A stretch of 64,000 nt of DNA. Origin: a virus. The translations under genes and the position numbers were made by a program. Under the pieces are notes generated by a model, which was not told the origin of the DNA, did no database searches, and was given only the letters and a program-made list of their open reading frames with translations. This document shows positions 1 to 64,000 of this stretch, one piece after another. The stretch lies in the IMG/VR virus record IMGVR_UViG_3300029319_000007; one strand, given 5' to 3'. Numbering within the stretch: the stretch's first letter is position 1; every line of letters starts with the position of its first letter.

Positions 1-2525
1 ACTCCATCTAAATGCCCTATTTCAGTAGAGGTTACGGCACTTACAGATACATCACCACTACCGTCTGAAACTAATGCTCTTGAAGCAGTTAAGTTTTCCA
101 TCTTACTAAACGCAATAGCAGCACTAGATTTAATGTCTGCATTTACTAAGTTTGTAATAGTGTTATTATCACTATCAATACTTTTGTTTGTAAGTGTATC
201 AGTTGTTGCTTTACCTACTAAGGTATCAGTTGCATTTGGTAATGATACTGTTCTATCTGCTGTTGGGTCTACAACTGTTAATGTAGTTTCAAAACTATCA
301 TTTGTTGCACCTTCAAATATCATAACTGCGTCTTCAAGTAAAGTTAATGAAGTACCTACAGTTGGCGTATTAATGATAGGACTTGTTAATGTTTTGTTTG
401 TAAGTGTTTGACTTGCTGCAAGACCAACAAAACTCTCACTTTGTAATGCACTATTAAATTCTGATAAAGAACCAGTAAGTGTATTGTTTGCTAAATCAAT
501 AGATTTATTTGTGAGTGTTTCTGAACCTGTTAAAGAAGCAAAACTTTCTGATTGTAAAGCAGAGTTAAATTCTGCAAGTGAACCTGTAAGTGTATTATTT
601 GCTAAATCAATAGATTTATTTGTTAATGTATCAGTTGTTGCCTTACCTACTAATGTGTCAGTTGCGTTAGGTAATGTAATCGTTCTATCAGCAGTTGGAT
701 CTGTGACAGCAAGAGTTGTTTCAAAACTGTCTGCTGTACTACCTTCAAATACAATACTTGATGAGAAGACACCTGCTGATGTCACCTCTGATAAATTACC
801 AGTTGTAATTACTGTACCTGAAACATTAGGAAAAGTTATTGTTCTATCTGCTGTTGGATCTGTGACAGCAAGAGTTGTTTCGAAACTATCTGCTGTGCTA
901 CCTTCGAATACAATAGTTGGACTATTGATTGTAGGTGAATTGATTGTAGGACTTGTTAATGTTTTATTTGTTAATGTATCAGTTGTTGTTTTACCTACTA
1001 GTGTATCTGTAGTTGCAGGTAATGTTAAAGTTATATTGCCTGCAAACGCTGAGTGTGCTGGTGCTTGTAATCTAGCATAGTGTGCATTACTACTTTCACA
1101 ATAAAAATCTATTCGTGATTGTGTGCCACTATTTTTAAGTGATATAGAACCACTTTGTATATCTACATTACCATCTAATCTTACAACACCTGAACCGTTA
1201 GGTGTAATTGCAATATTTCTATTCGAAGCAGATACGATAGCACTTGTTTCTACATCTAAGTCACCACCTAAACTAGGCGAACTATCGTCTGAAACATTTG
1301 ATAGACCTGCACCTGAAGCAGCAGTTGCTGATATAAATGATAAATTACCTGAACCGTCTGTTGCAAGTAGTTGATTTGCGTCACCATCATTATTAGGTAA
1401 AACAAAACTTATATTACCTGAAATACTAGGCGAAACTAATGAAACATAATGTGAACCATCACTTGGGTCATATAATCTTAAACCTGCACTAGAAAAAGTA
1501 CCTTTCGTGATTGATAAATCACCTGTAGTTGCACCAGTAAATGTACCAGTACCTACTGTAAACTCGTCAGCACTTTCATCAAAACCTATAAAGACATTTG
1601 CACTACTACCTCTTTCACCTACAAGACCTACATCGCCTGAAGGTGTGCCAGATGTGCCAGTTGCTAATTCTATAAGTTTATCAGAAACAGTTGTATTAGT
1701 TGTAGATACAGTTGTTGTTGTACCATTGACTGTTAAATTACCTGTGACTGTTAGATTACCACCTATTGTCGGGTTATCTACAATACCTACTGTGACTGTA
1801 CCTGAACTCTCTGCAACTGTAGTTTCATTTGTTGTACCAGCAAATGTTAATGTGCCACCTAATGATATAGCACTTGTATTAGAACCGTCTGAAACTGTGA
1901 TTGATGAATTACTTAATTTAGAATTGCCTATACTACCTGCAAGTTTAGAAGCAGCAATAGATCCTGCCAACATAGTATTTGTGACTGAACCTGTATCACC
2001 TGTAGTGACAATTGTACCTGTGACATTAGGTATTGTAATTGTTCTATCTGCTGTTGGGTCTGTGACTGTTAATGTTGTTTCAAAACTATCTGCTGTACTA
2101 CCTTCAAATATAAAACTACCAGTTGTTGTTGCATTACCTGTAATCGCAGGTGTTGTTAATGTAGGACTTGTTAATGTTTTGTTTGTAAGTGTTTTAGATG
2201 TGCCAGAAAATAAAGTATCTAATTGTGCAAGTGTGACACGACCTTCAGTACCACCGTCTGATAATAAAAGTTTATCAGTTGTTGCTAGTGTTGCACTTTC
2301 TAGGTTAGTTGCACCGTCAATATTTACGATTGCCTCTACATTACCAAACTCTAATGCACTTGCACCAGAATTTACTTTTAATACTTGACCTGCACTACCT
2401 ATTGATAATGATACACCAAGACCACCATGTGTTAGACCTACAGTATCACCTGATTGAAATTCTGCTAGTCCTGTTGCGACATTACTGTCGTTAAAGACGG
2501 CTCTGATTGGTTTTTTATCTGCCAT
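1..2525 (-). CDS. Long tail-fibre/virion protein with internal repeats (runs off the window start; missing from the ORF track)
   Basis: ATG at 2525 (MADKKPIRAVFNDSN...), open to position 1. Thr/Ser/Gly-rich, with FEGSTADSFETTLxVTDPTADRT-type repeats (x4) and TLTNKT/S repeats. The + strand ORFs here are antisense shadows. Confidence 0.8.
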   Translation of the reverse strand, partial: MADKKPIRAVFNDSNVATGLAEFQSGDTVGLTHGGLGVSLSIGSAGQVLKVNSGASALEFGNVEAIVNIDGATNLESATLATTDKLLLSDGGTEGRVTLAQLDTLFSGTSKTLTNKTLTSPTLTTPAITGNATTTGSFIFEGSTADSFETTLTVTDPTADRTITIPNVTGTIVTTGDTGSVTNTMLAGSIAASKLAGSIGNSKLSNSSITVSDGSNTSAISLGGTLTFAGTTNETTVAESSGTVTVGIVDNPTIGGNLTVTGNLTVNGTTTTVSTTNTTVSDKLIELATGTSGTPSGDVGLVGERGSSANVFIGFDESADEFTVGTGTFTGATTGDLSITKGTFSSAGLRLYDPSDGSHYVSLVSPSISGNISFVLPNNDGDANQLLATDGSGNLSFISATAASGAGLSNVSDDSSPSLGGDLDVETSAIVSASNRNIAITPNGSGVVRLDGNVDIQSGSISLKNSGTQSRIDFYCESSNAHYARLQAPAHSAFAGNITLTLPATTDTLVGKTTTDTLTNKTLTSPTINSPTINSPTIVFEGSTADSFETTLAVTDPTADRTITFPNVSGTVITTGNLSEVTSAGVFSSSIVFEGSTADSFETTLAVTDPTADRTITLPNATDTLVGKATTDTLTNKSIDLANNTLTGSLAEFNSALQSESFASLTGSETLTNKSIDLANNTLTGSLSEFNSALQSESFVGLAASQTLTNKTLTSPIINTPTVGTSLTLLEDAVMIFEGATNDSFETTLTVVDPTADRTVSLPNATDTLVGKATTDTLTNKSIDSDNNTITNLVNADIKSSAAIAFSKMENLTASRALVSDGSGDVSVSAVTSTEIGHLDG

Positions 2526-2534
2526 ATCTTATAT

Positions 2535-3692
2535 TTAGAACTGGAAAAGAGTAGGGTCGCTATCTGCTAACGCACTACCATTTGCCAATGTAAAAGTTTT
2601 TGTTCCTGTAAATACAAACTTCTCATCAATAATAGCATTGAACTCAAAGTCTGTGTTTTTTGTTGATAATCCTCCTGCTGCACTAAAAAAAGGTATAACC
2701 CTTGATACTTGACCAGCGGCACCAGCACTACCAGTTGATACAACGGCAAGTTGATTATCACCTGCTTTTGAACCTGCAGGTAATGTCGCACCTGTTGCTG
2801 CGATTGCTATTGAACCTGTTCCGTCTGAACTGATTGTTGCACCACCTAGATTAATTGTTTCTCCTGCTAAGAATATATCTTTCCATCTTTTAGCAGAACT
2901 ACCTAAACTTCTAGTGCCATTACCATCAGGTACGATATCTTGATCTACTGCTGATAAATCACTTGCGACTTCACCAAAATCAAACTTATCAGTTGATGAA
3001 TTATACTTTAATGCAAAACCATTTGCTTTTGAACTGTCGTCAACATCATCTAATTTTCTTAGATTAACTTCACCACCGCCACCTATTGATGACATTTGTT
3101 GTGTGACTATATCTTTAAATTTTTGAAACTCTTTTTTAACTTCATCTAAAGAACCTAATTCAGGTTGTTCTTTTAATGATTTATTTTTACTTAATTCTTT
3201 TGATGTTAAATCTACTATGGGCGAAATGGTCTTGAGCGTTTCTGTTTCTTCGGGTTGCCTGTGTTCCAAGGTGTCCACAGATTCTCTACTGTCCACAGAT
3301 TTTTTTCTTGTTCTTTTCTTTTTAGGTTTTTCTTGACCTGGCGTAATTTCTTTCGTGTGGTCTGCATAGTCTTTGCCAATTTCATAACTTTCTTCTTTCT
3401 TTGTTTCTTTTGCAAGTTGTGATAGTTGAGATAATAAACCTACTTTATCTTCTTTAGTAGTGACCTCTGGTTCTTTAAGTAATTTCTTTTTAGGTTCTGG
3501 TTGTGGTACAGGTTTTACTTTTGTTACCTTTGCAACCTGAGATAATTCTGCCATCATAGTGGCAAAAGAACTATCTTGATTTAACTCTTTTATTTTGTCT
3601 TGTTTCTTTTGTTCTTCTTCTTGACGAACTTTACTTAGTTCATCTAGTAAAGAACCTAGATCATTAGAAACATCAACATTATCTTTACTCAT
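2535..3692 (-). CDS. Virion-associated protein: charged coiled N-half, fibre-like C-half
   Basis: E/K-rich N-terminus, SIGGGGEVNLRKLDDVD linker, SLGSSAKRWKDIFL fibre-type motif. Confidence 0.6.
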   Translation of the reverse strand: MSKDNVDVSNDLGSLLDELSKVRQEEEQKKQDKIKELNQDSSFATMMAELSQVAKVTKVKPVPQPEPKKKLLKEPEVTTKEDKVGLLSQLSQLAKETKKEESYEIGKDYADHTKEITPGQEKPKKKRTRKKSVDSRESVDTLEHRQPEETETLKTISPIVDLTSKELSKNKSLKEQPELGSLDEVKKEFQKFKDIVTQQMSSIGGGGEVNLRKLDDVDDSSKANGFALKYNSSTDKFDFGEVASDLSAVDQDIVPDGNGTRSLGSSAKRWKDIFLAGETINLGGATISSDGTGSIAIAATGATLPAGSKAGDNQLAVVSTGSAGAAGQVSRVIPFFSAAGGLSTKNTDFEFNAIIDEKFVFTGTKTFTLANGSALADSDPTLFQF

Positions 3693-3694
3693 GA

Positions 3695-4060
3695 CTATCT
3701 TGTGACATTTGGTCTAACTGTCACTATCCCTTGTATTGGTCTTGTTATTGTACTATCAGAAGCAGTAATCTCAACATCATACACATATCTACCTTCTTCT
3801 AGAGCAGCAGTTTGTGTAGATGTTAAACTTAAAGTAATCTTACCAGTTGATGTATCTGAATCTATTGCAGTAGTAAAAGATGTTGATGATGAAGATGAAT
3901 ATGATTTACGAATCTGTGCCGCTGCTGAATAACCTGATAAATTAAGAATACTATCGTCTTGATATACTGTGATAACTGTACTAAATGTTGCACCTTGATC
4001 CATTGTCAAATTTGCAATGGCAGCGACATTTGGGGCAGTCGTGACTGTGGTTGTTGGCAT
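3695..4060 (-). CDS. Small structural protein (BppU-N-like fold, common in T4-like marine phages)
   Basis: NLTMDQGATF...LSGYSAAAQIRK...GRYVYDVEI...GIVTVRPNVTR. Confidence 0.65.
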   Translation of the reverse strand: MPTTTVTTAPNVAAIANLTMDQGATFSTVITVYQDDSILNLSGYSAAAQIRKSYSSSSSTSFTTAIDSDTSTGKITLSLTSTQTAALEEGRYVYDVEITASDSTITRPIQGIVTVRPNVTR

Positions 4061-4084
4061 ACTGAAATCTCCTGTTCATACTAT

Positions 4085-4759
4085 TTATGCTTTTTTCGCC
4101 GCCTTACCTCTAAACCATGCAGGTAAACCCACATGAGGTCTTCCATCATATATGTTATCTTCTGCACCTTTTGTTTTCGCATTATTGTAATGTAAGAAAA
4201 CTTGACCACAATCTTCACCTTCAAATGCTTCACGCCAATGTTCACATAGATTACCTTTGTAAACTAACATATCTCCAGGTTTTAAGACAACTTTTTTACC
4301 GTCAGTCATATCTGAATGATACCTACCATCTTTTGCATAACCTTTTTTAGGATCATTTTCAATATAGATTGGCCATGGATCACCACCTAGATTTATAGTT
4401 GTTGAAATCTCACATGAGTATCTATCTTTATGTCTTTTCAACACATCACCTTTTTTATAGATACGAGCATATGAATATGTAGGTATTAAACTCATACCTG
4501 TATGTTTTTCCATAACAGGTTGTGTCTTTAATAATAAAGTGTCCATTGCAATATCGCAATAGTGTGAGTATGTGTTTGGTACTTGTTCGTCAGACCATAC
4601 ACCCCATTCTTCTGTAAATGGTGAAATAAATCTTTCATCAAACATTGTTCTTGCAACTTGTCGTTTCATTAAAAAATAATTATAGACAAATTCTGCTACT
4701 TTAGGTTCTACTGCTTTTTTAATTACAATATAATTGTTTTTATCAAATTCTGTTTTCAT
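4085..4759 (-). CDS. 2OG-Fe(II) oxygenase
   Basis: YARIYKKGDVLKRHKDR (HxD), distal EHWRE, QVFLHY. Confidence 0.8.
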   Translation of the reverse strand: MKTEFDKNNYIVIKKAVEPKVAEFVYNYFLMKRQVARTMFDERFISPFTEEWGVWSDEQVPNTYSHYCDIAMDTLLLKTQPVMEKHTGMSLIPTYSYARIYKKGDVLKRHKDRYSCEISTTINLGGDPWPIYIENDPKKGYAKDGRYHSDMTDGKKVVLKPGDMLVYKGNLCEHWREAFEGEDCGQVFLHYNNAKTKGAEDNIYDGRPHVGLPAWFRGKAAKKA

Positions 4760-5469
4760 TGTCCTTTTACTCCGTTTACAATCTGATTGCGAATTGCTTG
4801 AATATTAAAATGTATAAATCTAAAATCTTCATAACCATCATGTAAAGAATATTGATGTGGCATGTAAGAATTAAAAAATATTAATGTGCCAGGTTTAGGT
4901 ACATAGTGTACTTTTTCATTTGCATAAGATAATTTAGTTGTATCTTTCTGTTTTAATCCTGTCATCAATGCACCTGGTCTAGGATCATGAAAAATAGGTA
5001 TTGATGTATTAGGTGAACATTTAAGATAATAAAAACCTGATATGTGATTATCAGAATGAATGTGTGTGTTATGATGACCGCCACCATGTTTACTAAATTC
5101 TTGTACCCAACACTCTGTAAAAAACATTGTGTAATTAGACATATCAAAACCTTGTTCATCTAATATATTTCTTGCTGTATTACCACAATAATCAACAAAC
5201 TCACTTAATGCAGGATCTCTTTCAATAGGTCCTGAATGATAAGACATGCCGTGATCTTTTACAGCATTATAATGTTTTGTGCCTAATTCTTTTTTTCTTT
5301 TTTCTTGGTGAGGTTTTTCTCTTTTGTATGCTTCTTTTATATGTTTGTCACATGCTTTATCAATTTTTTTAACCCATTGAGGTTTTTCAATTGTATATAC
5401 AGGACAAGAAAAATAATTCTGTGTTTCTAATGTATCTATTTCATTTGTGTTATTAGTCAATAATGCCAT
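4756..5469 (-). CDS. 2OG-Fe(II) oxygenase (TIGR02466-like)
   Basis: HNTHIHSDNHISGFYY, FHDPRP, PGTLIFFNSYMPH, FRFIHFN. Confidence 0.85.
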   Translation of the reverse strand: MALLTNNTNEIDTLETQNYFSCPVYTIEKPQWVKKIDKACDKHIKEAYKREKPHQEKRKKELGTKHYNAVKDHGMSYHSGPIERDPALSEFVDYCGNTARNILDEQGFDMSNYTMFFTECWVQEFSKHGGGHHNTHIHSDNHISGFYYLKCSPNTSIPIFHDPRPGALMTGLKQKDTTKLSYANEKVHYVPKPGTLIFFNSYMPHQYSLHDGYEDFRFIHFNIQAIRNQIVNGVKGQ

Positions 5470-5472
5470 AAT

Positions 5473-6132
5473 CTATCTCCATGGTTGTCCTAGATTCCAA
5501 ACTACTAATGAATATCTAGTTCCTTTTGTCACTGGTGCAACTCTATGCCACACAAAACTTGGAAAAACAATAATAGAACCACGAGGTCTAATCTCTGTAC
5601 ATTCATGTATTGCTTTCTTTTTATCTTGTTCCCAATCTTTTTGATTTCTCATATCAAATTCTAAATTACCACCTGTATACTCATCAGGTTCAGACAATGA
5701 TATCGTCACAGATAACTTTCTTATTTTACCGTGTGAGTTAGGATCATCTGGTTTATTATAAGGAACATCCCAACTATCACAATGCCAACCATAATATTGA
5801 CCAGGACCATATCTTGTGAATTGACAAGATTCAGAAAAATCCCAATCAAAGTTCCAACCTGCTTTTTCGTTTGCTTCTCTAACATATGGATGTATTTCTT
5901 TATACAACCATGCGTCATTCATCCAAACGATATCAGATTTTCTTTTTACATGAAGTTTTTTAAGTGCTGACTTTTTGAAAGTGCCGTCTTTCTTAACATT
6001 GTTTTCGTTTGCTTCTGCACCACCTGTGACAGCAATTTCAGGTTTGTGTCTTTTTCCATATTCAATTATTTCATCACATGTACGAGGAGTTAATGCTGAT
6101 TGAAAATAATAATAGTAGTTTCTTAAATTCAT
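5473..6132 (-). CDS. PKHD/prolyl-4-hydroxylase-type 2OG-Fe(II) oxygenase
   Basis: YGWHCD, RKLSVTISL, YTGGNLEF, FPSFVWHRVAPVTKGTRYSLVVW. Confidence 0.9.
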   Translation of the reverse strand: MNLRNYYYYFQSALTPRTCDEIIEYGKRHKPEIAVTGGAEANENNVKKDGTFKKSALKKLHVKRKSDIVWMNDAWLYKEIHPYVREANEKAGWNFDWDFSESCQFTRYGPGQYYGWHCDSWDVPYNKPDDPNSHGKIRKLSVTISLSEPDEYTGGNLEFDMRNQKDWEQDKKKAIHECTEIRPRGSIIVFPSFVWHRVAPVTKGTRYSLVVWNLGQPWR

Positions 6133-6177
6133 TTTATAATCACCTTTTTAATATATAGTAGTCTTAAAAAAGACTAA

Positions 6178-7620
6178 TTAATTCTGATACTTATATCTAA
6201 TTATAACGACACCTGATCCACCTGCAAGACCATTACCTCCTGGAGCAGCAGCACCTGGTCCGCCTGAACCTCTATTTGCTGTACCAGCAGTTCCTGCCGC
6301 TGTACCACCTGTTCCAGCAGTACCGTCACCACAGTTACCTCTTGCGGCACCTCCGCCAGCATAACCTACACTTGAACCTGTAATTTGTGTGGTTGCACCA
6401 TTACCGCCAGGTCCACCTGTATTAGTTCCTGTCATACCACCTCTTGCGGCAATACCGCCTCCGCCGCCTCCGCTTTGGTCGCCTGAACCTGGATTGCCTG
6501 GGTGTATGCCACCAGCACCACCTTTACTACCTTGTTCAGGACTTACAGGAGGTGTATTACCTGCACCACCGCCTCTTGCACAAGTACCTGGGCCGGTACC
6601 ACCTCCGCCGCCTCCACCGCCGCTTCCGCCGGGTTGACCTGGAAAGATTGTACCATTACCTGGAGGAGAACCTCCTCCTCCACCTCCGCCACCTGCGGAT
6701 GTGATTGTACTGAAAACTGAATTACCACCATTTGATCCTATTGATGGTGGTTGTGGCGTTGAAGGATGTCCTGTGCCTGCGGATCCTCCTCCACCTACTG
6801 TGATTGGATATGTTGCAGCTGGAACTGCAAGACCATCTGGTGCGACAATTGGACTTGGTGAAGAAGTGTATGAATCAAATGCTGGTGCTTTACCTTCACG
6901 ATAACCTCCAGCACCTGCACCGCCACCACGGTTACTTGCTTGAGATCCTCCACCTCCACCGCCGCCTCCAACGACTAGATAAGAAACTTTATTACTACCT
7001 GAGGCATTACCAGCACACGAAACTATAAAGTTTGCGTCACCAGTAAATGTATGTATTTTAAAATCACCTGATGTAGTGACTGTGCCGCCTGTAGCAGTCA
7101 CATATTTTGAAGTGAGATTAGCAACATTACTTTCATTTGTAAATAACCAACCTTTTGTTGAATCAATGTAAACTAGTGTTAGAGAAGCACGATTTGTGTC
7201 TATTACAGCGTCAACAGCAACACCTTGTATGTTGTGACTATTTCTTTGAATAGTAAGATTATTTGTACCAAAGTTAGCAGCATAATCTTTGATTGATACC
7301 ATATCTCCTGCACTTGCACTTGCAGGTAATTTTACAAGACCAGCAGCACTTGAATTATTTACGAAATATCCTCTACCTGCAACCATAGTAGTGACTGTAC
7401 TTCCGTCTGATACAACGACTGCTTGCCATTGAACAGGCGGTACAGTACCACTTGCACCTAGTGCTATTGACTGTCCGTTTACTGTAATACTTGAATTTGA
7501 TAATTTTGCATTAGCGATTGAACCCGCTAATTTTGCACTTGTTATAGTACCAGGTGCGATATCTGCCGCTGCTACTGAACAATCTACTAAACCTTTTGTG
7601 CCTATCTGATCTACTGCCAT
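6178..7620 (-). CDS. Glycine-rich tail fibre/adhesin, paralog 1
   Basis: Shared N-domain (LPASASAGD..IKDYA.NFGTN..DSTKGW), poly-Gly C-domain, GNTPPVSPxQG, ends GGSGVVIIRYK. Confidence 0.8.
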   Translation of the reverse strand: MAVDQIGTKGLVDCSVAAADIAPGTITSAKLAGSIANAKLSNSSITVNGQSIALGASGTVPPVQWQAVVVSDGSTVTTMVAGRGYFVNNSSAAGLVKLPASASAGDMVSIKDYAANFGTNNLTIQRNSHNIQGVAVDAVIDTNRASLTLVYIDSTKGWLFTNESNVANLTSKYVTATGGTVTTSGDFKIHTFTGDANFIVSCAGNASGSNKVSYLVVGGGGGGGGSQASNRGGGAGAGGYREGKAPAFDSYTSSPSPIVAPDGLAVPAATYPITVGGGGSAGTGHPSTPQPPSIGSNGGNSVFSTITSAGGGGGGGGSPPGNGTIFPGQPGGSGGGGGGGGTGPGTCARGGGAGNTPPVSPEQGSKGGAGGIHPGNPGSGDQSGGGGGGIAARGGMTGTNTGGPGGNGATTQITGSSVGYAGGGAARGNCGDGTAGTGGTAAGTAGTANRGSGGPGAAAPGGNGLAGGSGVVIIRYKYQN

Positions 7621-7637
7621 AATACTATTTATACCCC

Positions 7638-9032
7638 TTATGATCCTTCTTGATATCTATATCTTAAAACTACTATACCTGAACCACCATTCGAACCTGC
7701 GGCACCTGAACCAGTTGCACCACCGCCACCGCCTCCTCTATTTGCTGTGCCTGCTGTACTTGCTTGTGGTGTTGAAGGTCCGCCACCAGTACCACCTCCG
7801 CCTGGACCACCGGCACCAGGACCACAAGGTGAACCGCCACCGCCACCACCTGCATAAGTGACTGACGAAGCAGTTATTGAGTTTGCAGTACCATTACCCC
7901 CATTACCTCCAGCATTAGAAGCATCGGGACCTGGTGTGCCTGCAGTAGCAGCACCGCCGCCACCTCCACCACCATCACCACCCGAAGGTGGGTATGGCGC
8001 ACCATTACCACCATTGTTGCCTTGAGGTGGACTTACTGGCGGTGTATTACCTGTACCACCTGTTTTAGTGCTGCCACCTTTGGCACCACCGCCACCTGAT
8101 CCGCCATTTTGGCCTGCACCGTATGAACCGTTTGCGTCTGAACCACCTCCACCTCCCCCAGCAGATGTGATCGTACTAAAAACTGAATTTGAACCGTTGC
8201 CACCATAATTGTTTGCTGGTGGACCTTTACCTGCACCGCCACCACCTACTGTGATAGGATAAGTTGTTGCTGATGATAATGTTAAACCACAACCAGGAAA
8301 ATCATGTCTGAATCCTCCTGCACCTCCACCACCAGAGTTATCACAACCTCCGCCACCACCACCGGCGACTACAAGATATTGAACTTTATTTGTACTACCA
8401 GTACCAACACCATTTGCTAAAGTAGAAACAATAAAGTTTCCACTACCAGTGAATGTGTGTATCTTATCATTACCTGATGTTGTGATCGTACCACCTGTCG
8501 CAGTTAGATATTGGGGTCCTTGTAAATTTCCTACATTGTGTTCATCTGTGAATAACCAACCTTTTGTACTATCTACATAAACTAAAACAACACTAGCACG
8601 ATCAGTTTCTAATATTGCGTCAGCAGCAGTACCTTGTATGTTGTGACTATTTCTTTGTATTGTTAAATTATTAGTGCCAAAGTTTTCTGAATAATCTTTT
8701 ATTGCAATTGTATCACCTCGTGAAGCACTCGCAGGTAATTTTACTAAACCTGCAGCACTAGCGTTATCTACGAAATAACCACGACCTGCGACCATAGTAG
8801 TCACAGTAGAACCGTCTGATGTAATCTTTGATTGCCAATCTTGTAAATTAAGAGCGTTATCAGAACCACCTAGTGATATTGCCTCACCACCTATTGTGAT
8901 TGTGGTATTTGCTAGTTTATCATTACCTATAGAACCTGCTAGTTTTGCATTAGTAATAGTGCCAGGGGCAAAATCTGCTGCCGCTACTGAGCAATCTACA
9001 ATGCCTCTAGAACCTATCTTAGAAATCGCCAT
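7638..9032 (-). CDS. Glycine-rich tail fibre/adhesin, paralog 2
   Basis: Same architecture as paralog 1; TATAAATA 5 nt before the ATG. Confidence 0.8.
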   Translation of the reverse strand: MAISKIGSRGIVDCSVAAADFAPGTITNAKLAGSIGNDKLANTTITIGGEAISLGGSDNALNLQDWQSKITSDGSTVTTMVAGRGYFVDNASAAGLVKLPASASRGDTIAIKDYSENFGTNNLTIQRNSHNIQGTAADAILETDRASVVLVYVDSTKGWLFTDEHNVGNLQGPQYLTATGGTITTSGNDKIHTFTGSGNFIVSTLANGVGTGSTNKVQYLVVAGGGGGGCDNSGGGGAGGFRHDFPGCGLTLSSATTYPITVGGGGAGKGPPANNYGGNGSNSVFSTITSAGGGGGGSDANGSYGAGQNGGSGGGGAKGGSTKTGGTGNTPPVSPPQGNNGGNGAPYPPSGGDGGGGGGGAATAGTPGPDASNAGGNGGNGTANSITASSVTYAGGGGGGSPCGPGAGGPGGGGTGGGPSTPQASTAGTANRGGGGGGATGSGAAGSNGGSGIVVLRYRYQEGS

Positions 9033-9047
9033 GAAACTATTTATAAT

Positions 9048-9572
9048 TTATGATACACTTATATCCCAAGATATTATTCTTTTAATTTTCTTACTTTCAT
9101 TAGGTGGACTAAAATGTTGAATAAATTGAGGTACTACAACGATTGTGCCTTCTTGTACTGGTATAGGATAATATACTGTTCTATCAGATACATAATCATT
9201 CCAAGGTTGCATATAGTTTGTCATAGGTGCGTCTTTAGGTTGATCAAGATATAATATACCCGATAGACCTGTTGAACCGTGATTATGTACAGAATGATAA
9301 TCACCTTTCTTATAACTTACTGACCATGCGTCATCTATTCTAATATCTCTTTGAAGTTTATCAGATAACATTGTTAATTCTTCTTCTAGTATAACAATTA
9401 AATCTTCTTTAAATTGAATACGAGGCGATTGTCTGTTTGTAGAAAAAGTTTGTATGCCATGTTTACTTTCAGGATGTCTTTTACATAGTGATTGTAATTT
9501 CTTTTTCTTTTCTTTAAAGTTTATAGTAGGTATTGTCCAATAAGGTATATTGAACATTGTCTCTTGAATCAT
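9048..9572 (-). CDS. 2OG-Fe(II) oxygenase
   Basis: HSVHNHG..LSGILY, PQFIQHFS, KRIISW. Confidence 0.8.
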   Translation of the reverse strand: MIQETMFNIPYWTIPTINFKEKKKKLQSLCKRHPESKHGIQTFSTNRQSPRIQFKEDLIVILEEELTMLSDKLQRDIRIDDAWSVSYKKGDYHSVHNHGSTGLSGILYLDQPKDAPMTNYMQPWNDYVSDRTVYYPIPVQEGTIVVVPQFIQHFSPPNESKKIKRIISWDISVS

Positions 9573-9781
9573 TCTTCTTCTCCTGCACCACTAATTATGC
9601 TCATGACAGTATCAAAATTTTCTTCTACTGTCCAACTATTATCAGGCGTCCATAGTGTTGTATGTTTACCCTCATCAGATTTCATTACATCTTCAAAAAT
9701 AGATTGTACTTTTGTTATGTCGATTGCAAGTTTTTTACCTTCAAAAGGTGCACTTGCATTTGTAAATATTCTAAACTTCAT
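9569..9781 (-). CDS. Small hypothetical protein
   Basis: 70-aa ORF coupled to both neighbours; GAG upstream. Confidence 0.6.
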   Translation of the reverse strand: MKFRIFTNASAPFEGKKLAIDITKVQSIFEDVMKSDEGKHTTLWTPDNSWTVEENFDTVMSIISGAGEEE

Positions 9782-9790
9782 TATATACTC

Positions 9791-10420
9791 CTAAAAATAA
9801 GTTTCTGGTAATTGTTTTCTGTTCATTATTCTTAAATTTCCTGATACACTTACTCTTGTACAATCAGATTTATATGGTAAAACCCAATGTTGTAGTAATG
9901 CAGGAAAAATATACATATCACCTGTTTGAGGTAATATTGCATGACCTGTTGTTGCCCATGGTGGGCGTGACATAGTGCCATATTCAAATTGCAAAGAACC
10001 TGGTTTTGTTCCTGTGCCTTCAAACTCTTTTATTTCTTTTTCTATTTCTTCAGGTACATCTACAAATATAACAAAAGAAAAATCACCACCATGTGTATGT
10101 AAAGGATTAAAATCACCTGGTCTCATAAAGTTAACCCATAAATCATCATATGCAATATGCACTTCTCTTTTTTCTAAACCGTGATATTCTAAATGACCTT
10201 GTCTATATGCGTCAAAAATAGGGGATACTTGTTTATAAAACCAATCTGTGGTTTCATCATTATACTTGACTTGTCTTTTTACATGACCTGCAAGTTTCTT
10301 GTGATAAGATTCTAAATCTTTCTTACCGTCTTCGTGTAGTCTTTCTATTATATGATTGTCTATCTTTGTTGATCCTACATAAGGACCCCAATGTAAATAA
10401 CGCATATTAATATTTTTCAT
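9791..10420 (-). CDS. 2OG-Fe(II) oxygenase (TIGR02466-like)
   Basis: WVNFMRPGDFNPLHTH, FPALLQHWVLP, RVSVSGN. Confidence 0.85.
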   Translation of the reverse strand: MKNINMRYLHWGPYVGSTKIDNHIIERLHEDGKKDLESYHKKLAGHVKRQVKYNDETTDWFYKQVSPIFDAYRQGHLEYHGLEKREVHIAYDDLWVNFMRPGDFNPLHTHGGDFSFVIFVDVPEEIEKEIKEFEGTGTKPGSLQFEYGTMSRPPWATTGHAILPQTGDMYIFPALLQHWVLPYKSDCTRVSVSGNLRIMNRKQLPETYF

Positions 10421-10463
10421 TTCAAATCACCTTTATATTATATAGTAGTCTAAAAAAAGACTA

Positions 10464-11906
10464 TTATTGAGACTTGTATCTTATGATAACAATTCCTGAA
10501 CCACCTGCAGCACCTGGCGCACTATTACCGCCTGACGCCCCACCAGCACCACCTCCTGTATTAGCAGAACCTGCATTACCGTTTTGTGTTGCTTGAGGTG
10601 TTGGTGAACCTTGAGTGACACCGTAACCACCAGCACCACCGCCACCTGAACCGCCTGCCGCTTGAACTGGTGCAAAAGGCGAAACACTTGGGTTATTCGA
10701 ATAACGAGAACCCCCACCGCCGCCACCTGCTCGTGTGACATTTGAACCTGTTATAGTATTTGGTGAACCAGCGCCACCTGCACCTCCACCACCAGGAGAT
10801 GAATCTCCATTACCAGCAGCGCCACCTGCACCGCCACCACCTCCACTTGTTGCTTGAGGAGTAGGTCCTGTGCCTGTGCCACCATTATTACCTTGTGAAG
10901 GACTTACTGGAGGTGTGTTGCCTGAACCACCTGATGTGCCTGGTCCACTTGCACCCCCACCTGATCCGCCATCACTACCATTTGTGACTTCTTTACCACC
11001 TTTACCACCACCAGTAGATGTAATTGTTGAGAAAACTGAATTTGATCCATTACCAGCACAGTTTGCAAAAGCGTTTGGCGCCCCAGCAGTACCACCTGCA
11101 CCTACTGTAATAGGATATGTTTGAACTGATACAGGAAAAGCACCTGCATTACAACCAGGACTAGGAAAAGATGTTCTATGACCACCTGCACCTCCGCCAC
11201 CGCCACCTGATCCGCCACCACCAGCGACTACTAAGTAATCTACTGCTGTTGACCCAGCAGGTAAACCTGCGTTTGATACGACAAAGTTTCCATCACCTGT
11301 AAATGTGTGAACTCTAAAATCTCCTGTTGTTGTGACTGTGCCACCTGTTGCCTCTACAAAAGGTGTTTGTAAAGAAGTAATATTACTTTCATTATAATAC
11401 AACCAACCTTTTGTTGCGTCAACATATACTAATCTGATTGACGCTTTATCTGTTTTTAATAAACCATTAGCAGTATTACCTTGTATCTTATGACCATTGC
11501 GATTAATTGTCACACCATTTGAACCAAATGTGCCTGCATAATCTTTTATTGCGATATAATGACCTGCACTTGCACTACTAGGTAATGTGACTGTGTGTGT
11601 TGCTGATGATGTATCTATAAAATAACCACGACCTGAAACCATTGTAGTCGTTGTAGATCCGTCTGCTGTTATAACTGCTTGCCAATCTATAGTTGGCACA
11701 CTACCTGAAGCACCTAATGTTATTGATTGACCACCAACTGTTATAGCACTATTTGCCAATTTAGCGTTTGCAATAGAACCTGCAAGTTTTGCTGTTGCGA
11801 TAGAACCTGGTGCAATATCTGCTGTTCTTAATGTTCCGTCATCAATCTTTGCTGCTGTGACTGAACTATCTGTTAAACCTGATGTTGTGACTTTAGTTAT
11901 TGCCAT
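10464..11906 (-). CDS. Glycine-rich tail fibre/adhesin, paralog 3
   Basis: Same architecture as paralog 1. Confidence 0.8.
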   Translation of the reverse strand: MAITKVTTSGLTDSSVTAAKIDDGTLRTADIAPGSIATAKLAGSIANAKLANSAITVGGQSITLGASGSVPTIDWQAVITADGSTTTTMVSGRGYFIDTSSATHTVTLPSSASAGHYIAIKDYAGTFGSNGVTINRNGHKIQGNTANGLLKTDKASIRLVYVDATKGWLYYNESNITSLQTPFVEATGGTVTTTGDFRVHTFTGDGNFVVSNAGLPAGSTAVDYLVVAGGGGSGGGGGGAGGHRTSFPSPGCNAGAFPVSVQTYPITVGAGGTAGAPNAFANCAGNGSNSVFSTITSTGGGKGGKEVTNGSDGGSGGGASGPGTSGGSGNTPPVSPSQGNNGGTGTGPTPQATSGGGGGAGGAAGNGDSSPGGGGAGGAGSPNTITGSNVTRAGGGGGGSRYSNNPSVSPFAPVQAAGGSGGGGAGGYGVTQGSPTPQATQNGNAGSANTGGGAGGASGGNSAPGAAGGSGIVIIRYKSQ

Positions 11907-11908
11907 TT

Positions 11909-13414
11909 TTATCCTGACTGATACTTATATCTTACTATTACTACGCCTGAACCTCCAGCGCCGCCTGGGTTAGAACTACCACCACAGAATCCTGGTGAAC
12001 TACCTGCACCTCCACCGCCCCCTTTATTAGCAGAACCAGCGTTGCCTGCAGTATTTCCTGATGGACCTGAAGCACCTCCGCCACCAGGACCAGCAGAACC
12101 TTGATCATATGAAACTCCGTGTATCGCACAAGCAGTACCACCGCCACCACCAGCATATCCTACAGGAGAACCTGTGATATGAGTAGTTGCACCGTTACCG
12201 CCATTACCAGCAACACCAGAACCTCCAGCAGAACCACCGTTACCGCCAGCGCCTCCACCACCACCTGAACCTGGTGTGTTAGTCGCATAATTACCTTGAC
12301 CACCTGGATTGCCTTGTGATGGACTCACGGGTGGTGTATTACCTGCACCAACAACTGCTCTTGGAGGTGGACTACTATTTTGTCCTGCACCACCGCCTGA
12401 ACCACCAGCGCCGCCGTCTGCAACTGGATTAGGTTGAGCGTCTCCTTGTTTTGCACCAGAACCGCCACCGGCAGATGTGATTGTACTAAAAACTGAATTT
12501 GAACCTGCGTTTCCTCTACTACTACCAGGATGTGGACTACCACCTGCACCACCGCCACCTACTGTGACTGGATAAGAACCAGGCGAAGCAGAAACAGTTA
12601 AACCTGCTGGTGCGTTTAGAGGAGAAACTGTGTATGAAGATTTAGGTGCGTCTTTACCTTCTCTAAATCCTCCAGCACCACCACCGGCGCCACCAGCGCC
12701 TGCACCTGAACCACCACCTGCAATGACTAGATATGAAACTTTATCCCCACCACCAGCAGAATTACCTACTGACGCAACAGAGAAAGTGCCATCACCTGTG
12801 AAAGTGTGTATCTTATCATTACCTGAAGTTGTGACTGTGCCACCTGTAGCAGATGTGAATGTTGCTTTTTGTAGATCAGAAACATCATGTTCGTCTGTGA
12901 ATAACCAACCTTTTGTACTATCTACATAAACCATTGTGACTGACTTACGATTAGTTTTTAATAAACTATCAGCAGCAAGACCTTGTATGTTATGACTATT
13001 TCTTTGTACTGTCGTATTATTAGTGCCAAAATTACCAGCATAATCTTTAATAATAATTGTATCACCTCTAGAAGCACTCGCAGGTAATTTTACTAAACCA
13101 GCAGCACTAGAGTTATCTACAAAATATCCTTGACCTGCAACCATTGTAGTCACAGTAGAACCATCAGAAGTAATCTTTGATTGCCAATCTACATCAACAC
13201 CTACAGTATGTGAACCACCCAAAGAAACTGAGGTTCCTCTAATTGTTATTGCTGAGTTTGCTAATTTTGCATTTGTGATTGCGTCATCTGCTAATCTATC
13301 TGACGCTACATTACAATCAGGAAAGTCTGCGGCAACAAGAACTCCGTCAGCAACTTTTGCTGCTGTGACAGCACTTGAATCTAATGCGTTTTTAGGAAGT
13401 TTCGTTATTGCCAT
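11909..13414 (-). CDS. Glycine-rich tail fibre/adhesin, paralog 4
   Basis: Same architecture as paralog 1; TATAAATA 5 nt before the ATG. Confidence 0.8.
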   Translation of the reverse strand: MAITKLPKNALDSSAVTAAKVADGVLVAADFPDCNVASDRLADDAITNAKLANSAITIRGTSVSLGGSHTVGVDVDWQSKITSDGSTVTTMVAGQGYFVDNSSAAGLVKLPASASRGDTIIIKDYAGNFGTNNTTVQRNSHNIQGLAADSLLKTNRKSVTMVYVDSTKGWLFTDEHDVSDLQKATFTSATGGTVTTSGNDKIHTFTGDGTFSVASVGNSAGGGDKVSYLVIAGGGSGAGAGGAGGGAGGFREGKDAPKSSYTVSPLNAPAGLTVSASPGSYPVTVGGGGAGGSPHPGSSRGNAGSNSVFSTITSAGGGSGAKQGDAQPNPVADGGAGGSGGGAGQNSSPPPRAVVGAGNTPPVSPSQGNPGGQGNYATNTPGSGGGGGAGGNGGSAGGSGVAGNGGNGATTHITGSPVGYAGGGGGTACAIHGVSYDQGSAGPGGGGASGPSGNTAGNAGSANKGGGGGAGSSPGFCGGSSNPGGAGGSGVVIVRYKYQSG

Positions 13415-13422
13415 ATGACTAT

Positions 13423-13983
13423 TTATATCAATTGATAGTGAGTTGATAAATTTACAAGAAACCCACTATTTTTGTTTGTTTCAATATAATGTTCAATATC
13501 TGAACTAAACAATATAAATTGATTATATTTTATCTCTTGTTTCCACAATCTATGTTTATTTCTACCATCATCATATTTAAATATCACATTACATGGTTCT
13601 GGTGTTTCTGATACACAATATAAACAAGATATATCTGGTGAGTTTTCTAAATCCCATGGATTTACATGATTATGATAATTAATATTTTCACCTGATTGTT
13701 GAATGATTGCTCGAACATTTAAATCTGTTTTAGTTGGAGGAACAAGTGTTCTACCATGCAATTCTCTAAAATGATCTCTTATGTAATCAAAGAACCATTG
13801 TATGTGTTGATGATACGGTAAAGCGATATAATCATCTAAATGCCAAAATTGATCGTCTGTAAGTTTGTTTTCTAAACTAAAATTAGTTAAACAATGATTT
13901 TCAATTAGTTTTGGTTTTAAAAATGAGATATCACTTACCGTACCTGCGACTAAAAATTTTTCGCTTAAAAGTATTTTTTCCAT
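13423..13983 (-). CDS. Divergent 2OG-Fe(II) oxygenase
   Basis: YHNH, ISCLYCV, FILFSSDIEHYIE follow the pattern of the other oxygenases. Confidence 0.65.
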   Translation of the reverse strand: MEKILLSEKFLVAGTVSDISFLKPKLIENHCLTNFSLENKLTDDQFWHLDDYIALPYHQHIQWFFDYIRDHFRELHGRTLVPPTKTDLNVRAIIQQSGENINYHNHVNPWDLENSPDISCLYCVSETPEPCNVIFKYDDGRNKHRLWKQEIKYNQFILFSSDIEHYIETNKNSGFLVNLSTHYQLI

Positions 13984-14001
13984 AACAACACCATAACAAT
14001 C

Positions 14002-14541
14002 TTATTGTGCAGCCCAAGATTTAGATGAACTATTCCATTCATATACTTTTGAAGTATCTGAACTTGCAGGTCTAGTTGCTTCCCAACCTTTTGCATTGTT
14101 TGCTTGATATGCTGCTTCATCCCAATAGATACTATATCTTTGAGTTGAACTATCTGTTTCTGTATAAGTCTCTACAGTTGGATAAGTTATTGGTGCATCC
14201 CAACCAGCAGTTGATGTATTCTTCGACCAACTAGTATATGGTTGTGGACCAAAAAATAATTGATTATCTTCATCCCATGAGTAACCTACACCTGCATAGT
14301 TGCCTCTAAATGCTTTTGATTGATCACTAGACAGATTGCCATCAGCGTCATAGTGTTTTCCACCTCTAGTGTTATAAGATGTTTGAATCCACATTTGGGC
14401 AGGCCATCCGTGTATCTCTTGTAATCTTTGTTGACCTACTGATTCATCTTCTTGATTATCAGCATTCAACATATCACTATTATTCAAAACATGAACAGCG
14501 ATTACTTTACCGTTCACACCTAGTTTTGCAAAATGTGCCAT
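14002..14541 (-). CDS. Fibre-associated protein (MAHFA family)
   Basis: MAHFAKL..WIQTSYNTRGG..FRGNYAGVGY..PQPYTSW; typically next to Gly-rich fibres. Confidence 0.7.
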   Translation of the reverse strand: MAHFAKLGVNGKVIAVHVLNNSDMLNADNQEDESVGQQRLQEIHGWPAQMWIQTSYNTRGGKHYDADGNLSSDQSKAFRGNYAGVGYSWDEDNQLFFGPQPYTSWSKNTSTAGWDAPITYPTVETYTETDSSTQRYSIYWDEAAYQANNAKGWEATRPASSDTSKVYEWNSSSKSWAAQ

Positions 14542-14603
14542 TTTATTCTCCTTTTAATTATGAACTACCTCTCACAAGTCAGTCCAATATTATACTAAAC
14601 TAT

Positions 14604-16022
14604 TTATTGAAACTTGTATCTAATAATGACAACACCTGAACCACCAGCAGAACCTGCCTGTGCCCCCGAAGCACCGCCTCCACCACCGCCTCTATTTGCA
14701 GTAGCAGATGTTGCTGCTGAACCGTTATCAGCACCATTACCTGCACCAGTACCACCGGTGCCTTTCGAAGTGTTCCAAGTAGGATTACTTAGACCACCAC
14801 CGCCACCGCCGCCACTATAAACTACAGGCGAACCAGTAATGTGATTTGTTGCACCAGCACCTCCAGCACCAGCAGCATTTCCTGGCACATTTAAATCTGC
14901 ACCATCATTACCACTACCAGAACCACCGCCTGCACCACCTCTTACAGAAGGCACACTGCCTTGATTACCTCGACCACCGTCACCTCCTTGAGGCGGACTC
15001 ACAGGTGGTGTATTACCATTACCTCGTCCTTGATTCCAACCGCCGCCACCGCCAGATCCACCATTCTCAGCAGAATCGCCAGGACCACCTGATCCTCCTC
15101 TACCGCCACCAGCGGATGTGATTGTTGAGAAAACTGAATTTGAACCACTTGCACTTGAACTAGGTCCAGGTGCAGCACCGCCACCACCTACTGTGATAGG
15201 AAAAGTTGCTGCTGTAATTGGAACACCTGATGTTGAACTATTTGGGTGTACAGTATATGAACCATGATTACCTGTTTTAGCAGAACGAAGACCTCCGCCT
15301 CCACCTCCACCTGCTTGTTCACCGGGTGTGTTTCCACCACCGCCGCCACCAGCAAGAACAAGATAATCAATAGTGTTATTAGGTCCTAAATTTGATACAA
15401 CAAAGTTTCCATCACCAGTAAATGTATGTATCTTCTCATCACCTGATGTTGTGATTGTACCACCTGTAGCAACAATTTGTGTTTGTAAATCTGCAACATT
15501 TGATTCTACTATAACTAACCAACCCTTTGTTGCGTCAATGTAAACATATGTGACTGCTGCTCTGTTTGTTTTTATTTCTTGATCATTAGCAACACCTTGA
15601 ATGTTATGACCATTTCTCTGAACTGTTAAACTGTTTGTGCCAAAATTACCAGCATAGTCTTTTACAATAATAGTATCGCCTGCACTAGCACTAGCAGGTA
15701 GTTTTACTAAACCTGCCGCACTTGAATTATTTACGAAATATCCTCTACCCGCCACCATTGTAGTCACAGTAGAACCATCTGAAACAACAACTGACTGCCA
15801 TGCTATTTTACCTACATCAGCAGAAGCACCTAATGCTGTTGCTGAACTATTAATAGTAATCGATTCGTTTGCTAATTTTGCGTTTGCAATAGAACCTGCT
15901 AATTTTGCATTTGTTAAAGTACCTGGTGCAAAATCAACATTAGCAAGACCACCATCTGCTACTTCAGTAGTAGTGATTGATTCGTCTGTTAATCCGTTTG
16001 TTGTGACTTTTGTTAAGGGCAT
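14604..16022 (-). CDS. Glycine-rich tail fibre/adhesin, paralog 5
   Basis: Start corrected to 16022 (MPLTKVTTNGLTD aligns with the paralog 3 N-terminus and follows the upstream stop). Confidence 0.8.
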   Translation of the reverse strand: MPLTKVTTNGLTDESITTTEVADGGLANVDFAPGTLTNAKLAGSIANAKLANESITINSSATALGASADVGKIAWQSVVVSDGSTVTTMVAGRGYFVNNSSAAGLVKLPASASAGDTIIVKDYAGNFGTNSLTVQRNGHNIQGVANDQEIKTNRAAVTYVYIDATKGWLVIVESNVADLQTQIVATGGTITTSGDEKIHTFTGDGNFVVSNLGPNNTIDYLVLAGGGGGGNTPGEQAGGGGGGGLRSAKTGNHGSYTVHPNSSTSGVPITAATFPITVGGGGAAPGPSSSASGSNSVFSTITSAGGGRGGSGGPGDSAENGGSGGGGGWNQGRGNGNTPPVSPPQGGDGGRGNQGSVPSVRGGAGGGSGSGNDGADLNVPGNAAGAGGAGATNHITGSPVVYSGGGGGGGLSNPTWNTSKGTGGTGAGNGADNGSAATSATANRGGGGGGASGAQAGSAGGSGVVIIRYKFQ

Positions 16023-16023
16023 A

Positions 16024-17106
16024 TTATACTGCTGTTGTAGGCACTCCGTCTGATGAAACAAATGGGTGTTCAGCTATAGCCCACATTAACATTGTATCAG
16101 AACCGCCATTTATTTTTTGGTTATTACCTCTTATCTTGATACCATTACTACAAAAATCTAAAACAGTTGAAGTTGAAACACTATCGTGGGCATTGTTTAA
16201 GTTTATGTATAATTGAATATTTTTAGGGTTGAAAGGATGCCTTTCACTATCCCAAACTGTTTTATCTCTTGAACCACTTTCACCATTTATTATGATACAA
16301 TATTTTGGTTTAAATCCTAGATATACAAATGGTGCTGAAGCACCAGATTGTGATTGACCTTCATATCTTACCACTTTTGAATAACCTGGTATGTTTCGAA
16401 AACAATACATGATATAATTATCACCATCTGAATTTGTACCACTATTTGTTCCTACTGTCACATTAGTTGAATCTGGTTTTGTGCTGTTAAATGCAGTTGC
16501 ATTTGTAGCAAGTGGGTCTGTATTGTTCATATAAATTATTTGATTATCATTATCCATAACATCTGTCCAATGTGAGAACCAAGAGTTGCCACCACCACCT
16601 CTATTTTTTACTATAACTAAATTAGGTGCTGCACCTAAACCATGTGCAATCGTTCCGTTAGAACCTGTTCCTACATAATCAATAATTGAAAAACCTGCTG
16701 TAGTATTTGTTTGTCTATTACCACCAGGATTAGAACCACTTTCGTTAAAAGATGTTGTTGTACCACCATTACATTTCCATTGCCAAGCAACATAAGTTGC
16801 ACTCGATTGGTTATAGTTTTGGTCAGTCGAATCTACATCAAAACCATTTGTTTCAAAAGTAAATTTAGCAGGACTATGTGTATCCTCTGCGTCAGTTTCA
16901 TGAAACTTTAATTGTTTATCAGAACCTCTATTTGAATCAAAGACGACATGATTGTCTGCTAAACTTGTAGGTTTAACCCACAACCAGTCGGGTTTAAAAT
17001 CACCTGCGTTAGCAGAATTTCTAACTTGTAATCCACTACTACCACTACCTGTGTAATGATTGATAGTGAAGTATTCTGAAGGATCATCTATTGTTGTATA
17101 TGCCAT
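16024..17106 (-). CDS. Tail-fibre-associated beta-rich protein
   Basis: KPDWLWVK, YVAWQWK, AGFSIIDYVGTG..IAHGLG..P, FVYLGFKP repeats typical of marine phage fibres. Confidence 0.7.
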   Translation of the reverse strand: MAYTTIDDPSEYFTINHYTGSGSSGLQVRNSANAGDFKPDWLWVKPTSLADNHVVFDSNRGSDKQLKFHETDAEDTHSPAKFTFETNGFDVDSTDQNYNQSSATYVAWQWKCNGGTTTSFNESGSNPGGNRQTNTTAGFSIIDYVGTGSNGTIAHGLGAAPNLVIVKNRGGGGNSWFSHWTDVMDNDNQIIYMNNTDPLATNATAFNSTKPDSTNVTVGTNSGTNSDGDNYIMYCFRNIPGYSKVVRYEGQSQSGASAPFVYLGFKPKYCIIINGESGSRDKTVWDSERHPFNPKNIQLYINLNNAHDSVSTSTVLDFCSNGIKIRGNNQKINGGSDTMLMWAIAEHPFVSSDGVPTTAV

Positions 17107-17107
17107 T

Positions 17108-18574
17108 TTAACCGTACTCCGCTAAATTTTTTGTGTTTAATGCATAGTAACCACTAGGAGGTGAGTAGTAAAAATCACCATAACTATTTCCGTCTGCGTT
17201 ACCTTGTGCAGTTGCTTTACCTGCAAAACTTCCATCTTGACCAAAGTTCCAAACAGATTGTGCGCCACCACCGCCGCCACCATCATATCCTAACATCATA
17301 ACACCTACAGCAGTTGATAGTGTCCATGACAATTGTTCGTTAGAACCACTTGCAGGATTACCACTATTGATGTATGTGCCATTTCTACCTATCCATAATT
17401 TTCTATTATCTAAGTCTAAAGCAAATTGCACTATATCATTATCTGCAAAAGTAGGCCAACCTGTATTTGTATTTGTTATAGAACCTAAAAATGTATTACT
17501 TTGATTATTTGTGGCACCATCTATTTCAAAACCTGCTGCCATCTTACTACCATTTGCATTTTTTTGATTTAAATTTCTTTGATCTACAATACCAAAGAAA
17601 GGATAGTCACCACCACTTGGACTTTCTAAATACAATTCAACATACCATTTACCTTTATCAGGCATAATTGTTGGGGCAATACCTGCACTATCACTTGTAC
17701 CATGTGCATATTGTTGTAAATTACCTTCACGCATTTCTGGTTCATCAGCACCTGCTGTTAGTAAATTCATTACTGCATAATTATTTGTGCAAGTGTCTGT
17801 CACAATATCTGTGGCTGCAAGATTAGTCACCGTAAAATGTTTATCATTACCAGATGTATCTGCACCTATACCACTAGAGTTTGCACTTGTGCCTGTTTGT
17901 TTAAATTGTAAAAAATGGCCATTGTTTCCATAAGTTCCTGTGTATGCTTTTGGAACCCAAACACCGTTAGTATTAAATTCTCCGAAAAAACTAGCATCAT
18001 ATTCTACACCATCGATAACATTTACCTCAGTAATATAACCATCATAGTATTGTGATGAACCCTCTCTTGTTCCTATAAAAACAGTAGTGTTATCATTAAA
18101 ATGTTTAAATGTTGAATCCCAAGTTGCAGTTGAAGCCCAATCTGTATATCTTGTTCCGTTAATATACAATTTTACTCTATCTTCGTTTGTACTATTATCT
18201 GAATCCGTTGAAACTACTATATGATACCACGCTGATACATCTCTAAATACACGGTTTGTCATTCGTGAACCTGCGTCACTTCCACCTGAAACATTTATGA
18301 TTTCTAATCCAGCAGGTGCTGTACCTGCATCATTTGCTCTCAAATTAATACGAAAATAATTGTTAGCGTCAACATAGTGATTGTATAATATTTGTTGAGC
18401 TGCTATTGAACCTCTTTTAATCCAAAAAGAAAATGTGCCATTAGTATTACTACCACTTGCACTAGAACCTAATGCTAATCTTAAATCAGGACTATCATCA
18501 TCATTAAACCTAAGCGAATTACTTATTTCGTATGCTGCTGATTCTGTATTGGCACCTAGTATAGGGAATACCAT
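17108..18574 (-). CDS. ConA/LamG + SPRY-like receptor-binding protein
   Basis: NSLRFN, TFSFWIKR, FRDVSAWYHIV, GKWYVE, ALDLDNRKLWIGRNG, PPSGYYALNTKNL. Confidence 0.75.
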   Translation of the reverse strand: MVFPILGANTESAAYEISNSLRFNDDDSPDLRLALGSSASGSNTNGTFSFWIKRGSIAAQQILYNHYVDANNYFRINLRANDAGTAPAGLEIINVSGGSDAGSRMTNRVFRDVSAWYHIVVSTDSDNSTNEDRVKLYINGTRYTDWASTATWDSTFKHFNDNTTVFIGTREGSSQYYDGYITEVNVIDGVEYDASFFGEFNTNGVWVPKAYTGTYGNNGHFLQFKQTGTSANSSGIGADTSGNDKHFTVTNLAATDIVTDTCTNNYAVMNLLTAGADEPEMREGNLQQYAHGTSDSAGIAPTIMPDKGKWYVELYLESPSGGDYPFFGIVDQRNLNQKNANGSKMAAGFEIDGATNNQSNTFLGSITNTNTGWPTFADNDIVQFALDLDNRKLWIGRNGTYINSGNPASGSNEQLSWTLSTAVGVMMLGYDGGGGGGAQSVWNFGQDGSFAGKATAQGNADGNSYGDFYYSPPSGYYALNTKNLAEYG

Positions 18575-18578
18575 TATA

Positions 18579-19199
18579 TTACTCCTTTACTGGAAATTCG
18601 CCTAATGGTCTTGATGTCACTCCGTCTGTGGTTGTGTAAGTAAATAATGCTGCTAATGCGTCAACATTTGCTGCGTTATCTATTTGTGTTTGCATTGAAT
18701 TACATTTTGTTCTCATATTACCACGCCAAGTTTTCCAACCACTATCCATTGCACTTCCAGTTTCTTGTTCTTTAATTACTCTCCAATCACTTGGTTGTAA
18801 GAGAGCATGACATTGTTGTTCAATGCCATTTTTCTTAATTGTTTTTAAACCTTCTTGTTTTAAATCACCTACATCTTTACCTGTGGGTATGTCACCATTA
18901 GATTTATCTGTATTAGTGTATAGTAAATCTACTAAAGATTTCGCCGTTGCTGTACCATAAGAACCTTTTACTTTATCAGCGCTACTATCATAACTGTAAG
19001 TGATCGCAGTATTCAAATAGTATTCATCACTTTTTTTATTTGTTTCATCAATCTCTACTGTATAAACACCAATAGCATTTCTTTCTGCTTCTGTCCATAA
19101 TGAAAATATACTAGCAGGATGTTTTAAATCACCTATAGTAATACCTTTATTGCCATTTGGCATTGATGTAATTTTTCCTGATTCTACTACTGCGAACAT
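18579..19199 (-). CDS. Tail-fibre assembly chaperone-like protein
   Basis: LLQPSDWRVIK..WKTWRGNMR motif. Confidence 0.65.
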   Translation of the reverse strand: MFAVVESGKITSMPNGNKGITIGDLKHPASIFSLWTEAERNAIGVYTVEIDETNKKSDEYYLNTAITYSYDSSADKVKGSYGTATAKSLVDLLYTNTDKSNGDIPTGKDVGDLKQEGLKTIKKNGIEQQCHALLQPSDWRVIKEQETGSAMDSGWKTWRGNMRTKCNSMQTQIDNAANVDALAALFTYTTTDGVTSRPLGEFPVKE

Positions 19200-19207
19200 T
19201 ATAACTC

Positions 19208-20212
19208 CTATGATAAGGTTAGGTTTAAGTTTCTACCTACCTCTAAAAATTTTGATCCATTATATCTAAACACAAATAAGTCACCCTTTGCTGCTGTTGT
19301 TGTAAGTGTTGGTGCTGTGTCATCTTTAAACTCGTATGCCGCATTGAACGATAATGTTCTACTACCTGTACCATCTTGTATTACAAGTAAAGAAATAAAT
19401 TGTCCTGTTTGTGCATTTGTTGCTGCACCTAATGCTCTACTAGCACCTAGTGTCACCTTTGCAACAGGACTTGTGCCTACATCCCAAGATATTGTTGAAG
19501 CGTCTGTTAGTGTTGCTTCTGGATGTAATGCTGCTCTTGTGAAAGATGTAAAACCTACACCGGAACCATCATCAAATTTTACTAACTCATTACCATCAAA
19601 CTGTTGAATGACAATATCTTTTGCGTCAACCATTGGTTTTAAAACTGTATCACCACTTGAACTTTTTATTTGTAAGTGATTTGTATTTGCAATCTTAATA
19701 TCAATCTGATCGTCAGTTGTACCTGCTGTAATTGTTGTATCAGCGTCAGCGTCTAATATTAAAGTAGAACCATTTAAATCTAAAGATGTTGCAACTGTTG
19801 GTGTTGTAAGTGTTGGACTTGTAAATAAATTTGCAATCGTTGCCTCTTTTAAAGCAGAGGCACTTGTATCATGTATTAAAATACTATCACCAGTTGCTGG
19901 TGCTTCACCTAAATCTGTTTGAGATGTGATTGAACTTGTTGATAATAAACCACTAGTATCTAATGCAAGACCTAAGAATATAACAAATACTGAATCGCCA
20001 CTTGCTGGGGCAGCAGTAAATACTATTTTAGTGCCACCATCTGAAATACCATAAGCACCAGTTGGGTCTTGAACAACACCTGCTACAGATACTAAAACAG
20101 AAGAACTTGAACCTACCGCATAGTTTAATGTAAATGTTGTTGTTGAACCATCAGCAGTTATCGTTTGTCTTTCAAATGCCCCATAAGAAGGTTCTCTTGC
20201 TATATATGCCAT
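19208..20212 (-). CDS. Tail fibre/virion structural protein
   Basis: DGSTTTFTL, VAGVVQDP, FTAAPASG; C-terminal LVIQDGTGSRTL domain. Confidence 0.7.
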   Translation of the reverse strand: MAYIAREPSYGAFERQTITADGSTTTFTLNYAVGSSSSVLVSVAGVVQDPTGAYGISDGGTKIVFTAAPASGDSVFVIFLGLALDTSGLLSTSSITSQTDLGEAPATGDSILIHDTSASALKEATIANLFTSPTLTTPTVATSLDLNGSTLILDADADTTITAGTTDDQIDIKIANTNHLQIKSSSGDTVLKPMVDAKDIVIQQFDGNELVKFDDGSGVGFTSFTRAALHPEATLTDASTISWDVGTSPVAKVTLGASRALGAATNAQTGQFISLLVIQDGTGSRTLSFNAAYEFKDDTAPTLTTTAAKGDLFVFRYNGSKFLEVGRNLNLTLS

Positions 20213-20233
20213 ACTCTTTTATTTATTCCTTTT

Positions 20234-20446
20234 TTATAATTTGTCCATTTCTGCTTTTACTTTAGTCCATGTTATTTCTGAGTGAGGACAAGTTGTTGTC
20301 GAAATCAGTTGACCATCAGAATCTTCTCCTGTTTTCCATGATACTTTATTAAATTCTGCTTCAGTTGTTATTTCTCCAATAAAAACCATTTCTGCATCCG
20401 CTTTTAATGTACGAACTGCTTTTACAAATTTCGATATATTATCCAT
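20234..20446 (-). CDS. Small fibre-associated protein
   Basis: ORF coupled to 20446-20955. Confidence 0.6.
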   Translation of the reverse strand: MDNISKFVKAVRTLKADAEMVFIGEITTEAEFNKVSWKTGEDSDGQLISTTTCPHSEITWTKVKAEMDKL

Positions 20447-20955
20447 TATGCTAACACCTCTAATAATTGAATATAAGATTCTTTACTATTTTGTTGAAAT
20501 CTTGCTGTACCATTACTTCCTGTATTACTAATTGCACCTTGTGTTTTATATGTCACACTACTTGTGCTTGATGGAGAGTCCACATACATTAAAGAAGTAA
20601 GTCCTCCATTTTTTATAGCACCAACACCGCCTGCTTCAATCCACCATATATTAGACCACTCATGAATTGCAGTTGAATCTCTCATTAATTTATATTTTAA
20701 CCAACCATCTTCATTGTCTCTATCAGTTGCAGATATTTGCGAAATCATAATTAAAACTTTACTAGATGTTGCTGATGGAGTTATAGAAGCCGATAGGTTG
20801 GTATCTGCTAAAGTTGTTGAAGCAATATTTGTAGCAGTAGTTGATGTTGCTTGCACGACTTGTGCTATTTTTCCAACACCACCCACAACACCTGTACTTA
20901 GCAGTTTACCTGCTGTTGTTATTAAATTTGCATGTCCTCTTGTTATTGCACCCAT
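20446..20955 (-). CDS. Fibre tip-like protein
   Basis: GKIAQVVQ..ITPSATSSKVLI..DSPSSTSSVTYK..LLEVLA. Confidence 0.65.
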   Translation of the reverse strand: MGAITRGHANLITTAGKLLSTGVVGGVGKIAQVVQATSTTATNIASTTLADTNLSASITPSATSSKVLIMISQISATDRDNEDGWLKYKLMRDSTAIHEWSNIWWIEAGGVGAIKNGGLTSLMYVDSPSSTSSVTYKTQGAISNTGSNGTARFQQNSKESYIQLLEVLA

Positions 20956-20963
20956 TTTTTATC

Positions 20964-21668
20964 CTACTGTATTGGTAAAAACCTAAAAGTTATTTCTGCA
21001 CTACTCGCTGGAGCAGTTTGAAAAGTTAGTGTTGTTCCTGATATTGTATAGTCGTCTGTAGGAACTAAACAGATACCATTTACAAAAACTAAAACATCAT
21101 TGACAGCACGACCACTTGTTATTGTAAATCCAGTAGTTGAACCATCACCTGTTGCTTTACTGTGTGTGTATTGTGCTGCTAGAGGATTAAATCCTGTAGC
21201 AGTACCACTATTTACTATTGAACTGCCTGATAAGATAGTAAAAGTATTAGCAGTAAATCTGAAATCATCAGCACCTGCAATCTTAATATCAATCTGATCG
21301 TCTGTATCTGCGGTAATACTTGTATCACCATCAGCGTCTAATATTAACTCTGTTCCATTATAATCTGCTATATTAGCAAATGCTTCATTACTAAAAGTTG
21401 TTATAACATATATTTCTGCTGAAGCAACTGGCGCACTAGAGAATGTAATTCTTTTTAAATCACCTGATCCATCTACCCCTAATGTGTACGCTTTACCACT
21501 ACCTGGTTCTTGTCTAACATTTTCAACAAATACTTGTAAAGCATTCTCACCACCCGCAGGTACTTTGTTTGCTAAATCAAATGTTGTTGTAGAACCGTCA
21601 CCTGTAAAAGTATCCTTTGTAGGTGCAACTCTAAAGTTAGATGTTGGTCTTGAACCTATATACGCCAT
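20964..21668 (-). CDS. Tail fibre/virion structural protein
   Basis: Two GDGSTT.F..VFV.NV/GI.Q/L.P..Y..FxxAP repeats; shares LILDADxDTxIT..DDQIDIKIA with 19208-20212. Confidence 0.7.
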   Translation of the reverse strand: MAYIGSRPTSNFRVAPTKDTFTGDGSTTTFDLANKVPAGGENALQVFVENVRQEPGSGKAYTLGVDGSGDLKRITFSSAPVASAEIYVITTFSNEAFANIADYNGTELILDADGDTSITADTDDQIDIKIAGADDFRFTANTFTILSGSSIVNSGTATGFNPLAAQYTHSKATGDGSTTGFTITSGRAVNDVLVFVNGICLVPTDDYTISGTTLTFQTAPASSAEITFRFLPIQ

Positions 21669-21683
21669 TCGTTAGTCCTTTTT

Positions 21684-22055
21684 TTACACATCTTCTAGTA
21701 CAGATACAATACCGTCAGCGGCACTTGCTGTACTTGAAGTCATTTTTAATACATCACCGGCAGATCCACTATGTTGTAATACAAGTTTGTTTCCTGACAT
21801 AACCTCTAGTGAGGAACCTGCAGGAATACTTGCGTCTTTCACAACATAAACATCATCACTCGCACCGCCAAGAGCGTCAATAAATACATCACAAGTTATA
21901 CCTGCTGTTGATTTGTTTGCAATAGTGATTCCGATGACTATACTTTCTAATGCTGAAGAACCTGACCCGGCAGGCACAGTATAGACTGTACTACCTGAAG
22001 CACCTTCTCCAGTACCTATGTCTTTTTTGACAAATCTTTTAAAATCGTTAGCCAT
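21684..22055 (-). CDS. Small virion structural protein
   Basis: MANDFKR..YTVP..IPAGSSLEV..GNKLVLQ. Confidence 0.65.
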   Translation of the reverse strand: MANDFKRFVKKDIGTGEGASGSTVYTVPAGSGSSALESIVIGITIANKSTAGITCDVFIDALGGASDDVYVVKDASIPAGSSLEVMSGNKLVLQHSGSAGDVLKMTSSTASAADGIVSVLEDV

Positions 22056-22080
22056 TTGTTATCCTTTTTACTATTTATAC

Positions 22081-22983
22081 TTATCCTAATGCAACCGCCT
22101 GAGCAATTGCGAAAGCATTTGTTGCTAATGCAACACCGCCTTTTGTAATGTTTCCAGCCTCAATAGTTCCAGTCGTTGTCAAATTCTCATTACCAAATGA
22201 TATTGCACCTGAACTATCTGTTATAGAACCACCTGTGACTGTTAATATTGCTGATCCAGTTGTATCAGCAAAACTTGTTGATGATGTTCTTGCAAGGTTA
22301 CCCATAAGAGAGTGTGAAGAACATTGATAATACAATCTTTGAGGCGTTGCAGTTGATACTACTATTTGTGTATATGCACCTGAACTACCTGGTGTACCAT
22401 TTGTTGTGACACCTGTTGTATATTGTGTATTTTTTCCAGAATCTAGATAGAATGCTAATGGGTGTGAACTATTAGAACTATCTGATTGATCAAATCTATA
22501 TGTATTACCTGGTTCAAATTGTATGAAAGGTGCTTCTACACCATTAAGAGTATATCCTAATGATGAACCTGAACCATGGTATATATGAGCAGATGTTTTA
22601 GTTATTCTCTTTACTTCAATTTCTGTATATGTATTTGAACCATCAGCATTATGTTGTGCCCCTAATAAATCAAAGTAAACATTTTCTGATACATCATTTG
22701 CAATCGCAAGTGTTAAAGTATCAGTTGCACTTACAGTAGCAGAAATACTTGTGCCTGTGACTAATAAAGTATTACCTGTGACAATTGTTTGTGTAGTAGA
22801 ACCATCAGATAAAGTAAAACCAGTACCAGTTATACTAGTATTAATTTCATTTACTGCTGCTACAATCGAACCTTTAGCAGTTGTGCCTAAAGATGATAAG
22901 TCACCAACATCAGTACCTAACGAATTAAAAGTCGTTCTAAAATTATCTAATGTTTGTGTCGTTGCTACACTTCTTACTGCCAT
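22081..22983 (-). CDS. Baseplate/fibre-attachment structural protein
   Basis: TLDNFRTTFN N-terminus; GNTYRFDQSDSSNSSHPL..LYYQCSSHSLMG domain; ends AIAQAVALG. Confidence 0.65.
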   Translation of the reverse strand: MAVRSVATTQTLDNFRTTFNSLGTDVGDLSSLGTTAKGSIVAAVNEINTSITGTGFTLSDGSTTQTIVTGNTLLVTGTSISATVSATDTLTLAIANDVSENVYFDLLGAQHNADGSNTYTEIEVKRITKTSAHIYHGSGSSLGYTLNGVEAPFIQFEPGNTYRFDQSDSSNSSHPLAFYLDSGKNTQYTTGVTTNGTPGSSGAYTQIVVSTATPQRLYYQCSSHSLMGNLARTSSTSFADTTGSAILTVTGGSITDSSGAISFGNENLTTTGTIEAGNITKGGVALATNAFAIAQAVALG

Positions 22984-22984
22984 T

Positions 22985-23203
22985 TTACTTTACCAATTTT
23001 CCTAATAATTCTTTTATTTCAGATAACTCTGCTTTTAAATTATTTATTTCTCTTACAGCATATCTCAAATCATTATTACTTTTTCTTGCCTCTCTAACTC
23101 TTTGCATATAAATTGAATAGGCATTTTTATCTGTGTTCACAATACCATTAGATACTCTTTCTCTTACTAATGATGTGTGCCCTTCTACTTTTATATAACT
23201 CAT
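22985..23203 (-). CDS. Conserved small protein downstream of the VrlC-like gene
   Basis: IKVEGHTSLVRE..GIVNTD, C-terminal coiled coil. Confidence 0.7.
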   Translation of the reverse strand: MSYIKVEGHTSLVRERVSNGIVNTDKNAYSIYMQRVREARKSNNDLRYAVREINNLKAELSEIKELLGKLVK

Positions 23204-26200
23204 TATATTGCCAATGCTATTGTTCTCATATCTTTTATTCTAGGTGGATATGCAGGGTTAGTTGCCTTCATTACTATTTTAATTTTAAATGACCCGAACT
23301 CAGGTATGTCTGTTTCACCATAATTGAAGTCAAAGAAATTTGTTCTATACGCTTCGTTGTAAGGTGACTGTGATCTTTCTTCACTATTTTGTAAAGTGTT
23401 TGATTGTGTCATTTCAACATAAGGTATTTCACTCATAGGTGTTTCATCATCTGGTGCTCTTGTCTTACGATACACTTCAATCTCTGATGTAGGAAAAACA
23501 TTTGCTGCTAGTCTTACTTCAAGAGCAGTTGAAGGATTTTCTAGTGTGACTTCTCTCGTTATATATTTTGCAGCAGCACTACCACCATCTGGATCTGTTT
23601 CTGCTATGAAACCAGTTGTATTACTATTAGTAGGACTATCTACTTTGTTATGAATACATAATACATTTGTTCTATTTAAATCAATCACAGGTGATAAGTT
23701 TGGATTTGCAGTTATCATTTTAATTTGATAATCAAAAGATTTAGCACTTGATAAGTAAGTTGTTTCATTTATACCACTTAGTATTGCTTTTGCACTTGTG
23801 AAATAATAGTTATCGTTTGCAATAACATTTGTAAATGTTGTATCTTTTGAATATGCAGTTTCACTACCGTGTATTGATTGTGTAGTTGTTGTTTTAACAG
23901 AATGTGAAACATCTGTCTCTGGTAAAATTAATTGACCTATTTGAGGTTGTATAACTTCGTAAGCACGATCTTGTGTTGCAACAACAACAGTACCACCTAC
24001 AGCACCAGTTGATGTTGCAGGGTCGCCTGATAATGTGATTGTGTATGTATCCTCTGTGACATTGCCTATACTATGTGTGCCGTTAATAACACTACCTGCA
24101 ATACCATTAAAGTCACCTGTACTTGATAAACCAGATATTGTGACTTTACTTGGACTACTATCATTCATACCGTGACCTGGGTGTTTAATTCGAATAATGT
24201 TAGGGTTACCACCAAAAGCAGAACCACTACCTGAACTACTATCTGTCTCAATAGGATTATTACCTAATGTTTTACTTGCGACAGTATCGTTTGTTAATAA
24301 TAAAGTACCCTCTGTATCAACTGTAAATTGTGCTTGATATAAAGTAAACTTTAAATCTTCCATTTGATCTTCTGTCCATAGTGTTGTGTTTTGTGAACGG
24401 AAGAAAGAACCTAGTAAAGGTTGTTGTGAAACTCGTCTATCACTTCCTAAAATATTATCACCTAATCTAGAAACAAATGCTTTATATTTTTGACTGTCAG
24501 GTTTTACTATAACAGCATATTCTTTACCACCTTGTAAGAATACAGGACTAGAGAAAGTAAATGTTGTTGCACTTGAAGCGTCAGTTGATGTATTAACTGA
24601 ACTTGGGTTTAGTATTACTTCACTAAATGGTACAATTCTAGTGCCTGGTCTTCCTTCAACTGTTTCTACAAGATATACTTTTACAGGTATATTATCGTCT
24701 TTTGTTTCAAAGTATAAATCTATTTTTGAAACAAATGCACCCTCTAAATCATTTATGAAAAATGATTGTGCGATAGGATCTCTACGCCTTCTCGCTCTAC
24801 TACCTCTTGCATTTCTTCTTCTTCTTCGTCTTCTAAATGTTGGTTGATTATTACCACCGCCTCCGCCGCCTCCGCCACTTGATGGTGGATTACTTACAAC
24901 GGTTGTCACACGATCTACTGTTCTTCTTGCTTCTTCTTGTGAAACTGTTTCTGATCTAATAATTGGCACCCTTGTTGATTGTATTGTTTGTTCAGTAGTG
25001 ACTTGTAAACCACGAGCAGTAAATGTGCCTTCTGCAAAAGTATCAACGCTATCATCATCACTTGCATTTGTTGATGAACTTGTTAATCTGAATATTCTTT
25101 CACCTATTCTAAATCTAACTGTATCACTATTAGGTATTGTAAATGTTCCTGATACAGCACCGTTTGCGTCAGTAGTTAACGCACCGCCAAGAACACCAGC
25201 ATTTGGTGTGACACTTGTTGATACATCTTCATTATCAAAGAAAGGAAAAACTCTAGTATTAGGTTTTAATCTAGTTGCAGTAAATGTAATTGTTTGAGAA
25301 CGAATGAAAGGTATAAATGCAACATCAACTACACGATTACCAAATGATTGTGATATAACATTTGAACCTGCAATCGATCTAGTAATACCTGTTCTTGTTG
25401 CTGTTCCTGTTCTACCTTGTACAGTTGTTGTTGTATTACCTGATGATGATCTATTTGTAAATCTACCTGTCCAGTTAGTTTGCCATTCATTCCATACAGT
25501 ACCAAAACTATTTGTACCTGCTGTTAAAGCAGTCATAGTATCAAATAAATTTTCATCATTTATAATTAAGTCAGGTCTTCTATCGATATCTTTCCATTCG
25601 TCTGTATCTGGTGATAATGAAATCTCACCTTGATATTGAAATACTAAGAAAGGATTACAGTTTACTGATTTAGTTGCAAATTCATTTTCAACCATAACAG
25701 CATGTGTATAAGGTAGTGTTATCATGTCACCAGTTTTTTGATAACCTTGACCACTTCTTAAACTATCTGTATTGAATGATGAACTCTCAATTAATTTTAC
25801 TTGATCAGTAAAGTGTGTAGGTCTTAACTCACCTTCTACCATATCAATACCTGCTCTGTACTCAGACGATCTAACATCGCCTACATTATGACCTTTGAAA
25901 CTATCAACTATAATACCATTTTTAAATCTATCTAAACCTGTCACAGCGTCTTGTATCTGTGTGTTGATTGCTTGTTGTTCTAATAATGAGAGTTGAGTAT
26001 AGTATTCTACATTTTTAATTCTTGTTTCAAGTTTACCTATATCTCTCATTGTGAATCTTCTATTATCAAGCGGTGTCACTATTACATCATCAGTAGAAAA
26101 AGTAAACGCTGGTAAATGTAAATAATATAATAACATAGCGTCATCAACTATATCAGGTCTTTGTGGGTCTATTGCACTTTGTCCTAATAGTTGTTCAAAT

Positions 26201-29193
26201 TCACCATCTTTAGTTAAAACAACTCCGTCTGTTCTTGCAAGATAAAATTCAAAGTCACTTGTAAGATCACTACCTGGTTTAGGCATATCAACAGCGGATG
26301 CGCCAGAGTTTACAAAATTCTTTGCACCTGTAGCGTCTTTATTATTGAAACCTACAACTTCACTATCGTCCGAAACTCTTGGTCTAAAATCAACACACTC
26401 TCTTAATTCTAATAATCCTTTTGATGGACTATCAAAAGAAGGAATGTTTCCGTATGAAACAGCACCTGAATAACTATCTACACTAAAGTAATCTCCTGCC
26501 CCATGTGAGAAGAAATCAAATGTAATTAATAATCTACCAGTTGGCGCTAGAGCACCAGGTTTTCTAATAATAGAACCTATATCATAGAAACTATCTCTTT
26601 GACCATTATCTAAATCAAATCTATCTGTAATATCTGTATCACTTGTTGTTGCTGCTGTACTAAAGTCTGCTGCCATATGTACAGATTTTAAAGCAAATAT
26701 ATCTGCCTTACCTAAACTTATTCTACTTTCACTCGCTAGTGCTAATGTATTTACAGTTGTAGTTGAATCTGAGGATAGAGTTTTTGTTTTTTCACCTGCA
26801 ACACTTCTTGTTATAGTTGCTGATAATTTTACTTTTGCTGTTCTAAAGTTAGCACCTAAATCTACTGATAACTGTCTACCTGTTGGAGTACCTGTTAAGG
26901 TAAAGATTGCTGAACCCTCATGGTTATTACCAGAAAGAGAAACAAGATCACCAACAGCACCTGAACTTGCACCTGCAGTCATTATATGTAAAGTAAAGTC
27001 TGCCTCACTATGACTATCAAATGTTTCATTTGCACCTGCATTGAATGTAGCAGTACCATTTGAATCTAAAGTCTCTACAAATGTTCTTCTTACTTTATGA
27101 CTTGTATCTGTAATACCTGAGTTATCGTCTGTTTTTAAAGTCTTAATAACATTAGCAGGTAGTTTGTAGATAAGTGAGTTTTGATCTACATTATTTAATT
27201 TTGCTCTTCTTCTTCTAATTGGTGAAGCAGTTGTAATATCTGCTGATCTTGTTGCAGTTGCGATTGTTAATGCAGTATCACTTGTAATAGCAGAAACAAC
27301 AGCAGTAAGTGTTTCACCTGTGTTGTCAGTAAATTCTATTACATCACCAGTAATTAACTCACTTGTGAATCTTGTATTTTGACCTACAGCGGTAGTATCA
27401 TTATTACCAAATGTAATTGTACCTGATAATGTTTTAAAACTATCGTCAGTTGTATCAGCAGCACTTGTTGATAAAACTGTGTCTGCTGTAAATACTGGAT
27501 CACTTGCTTGTGAAACTTGTTTTACATCAGCAATAGTATAAGTCTGAACACCGTTTCTATCAGTTGCATTTGCTTTTACAGTAGCACTATTACCTGTTTC
27601 GTCTGTGACTGTTTCACCTGATACGAATGTGCCTTTTACATTTGAAAGAATATATAACCCAGCAGCGACAGAAGTTGCTTCAATAATACCAGTTGCACCT
27701 GATGTGCCGCCTGTTAATGTTTCTCCTGCTGCTAAAGTAAATGAACCAGTTGTCACAACATGAGTAAACATGTCAACATTAAATAAACCTAATTTATATA
27801 CTGAGGTTGTATTACTTGAAGTTGCACCTGCTGTGCCTGATTTGTATTCAAAGAATCTAGGTTTTGCACGACCTATTGTATGTAAGTCAGTTGATGAACC
27901 TACATTTGCAGTACCTCTACTTGATGTTGCTTCTTTTAATAAAGTTATTTCTTTAAATGCCTCAGTCTCACCTGATACTGTGCCTAAGTCAGGAAGACCA
28001 TGAATGTTTGTGACATCTAAAAACGAACCTATATTTAATCTTGTTGTTGAGTTGTTAACTGTTTGTACATCTCTTGCTTTTTGTATTGTTAAAAATTTTG
28101 TACCTGTAGTTTCTAATTCATAACCTTTTACATATGCTTTGCCTGGTGAGAAACCTAAGGCAAGTCTTGCTTCAGATTCAGTCGCCGTAAACTCACCACT
28201 CTCATATTTACCACTACTATCAGCAGTATAGATACCACGATTTGAACCATCATTCTTATGTTCTCTTACATCTAAATCAAAAGGTCTAATTACATAATCA
28301 CCACTTTCGTCTGATGTTCTTCGAGCAAGTGTTTCTTCTAAAATATTGTAATCTGTTCTTTTAACTATTCTTTCAATGTCACCATCATTAACTCTTAATA
28401 CTTCTACAAAGTTAGTATCGTCTGTAGCAGTTAAACTTTTCTTCGCAAGTGTTAATGCGATTTTAAATCTGTGAGCACCTGGGGCATTAATGTTTGATGT
28501 GCCTTGTGCATTATCATTTAAATTAGTATCATCTTCTGGTGTGACAAAACTTTCTGTGACTGTGAAACCTACTCTAAATGTAGGTGAGTTTGAATATGCG
28601 TCTAGTATTAAAGTTTCTTCATCATTCTTTACAAAGAAACCATTTATGAAATATACACCTTCTTCTACTTTTACAGCACTTGCTAAACCTGTTGCATTTG
28701 AACTTGTAGGTAATGAAGTGCCTGAAGTACCAACAACAGCAGTAAAGGCAGTACCTTCACTAGTTGTACCTGAAAGTGTTTCACCTTCTGTAAATGTTGA
28801 TGATGTATTATTAGTTCCTGTCTTTGTGTATGTGACATATAAAGTTGCAGCAGCAGTTGAAGTTGCCTCACTTGTATTTGTAACCTCTGCAACAACACCT
28901 GATGTTTGTCCTGTTAAAGTTGTACCTGATATAGAAGCAGCAGTTGATGTTGTATGACTTGCTAATTTTACATAACTATATTCTGCATTGTAGTTGACTT
29001 GACCAGGTATGACCATTGTGCCATCTTTGAAAAGATGTTGACCAAATCTATCTACTTGATTTTGTAATATTGATTGAAGTTGTGTTAACTCTCTACCTTG
29101 TACGGCAAAACCTGGTCGAAATAAAACTCTATGAAATTTATTACTCTCAGCAAAGTCATCATAGTAAGGTGATACATTAAAATTTGTTGCCAT
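23203..29193 (-). CDS. VrlC-like (DUF4815) large baseplate/virion protein
   Basis: NFNVSPYYDDF, VQGRELTQLQSILQNQ, LARRTSDESGDY, RFKNGIIVDSF, DPIAQSF, PRIKDMRTIALA. Confidence 0.9.
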   Translation of the reverse strand: MATNFNVSPYYDDFAESNKFHRVLFRPGFAVQGRELTQLQSILQNQVDRFGQHLFKDGTMVIPGQVNYNAEYSYVKLASHTTSTAASISGTTLTGQTSGVVAEVTNTSEATSTAAATLYVTYTKTGTNNTSSTFTEGETLSGTTSEGTAFTAVVGTSGTSLPTSSNATGLASAVKVEEGVYFINGFFVKNDEETLILDAYSNSPTFRVGFTVTESFVTPEDDTNLNDNAQGTSNINAPGAHRFKIALTLAKKSLTATDDTNFVEVLRVNDGDIERIVKRTDYNILEETLARRTSDESGDYVIRPFDLDVREHKNDGSNRGIYTADSSGKYESGEFTATESEARLALGFSPGKAYVKGYELETTGTKFLTIQKARDVQTVNNSTTRLNIGSFLDVTNIHGLPDLGTVSGETEAFKEITLLKEATSSRGTANVGSSTDLHTIGRAKPRFFEYKSGTAGATSSNTTSVYKLGLFNVDMFTHVVTTGSFTLAAGETLTGGTSGATGIIEATSVAAGLYILSNVKGTFVSGETVTDETGNSATVKANATDRNGVQTYTIADVKQVSQASDPVFTADTVLSTSAADTTDDSFKTLSGTITFGNNDTTAVGQNTRFTSELITGDVIEFTDNTGETLTAVVSAITSDTALTIATATRSADITTASPIRRRRAKLNNVDQNSLIYKLPANVIKTLKTDDNSGITDTSHKVRRTFVETLDSNGTATFNAGANETFDSHSEADFTLHIMTAGASSGAVGDLVSLSGNNHEGSAIFTLTGTPTGRQLSVDLGANFRTAKVKLSATITRSVAGEKTKTLSSDSTTTVNTLALASESRISLGKADIFALKSVHMAADFSTAATTSDTDITDRFDLDNGQRDSFYDIGSIIRKPGALAPTGRLLITFDFFSHGAGDYFSVDSYSGAVSYGNIPSFDSPSKGLLELRECVDFRPRVSDDSEVVGFNNKDATGAKNFVNSGASAVDMPKPGSDLTSDFEFYLARTDGVVLTKDGEFEQLLGQSAIDPQRPDIVDDAMLLYYLHLPAFTFSTDDVIVTPLDNRRFTMRDIGKLETRIKNVEYYTQLSLLEQQAINTQIQDAVTGLDRFKNGIIVDSFKGHNVGDVRSSEYRAGIDMVEGELRPTHFTDQVKLIESSSFNTDSLRSGQGYQKTGDMITLPYTHAVMVENEFATKSVNCNPFLVFQYQGEISLSPDTDEWKDIDRRPDLIINDENLFDTMTALTAGTNSFGTVWNEWQTNWTGRFTNRSSSGNTTTTVQGRTGTATRTGITRSIAGSNVISQSFGNRVVDVAFIPFIRSQTITFTATRLKPNTRVFPFFDNEDVSTSVTPNAGVLGGALTTDANGAVSGTFTIPNSDTVRFRIGERIFRLTSSSTNASDDDSVDTFAEGTFTARGLQVTTEQTIQSTRVPIIRSETVSQEEARRTVDRVTTVVSNPPSSGGGGGGGGNNQPTFRRRRRRRNARGSRARRRRDPIAQSFFINDLEGAFVSKIDLYFETKDDNIPVKVYLVETVEGRPGTRIVPFSEVILNPSSVNTSTDASSATTFTFSSPVFLQGGKEYAVIVKPDSQKYKAFVSRLGDNILGSDRRVSQQPLLGSFFRSQNTTLWTEDQMEDLKFTLYQAQFTVDTEGTLLLTNDTVASKTLGNNPIETDSSSGSGSAFGGNPNIIRIKHPGHGMNDSSPSKVTISGLSSTGDFNGIAGSVINGTHSIGNVTEDTYTITLSGDPATSTGAVGGTVVVATQDRAYEVIQPQIGQLILPETDVSHSVKTTTTQSIHGSETAYSKDTTFTNVIANDNYYFTSAKAILSGINETTYLSSAKSFDYQIKMITANPNLSPVIDLNRTNVLCIHNKVDSPTNSNTTGFIAETDPDGGSAAAKYITREVTLENPSTALEVRLAANVFPTSEIEVYRKTRAPDDETPMSEIPYVEMTQSNTLQNSEERSQSPYNEAYRTNFFDFNYGETDIPEFGSFKIKIVMKATNPAYPPRIKDMRTIALAI

Positions 29194-29202
29194 CTATCGC
29201 CC

Positions 29203-30594
29203 CTAAAACTCTATGATTAACTTAACATTCTCCGTTTGATCTGACGCTCTAGATATTGGTTTTCTATTTTCAATATAAAGAATATCACCAGTATCGTGTG
29301 TTAGTTCTGGTGTAGTGTCATGTGAACTCGGAGTACCTGTTGCACTAGAAGTAGCGCCTGTGACTGTATGTGTACTAGCAAATGCTACTAAGTTGCCATT
29401 GCTATCAACACCTTGATCTGCAAATTGTGGTTGTATGTATCTTAATACTTTTGTAGTAGAATTAAAATCAACAACAAAACCTACAGCACCAGTTGTTGCT
29501 TGTGTTATCTTTTCGTCTGCCTGAAATGAACCTGGTGTGCCACTAAATGTAATTGACTTAGTTGCGTCTAGTGTAGTTGCAGTTGCAGTTGAACCGGTTG
29601 TGCTATCAGTTGGGTTTCTTAATAATGATATTCTTCTAAAATCATTACCTGTACTGAAATCACCTGAACCATCTGCTTGTGTTAAATCAAGATTTGTCAT
29701 TACAAAGAAAGCACCTAACTCTGCAGGTATATCAGCAGCATGTCCGCCTGGTGGCGAAATAATAAAATCTATATCTGATCCTGATACATCGCCAAAGTCA
29801 CTTGCTTTGACACTTGCATATGTGTAACCTGAACCAGCAGTTGTGATTGTGACTGAACTCACGGCGTTTGATGAAACAACAATTGTTGCTTTACCACTTG
29901 ATCCATCACCACGAATATCTACACCTGTATAAGTACCGTTTGTTCCGCCTGATCCTCCAGCAGTAATTTTCACATGTTCGATTGCGCCAGCAGTCGTTGA
30001 GTAATCTGTACTCTCAGTTGAAGCATGTATGAAATCAGTTGACATAAAGTTTGCTTGTTCAGAAGCAGATAATGAATACATGTATTTCCATTTATAACTA
30101 TCACCAGTTGTGAATACACTTGTTGATTTATTACCTGATGGTTCTACTGTTGAAGCACCACCACTATTATTATCGATACATTTATATACATCAAATGTAC
30201 TATTCATTACATAGAAAGTTGCGTCATATAAAGAACTAGCACCACTATCACTTGTAATAGTTGAACCTGCACTATTGATATCACCATAGTCGTGTCTGTA
30301 ATAATCATATACTGTACCTGTAGTCCAGTTTCTTCTAGGTATCGCTAGTGTGACATCTGAAGATGTTAATTTTTTAGCAGATAGAAAATCATCATATGCG
30401 TAATATTCTACTTGTCCTACATCATCTACCGGTGTTGGTGGGGATGCGTCTGTTCCGTCATTAAATGCTTGATTGTCTGCGAATGCTTGAGGTCTACCTA
30501 TTGCCAGATAGTAAGTATCTGCGCCCTCACCAAAACTTTCTTCGAACTGTCTAGCATTGTGTAATCTAAAATCTTTTGTTATAATTGCTGGCAT
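29203..30594 (-). CDS. gp8: Baseplate wedge subunit gp8
   Basis: YLAIGRPQ, IPRRNWTTG, VYKCIDN, DSYKWKYMY, GDILYIENRKPISR. Confidence 0.9.
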   Translation of the reverse strand: MPAIITKDFRLHNARQFEESFGEGADTYYLAIGRPQAFADNQAFNDGTDASPPTPVDDVGQVEYYAYDDFLSAKKLTSSDVTLAIPRRNWTTGTVYDYYRHDYGDINSAGSTITSDSGASSLYDATFYVMNSTFDVYKCIDNNSGGASTVEPSGNKSTSVFTTGDSYKWKYMYSLSASEQANFMSTDFIHASTESTDYSTTAGAIEHVKITAGGSGGTNGTYTGVDIRGDGSSGKATIVVSSNAVSSVTITTAGSGYTYASVKASDFGDVSGSDIDFIISPPGGHAADIPAELGAFFVMTNLDLTQADGSGDFSTGNDFRRISLLRNPTDSTTGSTATATTLDATKSITFSGTPGSFQADEKITQATTGAVGFVVDFNSTTKVLRYIQPQFADQGVDSNGNLVAFASTHTVTGATSSATGTPSSHDTTPELTHDTGDILYIENRKPISRASDQTENVKLIIEF

Positions 30595-30625
30595 GTTTAC
30601 TCCTGAAACTATTTATACAACATAT

Positions 30626-33600
30626 CTATGATCTTGATGTATTAATTTGTGCTGGTATGGCATATCTAGTTCCAATCTTTGTATTGAAGTCACCTAATTG
30701 ATTTAATTCGCCATCAAGTGAAGTGTCGCCTGTACCAGTTAATCTTATATTATTTAGTCTTGTTAATTTAACAGCGTCTGAATCCATAGTATCACTTGCT
30801 GCTTCTCTTTTTATTTCACCACCTGTTTCTAGTAGTAAATCGTCACCTGCATTTGTAGATGAACCGTCTGTACCGTCTATTAATAATTTATCGGGCACAT
30901 GATTAAATGCACCAAAGGCAAATGTACCAATAGCACTCATTCTTGCACCTGCATATACAAACCCTTGATTTACTGTGGTTGTTCTAAAACTTGTTTCTCT
31001 ATCATCACCTGTATCAATAGTAATATCTAAATTTAAAGTGACATCTCTAGAAGCAGAGGCGAAAGATTCATCTGCCTCAATACCTAATTGAGGATTACTA
31101 CGAAGTGAGGTACCGTCAGTAGTAGTACCTAATCTTCTACCTATCTTCTCACTAAAGATTACTCTGAATGCTTCTATAATCTCATCTTGTTCAATACCTG
31201 CTGTGATTGTTCTACCTGATCTTAACTTAGCGTCAAGTCGTGTACGAATAGTCACCTCACCTGCAAGGTAGAATCCTGCTGGGTGTACAGCAGATTTTAA
31301 GTTTTCTCTATACTCTGATAATGCCTCACCTACTTTTACAACATAAGAATAATCTTGATAGTATAAACTATCTTGTATCTTCTTTGTAGATTCTGATATA
31401 TGACCATCAACATTTGAATATTCACCATCTGTCTCAACAACTGTATTTGCAGTTGCAGTTGAGGATGCTTGATCTGCATTTCTAACACGAGCAGTTTCAC
31501 CTGATGTGCCGCCAGTAATTGTGACTTTATCGTCAAATGTACCTACGACATCCGTTAATGTTAATATATTTGTATTACCATCAAAACTTTCTACTACACC
31601 TGAAACAGTATCGTCTGTTTCTAATTGTAATCTACTATCAGTTGAACCATTATGTGATATGATTATAAAATCTGTTTCTTGATTGTCAACATATATTGTA
31701 TGAACTAATCTATTGTTGCCTTCACTATCTTCCGTAATTATACCGTCTTGTTCAAAACCATCAAACACAGCAGTTTCATTATCTTCTTCAAACTCTAATA
31801 AACCGCCACTTTCTAATTCAATACCACCATGATCATCTTCTAATCTAAATTGTGAATGTCTGAAGTCTTCTAGTAAGATAGAAAAATCTTGAGGCACAAA
31901 ACTCTCTACTGTAAGATTATCTTCAGCAGTTGTTGTGATAGTCTCACCTGTAGAAAATGCACCTGACAATGTATCAATTTGCATATGCACTTTTGGATTC
32001 ATAATAGGTGCTTGTTCGTATCTATACCCATGATCTAATACTTTTGCACTTAGTGCTTGACCTACGGTACTTGATACAGGAAATAATGCTACACCTGAAC
32101 CGCCAGTTGATGTGACAGATACAGTAGGTAAAGATAAGTACCCACCACCTTTATTTGTAATTTTAATTTTTGTGATATCACCAGTATTAGAATTAGTTTG
32201 ATCTTCCATAACTATCTGATCAGTTGAACTATCTTCTAATATAAGAATACCATTTTCTAAACTATCTTGTTCTAATTGAAAACCACCATTAACTACAGCA
32301 ACTTCACCTGCAAGTCCTGAACCGTCAGTAGGATTAGTGACACTTAATACATCACCCACAGCATAACCTGAACCTGCAGTTTCAACGATTATATCATCTA
32401 TACTACCATATGTTATTTGTTCTATCAATGCATTAAGACCAACACCACCTCTTTGATTTTTTACAGGTACATTTTCACTTACAGAATAATAACGACCACG
32501 ATTAACAAAGTTAACATCATCAGCAATACTTTCTATATTCAATGTTAATGTTGTATCAGGATTATCATTCTCGATACCTGTTATCGTAGCAAAAGTTTGT
32601 TGTAAAACTTTATTACCATCTTCTAATAATAAATCATCACCTGCGTCAGTAGATGAACCGTCTGTGCCGTCTAAGACCATTGCATGTCCTAAACTATTTT
32701 GAAATGTGCCTGTTATATTATCTTTGTTTAATACAATAGTAGCAACATCTCTTTGAATGCCGCCTAAATTTACAGCATTAACTGTGACACTTTCTACAAC
32801 AGCAGTTGCTTCATTAACAACTGTGTTACCTGGTATGTTTGCTTGTGTAATTGTTTGACCTGATAGTTTAGTCATATCACCATCAGAAGGTGATACTAAA
32901 GTTGCCTTTAAAATTTTTTGTGTGTTAAAATTACCGTCACTAACTCTTAACAAGTCAACTGTAGGATAATAAATCTCAGGTGTCTCATTGAACAATGCAC
33001 GAAAAAATATTTCATGACCTTTCTTTGTACCTTTTCTTTTGTACAAAGATAAAATATTTTTTGTTAGTTGCCTTTTGTTTAGACCACTTGTTAAGTCGTT
33101 AGGTATTGTTTGTAGAAATGAATTTCTAAATTGAATAAAGAAATCATCTAGTGTATCATTCACATCAGCGTACTCTAGGATTTGTGATATAGTTTCGTTA
33201 GGGTTTGCCCTATATCTTGATATCACACCTTGAGCACCTGATGTGCCACCTGTTATAGTCTCTCCTGTTATAAACTTGGTGTTTGCAGTTATATATAATT
33301 CTAAATTGTCTGTATCTTCAGCAAGTATAGTTGCAGTCTCACCTGATGTTTGACCTGTGACTACTTCACCTTTACTAAACTCACCTATAGTTTCTTGTTC
33401 GTCAAGTATGTAATCACCAGCATTATTACTTTTTGCGTCTGTACCATCTAATGCTAAAAATGATTCTGTTTCTGTTTCTAAAAGTATTTGATCACTTGCA
33501 CTTACACTTGACAACACAATTTGTGCTGAGTCCATAAAAGTATAATACTGTTTAATGAACTCCACAAGTAGTGGGTCATTTGCTTGAATGTGTTCAGGAA

Positions 33601-33646
33601 ACTGCCTACTTACTAGAGGGTTTATTTTCTTTGTGAACTTTGCCAT
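30626..33646 (-). CDS. gp7: Baseplate wedge initiator, gp7-like
   Basis: QFPEHI, LYKRKGT...FFRALFNE, KKIQDSLYYQDYSYVVK, VHPAGF; lies between gp6 and gp8. Confidence 0.8.
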   Translation of the reverse strand: MAKFTKKINPLVSRQFPEHIQANDPLLVEFIKQYYTFMDSAQIVLSSVSASDQILLETETESFLALDGTDAKSNNAGDYILDEQETIGEFSKGEVVTGQTSGETATILAEDTDNLELYITANTKFITGETITGGTSGAQGVISRYRANPNETISQILEYADVNDTLDDFFIQFRNSFLQTIPNDLTSGLNKRQLTKNILSLYKRKGTKKGHEIFFRALFNETPEIYYPTVDLLRVSDGNFNTQKILKATLVSPSDGDMTKLSGQTITQANIPGNTVVNEATAVVESVTVNAVNLGGIQRDVATIVLNKDNITGTFQNSLGHAMVLDGTDGSSTDAGDDLLLEDGNKVLQQTFATITGIENDNPDTTLTLNIESIADDVNFVNRGRYYSVSENVPVKNQRGGVGLNALIEQITYGSIDDIIVETAGSGYAVGDVLSVTNPTDGSGLAGEVAVVNGGFQLEQDSLENGILILEDSSTDQIVMEDQTNSNTGDITKIKITNKGGGYLSLPTVSVTSTGGSGVALFPVSSTVGQALSAKVLDHGYRYEQAPIMNPKVHMQIDTLSGAFSTGETITTTAEDNLTVESFVPQDFSILLEDFRHSQFRLEDDHGGIELESGGLLEFEEDNETAVFDGFEQDGIITEDSEGNNRLVHTIYVDNQETDFIIISHNGSTDSRLQLETDDTVSGVVESFDGNTNILTLTDVVGTFDDKVTITGGTSGETARVRNADQASSTATANTVVETDGEYSNVDGHISESTKKIQDSLYYQDYSYVVKVGEALSEYRENLKSAVHPAGFYLAGEVTIRTRLDAKLRSGRTITAGIEQDEIIEAFRVIFSEKIGRRLGTTTDGTSLRSNPQLGIEADESFASASRDVTLNLDITIDTGDDRETSFRTTTVNQGFVYAGARMSAIGTFAFGAFNHVPDKLLIDGTDGSSTNAGDDLLLETGGEIKREAASDTMDSDAVKLTRLNNIRLTGTGDTSLDGELNQLGDFNTKIGTRYAIPAQINTSRS

Positions 33647-33649
33647 AGA

Positions 33650-35500
33650 CTACGAAGCATAACTTGATGTTGTTGTATAACCTATACCTGATGTAGTATC
33701 AAAAGTATCTGCGTTTACACTTACAGTTGTATTAGTTTCATCTATCGCTAATATTTGATTACGAACTGGAACTAAGTCAACTGAATTAGGTATAGTTGTT
33801 AATCTTATGTCAGTTGATGTTGCACCATCTACATTTGAAACAGTTGTAATAAACAAAGAGTTTAGTGTGACTGTACCGTTTGTGTAATCAATAGTGCCTT
33901 GTGTATTGTTTGTATATGTTCTTGTTTGTCCTACAAGATAATACAATCTTACATTACCTGCACCATCATCATCTAAAAAATATTCATTAGTTGTATCACC
34001 ATTTATTTTAAAACCTGATGAAACTAAAATACCACCTGCACTTGCATTGTGTGCTGAATGTGGGTTGTAAAATGCATTATTAAATTTAATTGTATAAGTT
34101 GTTGCGCCAGTTGTTGTTGCAGTAAATGACTTATGCATTTTGACAGTTGTAATATTTGATAAGATTGAAGTATCTACTTTGTTTATTGTCTCAATAAATT
34201 TTGAGTGTCTAAACACATTATCAAATTGTTGTAAGTTGTTATTATTAAAATTAGTTATAGCAGTAGATACTAGTGCCTTGATAGTATCAGCAGATCGTGT
34301 TGTTGTTTTAGCGTCATACTTAACATTTACATTTAATTGAATAGATGTAGTTTCAGGATCTTGTATGATAGGTGTAATACTTGCCACATTGAAATCTTTT
34401 AATTGTGTAATAATATCTGTTTTAGTTGCCTCAGTTAATGTTGCACCTGCAACAGGATTAATTGAAATATATACACGACCATAAACAGGCGTGTCATTAT
34501 CTTCACCGCCCCATACAGAAACAGATTTTGCATTTGTATAAATTTGTTTTACTTTACTTTGATAATCTTTAGGTGTGACTGTTCTATTCTGAGAAGCATA
34601 TTGTCGTGGTGCATTAAATCGAATACTATCAGGTGTTTCAGGTTGAGCACCGTTTGCTGAATTAGTTGCAGTAGTTATAGTGACATTAGAAAAACCACCT
34701 ATGTTGCCTGATAAACTAAATGAACTTGCACCATTACTTTCTTGTGCGTTTGTGACTATGTAAGATAGTGTCACAATATTACCAGTTGATAAAGCAGCAC
34801 CGAGAACTCCGTCACCAAACTTAACTTCGTATTGTTGATCTTCAGCACCTTCTAGATAATAAACTTTTGATGATGATGTAATATCTGCTAGATCAGTTGC
34901 AAGTGTGTATGTAGATGTTGTTGTATCACCTGAACTATTTTGTACAGTCACTAATAAAGTAGTTGTGTCTGCTAAATTATTTTTTATTAAGAATCTTTGA
35001 TCTGCGTCAGTAGTATCTACTGTGTATTTGTTTGAAATAAGTGTGCCTTCATAAACTTCTAAATTAGAAAAAGTATAAACACCATCAACTGGCGAAATTG
35101 TTGTTGCGTCTTTAACAATGTAGTTATAAGATACACCATCGACTGTAGTTGTAAAAGTTGTGCCACGAGCGGCGGTCAAAGTTGAACCGGTTGCATTGTT
35201 AACTACAACATTTAAATATGCAACAGGTGATGTTGCACTTCTTGGTGTATACCCAACATGTTTTGCATGTGATACAATACTGTTTCTTAAATCAGCACTA
35301 TCTAAAAACATTTCGTTAGCAAGAACATTTGCATAGACAGCATTGTAATGTGTGTTATAGGCAAGTACATCTAATATAGTTGACATACCTGAACCTTCAA
35401 AATCATAATCTGTAAATTGATCTTGTTGTCTTAGAAAAGTTTTTAAATTACTTTTGATTGTATCAAAATCTAACTCTGTGACATTAATTCTTTTTGGCAT
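33650..35500 (-). CDS. gp6: Baseplate wedge subunit gp6
   Basis: LDFDTIKSNLK..FTDYDFEGSGMS..LAYNTHY, FGDGVLG, QNRTVTPKDY, VWGGED. Confidence 0.95.
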   Translation of the reverse strand: MPKRINVTELDFDTIKSNLKTFLRQQDQFTDYDFEGSGMSTILDVLAYNTHYNAVYANVLANEMFLDSADLRNSIVSHAKHVGYTPRSATSPVAYLNVVVNNATGSTLTAARGTTFTTTVDGVSYNYIVKDATTISPVDGVYTFSNLEVYEGTLISNKYTVDTTDADQRFLIKNNLADTTTLLVTVQNSSGDTTTSTYTLATDLADITSSSKVYYLEGAEDQQYEVKFGDGVLGAALSTGNIVTLSYIVTNAQESNGASSFSLSGNIGGFSNVTITTATNSANGAQPETPDSIRFNAPRQYASQNRTVTPKDYQSKVKQIYTNAKSVSVWGGEDNDTPVYGRVYISINPVAGATLTEATKTDIITQLKDFNVASITPIIQDPETTSIQLNVNVKYDAKTTTRSADTIKALVSTAITNFNNNNLQQFDNVFRHSKFIETINKVDTSILSNITTVKMHKSFTATTTGATTYTIKFNNAFYNPHSAHNASAGGILVSSGFKINGDTTNEYFLDDDGAGNVRLYYLVGQTRTYTNNTQGTIDYTNGTVTLNSLFITTVSNVDGATSTDIRLTTIPNSVDLVPVRNQILAIDETNTTVSVNADTFDTTSGIGYTTTSSYAS

Positions 35501-35943
35501 TATCTACTTCTTTCTAACATTGTTTGTAAAGTTATTAATTCACCTGGTACATTGACAACATAAAAACTAATTGTGACTTCGTAAGAATTAACATCAGGTT
35601 GTGCCGAAGCAATAACTGACACTAGTCTAGCACGAGGTTCAAAATTTTCTATACACTCTGCAATCGTTCTTTGTAAAACATTTGCAGTTATAGGATTCAT
35701 AGGTTGAAAGAGCATTGCTCTTACACTAGAACCTATCTCAGGATGAAAAGGTCTTTCATAATGATTTGTAAGAATAAGATTTCTCACAGACTGTTTTACA
35801 GCGTCAACATCTTTCTTAACAATAACATCACCTGACGCATTATTCTTTTCAAATGACAATGATACATCTCTGTAAAGTCTAGATGATCTAGAACTTGCAT
35901 TTGTTCTTGAAGCGTCTGTATATCCTGATTGAAGTATTGCCAT
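35500..35943 (-). CDS. gp25: Baseplate wedge gp25
   Basis: AVKQSVRNLILTNHYERPFHPEIGS, IENFEPR. Confidence 0.95.
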   Translation of the reverse strand: MAILQSGYTDASRTNASSRSSRLYRDVSLSFEKNNASGDVIVKKDVDAVKQSVRNLILTNHYERPFHPEIGSSVRAMLFQPMNPITANVLQRTIAECIENFEPRARLVSVIASAQPDVNSYEVTISFYVVNVPGELITLQTMLERSR

Positions 35944-35959
35944 GTAAACTATTTATATA

Positions 35960-36223
35960 CTAACCTGCAAAAACATTAGAAGAACCTGATATAGTGTGAC
36001 CACATGAAGCGGCGTCACCTGATCTACAAACACCTTTACCATTTGCAAATACAGTAGATGACTTGCCTACCATGGGTGGCGTAGGTGAGTGAGGTGAAAC
36101 ACCATGAGAGGCGACTTTATCACCTACACGAACTACACCTGATCCGTTTGCGTTGACATTACCACTACCTTCTATCGCAACACCACCAGCGATGTCAACA
36201 CCGTTTCGTGAAACGCCAGGCAT
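35960..36223 (-). CDS. PAAR spike-tip protein (gp5.4-like)
   Basis: GSGNVNANG..VRVGD..H..H..SSTVFANGKGVCRSGD..CGH..GSSNVFAG. Confidence 0.9.
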   Translation of the reverse strand: MPGVSRNGVDIAGGVAIEGSGNVNANGSGVVRVGDKVASHGVSPHSPTPPMVGKSSTVFANGKGVCRSGDAASCGHTISGSSNVFAG

Positions 36224-36369
36224 TATCTACTGTTGCCTTGCCCAACACCTCTTTTGAATTGTCTTCGTTTGTGTTTGTTCTTTGGTTTTGTTCTAGAACT
36301 ATCACCTATAGATGTGCGTTTCTTTACGCCTCTCTCATAGTTATTGTTTATATTAAGTCCCTTTGCCAT
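36223..36369 (-). CDS. 48-aa basic protein (MAKGLNINNNYERGVKKRTSIGDSSRTKPKNKHKRRQFKRGVGQGNSR)
   Basis: Hand-translated; TAATG coupling on both sides; KKRTSIG...RGVGQG resembles a conserved small basic protein of T4-like marine phages. Confidence 0.7.
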   Translation of the reverse strand: MAKGLNINNNYERGVKKRTSIGDSSRTKPKNKHKRRQFKRGVGQGNSR

Positions 36370-36464
36370 TATGCCTCATGTTCACAGTTTGCACAACCGC
36401 ATGAACCACAAGAACCACCATTACTACAATGACACCCATGTCCGCAGTTTTTACATGTACCCAT
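36369..36464 (-). CDS. 31-aa Cys/His-rich metallothionein-like peptide (MGTCKNCGHGCHCSNGGSCGSCGCANCEHEA)
   Basis: Hand-translated; 8 Cys + 3 His; TAATG overlaps with both neighbours. Confidence 0.75.
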   Translation of the reverse strand: MGTCKNCGHGCHCSNGGSCGSCGCANCEHEA

Positions 36465-36595
36465 TACTTTCCTTTTTTCTTTGTAGTCTTCTTTTTCTTT
36501 TTGACTACCTTTTTCTTTGTTGTTTCTTTCTTCTTAGGTGGTAGTACATTCTCTGATTTACCCCAACCTGACCATAATTTACTAAAAAATCCCAT
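36464..36595 (-). CDS. 43-aa Lys-rich peptide (MGFFSKLWSGWGKSENVLPPKKKETTKKKVVKKKKKTTKKKGK)
   Basis: GGAG RBS upstream; amphipathic N-terminus and poly-Lys tail. Confidence 0.65.
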   Translation of the reverse strand: MGFFSKLWSGWGKSENVLPPKKKETTKKKVVKKKKKTTKKKGK

Positions 36596-36688
36596 AAAAT
36601 CTCCGTTTCATGTGCGACATGCTGACGCACCATTTATTAAGTCATTGAAAAACAATACTTTTTTCTTATAAAAAAGTGTATTATATGC

Positions 36689-36717
36689 TTGACTTTCTAC
36701 TATTTATAGTGTACCGT
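36689..36717 (+). promoter_or_regulatory. Putative sigma70-type early promoter for the + strand cluster; its spacer contains a minus-strand late box (36701-36708)
   Basis: TTGACT-17nt-TACCGT; the -10 is weak. Confidence 0.45.
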
Positions 36718-36748
36718 AAGAGTATATTTAATTGAAAGGAACTATATT

Positions 36749-37024
36749 ATGAAACTTAAATTTAACAATCTACCTGAGATCCTAGAATGGATCAGAGATC
36801 CTCAACACAAAGAACATTTGTTCTTATTGCAAGCAGCGATTGCTGAAGCAAAAGGTTCTAAGTCCTCTAAGTCTCAATTTAATGTTGGCGATAAAGTAAT
36901 CTTTGGTAGACCTAATGGTCGTAAACATCATGGTTTTATTGTCAAAAAGAATCCTGCGAAAGCAGTTGTCGATTGTGCCGGTTCTAAGTGGCGTGTACCT
37001 TACTCTCTAATGGAGGCAGCGTAA
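36749..37024 (+). CDS. Early hypothetical protein (SH3/KOW-like C-terminus)
   Basis: GAAAGGA RBS; FNVGDKVIF..G.IVKKN..KAVV..WRVPYSLM. Confidence 0.7.
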   Translation: MKLKFNNLPEILEWIRDPQHKEHLFLLQAAIAEAKGSKSSKSQFNVGDKVIFGRPNGRKHHGFIVKKNPAKAVVDCAGSKWRVPYSLMEAA

Positions 37025-37119
37025 TGAAAAAACAAAAATTTAAATATGTCTTCAATCAACAATCTACTATTATTATTTTATTATTAATATTAGTATTACA
37101 AGGATTTGAGGTACTATAA
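37024..37119 (+). CDS. 31-aa membrane micropeptide
   Basis: MKKQKFKYVFNQQSTIIILLLILVLQGFEVL; TAATG-coupled on both sides. Confidence 0.5.
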   Translation: MKKQKFKYVFNQQSTIIILLLILVLQGFEVL

Positions 37120-37307
37120 TGAATGTACATATAGAATTTGCTGTCACCCCAACACCAGGACCTGTTTGGGGTGAACTTGATATGGTTCACATATCAATAC
37201 CAAAAAGAAAATTCAAAACTCTAAAAGATGTTTATGATAAGTGGTATAAGAAGACCGGTAATAAAGCAAAAAAAATTAAAATGATTAAGGAGAAAGTTAT
37301 ATTATGA
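37119..37307 (+). CDS. Early hypothetical protein
   Basis: GAGG RBS; coupled ORF. Confidence 0.65.
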   Translation: MNVHIEFAVTPTPGPVWGELDMVHISIPKRKFKTLKDVYDKWYKKTGNKAKKIKMIKEKVIL

Positions 37308-37483
37308 CATACGAAGAAATGAATGATAAGATTACCAAATTACTTGTTCACGCTGAAGGCGAAATGAATAAGATAATTGAAGACTATAATGAAAACAATG
37401 AAGACGGTGATGAAGTTGATACCGTTGATCTATCAAGTAAGTTTTCACCATTACTAGATTATGTTGAAGACTACTCACAATAA
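37304..37483 (+). CDS. 59-aa acidic hypothetical protein
   Basis: MTYEEMNDKITKLLVHAEGEM...DYVEDYSQ; AGGAG RBS; ATGA overlap. Confidence 0.65.
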   Translation: MTYEEMNDKITKLLVHAEGEMNKIIEDYNENNEDGDEVDTVDLSSKFSPLLDYVEDYSQ

Positions 37484-37500
37484 TTAGAAAGGTATATATT

Positions 37501-37731
37501 ATGATAATTAAAATTGGCGATAATGTTTCTGTTAATCAAAGAGGATCAATTCTTCCTAGAGAAGGAGTGATTACAGGTATATCTATTGGTCTTACTAAAT
37601 CTGATCCTGCAGGTGAGTTAGGTATCAATCTAAAAGAATATGATACTGAAATGAATTACCTAGGTTCTATTGATTACAAAACTGATAGTGGTGAAAACTA
37701 TTGGGCATACTTCTCACAAATAGAATGTTAG
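37501..37731 (+). CDS. Early hypothetical protein
   Basis: GAAAGG RBS. Confidence 0.65.
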   Translation: MIIKIGDNVSVNQRGSILPREGVITGISIGLTKSDPAGELGINLKEYDTEMNYLGSIDYKTDSGENYWAYFSQIEC

Positions 37732-37871
37732 AAAAAATTTTAAAGTGTAAAATTAAATATGATAAACTTGCATTGAGAGAACCTCGTACAGGACAGCAAG
37801 TTTATGACCGTATCGTTTGGGAAAGATTAAGATCAATCCTGATTAAACGATACGGTCGATTAGATGATTAA
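37725..37871 (+). CDS. 48-aa hypothetical protein
   Basis: MLEKILKCKIKYDKLALREP...RYGRLDD. Confidence 0.5.
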   Translation: MLEKILKCKIKYDKLALREPRTGQQVYDRIVWERLRSILIKRYGRLDD

Positions 37872-38071
37872 CCTCTTACTTCTTCTGAAGTAGTAGGCAC
37901 TTCAATGTCGCCAACATCTCCTGTTGGCATTTCAATTGTGATTTTTGGTACAGGCACCTCGTCAATGACTTGTAGTGTCTGTTCACCGTAATAATGTCCT
38001 AACCAAAAAGCACCTATTACGATTAAAACATAAAGTAATCGTTTGAAGCGGTTCTTAGTTATATCTCTCAT
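37868..38071 (-). CDS. Small membrane protein
   Basis: One TM segment (LLYVLIVIGAFWLG). Confidence 0.6.
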   Translation of the reverse strand: MRDITKNRFKRLLYVLIVIGAFWLGHYYGEQTLQVIDEVPVPKITIEMPTGDVGDIEVPTTSEEVRG

Positions 38072-38074
38072 GTT

Positions 38075-38233
38075 CTATGCCTTCCATCTTTTCCAAAGAT
38101 TAGCACCTACCCAAGCGATTAAACCCCACTTGACTAATGCCATTGGTGCAAGAATACCTGTAAACAGGCAGATGATTAACAGAATAAGTCCGTAATCTTT
38201 CCATGCGTCAATATTTTTTAACCATTTATCCAT
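38075..38233 (-). CDS. 52-aa membrane protein
   Basis: MDKWLKNIDAWKDYGLILLIICLFTGILAPMALVKWGLIAWVGANLWKRWKA; AGGAG RBS. Confidence 0.6.
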   Translation of the reverse strand: MDKWLKNIDAWKDYGLILLIICLFTGILAPMALVKWGLIAWVGANLWKRWKA

Positions 38234-38262
38234 AAGAATTTCTCCTTTTGTTATATGTTTAT

Positions 38263-39129
38263 TTAGAATGTTAATTTAGTTCCTACTGAGTAGTGATCTA
38301 AATCTGTACCAGTATTCACATCATCATGCTGATATTCAGCATAGACGCTTAAGTTATCTGATACACCGTGAGATAGACCCACAGTATAATACACTCCAGT
38401 TCCTTCTTTATCTCCGTAACCTACGGTGACATCTTTCCAACCTACTGTTGCTTCCATACCTGAAAGGTCTGTAGCAGCATCTTTGATTGTGTAAGTTGAA
38501 GCGATAGTTAAATCACCGAGATTTGTGGATGCACCTGCACCCCAATAAGAGATATCGTTTACAACATCATCAGCGTATCCAACAGCGACATCAATGCCTT
38601 GTAAAGAATGAGAGTAAGAAACTTCCCATTCGTCCATGCCATCTTCGCCAGTTGAACCGTCAACGATAGTCATTGCTTCTAGTCCACCCAAAGCAAACTT
38701 TGCAGTATTACTTGAACGGTCTGCATACTTCCATATGGCATTACTACCATAGACTTCAAAGTTAGCAGTCTTGTTTACATTACCAAATGGGTGAGATTGT
38801 CTACCTACAGATAATGCCGCACCGCCAGAATTTTCTAAACCGACATATGCAAGACGACTATCAAAGGTATTCGAACCACCATCATCAACATCAAGACCAA
38901 CTTCTAACTTTGCAAAACCAGTAATCGTATCTCCTTCAACGCCTAAGTCTATAAACTCTACGCCTACTTTTGATCCGTTATTTTCTAGTTTACTATATGC
39001 TGTGCCAGAAGAATTTTGATCATGTGATAATTTATAATTGAAAGTACCATACGGTATGATCTCAGTTGCCATTGCACCATAAGTGAAAAACAGCATACCA
39101 ATTGCCGTAAGGGTAATTAATCTTAACAT
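38263..39129 (-). CDS. Gram-negative porin (beta-barrel)
   Basis: Signal peptide; NNGSKVG, FAKLEVG, SRLAYVGL..LSVGRQ, VYAEY; C-terminal Phe. Confidence 0.85.
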   Translation of the reverse strand: MLRLITLTAIGMLFFTYGAMATEIIPYGTFNYKLSHDQNSSGTAYSKLENNGSKVGVEFIDLGVEGDTITGFAKLEVGLDVDDGGSNTFDSRLAYVGLENSGGAALSVGRQSHPFGNVNKTANFEVYGSNAIWKYADRSSNTAKFALGGLEAMTIVDGSTGEDGMDEWEVSYSHSLQGIDVAVGYADDVVNDISYWGAGASTNLGDLTIASTYTIKDAATDLSGMEATVGWKDVTVGYGDKEGTGVYYTVGLSHGVSDNLSVYAEYQHDDVNTGTDLDHYSVGTKLTF

Positions 39130-39221
39130 GTATTCTCCTTTGTAAAATATGATTATAAATCTATAATCGAACCCAGGACGGGTTTTAATGTATTCCTCGA
39201 ACTTTATTCATATCATATTAT

Positions 39222-39605
39222 TTAGTCAATTCGAAACCATTGGTCGTTCACAATCGTATCTATTTCTTTTCGACCTTCTTCGCTGATCCAGTCAGAAACA
39301 ATATAGGCACTAATATGTGTATAACCTTGGCGTTTCGCCCATATGATACGCCGACCCCCACAATGATATTTTCGCAATACACCATTATTTTTTAGATCAC
39401 GAACTATCACAGGATTTAACAGACCTTTCTCCGATAAATCCGAAAATAATTCTTTATACGGTATATCGTATTCGTCTGCATACTCTGTCCACTCATTCAC
39501 AGGTACATTGTCCCACTTGTATGTCAATGTTGATAAATCTGCAATGATATGCTTATGAGGGAAGTTTACATTTTTCGCTGTGAGAATATTTTTGCCAGTA
39601 GTCAT
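39222..39605 (-). CDS. ParB/Srx-like N-terminal domain protein
   Basis: GLLNPVIV..GGRRIIWAKRQGYTHI. Confidence 0.65.
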   Translation of the reverse strand: MTTGKNILTAKNVNFPHKHIIADLSTLTYKWDNVPVNEWTEYADEYDIPYKELFSDLSEKGLLNPVIVRDLKNNGVLRKYHCGGRRIIWAKRQGYTHISAYIVSDWISEEGRKEIDTIVNDQWFRID

Positions 39606-39933
39606 TTGAATTTGTATAAAGAAAAACTTTTTCCCAAGACGCTTGATCTACGATATGATAACAATCGATATGAGTATACCCTCTTTGTTTGGCATACCAT
39701 ACTCTTTGATGACCGACAGATACTTCATAACCATTATACGATACAATGATAGGATGTTGCATGCCGTGTTGATCGAGTTCTTTCATCAAACACTCTAAAC
39801 GAAAGTGTGCTTCTTTGTCCCGATTGATTCTTCGATAGTCTATGAAGTTGCCGAGTTCTCTGATACTATAGACTTTGTGATATTCGGGAAACTCTATGTG
39901 TTTTGCGGTAAGGATTTTTTGAAAGGTTGGCAT
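39553..39933 (-). CDS. ParB/Srx-like N-terminal domain protein (paralog)
   Basis: GMQHPIIV..GHQRVWYAKQRGYTHI. Confidence 0.65.
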   Translation of the reverse strand: MPTFQKILTAKHIEFPEYHKVYSIRELGNFIDYRRINRDKEAHFRLECLMKELDQHGMQHPIIVSYNGYEVSVGHQRVWYAKQRGYTHIDCYHIVDQASWEKVFLYTNSNDYWQKYSHSEKCKLPS

Positions 39934-39949
39934 ATGTATATATAGTTTT

Positions 39950-40126
39950 ATGAATTTAGAGCGATTCCCTACAGCAGAAGAAAGATATCCAAGACGAGGC
40001 GAACCATTACCAGAGAAAACAAAAGAAGAACATCTATGGTGCGGTACACCCGAATGTTGTCAATCATGTGATACAGCAGAACCTGTACAACTAGAATTAA
40101 ACTTCGAAAAAGATACTAACGAATAG
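39950..40126 (+). CDS. 58-aa protein with HxxCGTPECCxxC motif
   Basis: Hand-translated MNLERFPTAEERYPRRGEPLPEKTKEEHLWCGTPECCQSCDTAEPVQLELNFEKDTNE; TATATATA 5 nt upstream. Confidence 0.6.
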   Translation: MNLERFPTAEERYPRRGEPLPEKTKEEHLWCGTPECCQSCDTAEPVQLELNFEKDTNE

Positions 40127-40129
40127 TTC

Positions 40130-40292
40130 ACCAGTTTCCCCCTAGACACAATCACAGATCGTATTGATCAACGCCATCAAAAAGATATAACCTAGATAAC
40201 CACCTAATAGAGTAATTATTATCCAATCAAATATTCTCATAAGTGTCTATTGCATTTATAGTTTAGAAAAGTTTACCAGTTTCCCCCTAGAC
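40130..40292. repeat. 18-bp direct repeat ACCAGTTTCCCCCTAGAC (40130-40147 and 40275-40292)
   Basis: Exact match read from the sequence. Confidence 0.85.
40142..40240 (-). CDS. 32-aa membrane micropeptide
   Basis: MRIFDWIIITLLGGYLGYIFLMALINTICDCV. Confidence 0.45.
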   Translation of the reverse strand: MRIFDWIIITLLGGYLGYIFLMALINTICDCV

Positions 40293-41398
40293 TAGTTTAG
40301 GTTGATAGGGGTACCATTAATATCATTCTCACCCGAACTATCTAATAACATTTTATCACCACTAGAGATCGTCACCTTATTCGAAGCGTCAACCCTAAAG
40401 TTATCACAAGATATATTCACATCATCATTACTTAATAGATTCACATTACCGTTTACATTCATATTCAAGGCACCATCACGAACCATTATATTCAGATTAG
40501 AATTAGAACCTACCTCGATATCAAAATGATTATTCGAACCATCTAGTTTATTTACTTTGAGTTTCAAAGACTTATCAATCGTTTCAATCACATCACCTTC
40601 AACGAGAGAAGACTTATCAGACGAAACAACCTCAAACATCTTCGATACAATATGAGAAACATAGGTACCATCATTAGAATATTCTTGATAAGATCCTGAC
40701 GCATGACTTAACAATATACGATTATAACTGCTCGTATCGTCAAACTCAAACAAGTGCCCGCTCTCAGTATTGTAAACATGGTTCTTCGGGTAGGTAGGTT
40801 TATAAGTGCCTATCTTTGTAGCGTCATTCGCCGTATCATCTACAACAAGTGGTTCACTAAACTCTGTCGCATTACTGCCTCTTACTGTTAATGTGCCTAA
40901 GACTGTAGGTATTGTAAACTCATCAAAGTCTGCTGAAGGTATACTGGTCTTTCGTATAGTGTCACGATTGACTGCATTACTGCTCGTAAGACTGCCTCTG
41001 GCGTTCTCATGTATATCACTGCTGTTTGCCGCCTTAGGGTATACAGACTGCTTGTATTCGTCCTTCGTGTCATCTGTGCTTCTACGATTAGGATCATTAA
41101 ACCCTGTATCAGGATCGCCTAGTGATTCGGGTATACCTGGTAACCCGCCAAGTATAAACGGTTCTTGACGATCTGTGTCAAAAAAACCTACGAGCACCCA
41201 AGTGCCTTCTACAAAGAAAGACGGCGTAGTGCCTAATCCACTATTACTGCCATCATGTGTTATAACTGTTGCCCAAGGCAAATCATTTGTAGGTAGAGAT
41301 ACTTTGTCCTCTGTGTGTAGACCTAGTACACGAACTTTCAGACGACCCAACTGTTTAGGATCTGATCTGCTCTCTACAACTCCGTAATAAGTTTTCAT
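40292..41398 (-). CDS. gp5: Baseplate spike gp5 (OB fold + beta-helix, no lysozyme domain)
   Basis: GVVESRSDPKQLGRLKVRVLGLH..LPWA, EGTWVLVGF, YPKNHVYNTESGHLFEFDDT, ends INLN. Confidence 0.9.
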   Translation of the reverse strand: MKTYYGVVESRSDPKQLGRLKVRVLGLHTEDKVSLPTNDLPWATVITHDGSNSGLGTTPSFFVEGTWVLVGFFDTDRQEPFILGGLPGIPESLGDPDTGFNDPNRRSTDDTKDEYKQSVYPKAANSSDIHENARGSLTSSNAVNRDTIRKTSIPSADFDEFTIPTVLGTLTVRGSNATEFSEPLVVDDTANDATKIGTYKPTYPKNHVYNTESGHLFEFDDTSSYNRILLSHASGSYQEYSNDGTYVSHIVSKMFEVVSSDKSSLVEGDVIETIDKSLKLKVNKLDGSNNHFDIEVGSNSNLNIMVRDGALNMNVNGNVNLLSNDDVNISCDNFRVDASNKVTISSGDKMLLDSSGENDINGTPINLN

Positions 41399-41592
41399 AT
41401 ATCTAAAAATTTTTTCCCATAAGTTGTTTGTTTTATAGAACTACGATCACTATTCTTTTGATCTTTTGCGTAATTGACACCCTTTACAGAATCTTGTAAA
41501 TTTTGTAAACGCTTCTTCTCTAAAAGGTCATATAAATCAAGGGTTTTATTACTACGCAATACCTTCATTCTATGCTCTATCCAGTCTTTCAT
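41395..41592 (-). CDS. Hypothetical protein
   Basis: Coupled ORF between gp27-like and gp5. Confidence 0.55.
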   Translation of the reverse strand: MKDWIEHRMKVLRSNKTLDLYDLLEKKRLQNLQDSVKGVNYAKDQKNSDRSSIKQTTYGKKFLDI

Positions 41593-42947
41593 TATAATCT
41601 ACTCACTACTTCTGTAGGTGTTAAATTGACATCTTTATTGTTGTCTTCGATACTCTGCTGACCTTCTTCATATGCAAACTCTACAGACGATTTGATACAA
41701 TCACAAGTTGTCACATAACCTTGAGGATCAACTCTATGATTGACACTTTCTATTATATATCGACCACTATCAAATACATCATACACTTCATCTGTGTTTG
41801 TTGTGTTAGGTTCGTGTCGAGGTAAATCTAATCTGATGACATCACCTGCCGCAAGATTACTATTACCATGCATTGATACTTTCACTCGTTTAAAATATGA
41901 CGCAGTTTCACGAACACGATCAGGATCTTTTGAACCATTGTTTGTATAGTCATGTGTGTCGTTCTCGTCTATACTGTGAAGATACTTGTCGAAAGAGGAG
42001 AGAGATACGGTGCCATCGGAAAAATCGAATAATGATTGTGTATCTTTCTCTGGTGTTTTTGTGTATAACCCAAATCCATCGGCGTTCTTCGATTGTTGAT
42101 ATGTTTCGTAAGATGAAACATTCTTTGTAAATGATTTACCTGTACGATTAAAAACATAGTGTGTATTGTTGAGTAAACCGTTTGATGTATCTCGTAATGT
42201 GTCTTGACCGCCTGTGACTATGAAAGATAATAATGTTCTCATTTCTGTAGGTGCGTCAACTCTTGGTCTTTGATACGCTGTAAAGAAACTTTCTACAACT
42301 TCTCTTGGTTCATTACCGTCAAACAATAATTCGTTCTTCGATACAAAGTTATAACCTCTATGATTTTCGTAGAATAGATAACCTGCTGTTGTGTGTTTCT
42401 TTGATATACTACGATTTGCACACATACGAATGAACTCGAAAGGGTGTCGATTATTACCCAACATATGTAAAAACTTACTACTTTCTTCTGTAAAGAAAGG
42501 TTTCTTTGTCTTCAATGTATTTTTTAATATCTTCTTGACGATCTGATCACTTGAACCTCTAAATGCACCTTTGATTCTTGTTTGTGAATTACGCATAGCG
42601 TCTATTGATATGAAGTGTAATTCATATGTTTGTTCAGTATTCTTTGTTGCAACAATATTGTCTATCTTGTATATGCGACCTCGTATTGTTTTGAAATCTA
42701 TTTCTTCACATTCGTCATTTGTTCTTAGTCGAAACTCTATTTCTTCTTGACCTGTCATAGACATATTCGCACGGTGATTCATAGTATCACGCATGATTAA
42801 CGATCCTGACATGAAGGGTGAATGTATATCTTCGTAAATGTTTAACTCAATCATTAAATTACGAACTGAAACTCTAGGTAATAACTGACCTACGATTTGT
42901 ATATCGTTTAACTCGTACTCGCCAGCAGTAAAATCTTCATATTTCAT
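41592..42947 (-). CDS. Baseplate hub protein (gp27-like)
   Basis: IYEDIHSPFMSGSL, GQEEIEF, YLFYENHRGYNF, GNSNLAAGDVI, SGRYII; lies between gp53 and gp5. Confidence 0.75.
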   Translation of the reverse strand: MKYEDFTAGEYELNDIQIVGQLLPRVSVRNLMIELNIYEDIHSPFMSGSLIMRDTMNHRANMSMTGQEEIEFRLRTNDECEEIDFKTIRGRIYKIDNIVATKNTEQTYELHFISIDAMRNSQTRIKGAFRGSSDQIVKKILKNTLKTKKPFFTEESSKFLHMLGNNRHPFEFIRMCANRSISKKHTTAGYLFYENHRGYNFVSKNELLFDGNEPREVVESFFTAYQRPRVDAPTEMRTLLSFIVTGGQDTLRDTSNGLLNNTHYVFNRTGKSFTKNVSSYETYQQSKNADGFGLYTKTPEKDTQSLFDFSDGTVSLSSFDKYLHSIDENDTHDYTNNGSKDPDRVRETASYFKRVKVSMHGNSNLAAGDVIRLDLPRHEPNTTNTDEVYDVFDSGRYIIESVNHRVDPQGYVTTCDCIKSSVEFAYEEGQQSIEDNNKDVNLTPTEVVSRL

Positions 42948-42949
42948 TG

Positions 42950-43459
42950 TTATCTCTGTATGAGAAGTCTAAAATCATCAACAAATTTTGTCACAAACGC
43001 ACGGTCAAGTAATCTAATGCGTCTTTTCTTATCGTTCTCAATTTCTTCGTATTCATAGTTTGTAATTGCTGTCGCACCGTCTGTATCACTAGACACAATT
43101 AATTTCTTTGTTGTATCGCCAGATGTCGCATTGATCTCATGATGGTGCGTAGCATTCGGGTTCGAATACTTATCGTTTACATACTGAGACAATGCAACTT
43201 GATCTAGCGGCCAATCATAACGGGAGGTTATGTTGTTTATTGTCACAATTAACCAGTGTAATTCTGAATCACCGTAATATTTAAATGCGACTATGTCGGG
43301 TTGTTCGCCGTCTTTGACATTATACTCGTCAAATGTAAGAGTATTGACTTTTACATTACTTTTTAGGTTGACACGGCGTAAAATATCTGTTATAAGTGTC
43401 TGATCATCTGTATTCTGTAGATCATATTGATATAGAGGAAACTTTTCGAAGTATGCCAT
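42950..43459 (-). CDS. gp53: Baseplate wedge gp53
   Basis: YFEKFP, KDGEQPDIVAFKYYGDSELHWLI, DWPL, TNYEYEEIENDKKRRIRLL. Confidence 0.9.
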   Translation of the reverse strand: MAYFEKFPLYQYDLQNTDDQTLITDILRRVNLKSNVKVNTLTFDEYNVKDGEQPDIVAFKYYGDSELHWLIVTINNITSRYDWPLDQVALSQYVNDKYSNPNATHHHEINATSGDTTKKLIVSSDTDGATAITNYEYEEIENDKKRRIRLLDRAFVTKFVDDFRLLIQR

Positions 43460-44619
43460 TAGAATCCTGCCTTAATCATTTCTTTTGTCATTACTTCTGT
43501 CTCTGTGAATTTAAGTGTCAAGTTTGTTTCAATGGGTGCAGGACTACCGTCAACTAGTCTAAAGTGTTGACTTTCACCGCCAGGACCAAAAGATACATTA
43601 ACACTATTACATACACACGAATGAATCATAGGATACCATTTGTTTTGTTGACCTTGATACATGTAAAATATATCAAACTCTGCAGGCATTCTAAAATGTC
43701 TACCTACTTTCTCACCGTACATACGCTCTGGCGCAGCATGAAACTTAAATAGTCGCACAATATCATCTACAACACGCACTTCGTTTTCAGATCGTGGTGT
43801 AAATCTAAAAGTGTACTCAAATTCTCTGAAACCTGTGCCTACAAATATTGCCTCTAACGCAGGATTAGGTGCTTCATTTAATATTTTATTCAGTTGTGCT
43901 GTTCCTTCTCCTAAACCTACGAACTCACCTACTTTCAATGCGCCTTTTTGTAATCCTATCTCACCTAAAACACTTGAAAGTGTAGCAGCGTTTTCTGCAC
44001 CGCCTTGTGCTGCTAAAAAATCTCTTAACGATTGACCTTCTCCTAAAACACCTGCTGTTTGTGCTACTAAACCCGCAAGACCTGTCTCACTATTTTTGTA
44101 ATCATGCGAATACGATACAGATAAATTAGGTGGTAAATACAATGCGATTGTGTCTCTAGACTTTACAAAGTTTTCTTCACGCAAATTATAACTTGTACTA
44201 AAACCTGGTCTTTCATCTGCTGTCATATTAAATCTCTCTTTATCTTCGGGTATAATTTTACCTGAATTAGCAGTTTTAGATGAGAAATTTATACCTTCAA
44301 ATGCTTCTTCTGTAGTATCACCACCTCCTATTGGACTTTTACGAGCAGCAAAAGATTTAGTAGGACTTATGTACTTAGAGTTTTTTCTTTCAAAGACATG
44401 AAATAGAATATAATGACCAAAATCATTATTACCTAAATCTTCAGGATATTGATGAACAGCGTAAGAATAAGGATCGCCTTCTAAATTTAAGTGTGATGTG
44501 TCTGAACTACTATTCGCACCTCTACTTAGATCAGGTTTTTCTATTGGGTTCGCTTGTTTTGCTGCCCCAAATATATTACCTGTAATTCTATTCTTTAATC
44601 TCTGTAAACTGCTTGACAT
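43459..44619 (-). CDS. gp48: Baseplate tail-tube cap gp48
   Basis: QYPEDL, IALYLP, NPALEAIFVGTGFREFEYTFRFTPRSENE, LKFTETE. Confidence 0.85.
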   Translation of the reverse strand: MSSSLQRLKNRITGNIFGAAKQANPIEKPDLSRGANSSSDTSHLNLEGDPYSYAVHQYPEDLGNNDFGHYILFHVFERKNSKYISPTKSFAARKSPIGGGDTTEEAFEGINFSSKTANSGKIIPEDKERFNMTADERPGFSTSYNLREENFVKSRDTIALYLPPNLSVSYSHDYKNSETGLAGLVAQTAGVLGEGQSLRDFLAAQGGAENAATLSSVLGEIGLQKGALKVGEFVGLGEGTAQLNKILNEAPNPALEAIFVGTGFREFEYTFRFTPRSENEVRVVDDIVRLFKFHAAPERMYGEKVGRHFRMPAEFDIFYMYQGQQNKWYPMIHSCVCNSVNVSFGPGGESQHFRLVDGSPAPIETNLTLKFTETEVMTKEMIKAGF

Positions 44620-44631
44620 AATACTATTTAT

Positions 44632-45120
44632 CTAGTATAACGGAGGTATTGTAGACCAATGTTTCAATACATCCTCTGTTATAATCTGAAAATTATAACC
44701 TCTTTTATCACAATACTTCTTACATGCTGTCCACTTCGCCTCGTTAATTACATATTGTTCTGCATTGTATCGCCATGATTTTGTCTTGCGTTTAGGTATT
44801 CTAGGGGGTTGTGTCTGTTTTTTTGGCTTGACTTCCCACACGGTTTCTGTTATATTACCTTCTTTGTTGCGATATTTAAGATAAACATCAGGAAAATACC
44901 TGTGTATTCTATTTGTCATAGGGTTTCGATAAGGTACAAAGAACTCCTCACTCGCCCATTTTATAATTGCAGGATTACTGTCTAAATACTTAAACACAGT
45001 TAGTTCCCAAGATGATCTGTATATTATATTAGACGGATCACCCTTGTATTTGTTTGGATTTTTAGGTCTAAATTTACCTTGAACTAACATCTTATTACTC
45101 ATGCGTTTTATCTTCTTCAT
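44632..45120 (-). CDS. gp4: Head completion nuclease gp4
   Basis: GKFRPKNPNKYKGD..IIYRSSWE..WASEE..HRYFPD..EVKP..NEAKW. Confidence 0.95.
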   Translation of the reverse strand: MKKIKRMSNKMLVQGKFRPKNPNKYKGDPSNIIYRSSWELTVFKYLDSNPAIIKWASEEFFVPYRNPMTNRIHRYFPDVYLKYRNKEGNITETVWEVKPKKQTQPPRIPKRKTKSWRYNAEQYVINEAKWTACKKYCDKRGYNFQIITEDVLKHWSTIPPLY

Positions 45121-45145
45121 TCTAATTATTTAGATAAATAGTCAT

Positions 45146-45670
45146 ATGGCGTCAATATTTGATACAATAAAACAACAAGCGGGTGACAAAGAAAAAAGTC
45201 TTAACTGGTACAAAGGTAAGATAAATGCTTTGTCAAGTAGAATATCTGCAAGTCGATTGATGAGAGATGGTAAGTTAAGAAAAGCACCTGTATTCAATCG
45301 TCTTCACTTTTTTAGATATGACCCAAAGACAAAAGCAGTATTACCTTACTATGATTTGTTTCCGTTAGTCATGCCTATACAAACTGCACCTGGTGGTTTT
45401 TTAGGAATTAATTTTCACTATCTACCTATACCTGCAAGAATGGCATTATTAGAAGCGCTTGACAAAAAGAAGTTTAGAGGCAACTATAGTAATTTAAAAA
45501 ATTTAAAGTATATTAAACCTACTCTTAAACACTACTTGCGTTCACAATTTGTTTCAGGTTTTTTAGATTTAGAAGAAGATGATTACGCACCTGCAATATT
45601 CATGCCTGTTGCACAATGGAGAAAAGGCACACCATCACAAGTATATCGTGATAGTAGAAGGAGATATTAA
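45146..45670 (+). CDS. gp2: DNA end protector gp2
   Basis: YDPKTKAVLPYYDLFPLV..GFLGINFHYLP..KHYL. Confidence 0.9.
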   Translation: MASIFDTIKQQAGDKEKSLNWYKGKINALSSRISASRLMRDGKLRKAPVFNRLHFFRYDPKTKAVLPYYDLFPLVMPIQTAPGGFLGINFHYLPIPARMALLEALDKKKFRGNYSNLKNLKYIKPTLKHYLRSQFVSGFLDLEEDDYAPAIFMPVAQWRKGTPSQVYRDSRRRY

Positions 45671-46116
45671 TGAACAAATTAGGCGACCCAACAGATTTTA
45701 GTTATAGAGTAAACAAAGTAATCAAAGTTGTAGATGGTGATACAATAGATGTAATACTTGATATGGGTTTTGATATCATGTACAAACAAAGAGTAAGACT
45801 ATTTGGTATTGATACACCAGAAAGTAGAACAAGAGATTTAGAAGAAAAGAAGTATGGTCTTCTATCTAAAAAGTTTTTACAAGAACACTTAAAAAGTGCT
45901 TCTCGTATTGCAATCAAAACTTACAAAGGCGATGAAACAGGAAAGTTTGGTCGTATATTAGGTGATGTATGGTGTGACGGTGTAAGTGTAAATAAACTAA
46001 TGTGTAAAAAAGGTTACGCTGTTGAATACTACGGTCAAAATAAAAATTTAGTAGAAGCAGCACACATGAAGAACAGAAAAAAATTAAACAAATACAATAG
46101 TAGGTTATCAGGTTAA
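45670..46116 (+). CDS. Thermonuclease (SNase-like)
   Basis: KVVDGDTID, RVRLFGIDTPESRT, GKFGRILG. Confidence 0.9.
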   Translation: MNKLGDPTDFSYRVNKVIKVVDGDTIDVILDMGFDIMYKQRVRLFGIDTPESRTRDLEEKKYGLLSKKFLQEHLKSASRIAIKTYKGDETGKFGRILGDVWCDGVSVNKLMCKKGYAVEYYGQNKNLVEAAHMKNRKKLNKYNSRLSG

Positions 46117-46119
46117 GTC

Positions 46120-47061
46120 ATGGCGATTTTTAGACAAGGCAAAAGAGTAGGACCCTTTGATATTCGTATCGGGTTACCTAGGGGTAGAGAATACGACAAT
46201 ATCCCAGGCGATCCTAGAATAAAACAAAGAGCAAATCCTGAAACGACAATCAATCGTTTTCGTGCAGCAGTTTCAAGAGGTGAAGGTCTTGCAAGAAATA
46301 CTCGTTTTCTAGTCAACATACAATTACCTAAAGGTAAAATATTACAAGAATTAATACAATCAACAAGTAGTAAAGCAAGATCAGGTATAATTATAGATGA
46401 TCAAGCAGCAGGTCCTATGCCTTATCTACAATCAGATAAAGTTATGTCACCTGACGCAGCATTACTATGCACAGACATTACAATGCCTGCAAGAACTTTT
46501 AACAATAGTCCATATCGTATTGCAGGTGCACCGTACAAATATCCTACACAGGTTCAATACGGTGATATAACTGCAACATTTATAGGTGATAAGTTTTTAC
46601 GACTAAGAACTTTCTTCGAAATGTGGCAATCTACGATATATAATAATCAAACAGGTTTATTCAATTTCTATAAAGAATATATTGGTGATATTGATGTATT
46701 TCAGTTAGGTCAATTTGATACAACTAATGATCGTGATGACGCAACATACGGTGTTAGACTTCGTGAAGCATATCCTACTGCAATAAATGAAATACCATAT
46801 TCTTCAGGTGGTCAAAATGATTATGTTAAAATACAAGTCACATTTGCATATAGAGATTGGTTAAACTTTAATCTTGATGTTGATTCAGTCGGAAAAGTAG
46901 GCGGGTTATCAGCAGGAGAAGTAAAACCAGAAGGTGGATTCTTATCAAGTTTACCACCTGAATTAAGAAGGGTTGGGCGTAATGTGAGAGACACATTGAA
47001 GCGTTCAATACCTATTGGAAGAGTTTTTGGTGGGAAGGTGTTTCCACCATTTACATTTTAA
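46120..47061 (+). CDS. Tail-tube initiator, gp54-like
   Basis: GLARNTRF, LLCTDITMP, FFEMWQ, LREAYPTAI, QVTFAYRDW; upstream of gp26. Confidence 0.7.
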   Translation: MAIFRQGKRVGPFDIRIGLPRGREYDNIPGDPRIKQRANPETTINRFRAAVSRGEGLARNTRFLVNIQLPKGKILQELIQSTSSKARSGIIIDDQAAGPMPYLQSDKVMSPDAALLCTDITMPARTFNNSPYRIAGAPYKYPTQVQYGDITATFIGDKFLRLRTFFEMWQSTIYNNQTGLFNFYKEYIGDIDVFQLGQFDTTNDRDDATYGVRLREAYPTAINEIPYSSGGQNDYVKIQVTFAYRDWLNFNLDVDSVGKVGGLSAGEVKPEGGFLSSLPPELRRVGRNVRDTLKRSIPIGRVFGGKVFPPFTF

Positions 47062-47080
47062 ATTATAAGGAGATAATATT

Positions 47081-47785
47081 ATGGCATTGCCAAAATTAAA
47101 TACACAAACATTTGAGTTGAATGTTCCTAGCACAGATGAAAAAGTTAAGTACAGACCTTTTCTCGTTAAGGAAGAAAAAGTCTTACTACAAGCACAACAA
47201 AGTGAAAAACCAGAAGAAATGGCAGACGCATTAGTTCAAGTAATTAACAACTGTACATTTAATAAAATAAATGCAGCACTTCTACCATCATTTGATATAG
47301 AGTATATCTTTTTAAAGATTAGATCAAAGTCAGTAGGTGAGAAAGTTGATTTAATGATTACATGTCCTGATGATAATGAGACAAAGGTAAAACACACAGT
47401 TGACTTATCAAAAGTAGAAGTTGAAGTAGATGAAGACCACAATAACACAATATCATTGACTGATAATGTAAGTGTTGTTATGAGTTATCCTACAATCAAA
47501 ACTTTTCAAGGTGCAAACTTACAAAACATGAATGCTGAAGAAATCATCAATCTAACAGGTCGTTGTATCTATCAGATTGTTGACGGCGTTGAAACTTACG
47601 AAACAAAAGATTTAAATTCAAAGGAGATAGATGAGTTTTTAGAAAACTTAACACAAGATCAGTTTGCTAAAATTCAATCATTCTTTACTAGTATGCCTAG
47701 ATTAAAGCATGATGTAAAGGTGACTAATCCTAAAACAAAAAAGAAAGGTACGGTAACACTACAAGGTATGCAAAGTTTTTTTTAA
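47081..47785 (+). CDS. gp26: Baseplate hub assembly protein gp26
   Basis: MALPKL, KYRPFLVKEEKVLL, FDIEYIFLKIRSKSVGE, FFTSMPRL, ends GMQSFF. Confidence 0.9.
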   Translation: MALPKLNTQTFELNVPSTDEKVKYRPFLVKEEKVLLQAQQSEKPEEMADALVQVINNCTFNKINAALLPSFDIEYIFLKIRSKSVGEKVDLMITCPDDNETKVKHTVDLSKVEVEVDEDHNNTISLTDNVSVVMSYPTIKTFQGANLQNMNAEEIINLTGRCIYQIVDGVETYETKDLNSKEIDEFLENLTQDQFAKIQSFFTSMPRLKHDVKVTNPKTKKKGTVTLQGMQSFF

Positions 47786-47979
47786 TTTGCCTCGCACACA
47801 TTGATTTAGAGGCGTATTATCAATTAAACTTTAACATGATACAACAACATCATTGGTCGTTGACTGAAATAGAAAACATGATACCTTATGAAAGAGAAAT
47901 TTATTTAACTATGTTAAACGAACATATTAAAGAAGAAAATCGAAAGATGAAAGAGCAACAATCTAAAAGGGGTAGATAA
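47776..47979 (+). CDS. gp51: gp51-like hub assembly segment in the -1 frame; first in-frame ATG only at 47836
   Basis: ..CLAHIDLEAYYQLNFNMIQQHHWSLTEIENMIPYEREIYLTMLNEHIKEEN..; gp51-type residues (YYxxNF) begin upstream of the first ATG. Confidence 0.8.
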   Translation, partial: FFLICLAHIDLEAYYQLNFNMIQQHHWSLTEIENMIPYEREIYLTMLNEHIKEENRKMKEQQSKRGR

Positions 47980-48327
47980 ATGGCAGACGAAGAAAAAAAG
48001 ATAACAGTTGACGCAACGCCTGAAGTTAAAGAGGCAGATGTTAACGGTGATAATCACATCTCAGAAGCAGAGATGTCAATGATGTTAGAGGCAAAAAAGA
48101 AAAGACTAGAAGATGAAGACGCAATGCGTGACGCACAAAGAAATATGGCATGGTTTGCTTTAGCAGGTATGTTATTATATCCTTTTGCTGTCTTGATTGC
48201 AAGTTGGGTTGGTTTAGAAAGTGCAAGTAAGAATTTAGGTAGTATGGCACCTACTTACTTTGTATCAGTTGCAGCAATAGTTGCTGCCTTCTATGGTAAA
48301 TCTGCATACGAAAAGAAAAACAAGTAA
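47980..48327 (+). CDS. Two-TM membrane protein with N-terminal EF-hand-like loop
   Basis: DVNGDNHISEAE; two hydrophobic helices; basic C-tail. Confidence 0.7.
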   Translation: MADEEKKITVDATPEVKEADVNGDNHISEAEMSMMLEAKKKRLEDEDAMRDAQRNMAWFALAGMLLYPFAVLIASWVGLESASKNLGSMAPTYFVSVAAIVAAFYGKSAYEKKNK

Positions 48328-48333
48328 TAAAAA

Positions 48334-50880
48334 ATGGCTGATTTTAAAGATGTAGTTCTAAGGTTACAAGAGAACAAAAACGATAACAGACAAGCATTTG
48401 TAGAACAAACGCAAGAGTTATCTAAAGTTTTTGCTGAGAGTATTAAATCTCAGAATAGATCCTTTGGGCAATCTTTATCATTACAGACAAACAAAACAAA
48501 TCAAACACTAACAAATATCGCTTCGACTTTACAAGGATTACAAAGTGTATTTACTGCTGATATGAAAGCAGACAAAGACTTTATAGGTCCTTTACCTGAA
48601 GGTCAAGAACAAAATATAAATTCATTAACAGGCATATATGATGTCTTAGTTTCTATTGATACAAACTTAAAAGAACAATTTAATTATGATAAAAGAGCAG
48701 ACAATGAAGCAGAAAGAAAAGCACTAAATCAACCAGGTGGTTTAGGGTCAGGTGCATTCCCAATACCTTTACCTGTCACAATGGAAAAAGGTAGTAAGGG
48801 TGGGATAGCAAAAATGTTTGGCGCTGCAGGTGCTCTTGCTGCTGGTGCTCTTGCAAGTGCAAAAGGTATTGCTACTATGGGTCTTGCAATATCTGCTTTC
48901 TTTGGTGGATTAGTATTAGGTAATGAAGCATTAGGTATGGCAAAAGAATCAGGTTTTGACTTTAACATGACTGCAACAAAAGACGCCGCTAAAGGTTTCT
49001 CTGGCATAGTGCAAGAGTTATCACCTGAAGCAATGATTGCATTAGGTGGTATTATTGCTGCTGGCGCTGTTGCAACAAAAGGTGGTGGTAGTGCTACAAA
49101 AATGGCACTAGGCGTAGGTCTCATGGGTGCTGCTATTACAGCATTCTTTGGTGGGTTGTTATTAGGTAATACAGTTCTTGAAGGTGTAGGTTCAGTTGTA
49201 GGTACAGACTTTAGTGGATTTAAAAAAGTCGTTGCAGGATTCGATAGTGTCATAAGTGAAATGTCAGATTCAACAATGCTTGTAATAGGTACTTTGATTG
49301 CTGCTGCTACAGTCGCAAGTTTTAAAACATCATTGAAAGGGCAGGCAATGGGTCTTGCTGTTGCCTCAATGGGACTTGCAATAACAGGTTTCTTTGCAGG
49401 TCTTGTTGCTGGGGATGCATTACTTGAAGGTATCTCTGTAATAGGTGGTAATTTAAATCTATCAAATTTAAAATCAGTTGTTATTGGATTCAATGATGTC
49501 ATAGGTGCATTGACTACAGAATCATTAACTGCATTAGGTGTTATCTTTGGATTATCGTTCTTAACAAGTTATGGTACAGCATCAAAGGCATTAAAAGTAG
49601 GATATGGTATGACTGCCATAGGTGCAGGTATATCAGGATTCTTTGTAGGACTTGCTGCAGGTGACGCTGCTTTATCATTCTTAGGCACAGACTTTACAGC
49701 ATTACCTACTCTCATACAAAACTTTGGCGACGCTATAGGTAATCTTTCTGATCGTGCATTAGTTGTATTAGGTAGTTTATTAGGTGCAGGCGGTCTTATA
49801 GGAAAACTTGGTGGTGCAGGATCAGTAGCAATAGGTATGGGTGCGATAGGTGCTGGCATAGCAGCATTTTTCGCTGCATTTGGTGTTGCAGATTTTGTTG
49901 CTGCAAATGTAGGTGATGGTAGTTCATTTGTAAACTTAGTAAAAAACTTTGGCGAAGCAATAGGTTCACTTGATACAACTGCTTTAATTGCATTGGGTGG
50001 TTTATTAGGTGCAGGTGCAATCTTTGGTATGGTCCCAGGCGCTGCAGGTGCTGCTGCAATAGGTATGACAATGATAGGTGCTGGAATTGCAGGTTTCTTT
50101 TTAGCATTTGATGGTCTTGCAAAACTAGGTTCTGTTATTGGTGTTGATGGTTCATCAACTAAAAAACTTATTGAAAATATGGTTAGTGGTGTTGCAAAAC
50201 TTAATGAAATAGATGGTGATAATTTACAAAAAGTTGTAGGACCTCTTGCATTAGTAGGACCTGCTATACTTGCATTTATGGGTTCTGATGGTATTGCTGG
50301 CGCTGCCGCTGCGATAACTGATAAAGTAAAAGGTTTCTTTAACTTCATCTTTGGAAAAGACGAAGAAGAAGGACCTCAAAGAACAATCATAGATGAAATG
50401 GTTGATTTATTGAAACCTGTTGATCAGTTAAACAATGTAAACTTAGATGGTTTTATTGAAGCAACAAATGCATTATCTGAATTTGTAAATACAGATTATA
50501 GAGGTAGTGCTGATGATTTCGAATACTTTGTAAATAAACTTTACACAACAATGCCTAAATTAGAAGGTGCTGTATTTGGTGATGAAGATATTATGGGATT
50601 AGCATATAACACAGGTGGTTATGTTCAAGCGTCTAAAAATATTAACATGTTGAAAAATGCTCTTGCAGGTAATTTAGCAGAAAGTACAGATATTAATAAT
50701 GCTGCGACAGGTACTGGTGCAACTGCAAATCTAGTTAACAGTAATACAAGTTCATATCAAACTAATAATAATTCAACTTATTCAGTTGCGTCAAGTTCAG
50801 TAAATAAAGATAGAACCGTTGTCGCTACGAATAATGTCAACGGTTCTTTCTATGATGTTTCTTTTAGTGAAGATTTTTAG
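48334..50880 (+). CDS. Tape-measure-like protein (gp29 position) with hydrophobic repeats
   Basis: Follows gp26/gp51; N-terminal coiled coil; six Gly/Ala-rich hydrophobic repeats; Asn/Ser-rich C-terminus. Confidence 0.65.
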   Translation: MADFKDVVLRLQENKNDNRQAFVEQTQELSKVFAESIKSQNRSFGQSLSLQTNKTNQTLTNIASTLQGLQSVFTADMKADKDFIGPLPEGQEQNINSLTGIYDVLVSIDTNLKEQFNYDKRADNEAERKALNQPGGLGSGAFPIPLPVTMEKGSKGGIAKMFGAAGALAAGALASAKGIATMGLAISAFFGGLVLGNEALGMAKESGFDFNMTATKDAAKGFSGIVQELSPEAMIALGGIIAAGAVATKGGGSATKMALGVGLMGAAITAFFGGLLLGNTVLEGVGSVVGTDFSGFKKVVAGFDSVISEMSDSTMLVIGTLIAAATVASFKTSLKGQAMGLAVASMGLAITGFFAGLVAGDALLEGISVIGGNLNLSNLKSVVIGFNDVIGALTTESLTALGVIFGLSFLTSYGTASKALKVGYGMTAIGAGISGFFVGLAAGDAALSFLGTDFTALPTLIQNFGDAIGNLSDRALVVLGSLLGAGGLIGKLGGAGSVAIGMGAIGAGIAAFFAAFGVADFVAANVGDGSSFVNLVKNFGEAIGSLDTTALIALGGLLGAGAIFGMVPGAAGAAAIGMTMIGAGIAGFFLAFDGLAKLGSVIGVDGSSTKKLIENMVSGVAKLNEIDGDNLQKVVGPLALVGPAILAFMGSDGIAGAAAAITDKVKGFFNFIFGKDEEEGPQRTIIDEMVDLLKPVDQLNNVNLDGFIEATNALSEFVNTDYRGSADDFEYFVNKLYTTMPKLEGAVFGDEDIMGLAYNTGGYVQASKNINMLKNALAGNLAESTDINNAATGTGATANLVNSNTSSYQTNNNSTYSVASSSVNKDRTVVATNNVNGSFYDVSFSEDF

Positions 50881-50982
50881 GCCGTCTGATATCTAGGCGT
50901 CTTCATTAGGTTTGTTAAATTTTTAATCTTTTTTCGTTTCGTCTGTTTCTTTAAGTTTTTCATTTTAGTTCTCCCTTTAAAG

Positions 50983-52860
50983 TTAGACAACATTGTTGCC
51001 ATTTGCCTTGTTATCGTCATGCGTTTCCTCCGGTTTAAATATAGTGATTAGTTCTTCTTTACCTTTCACCTTTATCTTATCTACTTCAACTGATTTAATA
51101 TCAACCAATTGTTCTTTCGTATAAGATGAATACAGAGTAGGTACTACTTTACCATTTTCATCTTTGTAATTTCTTGTTGTCGCTTCTAAACGAGCAGCAA
51201 GATTTACAGCGTCACCTATAACAGAATAATCTAGTCGCATTTCACTTCCCATATTACCTACTATACATGTGCCAGTATTTACACCTGAACCAATGTTAAT
51301 ATCTGGCAAACCTTTTTCTTTAAACTCTTTCTTAATTCTATCTGTTTCTTCAGCACATTCTATTGAAGTCTTAACTGCCATTTCTGCATGATTAGGACAA
51401 TCTAAGGGTGCGTTCCAAAATGCCATAATACAATCACCCATGTACTTATCAATTGTACCACCATTCTTCAATACTATTTTACTCATTCTGTTTAGATAGT
51501 CATTGATTACATTTACAAGACCTTCAGGATCATCATTGTTTTTATAGTATTCAGATATTGGTGTAAAACCTACAATATCCATAAACAAGAAACTCATTTC
51601 TTTTCTTTCACCACCTAGTTTTAATTTACTAGGATCTTTCACAAGTATTGCAACTTGTCTTGGGTCTAGATACTTTTCAAATTGTTTTCTAATTTGTTGT
51701 TTAGCACGAAACTCTAATATAAATCGTAAGAATGTTGAATGAAATCCTACAATAAATGCAGTTAATAATACCCATGTAAAATCTATTAATACAAGTGCTT
51801 GTTGAAAAAATAGTTGTGTATATGTGGGTAAACCTATCGCTAAAAAGACTAGAGAAAAACCTATTAACCAGTAAGGTGTAAATCTACAGATTATTACTAT
51901 AACACATCCTACAAAAAATGCAAGCAATAATTCTATTAATGAATCATATCTTTTGATCGTTTCACCGTCAAGTATTGTTTGTAGTGAGTTGGCACTTATG
52001 ACATAATCATATTGTTCGCCTTTTGGGGTTGCAATTATACTAGATAATCCTTCTGCTGTCAAGGCAAAAATTACTGTAGTACCTGCTGCTTCATTAAAGT
52101 CATCACTCGCTGCTGATATTGTTTTAAACTCTTTATTCCATCGTAACCATATTCTTGCGTTTGCGTCTGTATTGATTGTATCATATCCAGGCACTCTCAT
52201 TGCAACTACACCTGTTTGATCTGCTTTTACTTGATACGAAGGATCGCCTACTGCAACTCGTATTACTTCTACTGCCATATTAGGATAAACTTCGTCACCT
52301 ATTTTCATCAATAGAGGCACTCGTCTTACAACACCATCTATTTCAGGTGCTGTGTTTATAACACCTACACCTGCTGTACACTCTGCCAACTTTGGCAAAG
52401 GTCCTACCATGCCCGGCCATTCATATAAAAAATCTAATGGGTCACCTATCTTTGCAACACCTCGTGGCACAGGATTTGATTTACGATTTTGTACTGTTCC
52501 TGTTTGTGCAATAACTGTGCCAAACATAAGTGTTGTACAAAATTCATCATCATGACCAAATCTATCTTCTTCACTAAACAATATAGGCATAACAATGATA
52601 CCTGTTTCTGCCATTCTTGTCTTAACAATTAAATCTGATAATACATTTCTAGGCCATGGCCATTGACCATACTTTTCAATTGATTGTTCATCAATCGTTA
52701 TAATTGTAATGTCTCGGGAAGGTGTGACCTCTTCGTTTGAAAGAAGATAGTCAAATGATTTTAGGCGTAGTGTTTCTTTGAAACCGGGATCTTGAAACCC
52801 GATATATGTTAAGATGAACAGCGTAATAAACGCTGTTGCCCAATGATTAATATATTTCAC
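50983..52860 (-). CDS. CHASE2-domain membrane class III adenylate cyclase
   Basis: IDEQSIEKYGQWPWPR, DGVVRRVPL (CHASE2); TM helices; FMDIVGFT, DKYMGD, RLDYSVIGDAVNLAARLE, VKGK. Confidence 0.93.
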   Translation of the reverse strand: MKYINHWATAFITLFILTYIGFQDPGFKETLRLKSFDYLLSNEEVTPSRDITIITIDEQSIEKYGQWPWPRNVLSDLIVKTRMAETGIIVMPILFSEEDRFGHDDEFCTTLMFGTVIAQTGTVQNRKSNPVPRGVAKIGDPLDFLYEWPGMVGPLPKLAECTAGVGVINTAPEIDGVVRRVPLLMKIGDEVYPNMAVEVIRVAVGDPSYQVKADQTGVVAMRVPGYDTINTDANARIWLRWNKEFKTISAASDDFNEAAGTTVIFALTAEGLSSIIATPKGEQYDYVISANSLQTILDGETIKRYDSLIELLLAFFVGCVIVIICRFTPYWLIGFSLVFLAIGLPTYTQLFFQQALVLIDFTWVLLTAFIVGFHSTFLRFILEFRAKQQIRKQFEKYLDPRQVAILVKDPSKLKLGGERKEMSFLFMDIVGFTPISEYYKNNDDPEGLVNVINDYLNRMSKIVLKNGGTIDKYMGDCIMAFWNAPLDCPNHAEMAVKTSIECAEETDRIKKEFKEKGLPDINIGSGVNTGTCIVGNMGSEMRLDYSVIGDAVNLAARLEATTRNYKDENGKVVPTLYSSYTKEQLVDIKSVEVDKIKVKGKEELITIFKPEETHDDNKANGNNVV

Positions 52861-52868
52861 ATAATTAT

Positions 52869-53090
52869 TTATGCTTCTAGAGAGATCAAACCCTCTGCGT
52901 CAAAGACACATCTAGGTTGACCTATTTTATCCACTAAATCATAGTGAAAAATTTTAATCTCTGAACAAGAGAATTTATTGATAAGACAGTCTTTATAAAA
53001 AGCAGCGTCTTTTTGATTATAGAAGTGCATTTCATTCCATACACCGTCATGTGTTTTATACACAATTTCATATTTTTCTTTATGTTTCAT
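52869..53090 (-). CDS. Hypothetical protein
   Basis: 73-aa ORF. Confidence 0.5.
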   Translation of the reverse strand: MKHKEKYEIVYKTHDGVWNEMHFYNQKDAAFYKDCLINKFSCSEIKIFHYDLVDKIGQPRCVFDAEGLISLEA

Positions 53091-53174
53091 ACTTACTAAT
53101 ATATCAGATAAAAAACATAATACAAGAAAAAAAGGGTAATATATTATTACTTTAGATGATCAATATTGTCGCAC

Positions 53175-53549
53175 CTAATTTTGATTAATTGTCATGGTAC
53201 AAAAGGAATGTCCACACCAGAAATTACCACTATAACTCTTATTATTTCCTGTTTGTGTAAAATACATTGACGAACCTGTGCTTGTTCTACCGTCAACATC
53301 TATATCAAGTGTATTATTATTACCTACTTGGTCTATGTCAATAATAAATTCATCCATACTTACAATATCAAAATCAATATCATTGTCTTGACCGTCTTGA
53401 AACGAATTAAATGTTCCTTCGTCTGTATTACTATCTATTGTAAGGTTTAAATCATTCGCCCTCAAAGGTGGAACCTTTATAGATATTAAAAGTACCACTA
53501 CCAGTAAAAATATTAACATCATGTTTTCTTTTAGAAGTTTTCCTATCAT
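53175..53549 (-). CDS. Secreted curlin-repeat protein (minor subunit-like; start may be 53522)
   Basis: Signal peptide; QDGQDNDIDF, IDIDQVGNNNTLDIDV, FTQTGNNK, TMTINQN. Confidence 0.7.
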   Translation of the reverse strand: MIGKLLKENMMLIFLLVVVLLISIKVPPLRANDLNLTIDSNTDEGTFNSFQDGQDNDIDFDIVSMDEFIIDIDQVGNNNTLDIDVDGRTSTGSSMYFTQTGNNKSYSGNFWCGHSFCTMTINQN

Positions 53550-53628
53550 ACTTTGTTTTATCCTTTACTACTCTAGGTTTATATTTTGGTGTTCTAAGTT
53601 CTTTCGCTATTGGGTTCTGTTTCTTCAT
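53452..53628 (-). CDS. 58-aa basic protein with ArfA-like motif
   Basis: Hand-translated MKKQNPIAKELRTPKYKPRVVKDKTKYDRKTSKRKH... Confidence 0.55.
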   Translation of the reverse strand: MKKQNPIAKELRTPKYKPRVVKDKTKYDRKTSKRKHDVNIFTGSGTFNIYKGSTFEGE

Positions 53629-53944
53629 TTTTTTTCTTTGTTATCTTTTTCATTTTATTAATATATCTACGATAAACATCTGCTGCTGATGTCTTACCCA
53701 TTTCTCTTGCTCTTTGTTCCATTGCAATCGCTGCTTGTATTTTATGTGCATGTTTTTTACCAGATTTTTCAATCTTTGCAACACTCTTTTCAGCGTCTTT
53801 TACAGTTGCAAATTTAAGACCGTGTATAGTGCCTTTTGGGTTTTCATCTGTGTATAAATCACTATGTTTTTTAGAACCTGCTTTTTGACCAGGTTTTCTA
53901 GGTATTCTAGGATTATCTTCTAAAAACTTATAAAATGTTTTCAT
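53594..53944 (-). CDS. Basic conserved phage protein, possible head-internal protein
   Basis: N-terminus MKTFYKFLE; HSDLYTDENPKGTIHGLKF. Confidence 0.7.
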   Translation of the reverse strand: MKTFYKFLEDNPRIPRKPGQKAGSKKHSDLYTDENPKGTIHGLKFATVKDAEKSVAKIEKSGKKHAHKIQAAIAMEQRAREMGKTSAADVYRRYINKMKKITKKKNEETEPNSERT

Positions 53945-55080
53945 TGCAATTGTTCTATTGTTATTTCGTTTTCTTGACCCAATAGTTCGAAATCATACAT
54001 TTCAAACTCTCCTTGTATTATATTTAGTATATAACCATATTCTTGATCTAGTCTCAATTCAATATAACCGCCTGACGGATCTTCTCTAATCCACACCCAT
54101 TGTGGACTTTCATCTAATATAATCACACCTGTTTCAGGATCTTTACCTAATTTTATATCACCTATTGATTTTCTTTCTTCTTGTTTATCAAACTCGTTTC
54201 TCATTTCTTTTGCAAGTTCTTTGTTGATTTGTTTAAGAATGTCTGCTAAAAAATTTTGTTGTAAGAAATCTATATCTAAACCAGTCACATATAAGTTTTC
54301 TTCTTCTTCAAGATAATCTTTGTCTAAATCTTCAATCTGTAAAAAGTCAATATCTAATGCGTCTGCAACTTCTTTAATTTTCTTCACATAGTTTTCATCT
54401 TCTATTTCTTTGGGTTTAGATACAATCAACATGTTATTAATCATGTCTATTTCTAAATCTAGTTTTACAGGAGGTGCAGGTGGATTTTCTGGCACATATA
54501 CTTGTGTTGCCTGAAATGCTTGATTAAGTATTACTTGACCTGCAGCACTTTCAACACTAATCTCACCCACTAAACAATTACCATTTACATCACAACTTGG
54601 TAATAATATAATCGTAGAACCACCTAGTTCATCTATTGTCATAGAAAAATCAGTACCACGAACACCTATCGTTGCTGTAGGTGTTGTAATCTTTATATCT
54701 TGTCTTGATGTTTTAGCAATTTGACCTGACGCATATCTTATTGTGCCAAGTTTTGCTGATAAATTTAATTTACCTTTTTTTGTATTAGGATCATATACAA
54801 ACTCATCTATAATAAGTTTACTATGTTGTGTGACATCAACTCTAGTATCGTCAACAAACAATATGCCAACTTTACCATTACCTGTTTTTACTGTGTCGTA
54901 TTGTTCTATTGGGAGTTCTTCTTCGATTGTGATATCTATTTTATCACGATCTATTACGCCGTTGCCTTCTACTTGATCAACATTTCCTATGCTACCCCAC
55001 AATGAGGTAGCATAGAATAATATTAATATTATTATAGTCCACTTAGTCAGTTTGTGAAATATCGATATCATGGTTATCAC
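53941..55080 (-). CDS. Exported FecR-domain protein (start may be 55071)
   Basis: Signal peptide; DTVKTGNG..ILFVDDTRV..HSKLIIDEFVYDP..GTIRYASG..ITTPTATIGVRGTDF. Confidence 0.85.
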   Translation of the reverse strand: MITMISIFHKLTKWTIIILILFYATSLWGSIGNVDQVEGNGVIDRDKIDITIEEELPIEQYDTVKTGNGKVGILFVDDTRVDVTQHSKLIIDEFVYDPNTKKGKLNLSAKLGTIRYASGQIAKTSRQDIKITTPTATIGVRGTDFSMTIDELGGSTIILLPSCDVNGNCLVGEISVESAAGQVILNQAFQATQVYVPENPPAPPVKLDLEIDMINNMLIVSKPKEIEDENYVKKIKEVADALDIDFLQIEDLDKDYLEEEENLYVTGLDIDFLQQNFLADILKQINKELAKEMRNEFDKQEERKSIGDIKLGKDPETGVIILDESPQWVWIREDPSGGYIELRLDQEYGYILNIIQGEFEMYDFELLGQENEITIEQLQ

Positions 55081-55723
55081 CAGATGTTGTCAAATTAATT
55101 ATATTATCATAGACACCAGATTGTGTGATATCTACATCAGCGATTGAACCAGTATGTGAATGAACTAAAGTGTGTCCGTTAACATCACCATCACCATTTA
55201 TATCAATTAAAAAATTATTTGTGTCACCATTTACGGTTAAAGTTAATATAGCAGAAGTACCATCTATTGTAGCAGCAACAACATTGCTGTCACTTCCAGA
55301 TGACCCTGTTATACTTACAGTCGCATTGGCAGCGTCTGCTGTCTCACCAATATCAATATCTAAATCGTTGCTATTACCTGCCCATATAATTGAAGCAGTA
55401 GCAGTAGCACAAGAAGAATTGTTTCCTGTACTATCACAATTAAAGTCGATATCGTTTGAGTTACCAGTCGTACTAAATGTTCCTGTAAAAGTTGCACCGT
55501 TTACATCAAACTTTAAAACATTACTATTACCAACTTGATCAATGTCGATAGTAGTTGTAGCACCTGTGACTGTTGAAGCAGTCGTACTATTACCTACAGT
55601 ATTGTTTTGTCCGTCTTGGGTAATGTCGAGGTCAAGCGTAGCACCTGATTGTGTCACATAGATATCATTCGCCAATACCGGTAAGGCAAATAACATCAAT
55701 ATTGCGATTATTTTAGCATACAT
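55043..55723 (-). CDS. Secreted curlin-like beta-solenoid protein (CsgA/CsgB-like)
   Basis: Signal peptide ending VLA-ND; repeats ITQDGQNN, IDIDQVGNSN, TTGNSNDID, AGNSNDLD, VNGDTNNF, TSGDNHDIDISQ. Confidence 0.75.
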   Translation of the reverse strand: MYAKIIAILMLFALPVLANDIYVTQSGATLDLDITQDGQNNTVGNSTTASTVTGATTTIDIDQVGNSNVLKFDVNGATFTGTFSTTGNSNDIDFNCDSTGNNSSCATATASIIWAGNSNDLDIDIGETADAANATVSITGSSGSDSNVVAATIDGTSAILTLTVNGDTNNFLIDINGDGDVNGHTLVHSHTGSIADVDITQSGVYDNIINLTTSGDNHDIDISQTD

Positions 55724-55727
55724 TACT

Positions 55728-56546
55728 TTACTCCTCTATTTTAAATTGCCATAAGTCTTTTACAATACCCTCATGTATCATATTAAAGATAGCATGTTCG
55801 ATTGTAGTTCTTATGGCGTAATTAACCGGCTCATTAGTTGCGACACCGGTTTCTATTTCAAGTGCTTTTGTACTCATGTCAAGGAACCTGAATACATCAC
55901 CACCACTTGAATAACTTGCGATAGTCTTTGTTGCTGACACAGTAAGAACAATCTCACCTGTCTGTACTGCAACAAGTCTTAACGAAACTGTTACCTGGTC
56001 TGTACGATATTGTTCACTTAATCCAATGCCAAAATATCTTGCGCCAACACCACCTGATGTAATGTTAGAATCATATCCTACAATACCACCCTCTACTATA
56101 AGTCCTGCAAACTTTAGAGGTTTTAATTGGTTTTTAACATCACTTTCACCATCATATAATTCTCTTGTTGATCTTATTAGTTGTCTTTCTTTTACAAGAT
56201 TATCTAAACCTTCTCTTTCTAAAACTATAAACCATGGTTCATTACCACCTACTGCTTTTAAACCATTGATAACCCATGTTTCAGGTCCTTGTGTCACAGC
56301 AGTTGATAATTGAGAAAACTTTACATTAGGTTTTCTTTGTCCTGTTCTATCAGGAAAATCATAAACTGCAATCGTAATTTGTGGTTGACCTAGACTAGGA
56401 ATATTTTTTAATCTTTTAATTGTATCTGTTTCAATAGTGTAAGGTGTTTCGCCTTGATAAACACCATCTATCTTTTGTGTTGAGGCACAACCCCCTAACA
56501 AGCATATGAGCAGCATTGCAGCCGCAATTTGTGGTACCATTTCCAT
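55728..56546 (-). CDS. csgG: Curli secretion channel CsgG
   Basis: Lipobox LLGGC; IAVYDFPDRTGQRKP, STAVTQG, LEREGLDNLVKERQLIRSTR, EGGIVGYDSN..GGVGARYFGIG, DQVTVSLRLV. Confidence 0.95.
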   Translation of the reverse strand: MEMVPQIAAAMLLICLLGGCASTQKIDGVYQGETPYTIETDTIKRLKNIPSLGQPQITIAVYDFPDRTGQRKPNVKFSQLSTAVTQGPETWVINGLKAVGGNEPWFIVLEREGLDNLVKERQLIRSTRELYDGESDVKNQLKPLKFAGLIVEGGIVGYDSNITSGGVGARYFGIGLSEQYRTDQVTVSLRLVAVQTGEIVLTVSATKTIASYSSGGDVFRFLDMSTKALEIETGVATNEPVNYAIRTTIEHAIFNMIHEGIVKDLWQFKIEE

Positions 56547-56547
56547 A

Positions 56548-57018
56548 TTAAAATTTAAAGTCGCCTACTGGCACAGACATTGTTGTTGTTGAACCGTCTG
56601 GTGATGTAATTGTTAATGTTATTATTTCTGTTGTTGTATCTTTAACCCAATAGATTGTAGAACCTTCTACTTCAGCAGTTCCTGATGTTGGGCATGTACC
56701 CTCACATTCTGTGCCAAACATATTATCAACTAACTGTTTTGATAAATTAGCATAGATACGACTTTCAACATTCTTTATAAACTTGTTGATTGTGGTATTA
56801 TTTTCTTCACGCTTCGCTGCCGCTTCCGCTGACTTCTGATCGTCTTTAATACCTTTCTCTCTACTGTATCTTAATTGTTCAAGTGATAAGACATGTGTGC
56901 TGTATCCATTTCCTGAGAAAGAAGGATTTGAAAATTCATGTACAATTTCACTTGCAATGCTAGGTGTCGATAACACATAACAAAATATTCCTAGCACTAA
57001 TATTTTTAGTGCTTTCAT
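56548..57018 (-). CDS. csgF: Curli assembly factor CsgF
   Basis: Signal peptide, then SEIVHEFSNPSFSGNG (CsgF N-terminal FxNPxFxG motif); adjacent to csgG. Confidence 0.85.
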   Translation of the reverse strand: MKALKILVLGIFCYVLSTPSIASEIVHEFSNPSFSGNGYSTHVLSLEQLRYSREKGIKDDQKSAEAAAKREENNTTINKFIKNVESRIYANLSKQLVDNMFGTECEGTCPTSGTAEVEGSTIYWVKDTTTEIITLTITSPDGSTTTMSVPVGDFKF

Positions 57019-57026
57019 GCTACTAT

Positions 57027-57158
57027 TTATAAAAATAGAGAATATATGCCCACATATATTAGTGTTAATACTATTATGCCTGTTAGTGTTAACCCTGCGA
57101 TTTTAATCGCTCTTAGATACTCTATCTGATTCTCTACGCTTGTTATCTTTTTGTTCAT
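57027..57158 (-). CDS. 43-aa single-TM peptide
   Basis: MNKKITSVENQIEYLRAIKIAGLTLTGIIVLTLIYVGIYSLFL; overlaps the end of 57103-57405. Confidence 0.45.
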   Translation of the reverse strand: MNKKITSVENQIEYLRAIKIAGLTLTGIIVLTLIYVGIYSLFL

Positions 57159-57405
57159 TTTCTCTCATTTCTAATACGGCGTCAAGTTTTGATCTTAATC
57201 GTATTAAGTCATTATCTAGCATTCTAATACGATCTATTAGTGCTATTGTAGTCATTTGTGCCTTGTCTAATTTTTCAATTATTTGACCGGTCACATAATT
57301 GTATATGAAGTAAATAAACCAACCCATGGCGATTGCCGCTACTGTGGCAAAACCATATTGATTTAATATTTCAATAATAGGTGATGTTATTTCAACTTCA
57401 ACCAT
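57103..57405 (-). CDS. N-terminal TM + coiled-coil protein (holin-like pair, copy B)
   Basis: YGFATVAAIAMGWFIYFI; LIDRIRMLDNDLIRL. Confidence 0.7.
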   Translation of the reverse strand: MVEVEITSPIIEILNQYGFATVAAIAMGWFIYFIYNYVTGQIIEKLDKAQMTTIALIDRIRMLDNDLIRLRSKLDAVLEMRENEQKDNKRRESDRVSKSD

Positions 57406-57686
57406 TAATCCTTTCTTGCGTCTTCTTTACCATCTGATCTTGATATTCTATCTAAATCTGGTCGCAAGTTTAAAGCACTTGAAATCAATATATCTAATTT
57501 TATCATATCATGATTCATAGTTTTAATTCTGTTATCTAGAGCAGATATTAACATTGTGATTGTGCCAACTTGCTCTACAACTCCTGCAAGAATATACTTT
57601 AGAATGATGTAAATAAAAATACCCATAACAGCGGCTGCTGCTACAGGTAAACCAAATTGTACTAATATTTCTAAAAATAAGTCCAT
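57405..57686 (-). CDS. N-terminal TM + coiled-coil protein (holin-like pair, copy A)
   Basis: FGLPVAAAAVMGIFIYII; LDNRIKTMNHDMIKL; paralog of copy B. Confidence 0.7.
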   Translation of the reverse strand: MDLFLEILVQFGLPVAAAAVMGIFIYIILKYILAGVVEQVGTITMLISALDNRIKTMNHDMIKLDILISSALNLRPDLDRISRSDGKEDARKD

Positions 57687-57710
57687 GCTCTATTTATCAG
57701 AGCATGGACT
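57680..57710 (-). promoter_or_regulatory. Perfect 12-bp hairpin with a late box (GATAAATA) across the loop and the start codon in the 3' arm
   Basis: AGTCCATGCTCT-ATTTATC-AGAGCATGGACT on the + strand. Confidence 0.8.
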
Positions 57711-57740
57711 GTGTGTTAGTGAACAGGAGAGATAGTTAAC

Positions 57741-58649
57741 TTATTGGTTAACTAGTTTACTAAAGTAATTCATAGTATCGTCTTCACCTTCATCACTAGG
57801 GGAGGTTTGAGTAGGTAAAGTAGGTTCACTTACTTCAGGTGTGTCACTAACTACTGCTTCAGCACTTACAGGTGGGATGTCTATTTCATCTGCTGTAGCA
57901 GTTTTTCCAGAACCGTAAACAACTTTCTCAAATTTAATTTTGAGAGCGTCATAAGACTTGAAGTTTGTTGGTGCTGAAAACTCTTTCAATGAATATTGTT
58001 TTTTCCACAATGATTCAATGTAATCATCATCTTCGTTTATCTTTGAAGAATTTTCAAATTCAGATTTGTCATAGTTCCAATAACCATCAACTTTTCTAAT
58101 CTTTAACTTGAAGTTTGCCCCAGCCCAAAAATCAAATGGATTGATTGCTTGTTCGTCTGCAAATTCAGGTTTCATTGCTTCTGTAATCTTATCAAAGATT
58201 TTTTTACCAAACTTGTATAAGAATATTTTACCCTCGTTCTCAGGATGAGCAGGGTCTGAAACAACTAAGATGTTTGTATAGTAAGATAGTTTTCTTTTTC
58301 TTTTTCTTGCGATCTCTTTGTCTGCGTCAGAACCAGTATTCCAAAGTTTACTGTTTTCTTCACTTACAGGATCTTTTTGACCAAGTGTTGTTAAACTATT
58401 TTCAATGTACCAACCGCCAGGTCCTTGAAACGCATGTGACCATACTCTTGCCCATGGTAATTCTTCTCCTTCTACAGCAGGTAAAAAACGAATAACTGCA
58501 TAACCATTACCAGTTTTATCTAGTTCAGGTTTCCAGAATCTATTGTCGTCTGATGAGTTGTTGTTAGTTGTAGGTTGTGTGACTTTTTCTAACTCTTTGG
58601 TTAGTTTATCGAAGTTGCCACGACTTCTCTTTAAATCTGCGAATGACAT
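57741..58649 (-). CDS. gp32: ssDNA-binding protein gp32
   Basis: DNRFWKPELDKTGNGYAVIRFLP, HAFQGPGGWYIENSLTT, FGKKIFDK, NYDKSEF, acidic tail. Confidence 0.97.
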   Translation of the reverse strand: MSFADLKRSRGNFDKLTKELEKVTQPTTNNNSSDDNRFWKPELDKTGNGYAVIRFLPAVEGEELPWARVWSHAFQGPGGWYIENSLTTLGQKDPVSEENSKLWNTGSDADKEIARKRKRKLSYYTNILVVSDPAHPENEGKIFLYKFGKKIFDKITEAMKPEFADEQAINPFDFWAGANFKLKIRKVDGYWNYDKSEFENSSKINEDDDYIESLWKKQYSLKEFSAPTNFKSYDALKIKFEKVVYGSGKTATADEIDIPPVSAEAVVSDTPEVSEPTLPTQTSPSDEGEDDTMNYFSKLVNQ

Positions 58650-58721
58650 ATTGTCTCCTTTGTATTCGTTGTATTCGTATAAATTGTATATTATTATATA
58701 TACAAGTTTTCACCTTGATCA

Positions 58722-58953
58722 TAAAAAAAATTTATCATTCAGCCCTTCGTGGGATTTGCTGGGAAGCGTACCCACAATTTTTCAGGAAGAGTCCCATGTT
58801 CTTTTGAAGATAGGTCCCTACTAGTAATCTGCCCCTTAGTGTCTTGAGCCGTTTGGCCACTACCCTCTAAGAAACAAACTTTATGCCCTCTTAAGCATTG
58901 TTCAGTCAGAAGGAAACACGGTTTCGAACCCATGTTCTGCTGCTGAATGATAA
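58722..58953 (-). ncRNA. Candidate ~220-nt structured ncRNA of unknown class
   Basis: 12-bp terminal stem TTATCATTCAGC/GCTGAATGATAA, internal G-U-containing helices, upstream TTGACT-17-TATAAT promoter, downstream U8 tract. Confidence 0.7.
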
Positions 58954-58957
58954 CTCT

Positions 58958-58986
58958 ATTATACATCATTTCGTGCTAAAAGTCAA
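58958..58986 (-). promoter_or_regulatory. sigma70-type early promoter
   Basis: TTGACT-17nt-TATAAT with an extended TG. Confidence 0.8.
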
Positions 58987-59833
58987 GCCCTAAATGTGTA
59001 TAAAACTCATTTTTTTTCATATAAGATAGATTAGGTAAACTATCCCATTGAGGCATTCTCTCAGATATCTTATTATTTTCATCTGGATTTACCTTAATAA
59101 ACTGTATGTCTTTATATCTCACCATAACTCTACCCATTTGAACAACCCAATTTTGTGGTGTTATGGCACTCTCATCTGAGGACACATAACCATGTGTCTC
59201 TTTGTATAAATTATTAATAAAATCTGTTGTACTGTACATATCCATACCTATGAGATAACATGTTTTAGGTTTCTCTACTTTACATGATATGTACATTGCT
59301 GTCGCACCTGATGACCAACCTGGATCATCTGGTCCAGCATTATCTGCTTCCCAACCTACACCGTAATAGTCATTCATTATATCTTTTAGTTGTGTAATAT
59401 TTTTATCTGCAAGACCATAAGTCCATGTGATATAAACATTTTCAAAACCATCACCTTTCCATCTATCGTTAGGTCTGTTTTGATTTACTGTTTGTTGACC
59501 ATGTATTACAAAATGTGTATAATAGTTCTCTGGTGTATATTTCCATTCTCTTATTGTAGGATTTGTCATATTAGAAGTTTGTGCCTCTTTCATCATTTCA
59601 TATTGATCAGCAGGCATATCTTCCCAATCTCTAAAATAAACTTTGTTTTCATCACAATATCCACTACGATATATTTCGTGTGTCATCATTGGGTCAACTG
59701 CAATTAAACCATCTACTGTATGTTCTCTAAAAAGAGCATTACAACCCCATACTTTACCTTTTGCTTTTAGTAATTCTACATCTATGTCTTTACGACTTTC
59801 ACCATTTCCTAATACAAATAAATTTTCTGTCAT
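58976..59833 (-). CDS. Sialyltransferase/Maf-like (GT-A-type) sugar transferase; likely start 59833
   Basis: LFVLGNGESR..WGCNAL..AVD..SSGATAM..YLIGMD; ATGA overlap with the gp59 stop. Confidence 0.6.
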   Translation of the reverse strand: MTENLFVLGNGESRKDIDVELLKAKGKVWGCNALFREHTVDGLIAVDPMMTHEIYRSGYCDENKVYFRDWEDMPADQYEMMKEAQTSNMTNPTIREWKYTPENYYTHFVIHGQQTVNQNRPNDRWKGDGFENVYITWTYGLADKNITQLKDIMNDYYGVGWEADNAGPDDPGWSSGATAMYISCKVEKPKTCYLIGMDMYSTTDFINNLYKETHGYVSSDESAITPQNWVVQMGRVMVRYKDIQFIKVNPDENNKISERMPQWDSLPNLSYMKKNEFYTHLGLDF

Positions 59834-60408
59834 AACATTTTTTTCAGATTTAGTTTCATTCTTTCTTTGTTGTATGTCAAGAAAGGTCCATACTTTTTTA
59901 TTTTTCTGTTCAATGTCGGCCATATTATAGTTTCCTTTATTTGTTTACTAAAATTTTTTGTGTAGTTTAATAAATTGTCTAATATACATAAAGTTTCTAA
60001 TGATATTCTTTTTGCAAGATATGTTTTAACAAGAATAGGATGTTGACCATTATTTACTTTAAATATCTTATTAAAATTTTGTTCACTTTTTCTCATCAAT
60101 TGTTCAATGTCTCTTTCAAAATAATAAGTCAAACCGTCAATTCTTTTTTGTCTATCTAAATAAACCTCATTGTTCATATCCTTAATATAAGGAGATTTAT
60201 TATGGACGAAATTGCTAACAAAGTAATCAACAAGATTATCGCCATACTTTCTTGCAACCTTAACAAAAAAATATTTGTCATTGCGTTGTATAAATGTTTC
60301 GAACTTAGCATTAGTTTCACCATTATACTTAAAAAAATCGTATTCATCTTTCGTAAAATGTAATTTAATCCCAAGATATTTTTTGTATGCTTCATATCCT
60401 TCATTCAT
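59830..60408 (-). CDS. gp59: Helicase loader gp59
   Basis: YEAYKKYLGIKLHFT..YDFFKYNG..RNDKYFF..ISLETL..KKYGPFL. Confidence 0.9.
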   Translation of the reverse strand: MNEGYEAYKKYLGIKLHFTKDEYDFFKYNGETNAKFETFIQRNDKYFFVKVARKYGDNLVDYFVSNFVHNKSPYIKDMNNEVYLDRQKRIDGLTYYFERDIEQLMRKSEQNFNKIFKVNNGQHPILVKTYLAKRISLETLCILDNLLNYTKNFSKQIKETIIWPTLNRKIKKYGPFLTYNKERMKLNLKKML

Positions 60409-60617
60409 TAAACTGGTAATGTTGCTGTTTTAGGTAAATAATTTAAATCTTGTGCGTTCATTTTAATCTTGTCTTTTAAATTTCTGTTTATTAAATGTGT
60501 GATCTGATCAGGTTCTATTTCTTTTTCTCTACAATAATCTAATACTGCTTCCATATGTGATATTCTTTTTTTACTTGCTATTTTTTCTATCACTAATGCA
60601 AATTGTTTAGGTGTCAT
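60408..60617 (-). CDS. gp33: Late transcription coactivator gp33
   Basis: FALVIEKI..MEAVLDYC..LKDKIKMNAQDLNYL. Confidence 0.9.
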   Translation of the reverse strand: MTPKQFALVIEKIASKKRISHMEAVLDYCREKEIEPDQITHLINRNLKDKIKMNAQDLNYLPKTATLPV

Positions 60618-61084
60618 TAATTTCCCTCGCTACGATTTCTATTCAATTCATTAGATTGTTTACTTTCATTAGCAAGGGAATCGTTTACTATATCTAATAG
60701 TAATTCTGCGTCAAATATCCAATCCATACCATAACCCATTAAACAAGTTTCACCTGTTTCTTTGACAGTTAAAAATATAGAACCGTTTTCTAATTCACTA
60801 CTATACCAAAATGATACCCAAGCAAAAACTTCTGTATTAGGATCACCACTTGATTTCACATCTGACCATGCAATTGCTTTTTGTTTGAATACATTACCTG
60901 CATATGAAAATACTAAAGGTCCTGGTCCACAAAATATTGGTACTTGTGTTGTTGTCATAACACCAGGAGGAAATACAGGATGTTCCTCTGCTAGTGATTT
61001 AAATGCTGTGAATACTATACCAATAAAAAAACCTACTATAAAAAATTTAAGAATTAATTTTATCACTTTTTCTCCTCTACCCAT
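60617..61084 (-). CDS. Exported hypothetical protein
   Basis: N-terminal TM/signal; PIFCG...ETCLMGYG. Confidence 0.6.
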   Translation of the reverse strand: MGRGEKVIKLILKFFIVGFFIGIVFTAFKSLAEEHPVFPPGVMTTTQVPIFCGPGPLVFSYAGNVFKQKAIAWSDVKSSGDPNTEVFAWVSFWYSSELENGSIFLTVKETGETCLMGYGMDWIFDAELLLDIVNDSLANESKQSNELNRNRSEGN

Positions 61085-61746
61085 TTGTAAAATGCCTCTA
61101 CTGCTTCTTTTAGTTTAGGTAGATAATCTACTTTGTTCTTTTTAAATACTTGTATCGTGCCTTCTTCATTAACCATTAATATAACTACTTGTGTCACTTC
61201 TTCTGCAAAATGTTCTTTGTACATTTCTGCATATGCACTACCTTGAATAAAATAATTTTCAATCCAGTCTTCGTTCTTTTCTTTACTACTTGTTTTAAAA
61301 TCTATAATAGATAAAACGCCATCATATTCTGCAATACAATCAACTCGACCTGCAACTGTGTAATCACTTGAAAACATTTGTGCTTCTTGTAATCTAATAT
61401 TATTTATTTTTGCTAGTTCTGGTTTTAGAACATTAAACATCATACGAGCAAGAAATTTCTTCTTGTGTTTCTCTATTTGATCTAAGTCTAAATTATTTAA
61501 ATAATCTTCTACCATGTTATGTACAGCAGTACCTCGATTTGCTGCTTGTATCATTACATGATTTGCAACATCATTACCTACTTTGTTTCGCCATTCAACT
61601 AAACCTTCGCTTTGTCTAATTGATAAAACTGATGTAATTGATGGATAAACTTCTTTGGTTTCTAGATGTTCGTAAAATCTTTTACCTTCTACATTCTTTG
61701 CTTTGAGTAGTGGTAAGTCGTTAATAGGTGGTGTATGTGTAAACAT
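61063..61746 (-). CDS. PD-(D/E)xK exonuclease (T4-like marine phage exonuclease)
   Basis: YPSITSVL, RGTAVH, AGRVDCIAEY..IIDFKTS, YFIQGSAYA. Confidence 0.9.
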   Translation of the reverse strand: MFTHTPPINDLPLLKAKNVEGKRFYEHLETKEVYPSITSVLSIRQSEGLVEWRNKVGNDVANHVMIQAANRGTAVHNMVEDYLNNLDLDQIEKHKKKFLARMMFNVLKPELAKINNIRLQEAQMFSSDYTVAGRVDCIAEYDGVLSIIDFKTSSKEKNEDWIENYFIQGSAYAEMYKEHFAEEVTQVVILMVNEEGTIQVFKKNKVDYLPKLKEAVEAFYKWVEEKK

Positions 61747-61770
61747 TGTATATCTCGCTTGTAAAATTAT

Positions 61771-61799
61771 ATTATATCACGGTTGACTAAAAAAGTCAA
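61771..61799 (-). promoter_or_regulatory. sigma70-type early promoter whose -35 is half of a TTGACT/AGTCAA inverted repeat
   Basis: TTGACT-tttttagtcaaccgtga(17)-TATAAT. Confidence 0.75.
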
Positions 61800-61802
61800 G
61801 CA

Positions 61803-61964
61803 CTAATCTCTAGTGAAAAAAGGGTCTGGTTTCTTTGCGGTTTTTTGTACTTCTTGTAATACTTTTAAAAACTTATCAAACTCTTTGTGTGCTGTATATC
61901 TGCCAACTTTATATGCGATAAAGAGACAACCAACAGCGATAATCGTATGTGTTATTGGATCCAT
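61803..61964 (-). CDS. 53-aa single-TM protein downstream of the lysin
   Basis: MDPITHTIIAVGCLFIAYKVGRYTAHKEF... Confidence 0.55.
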   Translation of the reverse strand: MDPITHTIIAVGCLFIAYKVGRYTAHKEFDKFLKVLQEVQKTAKKPDPFFTRD

Positions 61965-62464
61965 TTCTTTGCTTCCTCTGTGACTTCATCAACTCGTCTA
62001 GTCCAACCTCTACCAAAGGTTTCGAAAGTTGATAAACTCTCATAGTAGTTTTGTCTTTCTGATTGATATTGATCTATTGTAGTAGATACACCATAATGTT
62101 CTACATGATCATTAATACATTTTAAAGTATTAGGACCTATGCCACCATCAACAGTAGTATTTACTAATCGTTGTATAAATTTTGCAGCACGACCAGGACC
62201 TGCATTAACGGCAAAGTCAAAGATACATAAATCTAAACCTTCAGGTAGATCATCACCTTTCACTCTATCCCAATAATTCTTTTTATAAATTGGTTCAACA
62301 TCTTCTTTTGTTAAATCTTTCATTTCTTTTTCACCACCAAAGTCTTCATAAACTCTTTTTGTGACGCCAAGATTTGTTTCACCGCCTGGATCTTTTGGGT
62401 GATTTACATAACCGCCTTCGTGATGTAATATTACTTCTAATGCTTCTGAAAATTTTTTACTCAT
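61952..62464 (-). CDS. GH108 lysozyme/endolysin with peptidoglycan-binding domain
   Basis: HEGGYVNHPKDPGGETNLGVT, FDFAVNAG, DGGIGPNT, FGRGWTRR. Confidence 0.93.
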   Translation of the reverse strand: MSKKFSEALEVILHHEGGYVNHPKDPGGETNLGVTKRVYEDFGGEKEMKDLTKEDVEPIYKKNYWDRVKGDDLPEGLDLCIFDFAVNAGPGRAAKFIQRLVNTTVDGGIGPNTLKCINDHVEHYGVSTTIDQYQSERQNYYESLSTFETFGRGWTRRVDEVTEEAKKWIQ

Positions 62465-63173
62465 TGTAGTGTAGTCCTAACTTTATTTTTTCTATTAGAT
62501 AACTTTTTAACATGCCACTTCTAACAATATCATTTAAATCAAATTCTATACATTCAATCTCTTTCATTTGTTGCATGATGTTAACAAAATCTAATATACC
62601 GTTTCTATCATTTGTTTTTGTTAAATCTGTTTGCTGTATATCACCAGCAAAGATTATTCTTGTATCTTGTCCTACTCTTGTCATGATAGTATCTAATTCA
62701 TGAAAGTTTAGATTCTGACACTCATCTACGATTATTACACCGTTGTCGATTGTAATACCTCGTAAGAAACTCGTTGATAAGAAATCTATAGTACCTTGAT
62801 TTCTTAAATTATTATATAATTGTTCAAACGCTCTTTCGTCTGGTTGTTTAAACATGAATCGTACCATGTTTTGATATGGTACTTGATACAGATAAGATTT
62901 GTCCTCTTCATCACCAGGTAAGAAACCTATGTCTCTAGTTGGTAATAATGAACGGACAATATATACTCGTTCTCTAGGTGATTTAGGATCCAACACATCT
63001 TTTAATGCATTGTATAACGCAACAAAAGTTTTACCTGTTCCTGCGACACCATACAAAAAGAGATTTTGACCTTTATTGTAAGAGTTGAATACCTCTTTTT
63101 GATTATCTGTTATAGGTTTTATATCGTTTAATTCTGTATGCGATATACCTAATGTTTTCTTTTTACTTACCAT
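62457..63173 (-). CDS. phoH: PhoH-family ATPase
   Basis: GVAGTGKT, IGFLPG, FLRG, VDECQN, TRVG, GDIQQTD, DIVRSG. Confidence 0.95.
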   Translation of the reverse strand: MVSKKKTLGISHTELNDIKPITDNQKEVFNSYNKGQNLFLYGVAGTGKTFVALYNALKDVLDPKSPRERVYIVRSLLPTRDIGFLPGDEEDKSYLYQVPYQNMVRFMFKQPDERAFEQLYNNLRNQGTIDFLSTSFLRGITIDNGVIIVDECQNLNFHELDTIMTRVGQDTRIIFAGDIQQTDLTKTNDRNGILDFVNIMQQMKEIECIEFDLNDIVRSGMLKSYLIEKIKLGLHYNE

Positions 63174-63278
63174 ATTGTTTTCACTTTTTTTATGAGTAGT
63201 TGCTCAGTTTACTTCTTCGGATTCTGTTTACCAGTATATGATATTCCTACTATGATACTGCAACTCACCTATTATTAT

Positions 63279-63590
63279 TTATATTTTCCCTTTCGCTCTG
63301 GCCCTATGCTTCGCTAATGTTGCTCTAGTTTTTGATTCTTTTACCCCTTGTCTTCTATATCTTTCACCTAGAGGACTTGTTGGGTGTTTTTCTGCAATTC
63401 TACTTAAATGATCTTTCCAACCACTATCTGTCTTACTATCAATCTGACCTACACTCGAAACTATATTCATTTGTGTAGGTGGTAATAGTTCTATATGTTT
63501 CTTTTTAGTAAACTTTTCCATATCTGAGATTGTCATATATTCTTCAAACTCAGTTTTTGTTTTACTATTATAAAATCTATATGTAGGCAT
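63279..63590 (-). CDS. FmdB-like small protein
   Basis: MPTYRFYN..GWKDHLSRIAEKHP. Confidence 0.65.
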   Translation of the reverse strand: MPTYRFYNSKTKTEFEEYMTISDMEKFTKKKHIELLPPTQMNIVSSVGQIDSKTDSGWKDHLSRIAEKHPTSPLGERYRRQGVKESKTRATLAKHRARAKGKI

Positions 63591-64000
63591 TTTCAGTTAA
63601 TCTCCAAAACTTTCTCATTTGAATATATATCGGGTCTTTAGTAACCGTGTCTCTTGCTCTTTTAAATATTTGTGCTGACTTTGCTTTATCACTTGTCGCC
63701 CAATCTTTTTCTTGTGGTCTTACATTACCATCTTTATCATATTTTTTACCGTCTTTATGATTTGCATATCTTCTTGCTCTAGTAAAACCCATTTCTAAAA
63801 ATTTTCTACACATATCCATGCCTATAAAATCTTCTTTATCTTTGTACACATGATACTCAAATAATATTTTTGTACTAGAGATAAATGCTTCACTAGGTGT
63901 TTTGAAACGCCAATGTTTACATATATCGTTTGTATATGGTCTTACAAGTAATACACCTTGTTCACCACGACCAATACGATATCTTTTATCATTCTTTTTA
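63577..64000 (-). CDS. DUF4385-family protein (start lies beyond the window end)
   Basis: YRIGRGEQGVLLVRPY..HWRFKTP..DFIGMDMCRKFLEMGFTRARRYANH. Confidence 0.8.
   Translation of the reverse strand, partial: KKNDKRYRIGRGEQGVLLVRPYTNDICKHWRFKTPSEAFISSTKILFEYHVYKDKEDFIGMDMCRKFLEMGFTRARRYANHKDGKKYDKDGNVRPQEKDWATSDKAKSAQIFKRARDTVTKDPIYIQMRKFWRLTENAYI

Follow-up and report, generated by a model that had tools for sequence, protein, structure and literature searches.

A candidate manA-family RNA of pelagiphages with a dedicated early promoter and sequence signs of self-association

The manA RNA (Rfam family RF01745) was put forward in 2010 as a candidate riboswitch of marine and cyanophage origin that occurs in 5' UTRs of diverse genes, with a structural model that marks a "pseudoknot?" (Weinberg et al. 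2010, PMC2864571), and has been an orphan under that label since. According to a 2026 cryo-EM preprint, which is not peer reviewed, several manA RNAs assemble in vitro, as RNA only, into a 60-subunit icosahedral cage, decamers, or octamers; their building blocks are pentamers held together by kissing loops between molecules and by a GNRA-receptor contact, with interfaces that vary by variant (Ren et al. 2026, bioRxiv 10.64898/2026.07.01.735769). The structured RNAs ROOL, GOLLD, and OLE also form RNA-only homo-oligomers (Kretsch et al. 2025, PMC12286853) and provide a functional analogy to a self-assembling phage RNA. However, they are far larger, have other architectures, and showed no sequence or model similarity in an Rfam search to the RNA described here. 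The motif called manA-II (PMC11109978) was considered as well and is an unrelated Leptotrichia motif.

In this study, we analyzed a 64,000-nt stretch of viral DNA (IMG/VR record IMGVR_UViG_3300029319_000007), referred to as the window. The segment flagged in its initial annotation is a genuine gene on the minus strand, and its product is a folded RNA about 230 nt long. For the 6 kb around the RNA, the best match was Pelagibacter phage HTVC008M, with 72% nucleotide identity, and the gene order was the same as in that phage, the curli genes csgF and csgG included. The window thus comes from a T4-like pelagimyophage and, as judged by this comparison, its source is a relative of the Pelagibacter (SAR11) phage HTVC008M. 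The gene downstream of the RNA, and outside the RNA itself, encodes gp32, the single-stranded DNA-binding protein (positions 57741 to 58649, minus strand). Its product shares 82.5% protein identity (tblastn) with HTVC008M gp32, annotated in that record as single-stranded DNA binding protein. About 30 nt past the gp32 stop codon, a terminator-like hairpin of conventional type with 13 pairs and a T-rich tail was observed (57710 to 57680, minus strand). Downstream of gp32 lie two genes for curli secretion, csgG (272 aa) and csgF (156 aa), at 55728 to 57018 on the minus strand, an arrangement also seen in HTVC008M and Melnitz. Directly upstream of the RNA is a 315-aa ORF (58979 to 59923, minus strand) that had been labeled a sugar transferase. 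This label is not supported by our searches: a Pfam search of the ORF returned no domain, and its assignment is PHROG 30607, a group of unknown function. Farther upstream, a 192-aa ORF encodes the gp59 helicase loader.

Copies of the RNA were collected from IMG/VR by two routes. A set of 80 gp32 loci yielded 13 full copies and one partial copy, and the RNA was absent from about 50 of the approximately 65 loci with sufficient upstream sequence. Using a pattern of three invariant motifs, at least 120 viral contig stretches were retrieved, which gave 93 distinct full-length copies; 91 of these were aligned (alignment A3) and used to build a covariance model, R1. The window and HTVC008M have a single copy each, in both cases at the corresponding position ahead of gp32, and none was found in the OM43 phage Melnitz. 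When the same pattern was applied to 185,579 bacterial and archaeal species, each represented by one genome, only four Paenibacillus stretches were returned. None of them matched R1, so they represent chance matches and no cellular copy was found at this stringency.

Most copies are positioned 66 to 700 nt upstream of gp32 on the same strand, with downstream neighbors that vary among copies and include gp32, a 50-aa ORF, peroxiredoxin, rubrerythrin, and genes of unknown function. The peroxiredoxin gene (Redoxin/AhpC-TSA) was found between the RNA and gp32 in about 15 copies (L105, L166, L111, and about 12 more), with its ribosome-binding site 10 to 30 nt after the terminal helix of the RNA. 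In one relative, rubrerythrin takes its place (L183:1603-2025); both are peroxide-detoxifying cargo genes in the same hot spot. Divergent copies (L164:2579-2802, minus strand; L120) reside on contigs that encode an endolysin and a DNA polymerase of family-A type and that lack gp32 in the 1.5 kb downstream of the RNA, so the RNA family reaches past gp32-linked myophage loci. No tRNA arrays were seen beside the RNA at 20 copies checked, the divergent ones included. Permuted (two-piece) tmRNA genes were observed 0.4 to 3.4 kb upstream of the RNA in two relatives (L159:4007-4321 and L158:5806-6133).

The RNA is preceded by a sigma-70-type promoter (58958 to 58986, minus strand), and the arrangement proposed initially was confirmed. 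TTGACT (58986 to 58981) and TATAAT (58963 to 58958) are separated by a 17-nt spacer and agree with the consensus at 11 of 12 positions. Transcription is expected to start at approximately 58952, which corresponds to the foot of a terminal clamp helix, P0, whose 5' arm comes about 7 bases after the promoter. A promoter of the TTGAC[AT] type (16- to 18-nt spacing, TAnnnT) is situated directly upstream of the RNA in 72 of the 91 distinct copies; a dedicated sigma-70-type (early) promoter is thus kept in relatives.

The terminal stem is likewise present as described. On the minus strand, the 5' arm of P0 (UUAUCAUUCAGC, 58953 to 58942) and its 3' arm (GCUGAAUGAUAA, 58743 to 58732) form 12 perfect pairs that join the RNA ends and leave 198 nt between the arms. 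The relatives maintain an end-to-end helix of 4 to 17 contiguous base pairs, built from 56 different arm sequences. A U8 tract (58723 to 58730, minus strand) follows after a single A and is terminator-like only if P0 is taken as the hairpin; a terminator pattern scan of the window, with stem loops of 3 to 8 nt, did not report P0 plus U8 with its 198-nt loop. A U-run after P0 was found in 11 of 91 copies, and the rows listed with one all belong to the window's subclade. Hence, the U8 reported earlier exists, whereas its reading as a terminator is confined to this subclade. The RNA segment is also richer in G+C than its surroundings, as had been noted, with 0.44 over positions 58735 to 58964 versus 0.30 to 0.39 in the flanks. 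On the 3' side of U8, an AU-rich spacer containing TATATATA (58695 to 58702, minus strand), a ribosome-binding site, and gp32 (58649 to 57741) follow in this order. The motif TATATATA aligns with the T4-type late promoter TATAAATA of HTVC008M and likely serves gp32 as its late promoter. In 42 of 91 copies, TATAWATA is found no more than 45 nt past P0. Depending on the clade, P0 is followed by a late promoter of the TATAAATA type and gp32, by a ribosome-binding site and the 50-aa ORF, or by other genes.

The minus strand folds with -78.2 kcal/mol (z = -5.2), and none of 200 shuffled sequences folded as well; the corresponding z-score for the plus strand was -1.6. To evaluate the fold in relatives, 43 proposed pairs were counted on alignment A3, which comprises 91 distinct copies from IMG/VR marine viral contigs. 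Standard pairs were formed in 97.3% of the cells, compared to 33 to 47% when the partners were slid by 1 to 3 columns. Compensatory change on both sides was detected in 28 of the 43 pairs versus 8 to 16 with slid partners, and the covariation score was 0.50 versus 0.10 or less. None of 500 shuffles matched the observed pairing and covariation values. The same helices were found independently by RNAalifold and are backed by covariation. Taken across the alignment, covariation strongly supports the proposed fold, in line with the original suggestion of a structured RNA. The strand is fixed by a G-U pair between columns 110 and 121, which occurs in every distinct row (89 of 89). P0 and the first hairpin, P1, were examined sequence by sequence because both are poorly aligned by MAFFT.

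Inside P0, the P1 hairpin (58914 to 58937, minus strand) has an 8-bp stem (58937 to 58930 with 58921 to 58914) and carries the self-complementary UUCGAA (58928 to 58923) in its loop. In relatives, the P1 stem mostly measures 8 to 11 bp and has many different sequences. These stems are better described by RNAfold than by symmetric extension from the palindrome, which undercounts them since many loops are 7 to 8 nt long with the palindrome off center. The core that follows (58744 to 58913, minus strand) is closed by a junction stem, CCUUC (58913 to 58909) with GAAGG (58748 to 58744), which encloses sub-domains P2, P3, P4, and P5. Compensatory change is seen at each of the five pairs in this stem, which is the counterpart of the bracketed outer stem in the Rfam manA model.

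Within the core, the P2 domain (58878 to 58906, minus strand) consists of P2a (58906 to 58904 with 58880 to 58878) and P2 (58898 to 58895 with 58886 to 58883), with the signatures CUGAACAA and UAAAG on either side of the domain. Pairing reaches 100% at the four positions of P2, each of which covaries. The P3 domain (58829 to 58876, minus strand) is a long stem (58876 to 58864 with 58841 to 58829) topped by an apical hairpin, P3 (58858 to 58855 with 58850 to 58847); its internal loops, GAGGGU and AAGACAC, are invariant. In the P4 domain (58784 to 58818, minus strand), GGGACC (58818 to 58813) pairs with 58794 to 58784 around a variable apical hairpin, and the bulge CUCUU is found at 58791 to 58787. 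Pairs 150/151 with 188/189 of P4 change from GG/CC to CC/GG in 12 to 13 copies. The P5 hairpin (58749 to 58775, minus strand) pairs GUGGG (58775 to 58771) with CCCAC (58753 to 58749) and harbors the UUGUGGGUA ... AAUCCCAC signature common to manA.

Most of the inner helices of the initial annotation, namely, AACATGG/CCGTGTT (P1), ATGC/GCAT (P2), GGCC/GGCT (P3), and GTGGG/CCCAC (P5), were borne out by covariation. One was not: the pairing of CCTTCTGA with TTAGAGGG is not supported, and the CCUUC of the junction stem pairs with GAAGG instead. The repeated AGAACATGGG does occur twice on the minus strand, in the 5' arm of P1 (58938 to 58929) and in the 3' arm of P4 (58802 to 58793). It is not kept in relatives, and the repeat is probably a coincidence.

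Our Rfam search of the window reported no family at the gathering threshold, RNase P RNA included, and ARAGORN found neither tRNA nor tmRNA in the window. This agrees with the initial impression that the segment does not resemble any of these three RNA types. A reading of the segment as tRNA, tmRNA, or T-loop was rejected on the ARAGORN result; moreover, the T-arm-like GGUUCGAAACC corresponds to UUGCAA in most relatives. With permissive settings, Rfam returned a single meaningful match, to manA, which covers model positions 1 to 192 with 23.6 bits (E = 4e-4). The gathering cutoff of RF01745 is 55.2 bits, and the RNA is thus no manA member by Rfam's own criterion. The HTVC008M genome showed a manA match of 25.9 bits at the homologous position, also below this cutoff, whereas bona fide cyanophage manA copies score 97 to 186 bits on the Rfam model. 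In the reciprocal direction, R1 was run on five cyanophage manA loci. It matched the Rfam-confirmed manA at the exact coordinates in all five, as the top match in four, with weak scores of 23.8 bits for P-RSM1, 23.0 bits for P-SSM4, 16.5 bits for P-SSM2, 12.7 bits for P-HM1, and 9.9 bits for S-CREM1 (E values of 2e-5 to 0.11). A blastn search of the region against 50,697 phage records yielded no match, and a blastn search with the S-CREM1 manA found only itself. Nucleotide searching is too insensitive for a manA-type family.

The architecture points in the same direction as the model searches. Both RNAs belong to marine T4-like phages and are approximately 190 to 230 nt long, and both start with a 5' hairpin, after which a junction stem surrounds P2-, P3-, P4-, and P5-like sub-domains in the same order. 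Common signatures are UG(A/G)CUGAAYAA, UAARG, and the UGUGGGUA...AAUCCCAC hairpin, and the succession of CUGAAYAA, a hairpin, and UAAGG is seen in both. Among the 91 copies, CUGGCUGAACAA, UAAGG, and UUGUGGGUA...AAUCCCAC are conserved or nearly invariant; their manA counterparts are UGaCUGAAUAA, UAAgG, and UGugGGUA...AAUCCcaC. Gene callers have annotated small ORFs over RNAs of both types.

The two types also differ. The middle domain of manA is a stem with three hairpins and the motifs GGUGGUG and AACC..ACCA, whereas that of the pelagiphage RNA is one long stem-loop with invariant GAGGGU and AAGACAC, and the Rfam alignment over this domain has low posterior probability. The P1 loop is GACG in five of five bona fide manA copies and UGCA, UCGA, or GUAC in 91 of 91 pelagiphage copies. 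With both the middle domain and the P1 loop differing, the core fold may differ too. The end-to-end clamp P0 and the dedicated sigma-70-type promoter are extra features of the pelagiphage RNA. Carriers of manA are cyanophages, while the pelagiphage RNA is carried by relatives of a SAR11 phage. On the basis of architecture and reciprocal similarity, we consider the RNA to be a distant, uncatalogued pelagiphage branch of the manA family. The initial assignment to an unknown class does not stand, given the full-length, if subthreshold, manA hit, the reciprocal R1 hits, and the shared domain order and signatures. The match to a known Rfam family, named at that stage as grounds for refutation, was thus found in weak form, below the gathering score. 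Among bona fide manA copies, that of S-CREM1 (L082:1633-2002) directly adjoins two tRNAs: a single base separates it from tRNA-Leu, and it overlaps tRNA-Asn by one base. This arrangement suggests release by tRNA-processing enzymes. In P-HM1 and P-RSM1, the manA RNA is found after the major head gene.

Three sets of loop nucleotides in the pelagiphage RNA show patterns that bear on RNA-RNA contacts. The P1 loop contains the self-complementary tetranucleotide UGCA, UCGA, or GUAC in every copy, usually as part of a palindromic hexamer (UUGCAA or UUCGAA; UGUACA and CUGCAG once each). Its central dinucleotide is GC in 66 copies, CG in 24, and UA in one. On a quick tree made from the short core sequences, with recombination ignored, the center of the loop switched at least 17 times, and no nonpalindromic intermediate was present among the 91 copies. 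The bases of the palindrome are unable to pair within their own loop, and their self-complementarity is kept, which fits a two-fold loop-loop contact. Alternatively, the self-complementary loop could serve another purpose.

The second set involves P3, where GU in the 5' flank (58860 to 58859) covaries with AC in the loop (58852 to 58851). Columns 108 and 117 are AU in 80 copies and GC in nine, and columns 109 and 116 are UA in 60, CG in 17, and GC in 12, so that all of them are paired. These pairs cross P3 with zero-nucleotide linkers, which is sterically implausible in one molecule. We therefore infer that the contact is intermolecular, with the P3 loop and flank of neighboring copies pairing in such a way that the neighbor's P3 helix would be extended. 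In the third set, the P2 loop AAGAG (58892 to 58888; AAGNG in relatives) can pair with the P4 bulge CUCUU (58791 to 58787; CNCUU). The sole variable position of this contact is AU in 65 copies, CG in 16, and UA in eight, with no exception. The contact might form inside a single molecule, as a pseudoknot, or link two molecules. Cage formation has been seen in vitro for bona fide manA RNAs, whereas the pelagiphage branch is known from sequence. Of the roles proposed in the initial annotation, that of a scaffold is suggested to be nearest to the manA preprint and to the loop covariation.

We hypothesize, with a probability of roughly 55%, that this gene yields a free-standing early RNA whose copies bind one another. 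Its transcription by host RNA polymerase would begin at the conserved sigma-70-type (early) promoter, at about the foot of P0. The clamp joins the 5' and 3' ends, and P1 and the junction stem with its four sub-domains are arranged inside it in the manA order. Self-binding of the free-standing molecule may resemble that of manA RNAs in vitro. Three contacts would contribute: a two-fold kissing interaction of self-complementary P1 loops, pairing of the P3 loop with the P3 5' flank of a neighboring molecule, and pairing of the P2 loop (AAGNG) with the P4 bulge (CNCUU), be it intra- or intermolecular. In the window's subclade, the transcript would be ended by P0 and U8. In other clades, the RNA would make up the 5' part of a longer early transcript, in which it may be retained or from which it may be cut off. 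The differing downstream neighbors and the divergent copies in other phage types argue for a free-standing over a regulatory RNA, as does the S-CREM1 manA located between tRNA-Leu and tRNA-Asn. A more far-reaching proposal, which we advance tentatively and which may well turn out to be wrong, is that self-assembly of this compact, early, end-clamped manA-type RNA is under natural selection in SAR11 phages and that oligomers or cages exist and matter in vivo. Traces of this selection would be the P1 loop, which stayed self-complementary over at least 17 GC/CG switches, and the covarying flank-loop pairs of P3.

The absence of a U-run from most copies (80 of 91) means that transcription should run into the next gene, which also fits a 5' leader. 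In this view the RNA acts in cis, as a leader or riboswitch; it would form the start of the early mRNA that carries gp32 and the cargo genes and would control read-through, with P0 and U8 as a conditional terminator, or stability or translation. The position of the promoter does make the RNA the 5'-most part of the transcript, most copies precede gp32 at the distances given above on the same strand, and many have a ribosome-binding site and ATG 10 to 30 nt after P0 (those of peroxiredoxin in about 15 copies and rubrerythrin in one). The original proposal of manA as a riboswitch candidate in 5' UTRs (PMC2864571) also agrees with such a role. However, a riboswitch combines a conserved aptamer with a platform that occludes a terminator or a ribosome-binding site of the downstream gene. 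After the pelagiphage fold, 11 of 91 copies have a U-run and 42 of 91 a late-promoter-like motif; elsewhere, a ribosome-binding site lies beyond the conserved structure. No expression platform is conserved, the sequence after P0 depends on the clade, and the downstream genes are functionally unrelated. The late-promoter-like motif between the RNA and the gp32 start codon would give gp32 a promoter of its own, and most gp32 relatives (about 50 of about 65) do without the RNA. Bona fide manA copies between tRNAs or after the major head gene, as well as divergent copies from other types of phage whose downstream 1.5 kb is free of gp32, are difficult to reconcile with a leader function, which also leaves the crossing pairs and the palindromic loop without a role. 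We regard this explanation, the main alternative to a free-standing RNA, as unlikely, yet as one to be taken seriously.

In phage T4, gene 32 mRNA is autoregulated via a pseudoknot in its leader. By analogy, the pelagiphage RNA might be an operator that nucleates gp32 binding and represses gp32 translation. As in T4, a structured element is found upstream of gp32 and is followed by a conserved, AU-rich, unstructured leader. The T4 element is, however, a small pseudoknot within the gp32 mRNA, whereas the pelagiphage RNA is a 230-nt multidomain structure with its own promoter that is missing from most gp32 relatives and present beside other genes. In many copies, other genes intervene between the RNA and gp32, and some phages carry the RNA with no gp32 within 1.5 kb downstream. 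The late-promoter-like motif downstream of the RNA would keep it out of the late gp32 mRNA, and the RNA has kin in manA RNAs from unrelated contexts. Taken together, autoregulation of gp32 through this element appears highly improbable.

A 76-aa ORF overlaps the RNA (58739 to 58969, minus strand), and the initial annotation had named purifying selection on it as evidence against the RNA reading. No sign of coding was detected, and it was judged to be no gene. Its ATG falls within the -10 hexamer region of the RNA promoter, and the frame aligned to it contains 2 to 10 stops in all 90 other copies. Length differences among copies are distributed 36:31:23 modulo 3. For the first, second, and third codon positions, column entropy averages 0.60, 0.47, and 0.63 bits, without a third-position excess; it amounts to 0.70 bits in paired versus 0.35 bits in unpaired columns. 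This concentration of variation in paired columns is an RNA signature rather than a protein signature. About half of the copies do have a stop-free frame of at least 60 codons, and gene callers place small ORFs here, such as HTVC008M gp008, but the C-terminal halves lie in differing frames between copies; the notion that the stretch encodes a 76-aa protein and that its fold is incidental is very improbable. The 56-aa hypothetical protein gp008 of HTVC008M (L001:3796-3966) overlaps the manA-type RNA, and the hypothetical proteins P-SSM4 169.1 (L203:1585-1758) and P-HM1 121 (L205:1506-1682) overlap bona fide manA RNAs. All three are probably spurious gene calls, and small hypothetical-protein annotations over manA-type RNAs can be flagged accordingly. 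The probability not taken up by the free-standing, leader, operator, and coding readings falls to other roles.

The RNA described here is a real, uncatalogued manA variant and not a wholly new class. It extends the manA family to phages related to a phage of SAR11 (Pelagibacter), the ocean's most abundant bacteria, and shows a manA-type RNA that forms a unit of its own, clamped from end to end and preceded by a dedicated early promoter. It also offers sequence-level signs of selected RNA-RNA contacts, which are testable by simple mutations. Since HTVC008M and its host are both cultured and the phage carries one copy, the RNA can be studied in a real infection. If selection for self-assembly is indeed at work, these patterns would be the first evolutionary, as opposed to in vitro, evidence that manA-type oligomers or cages exist and matter in vivo, and they would point to the contacts to mutate.
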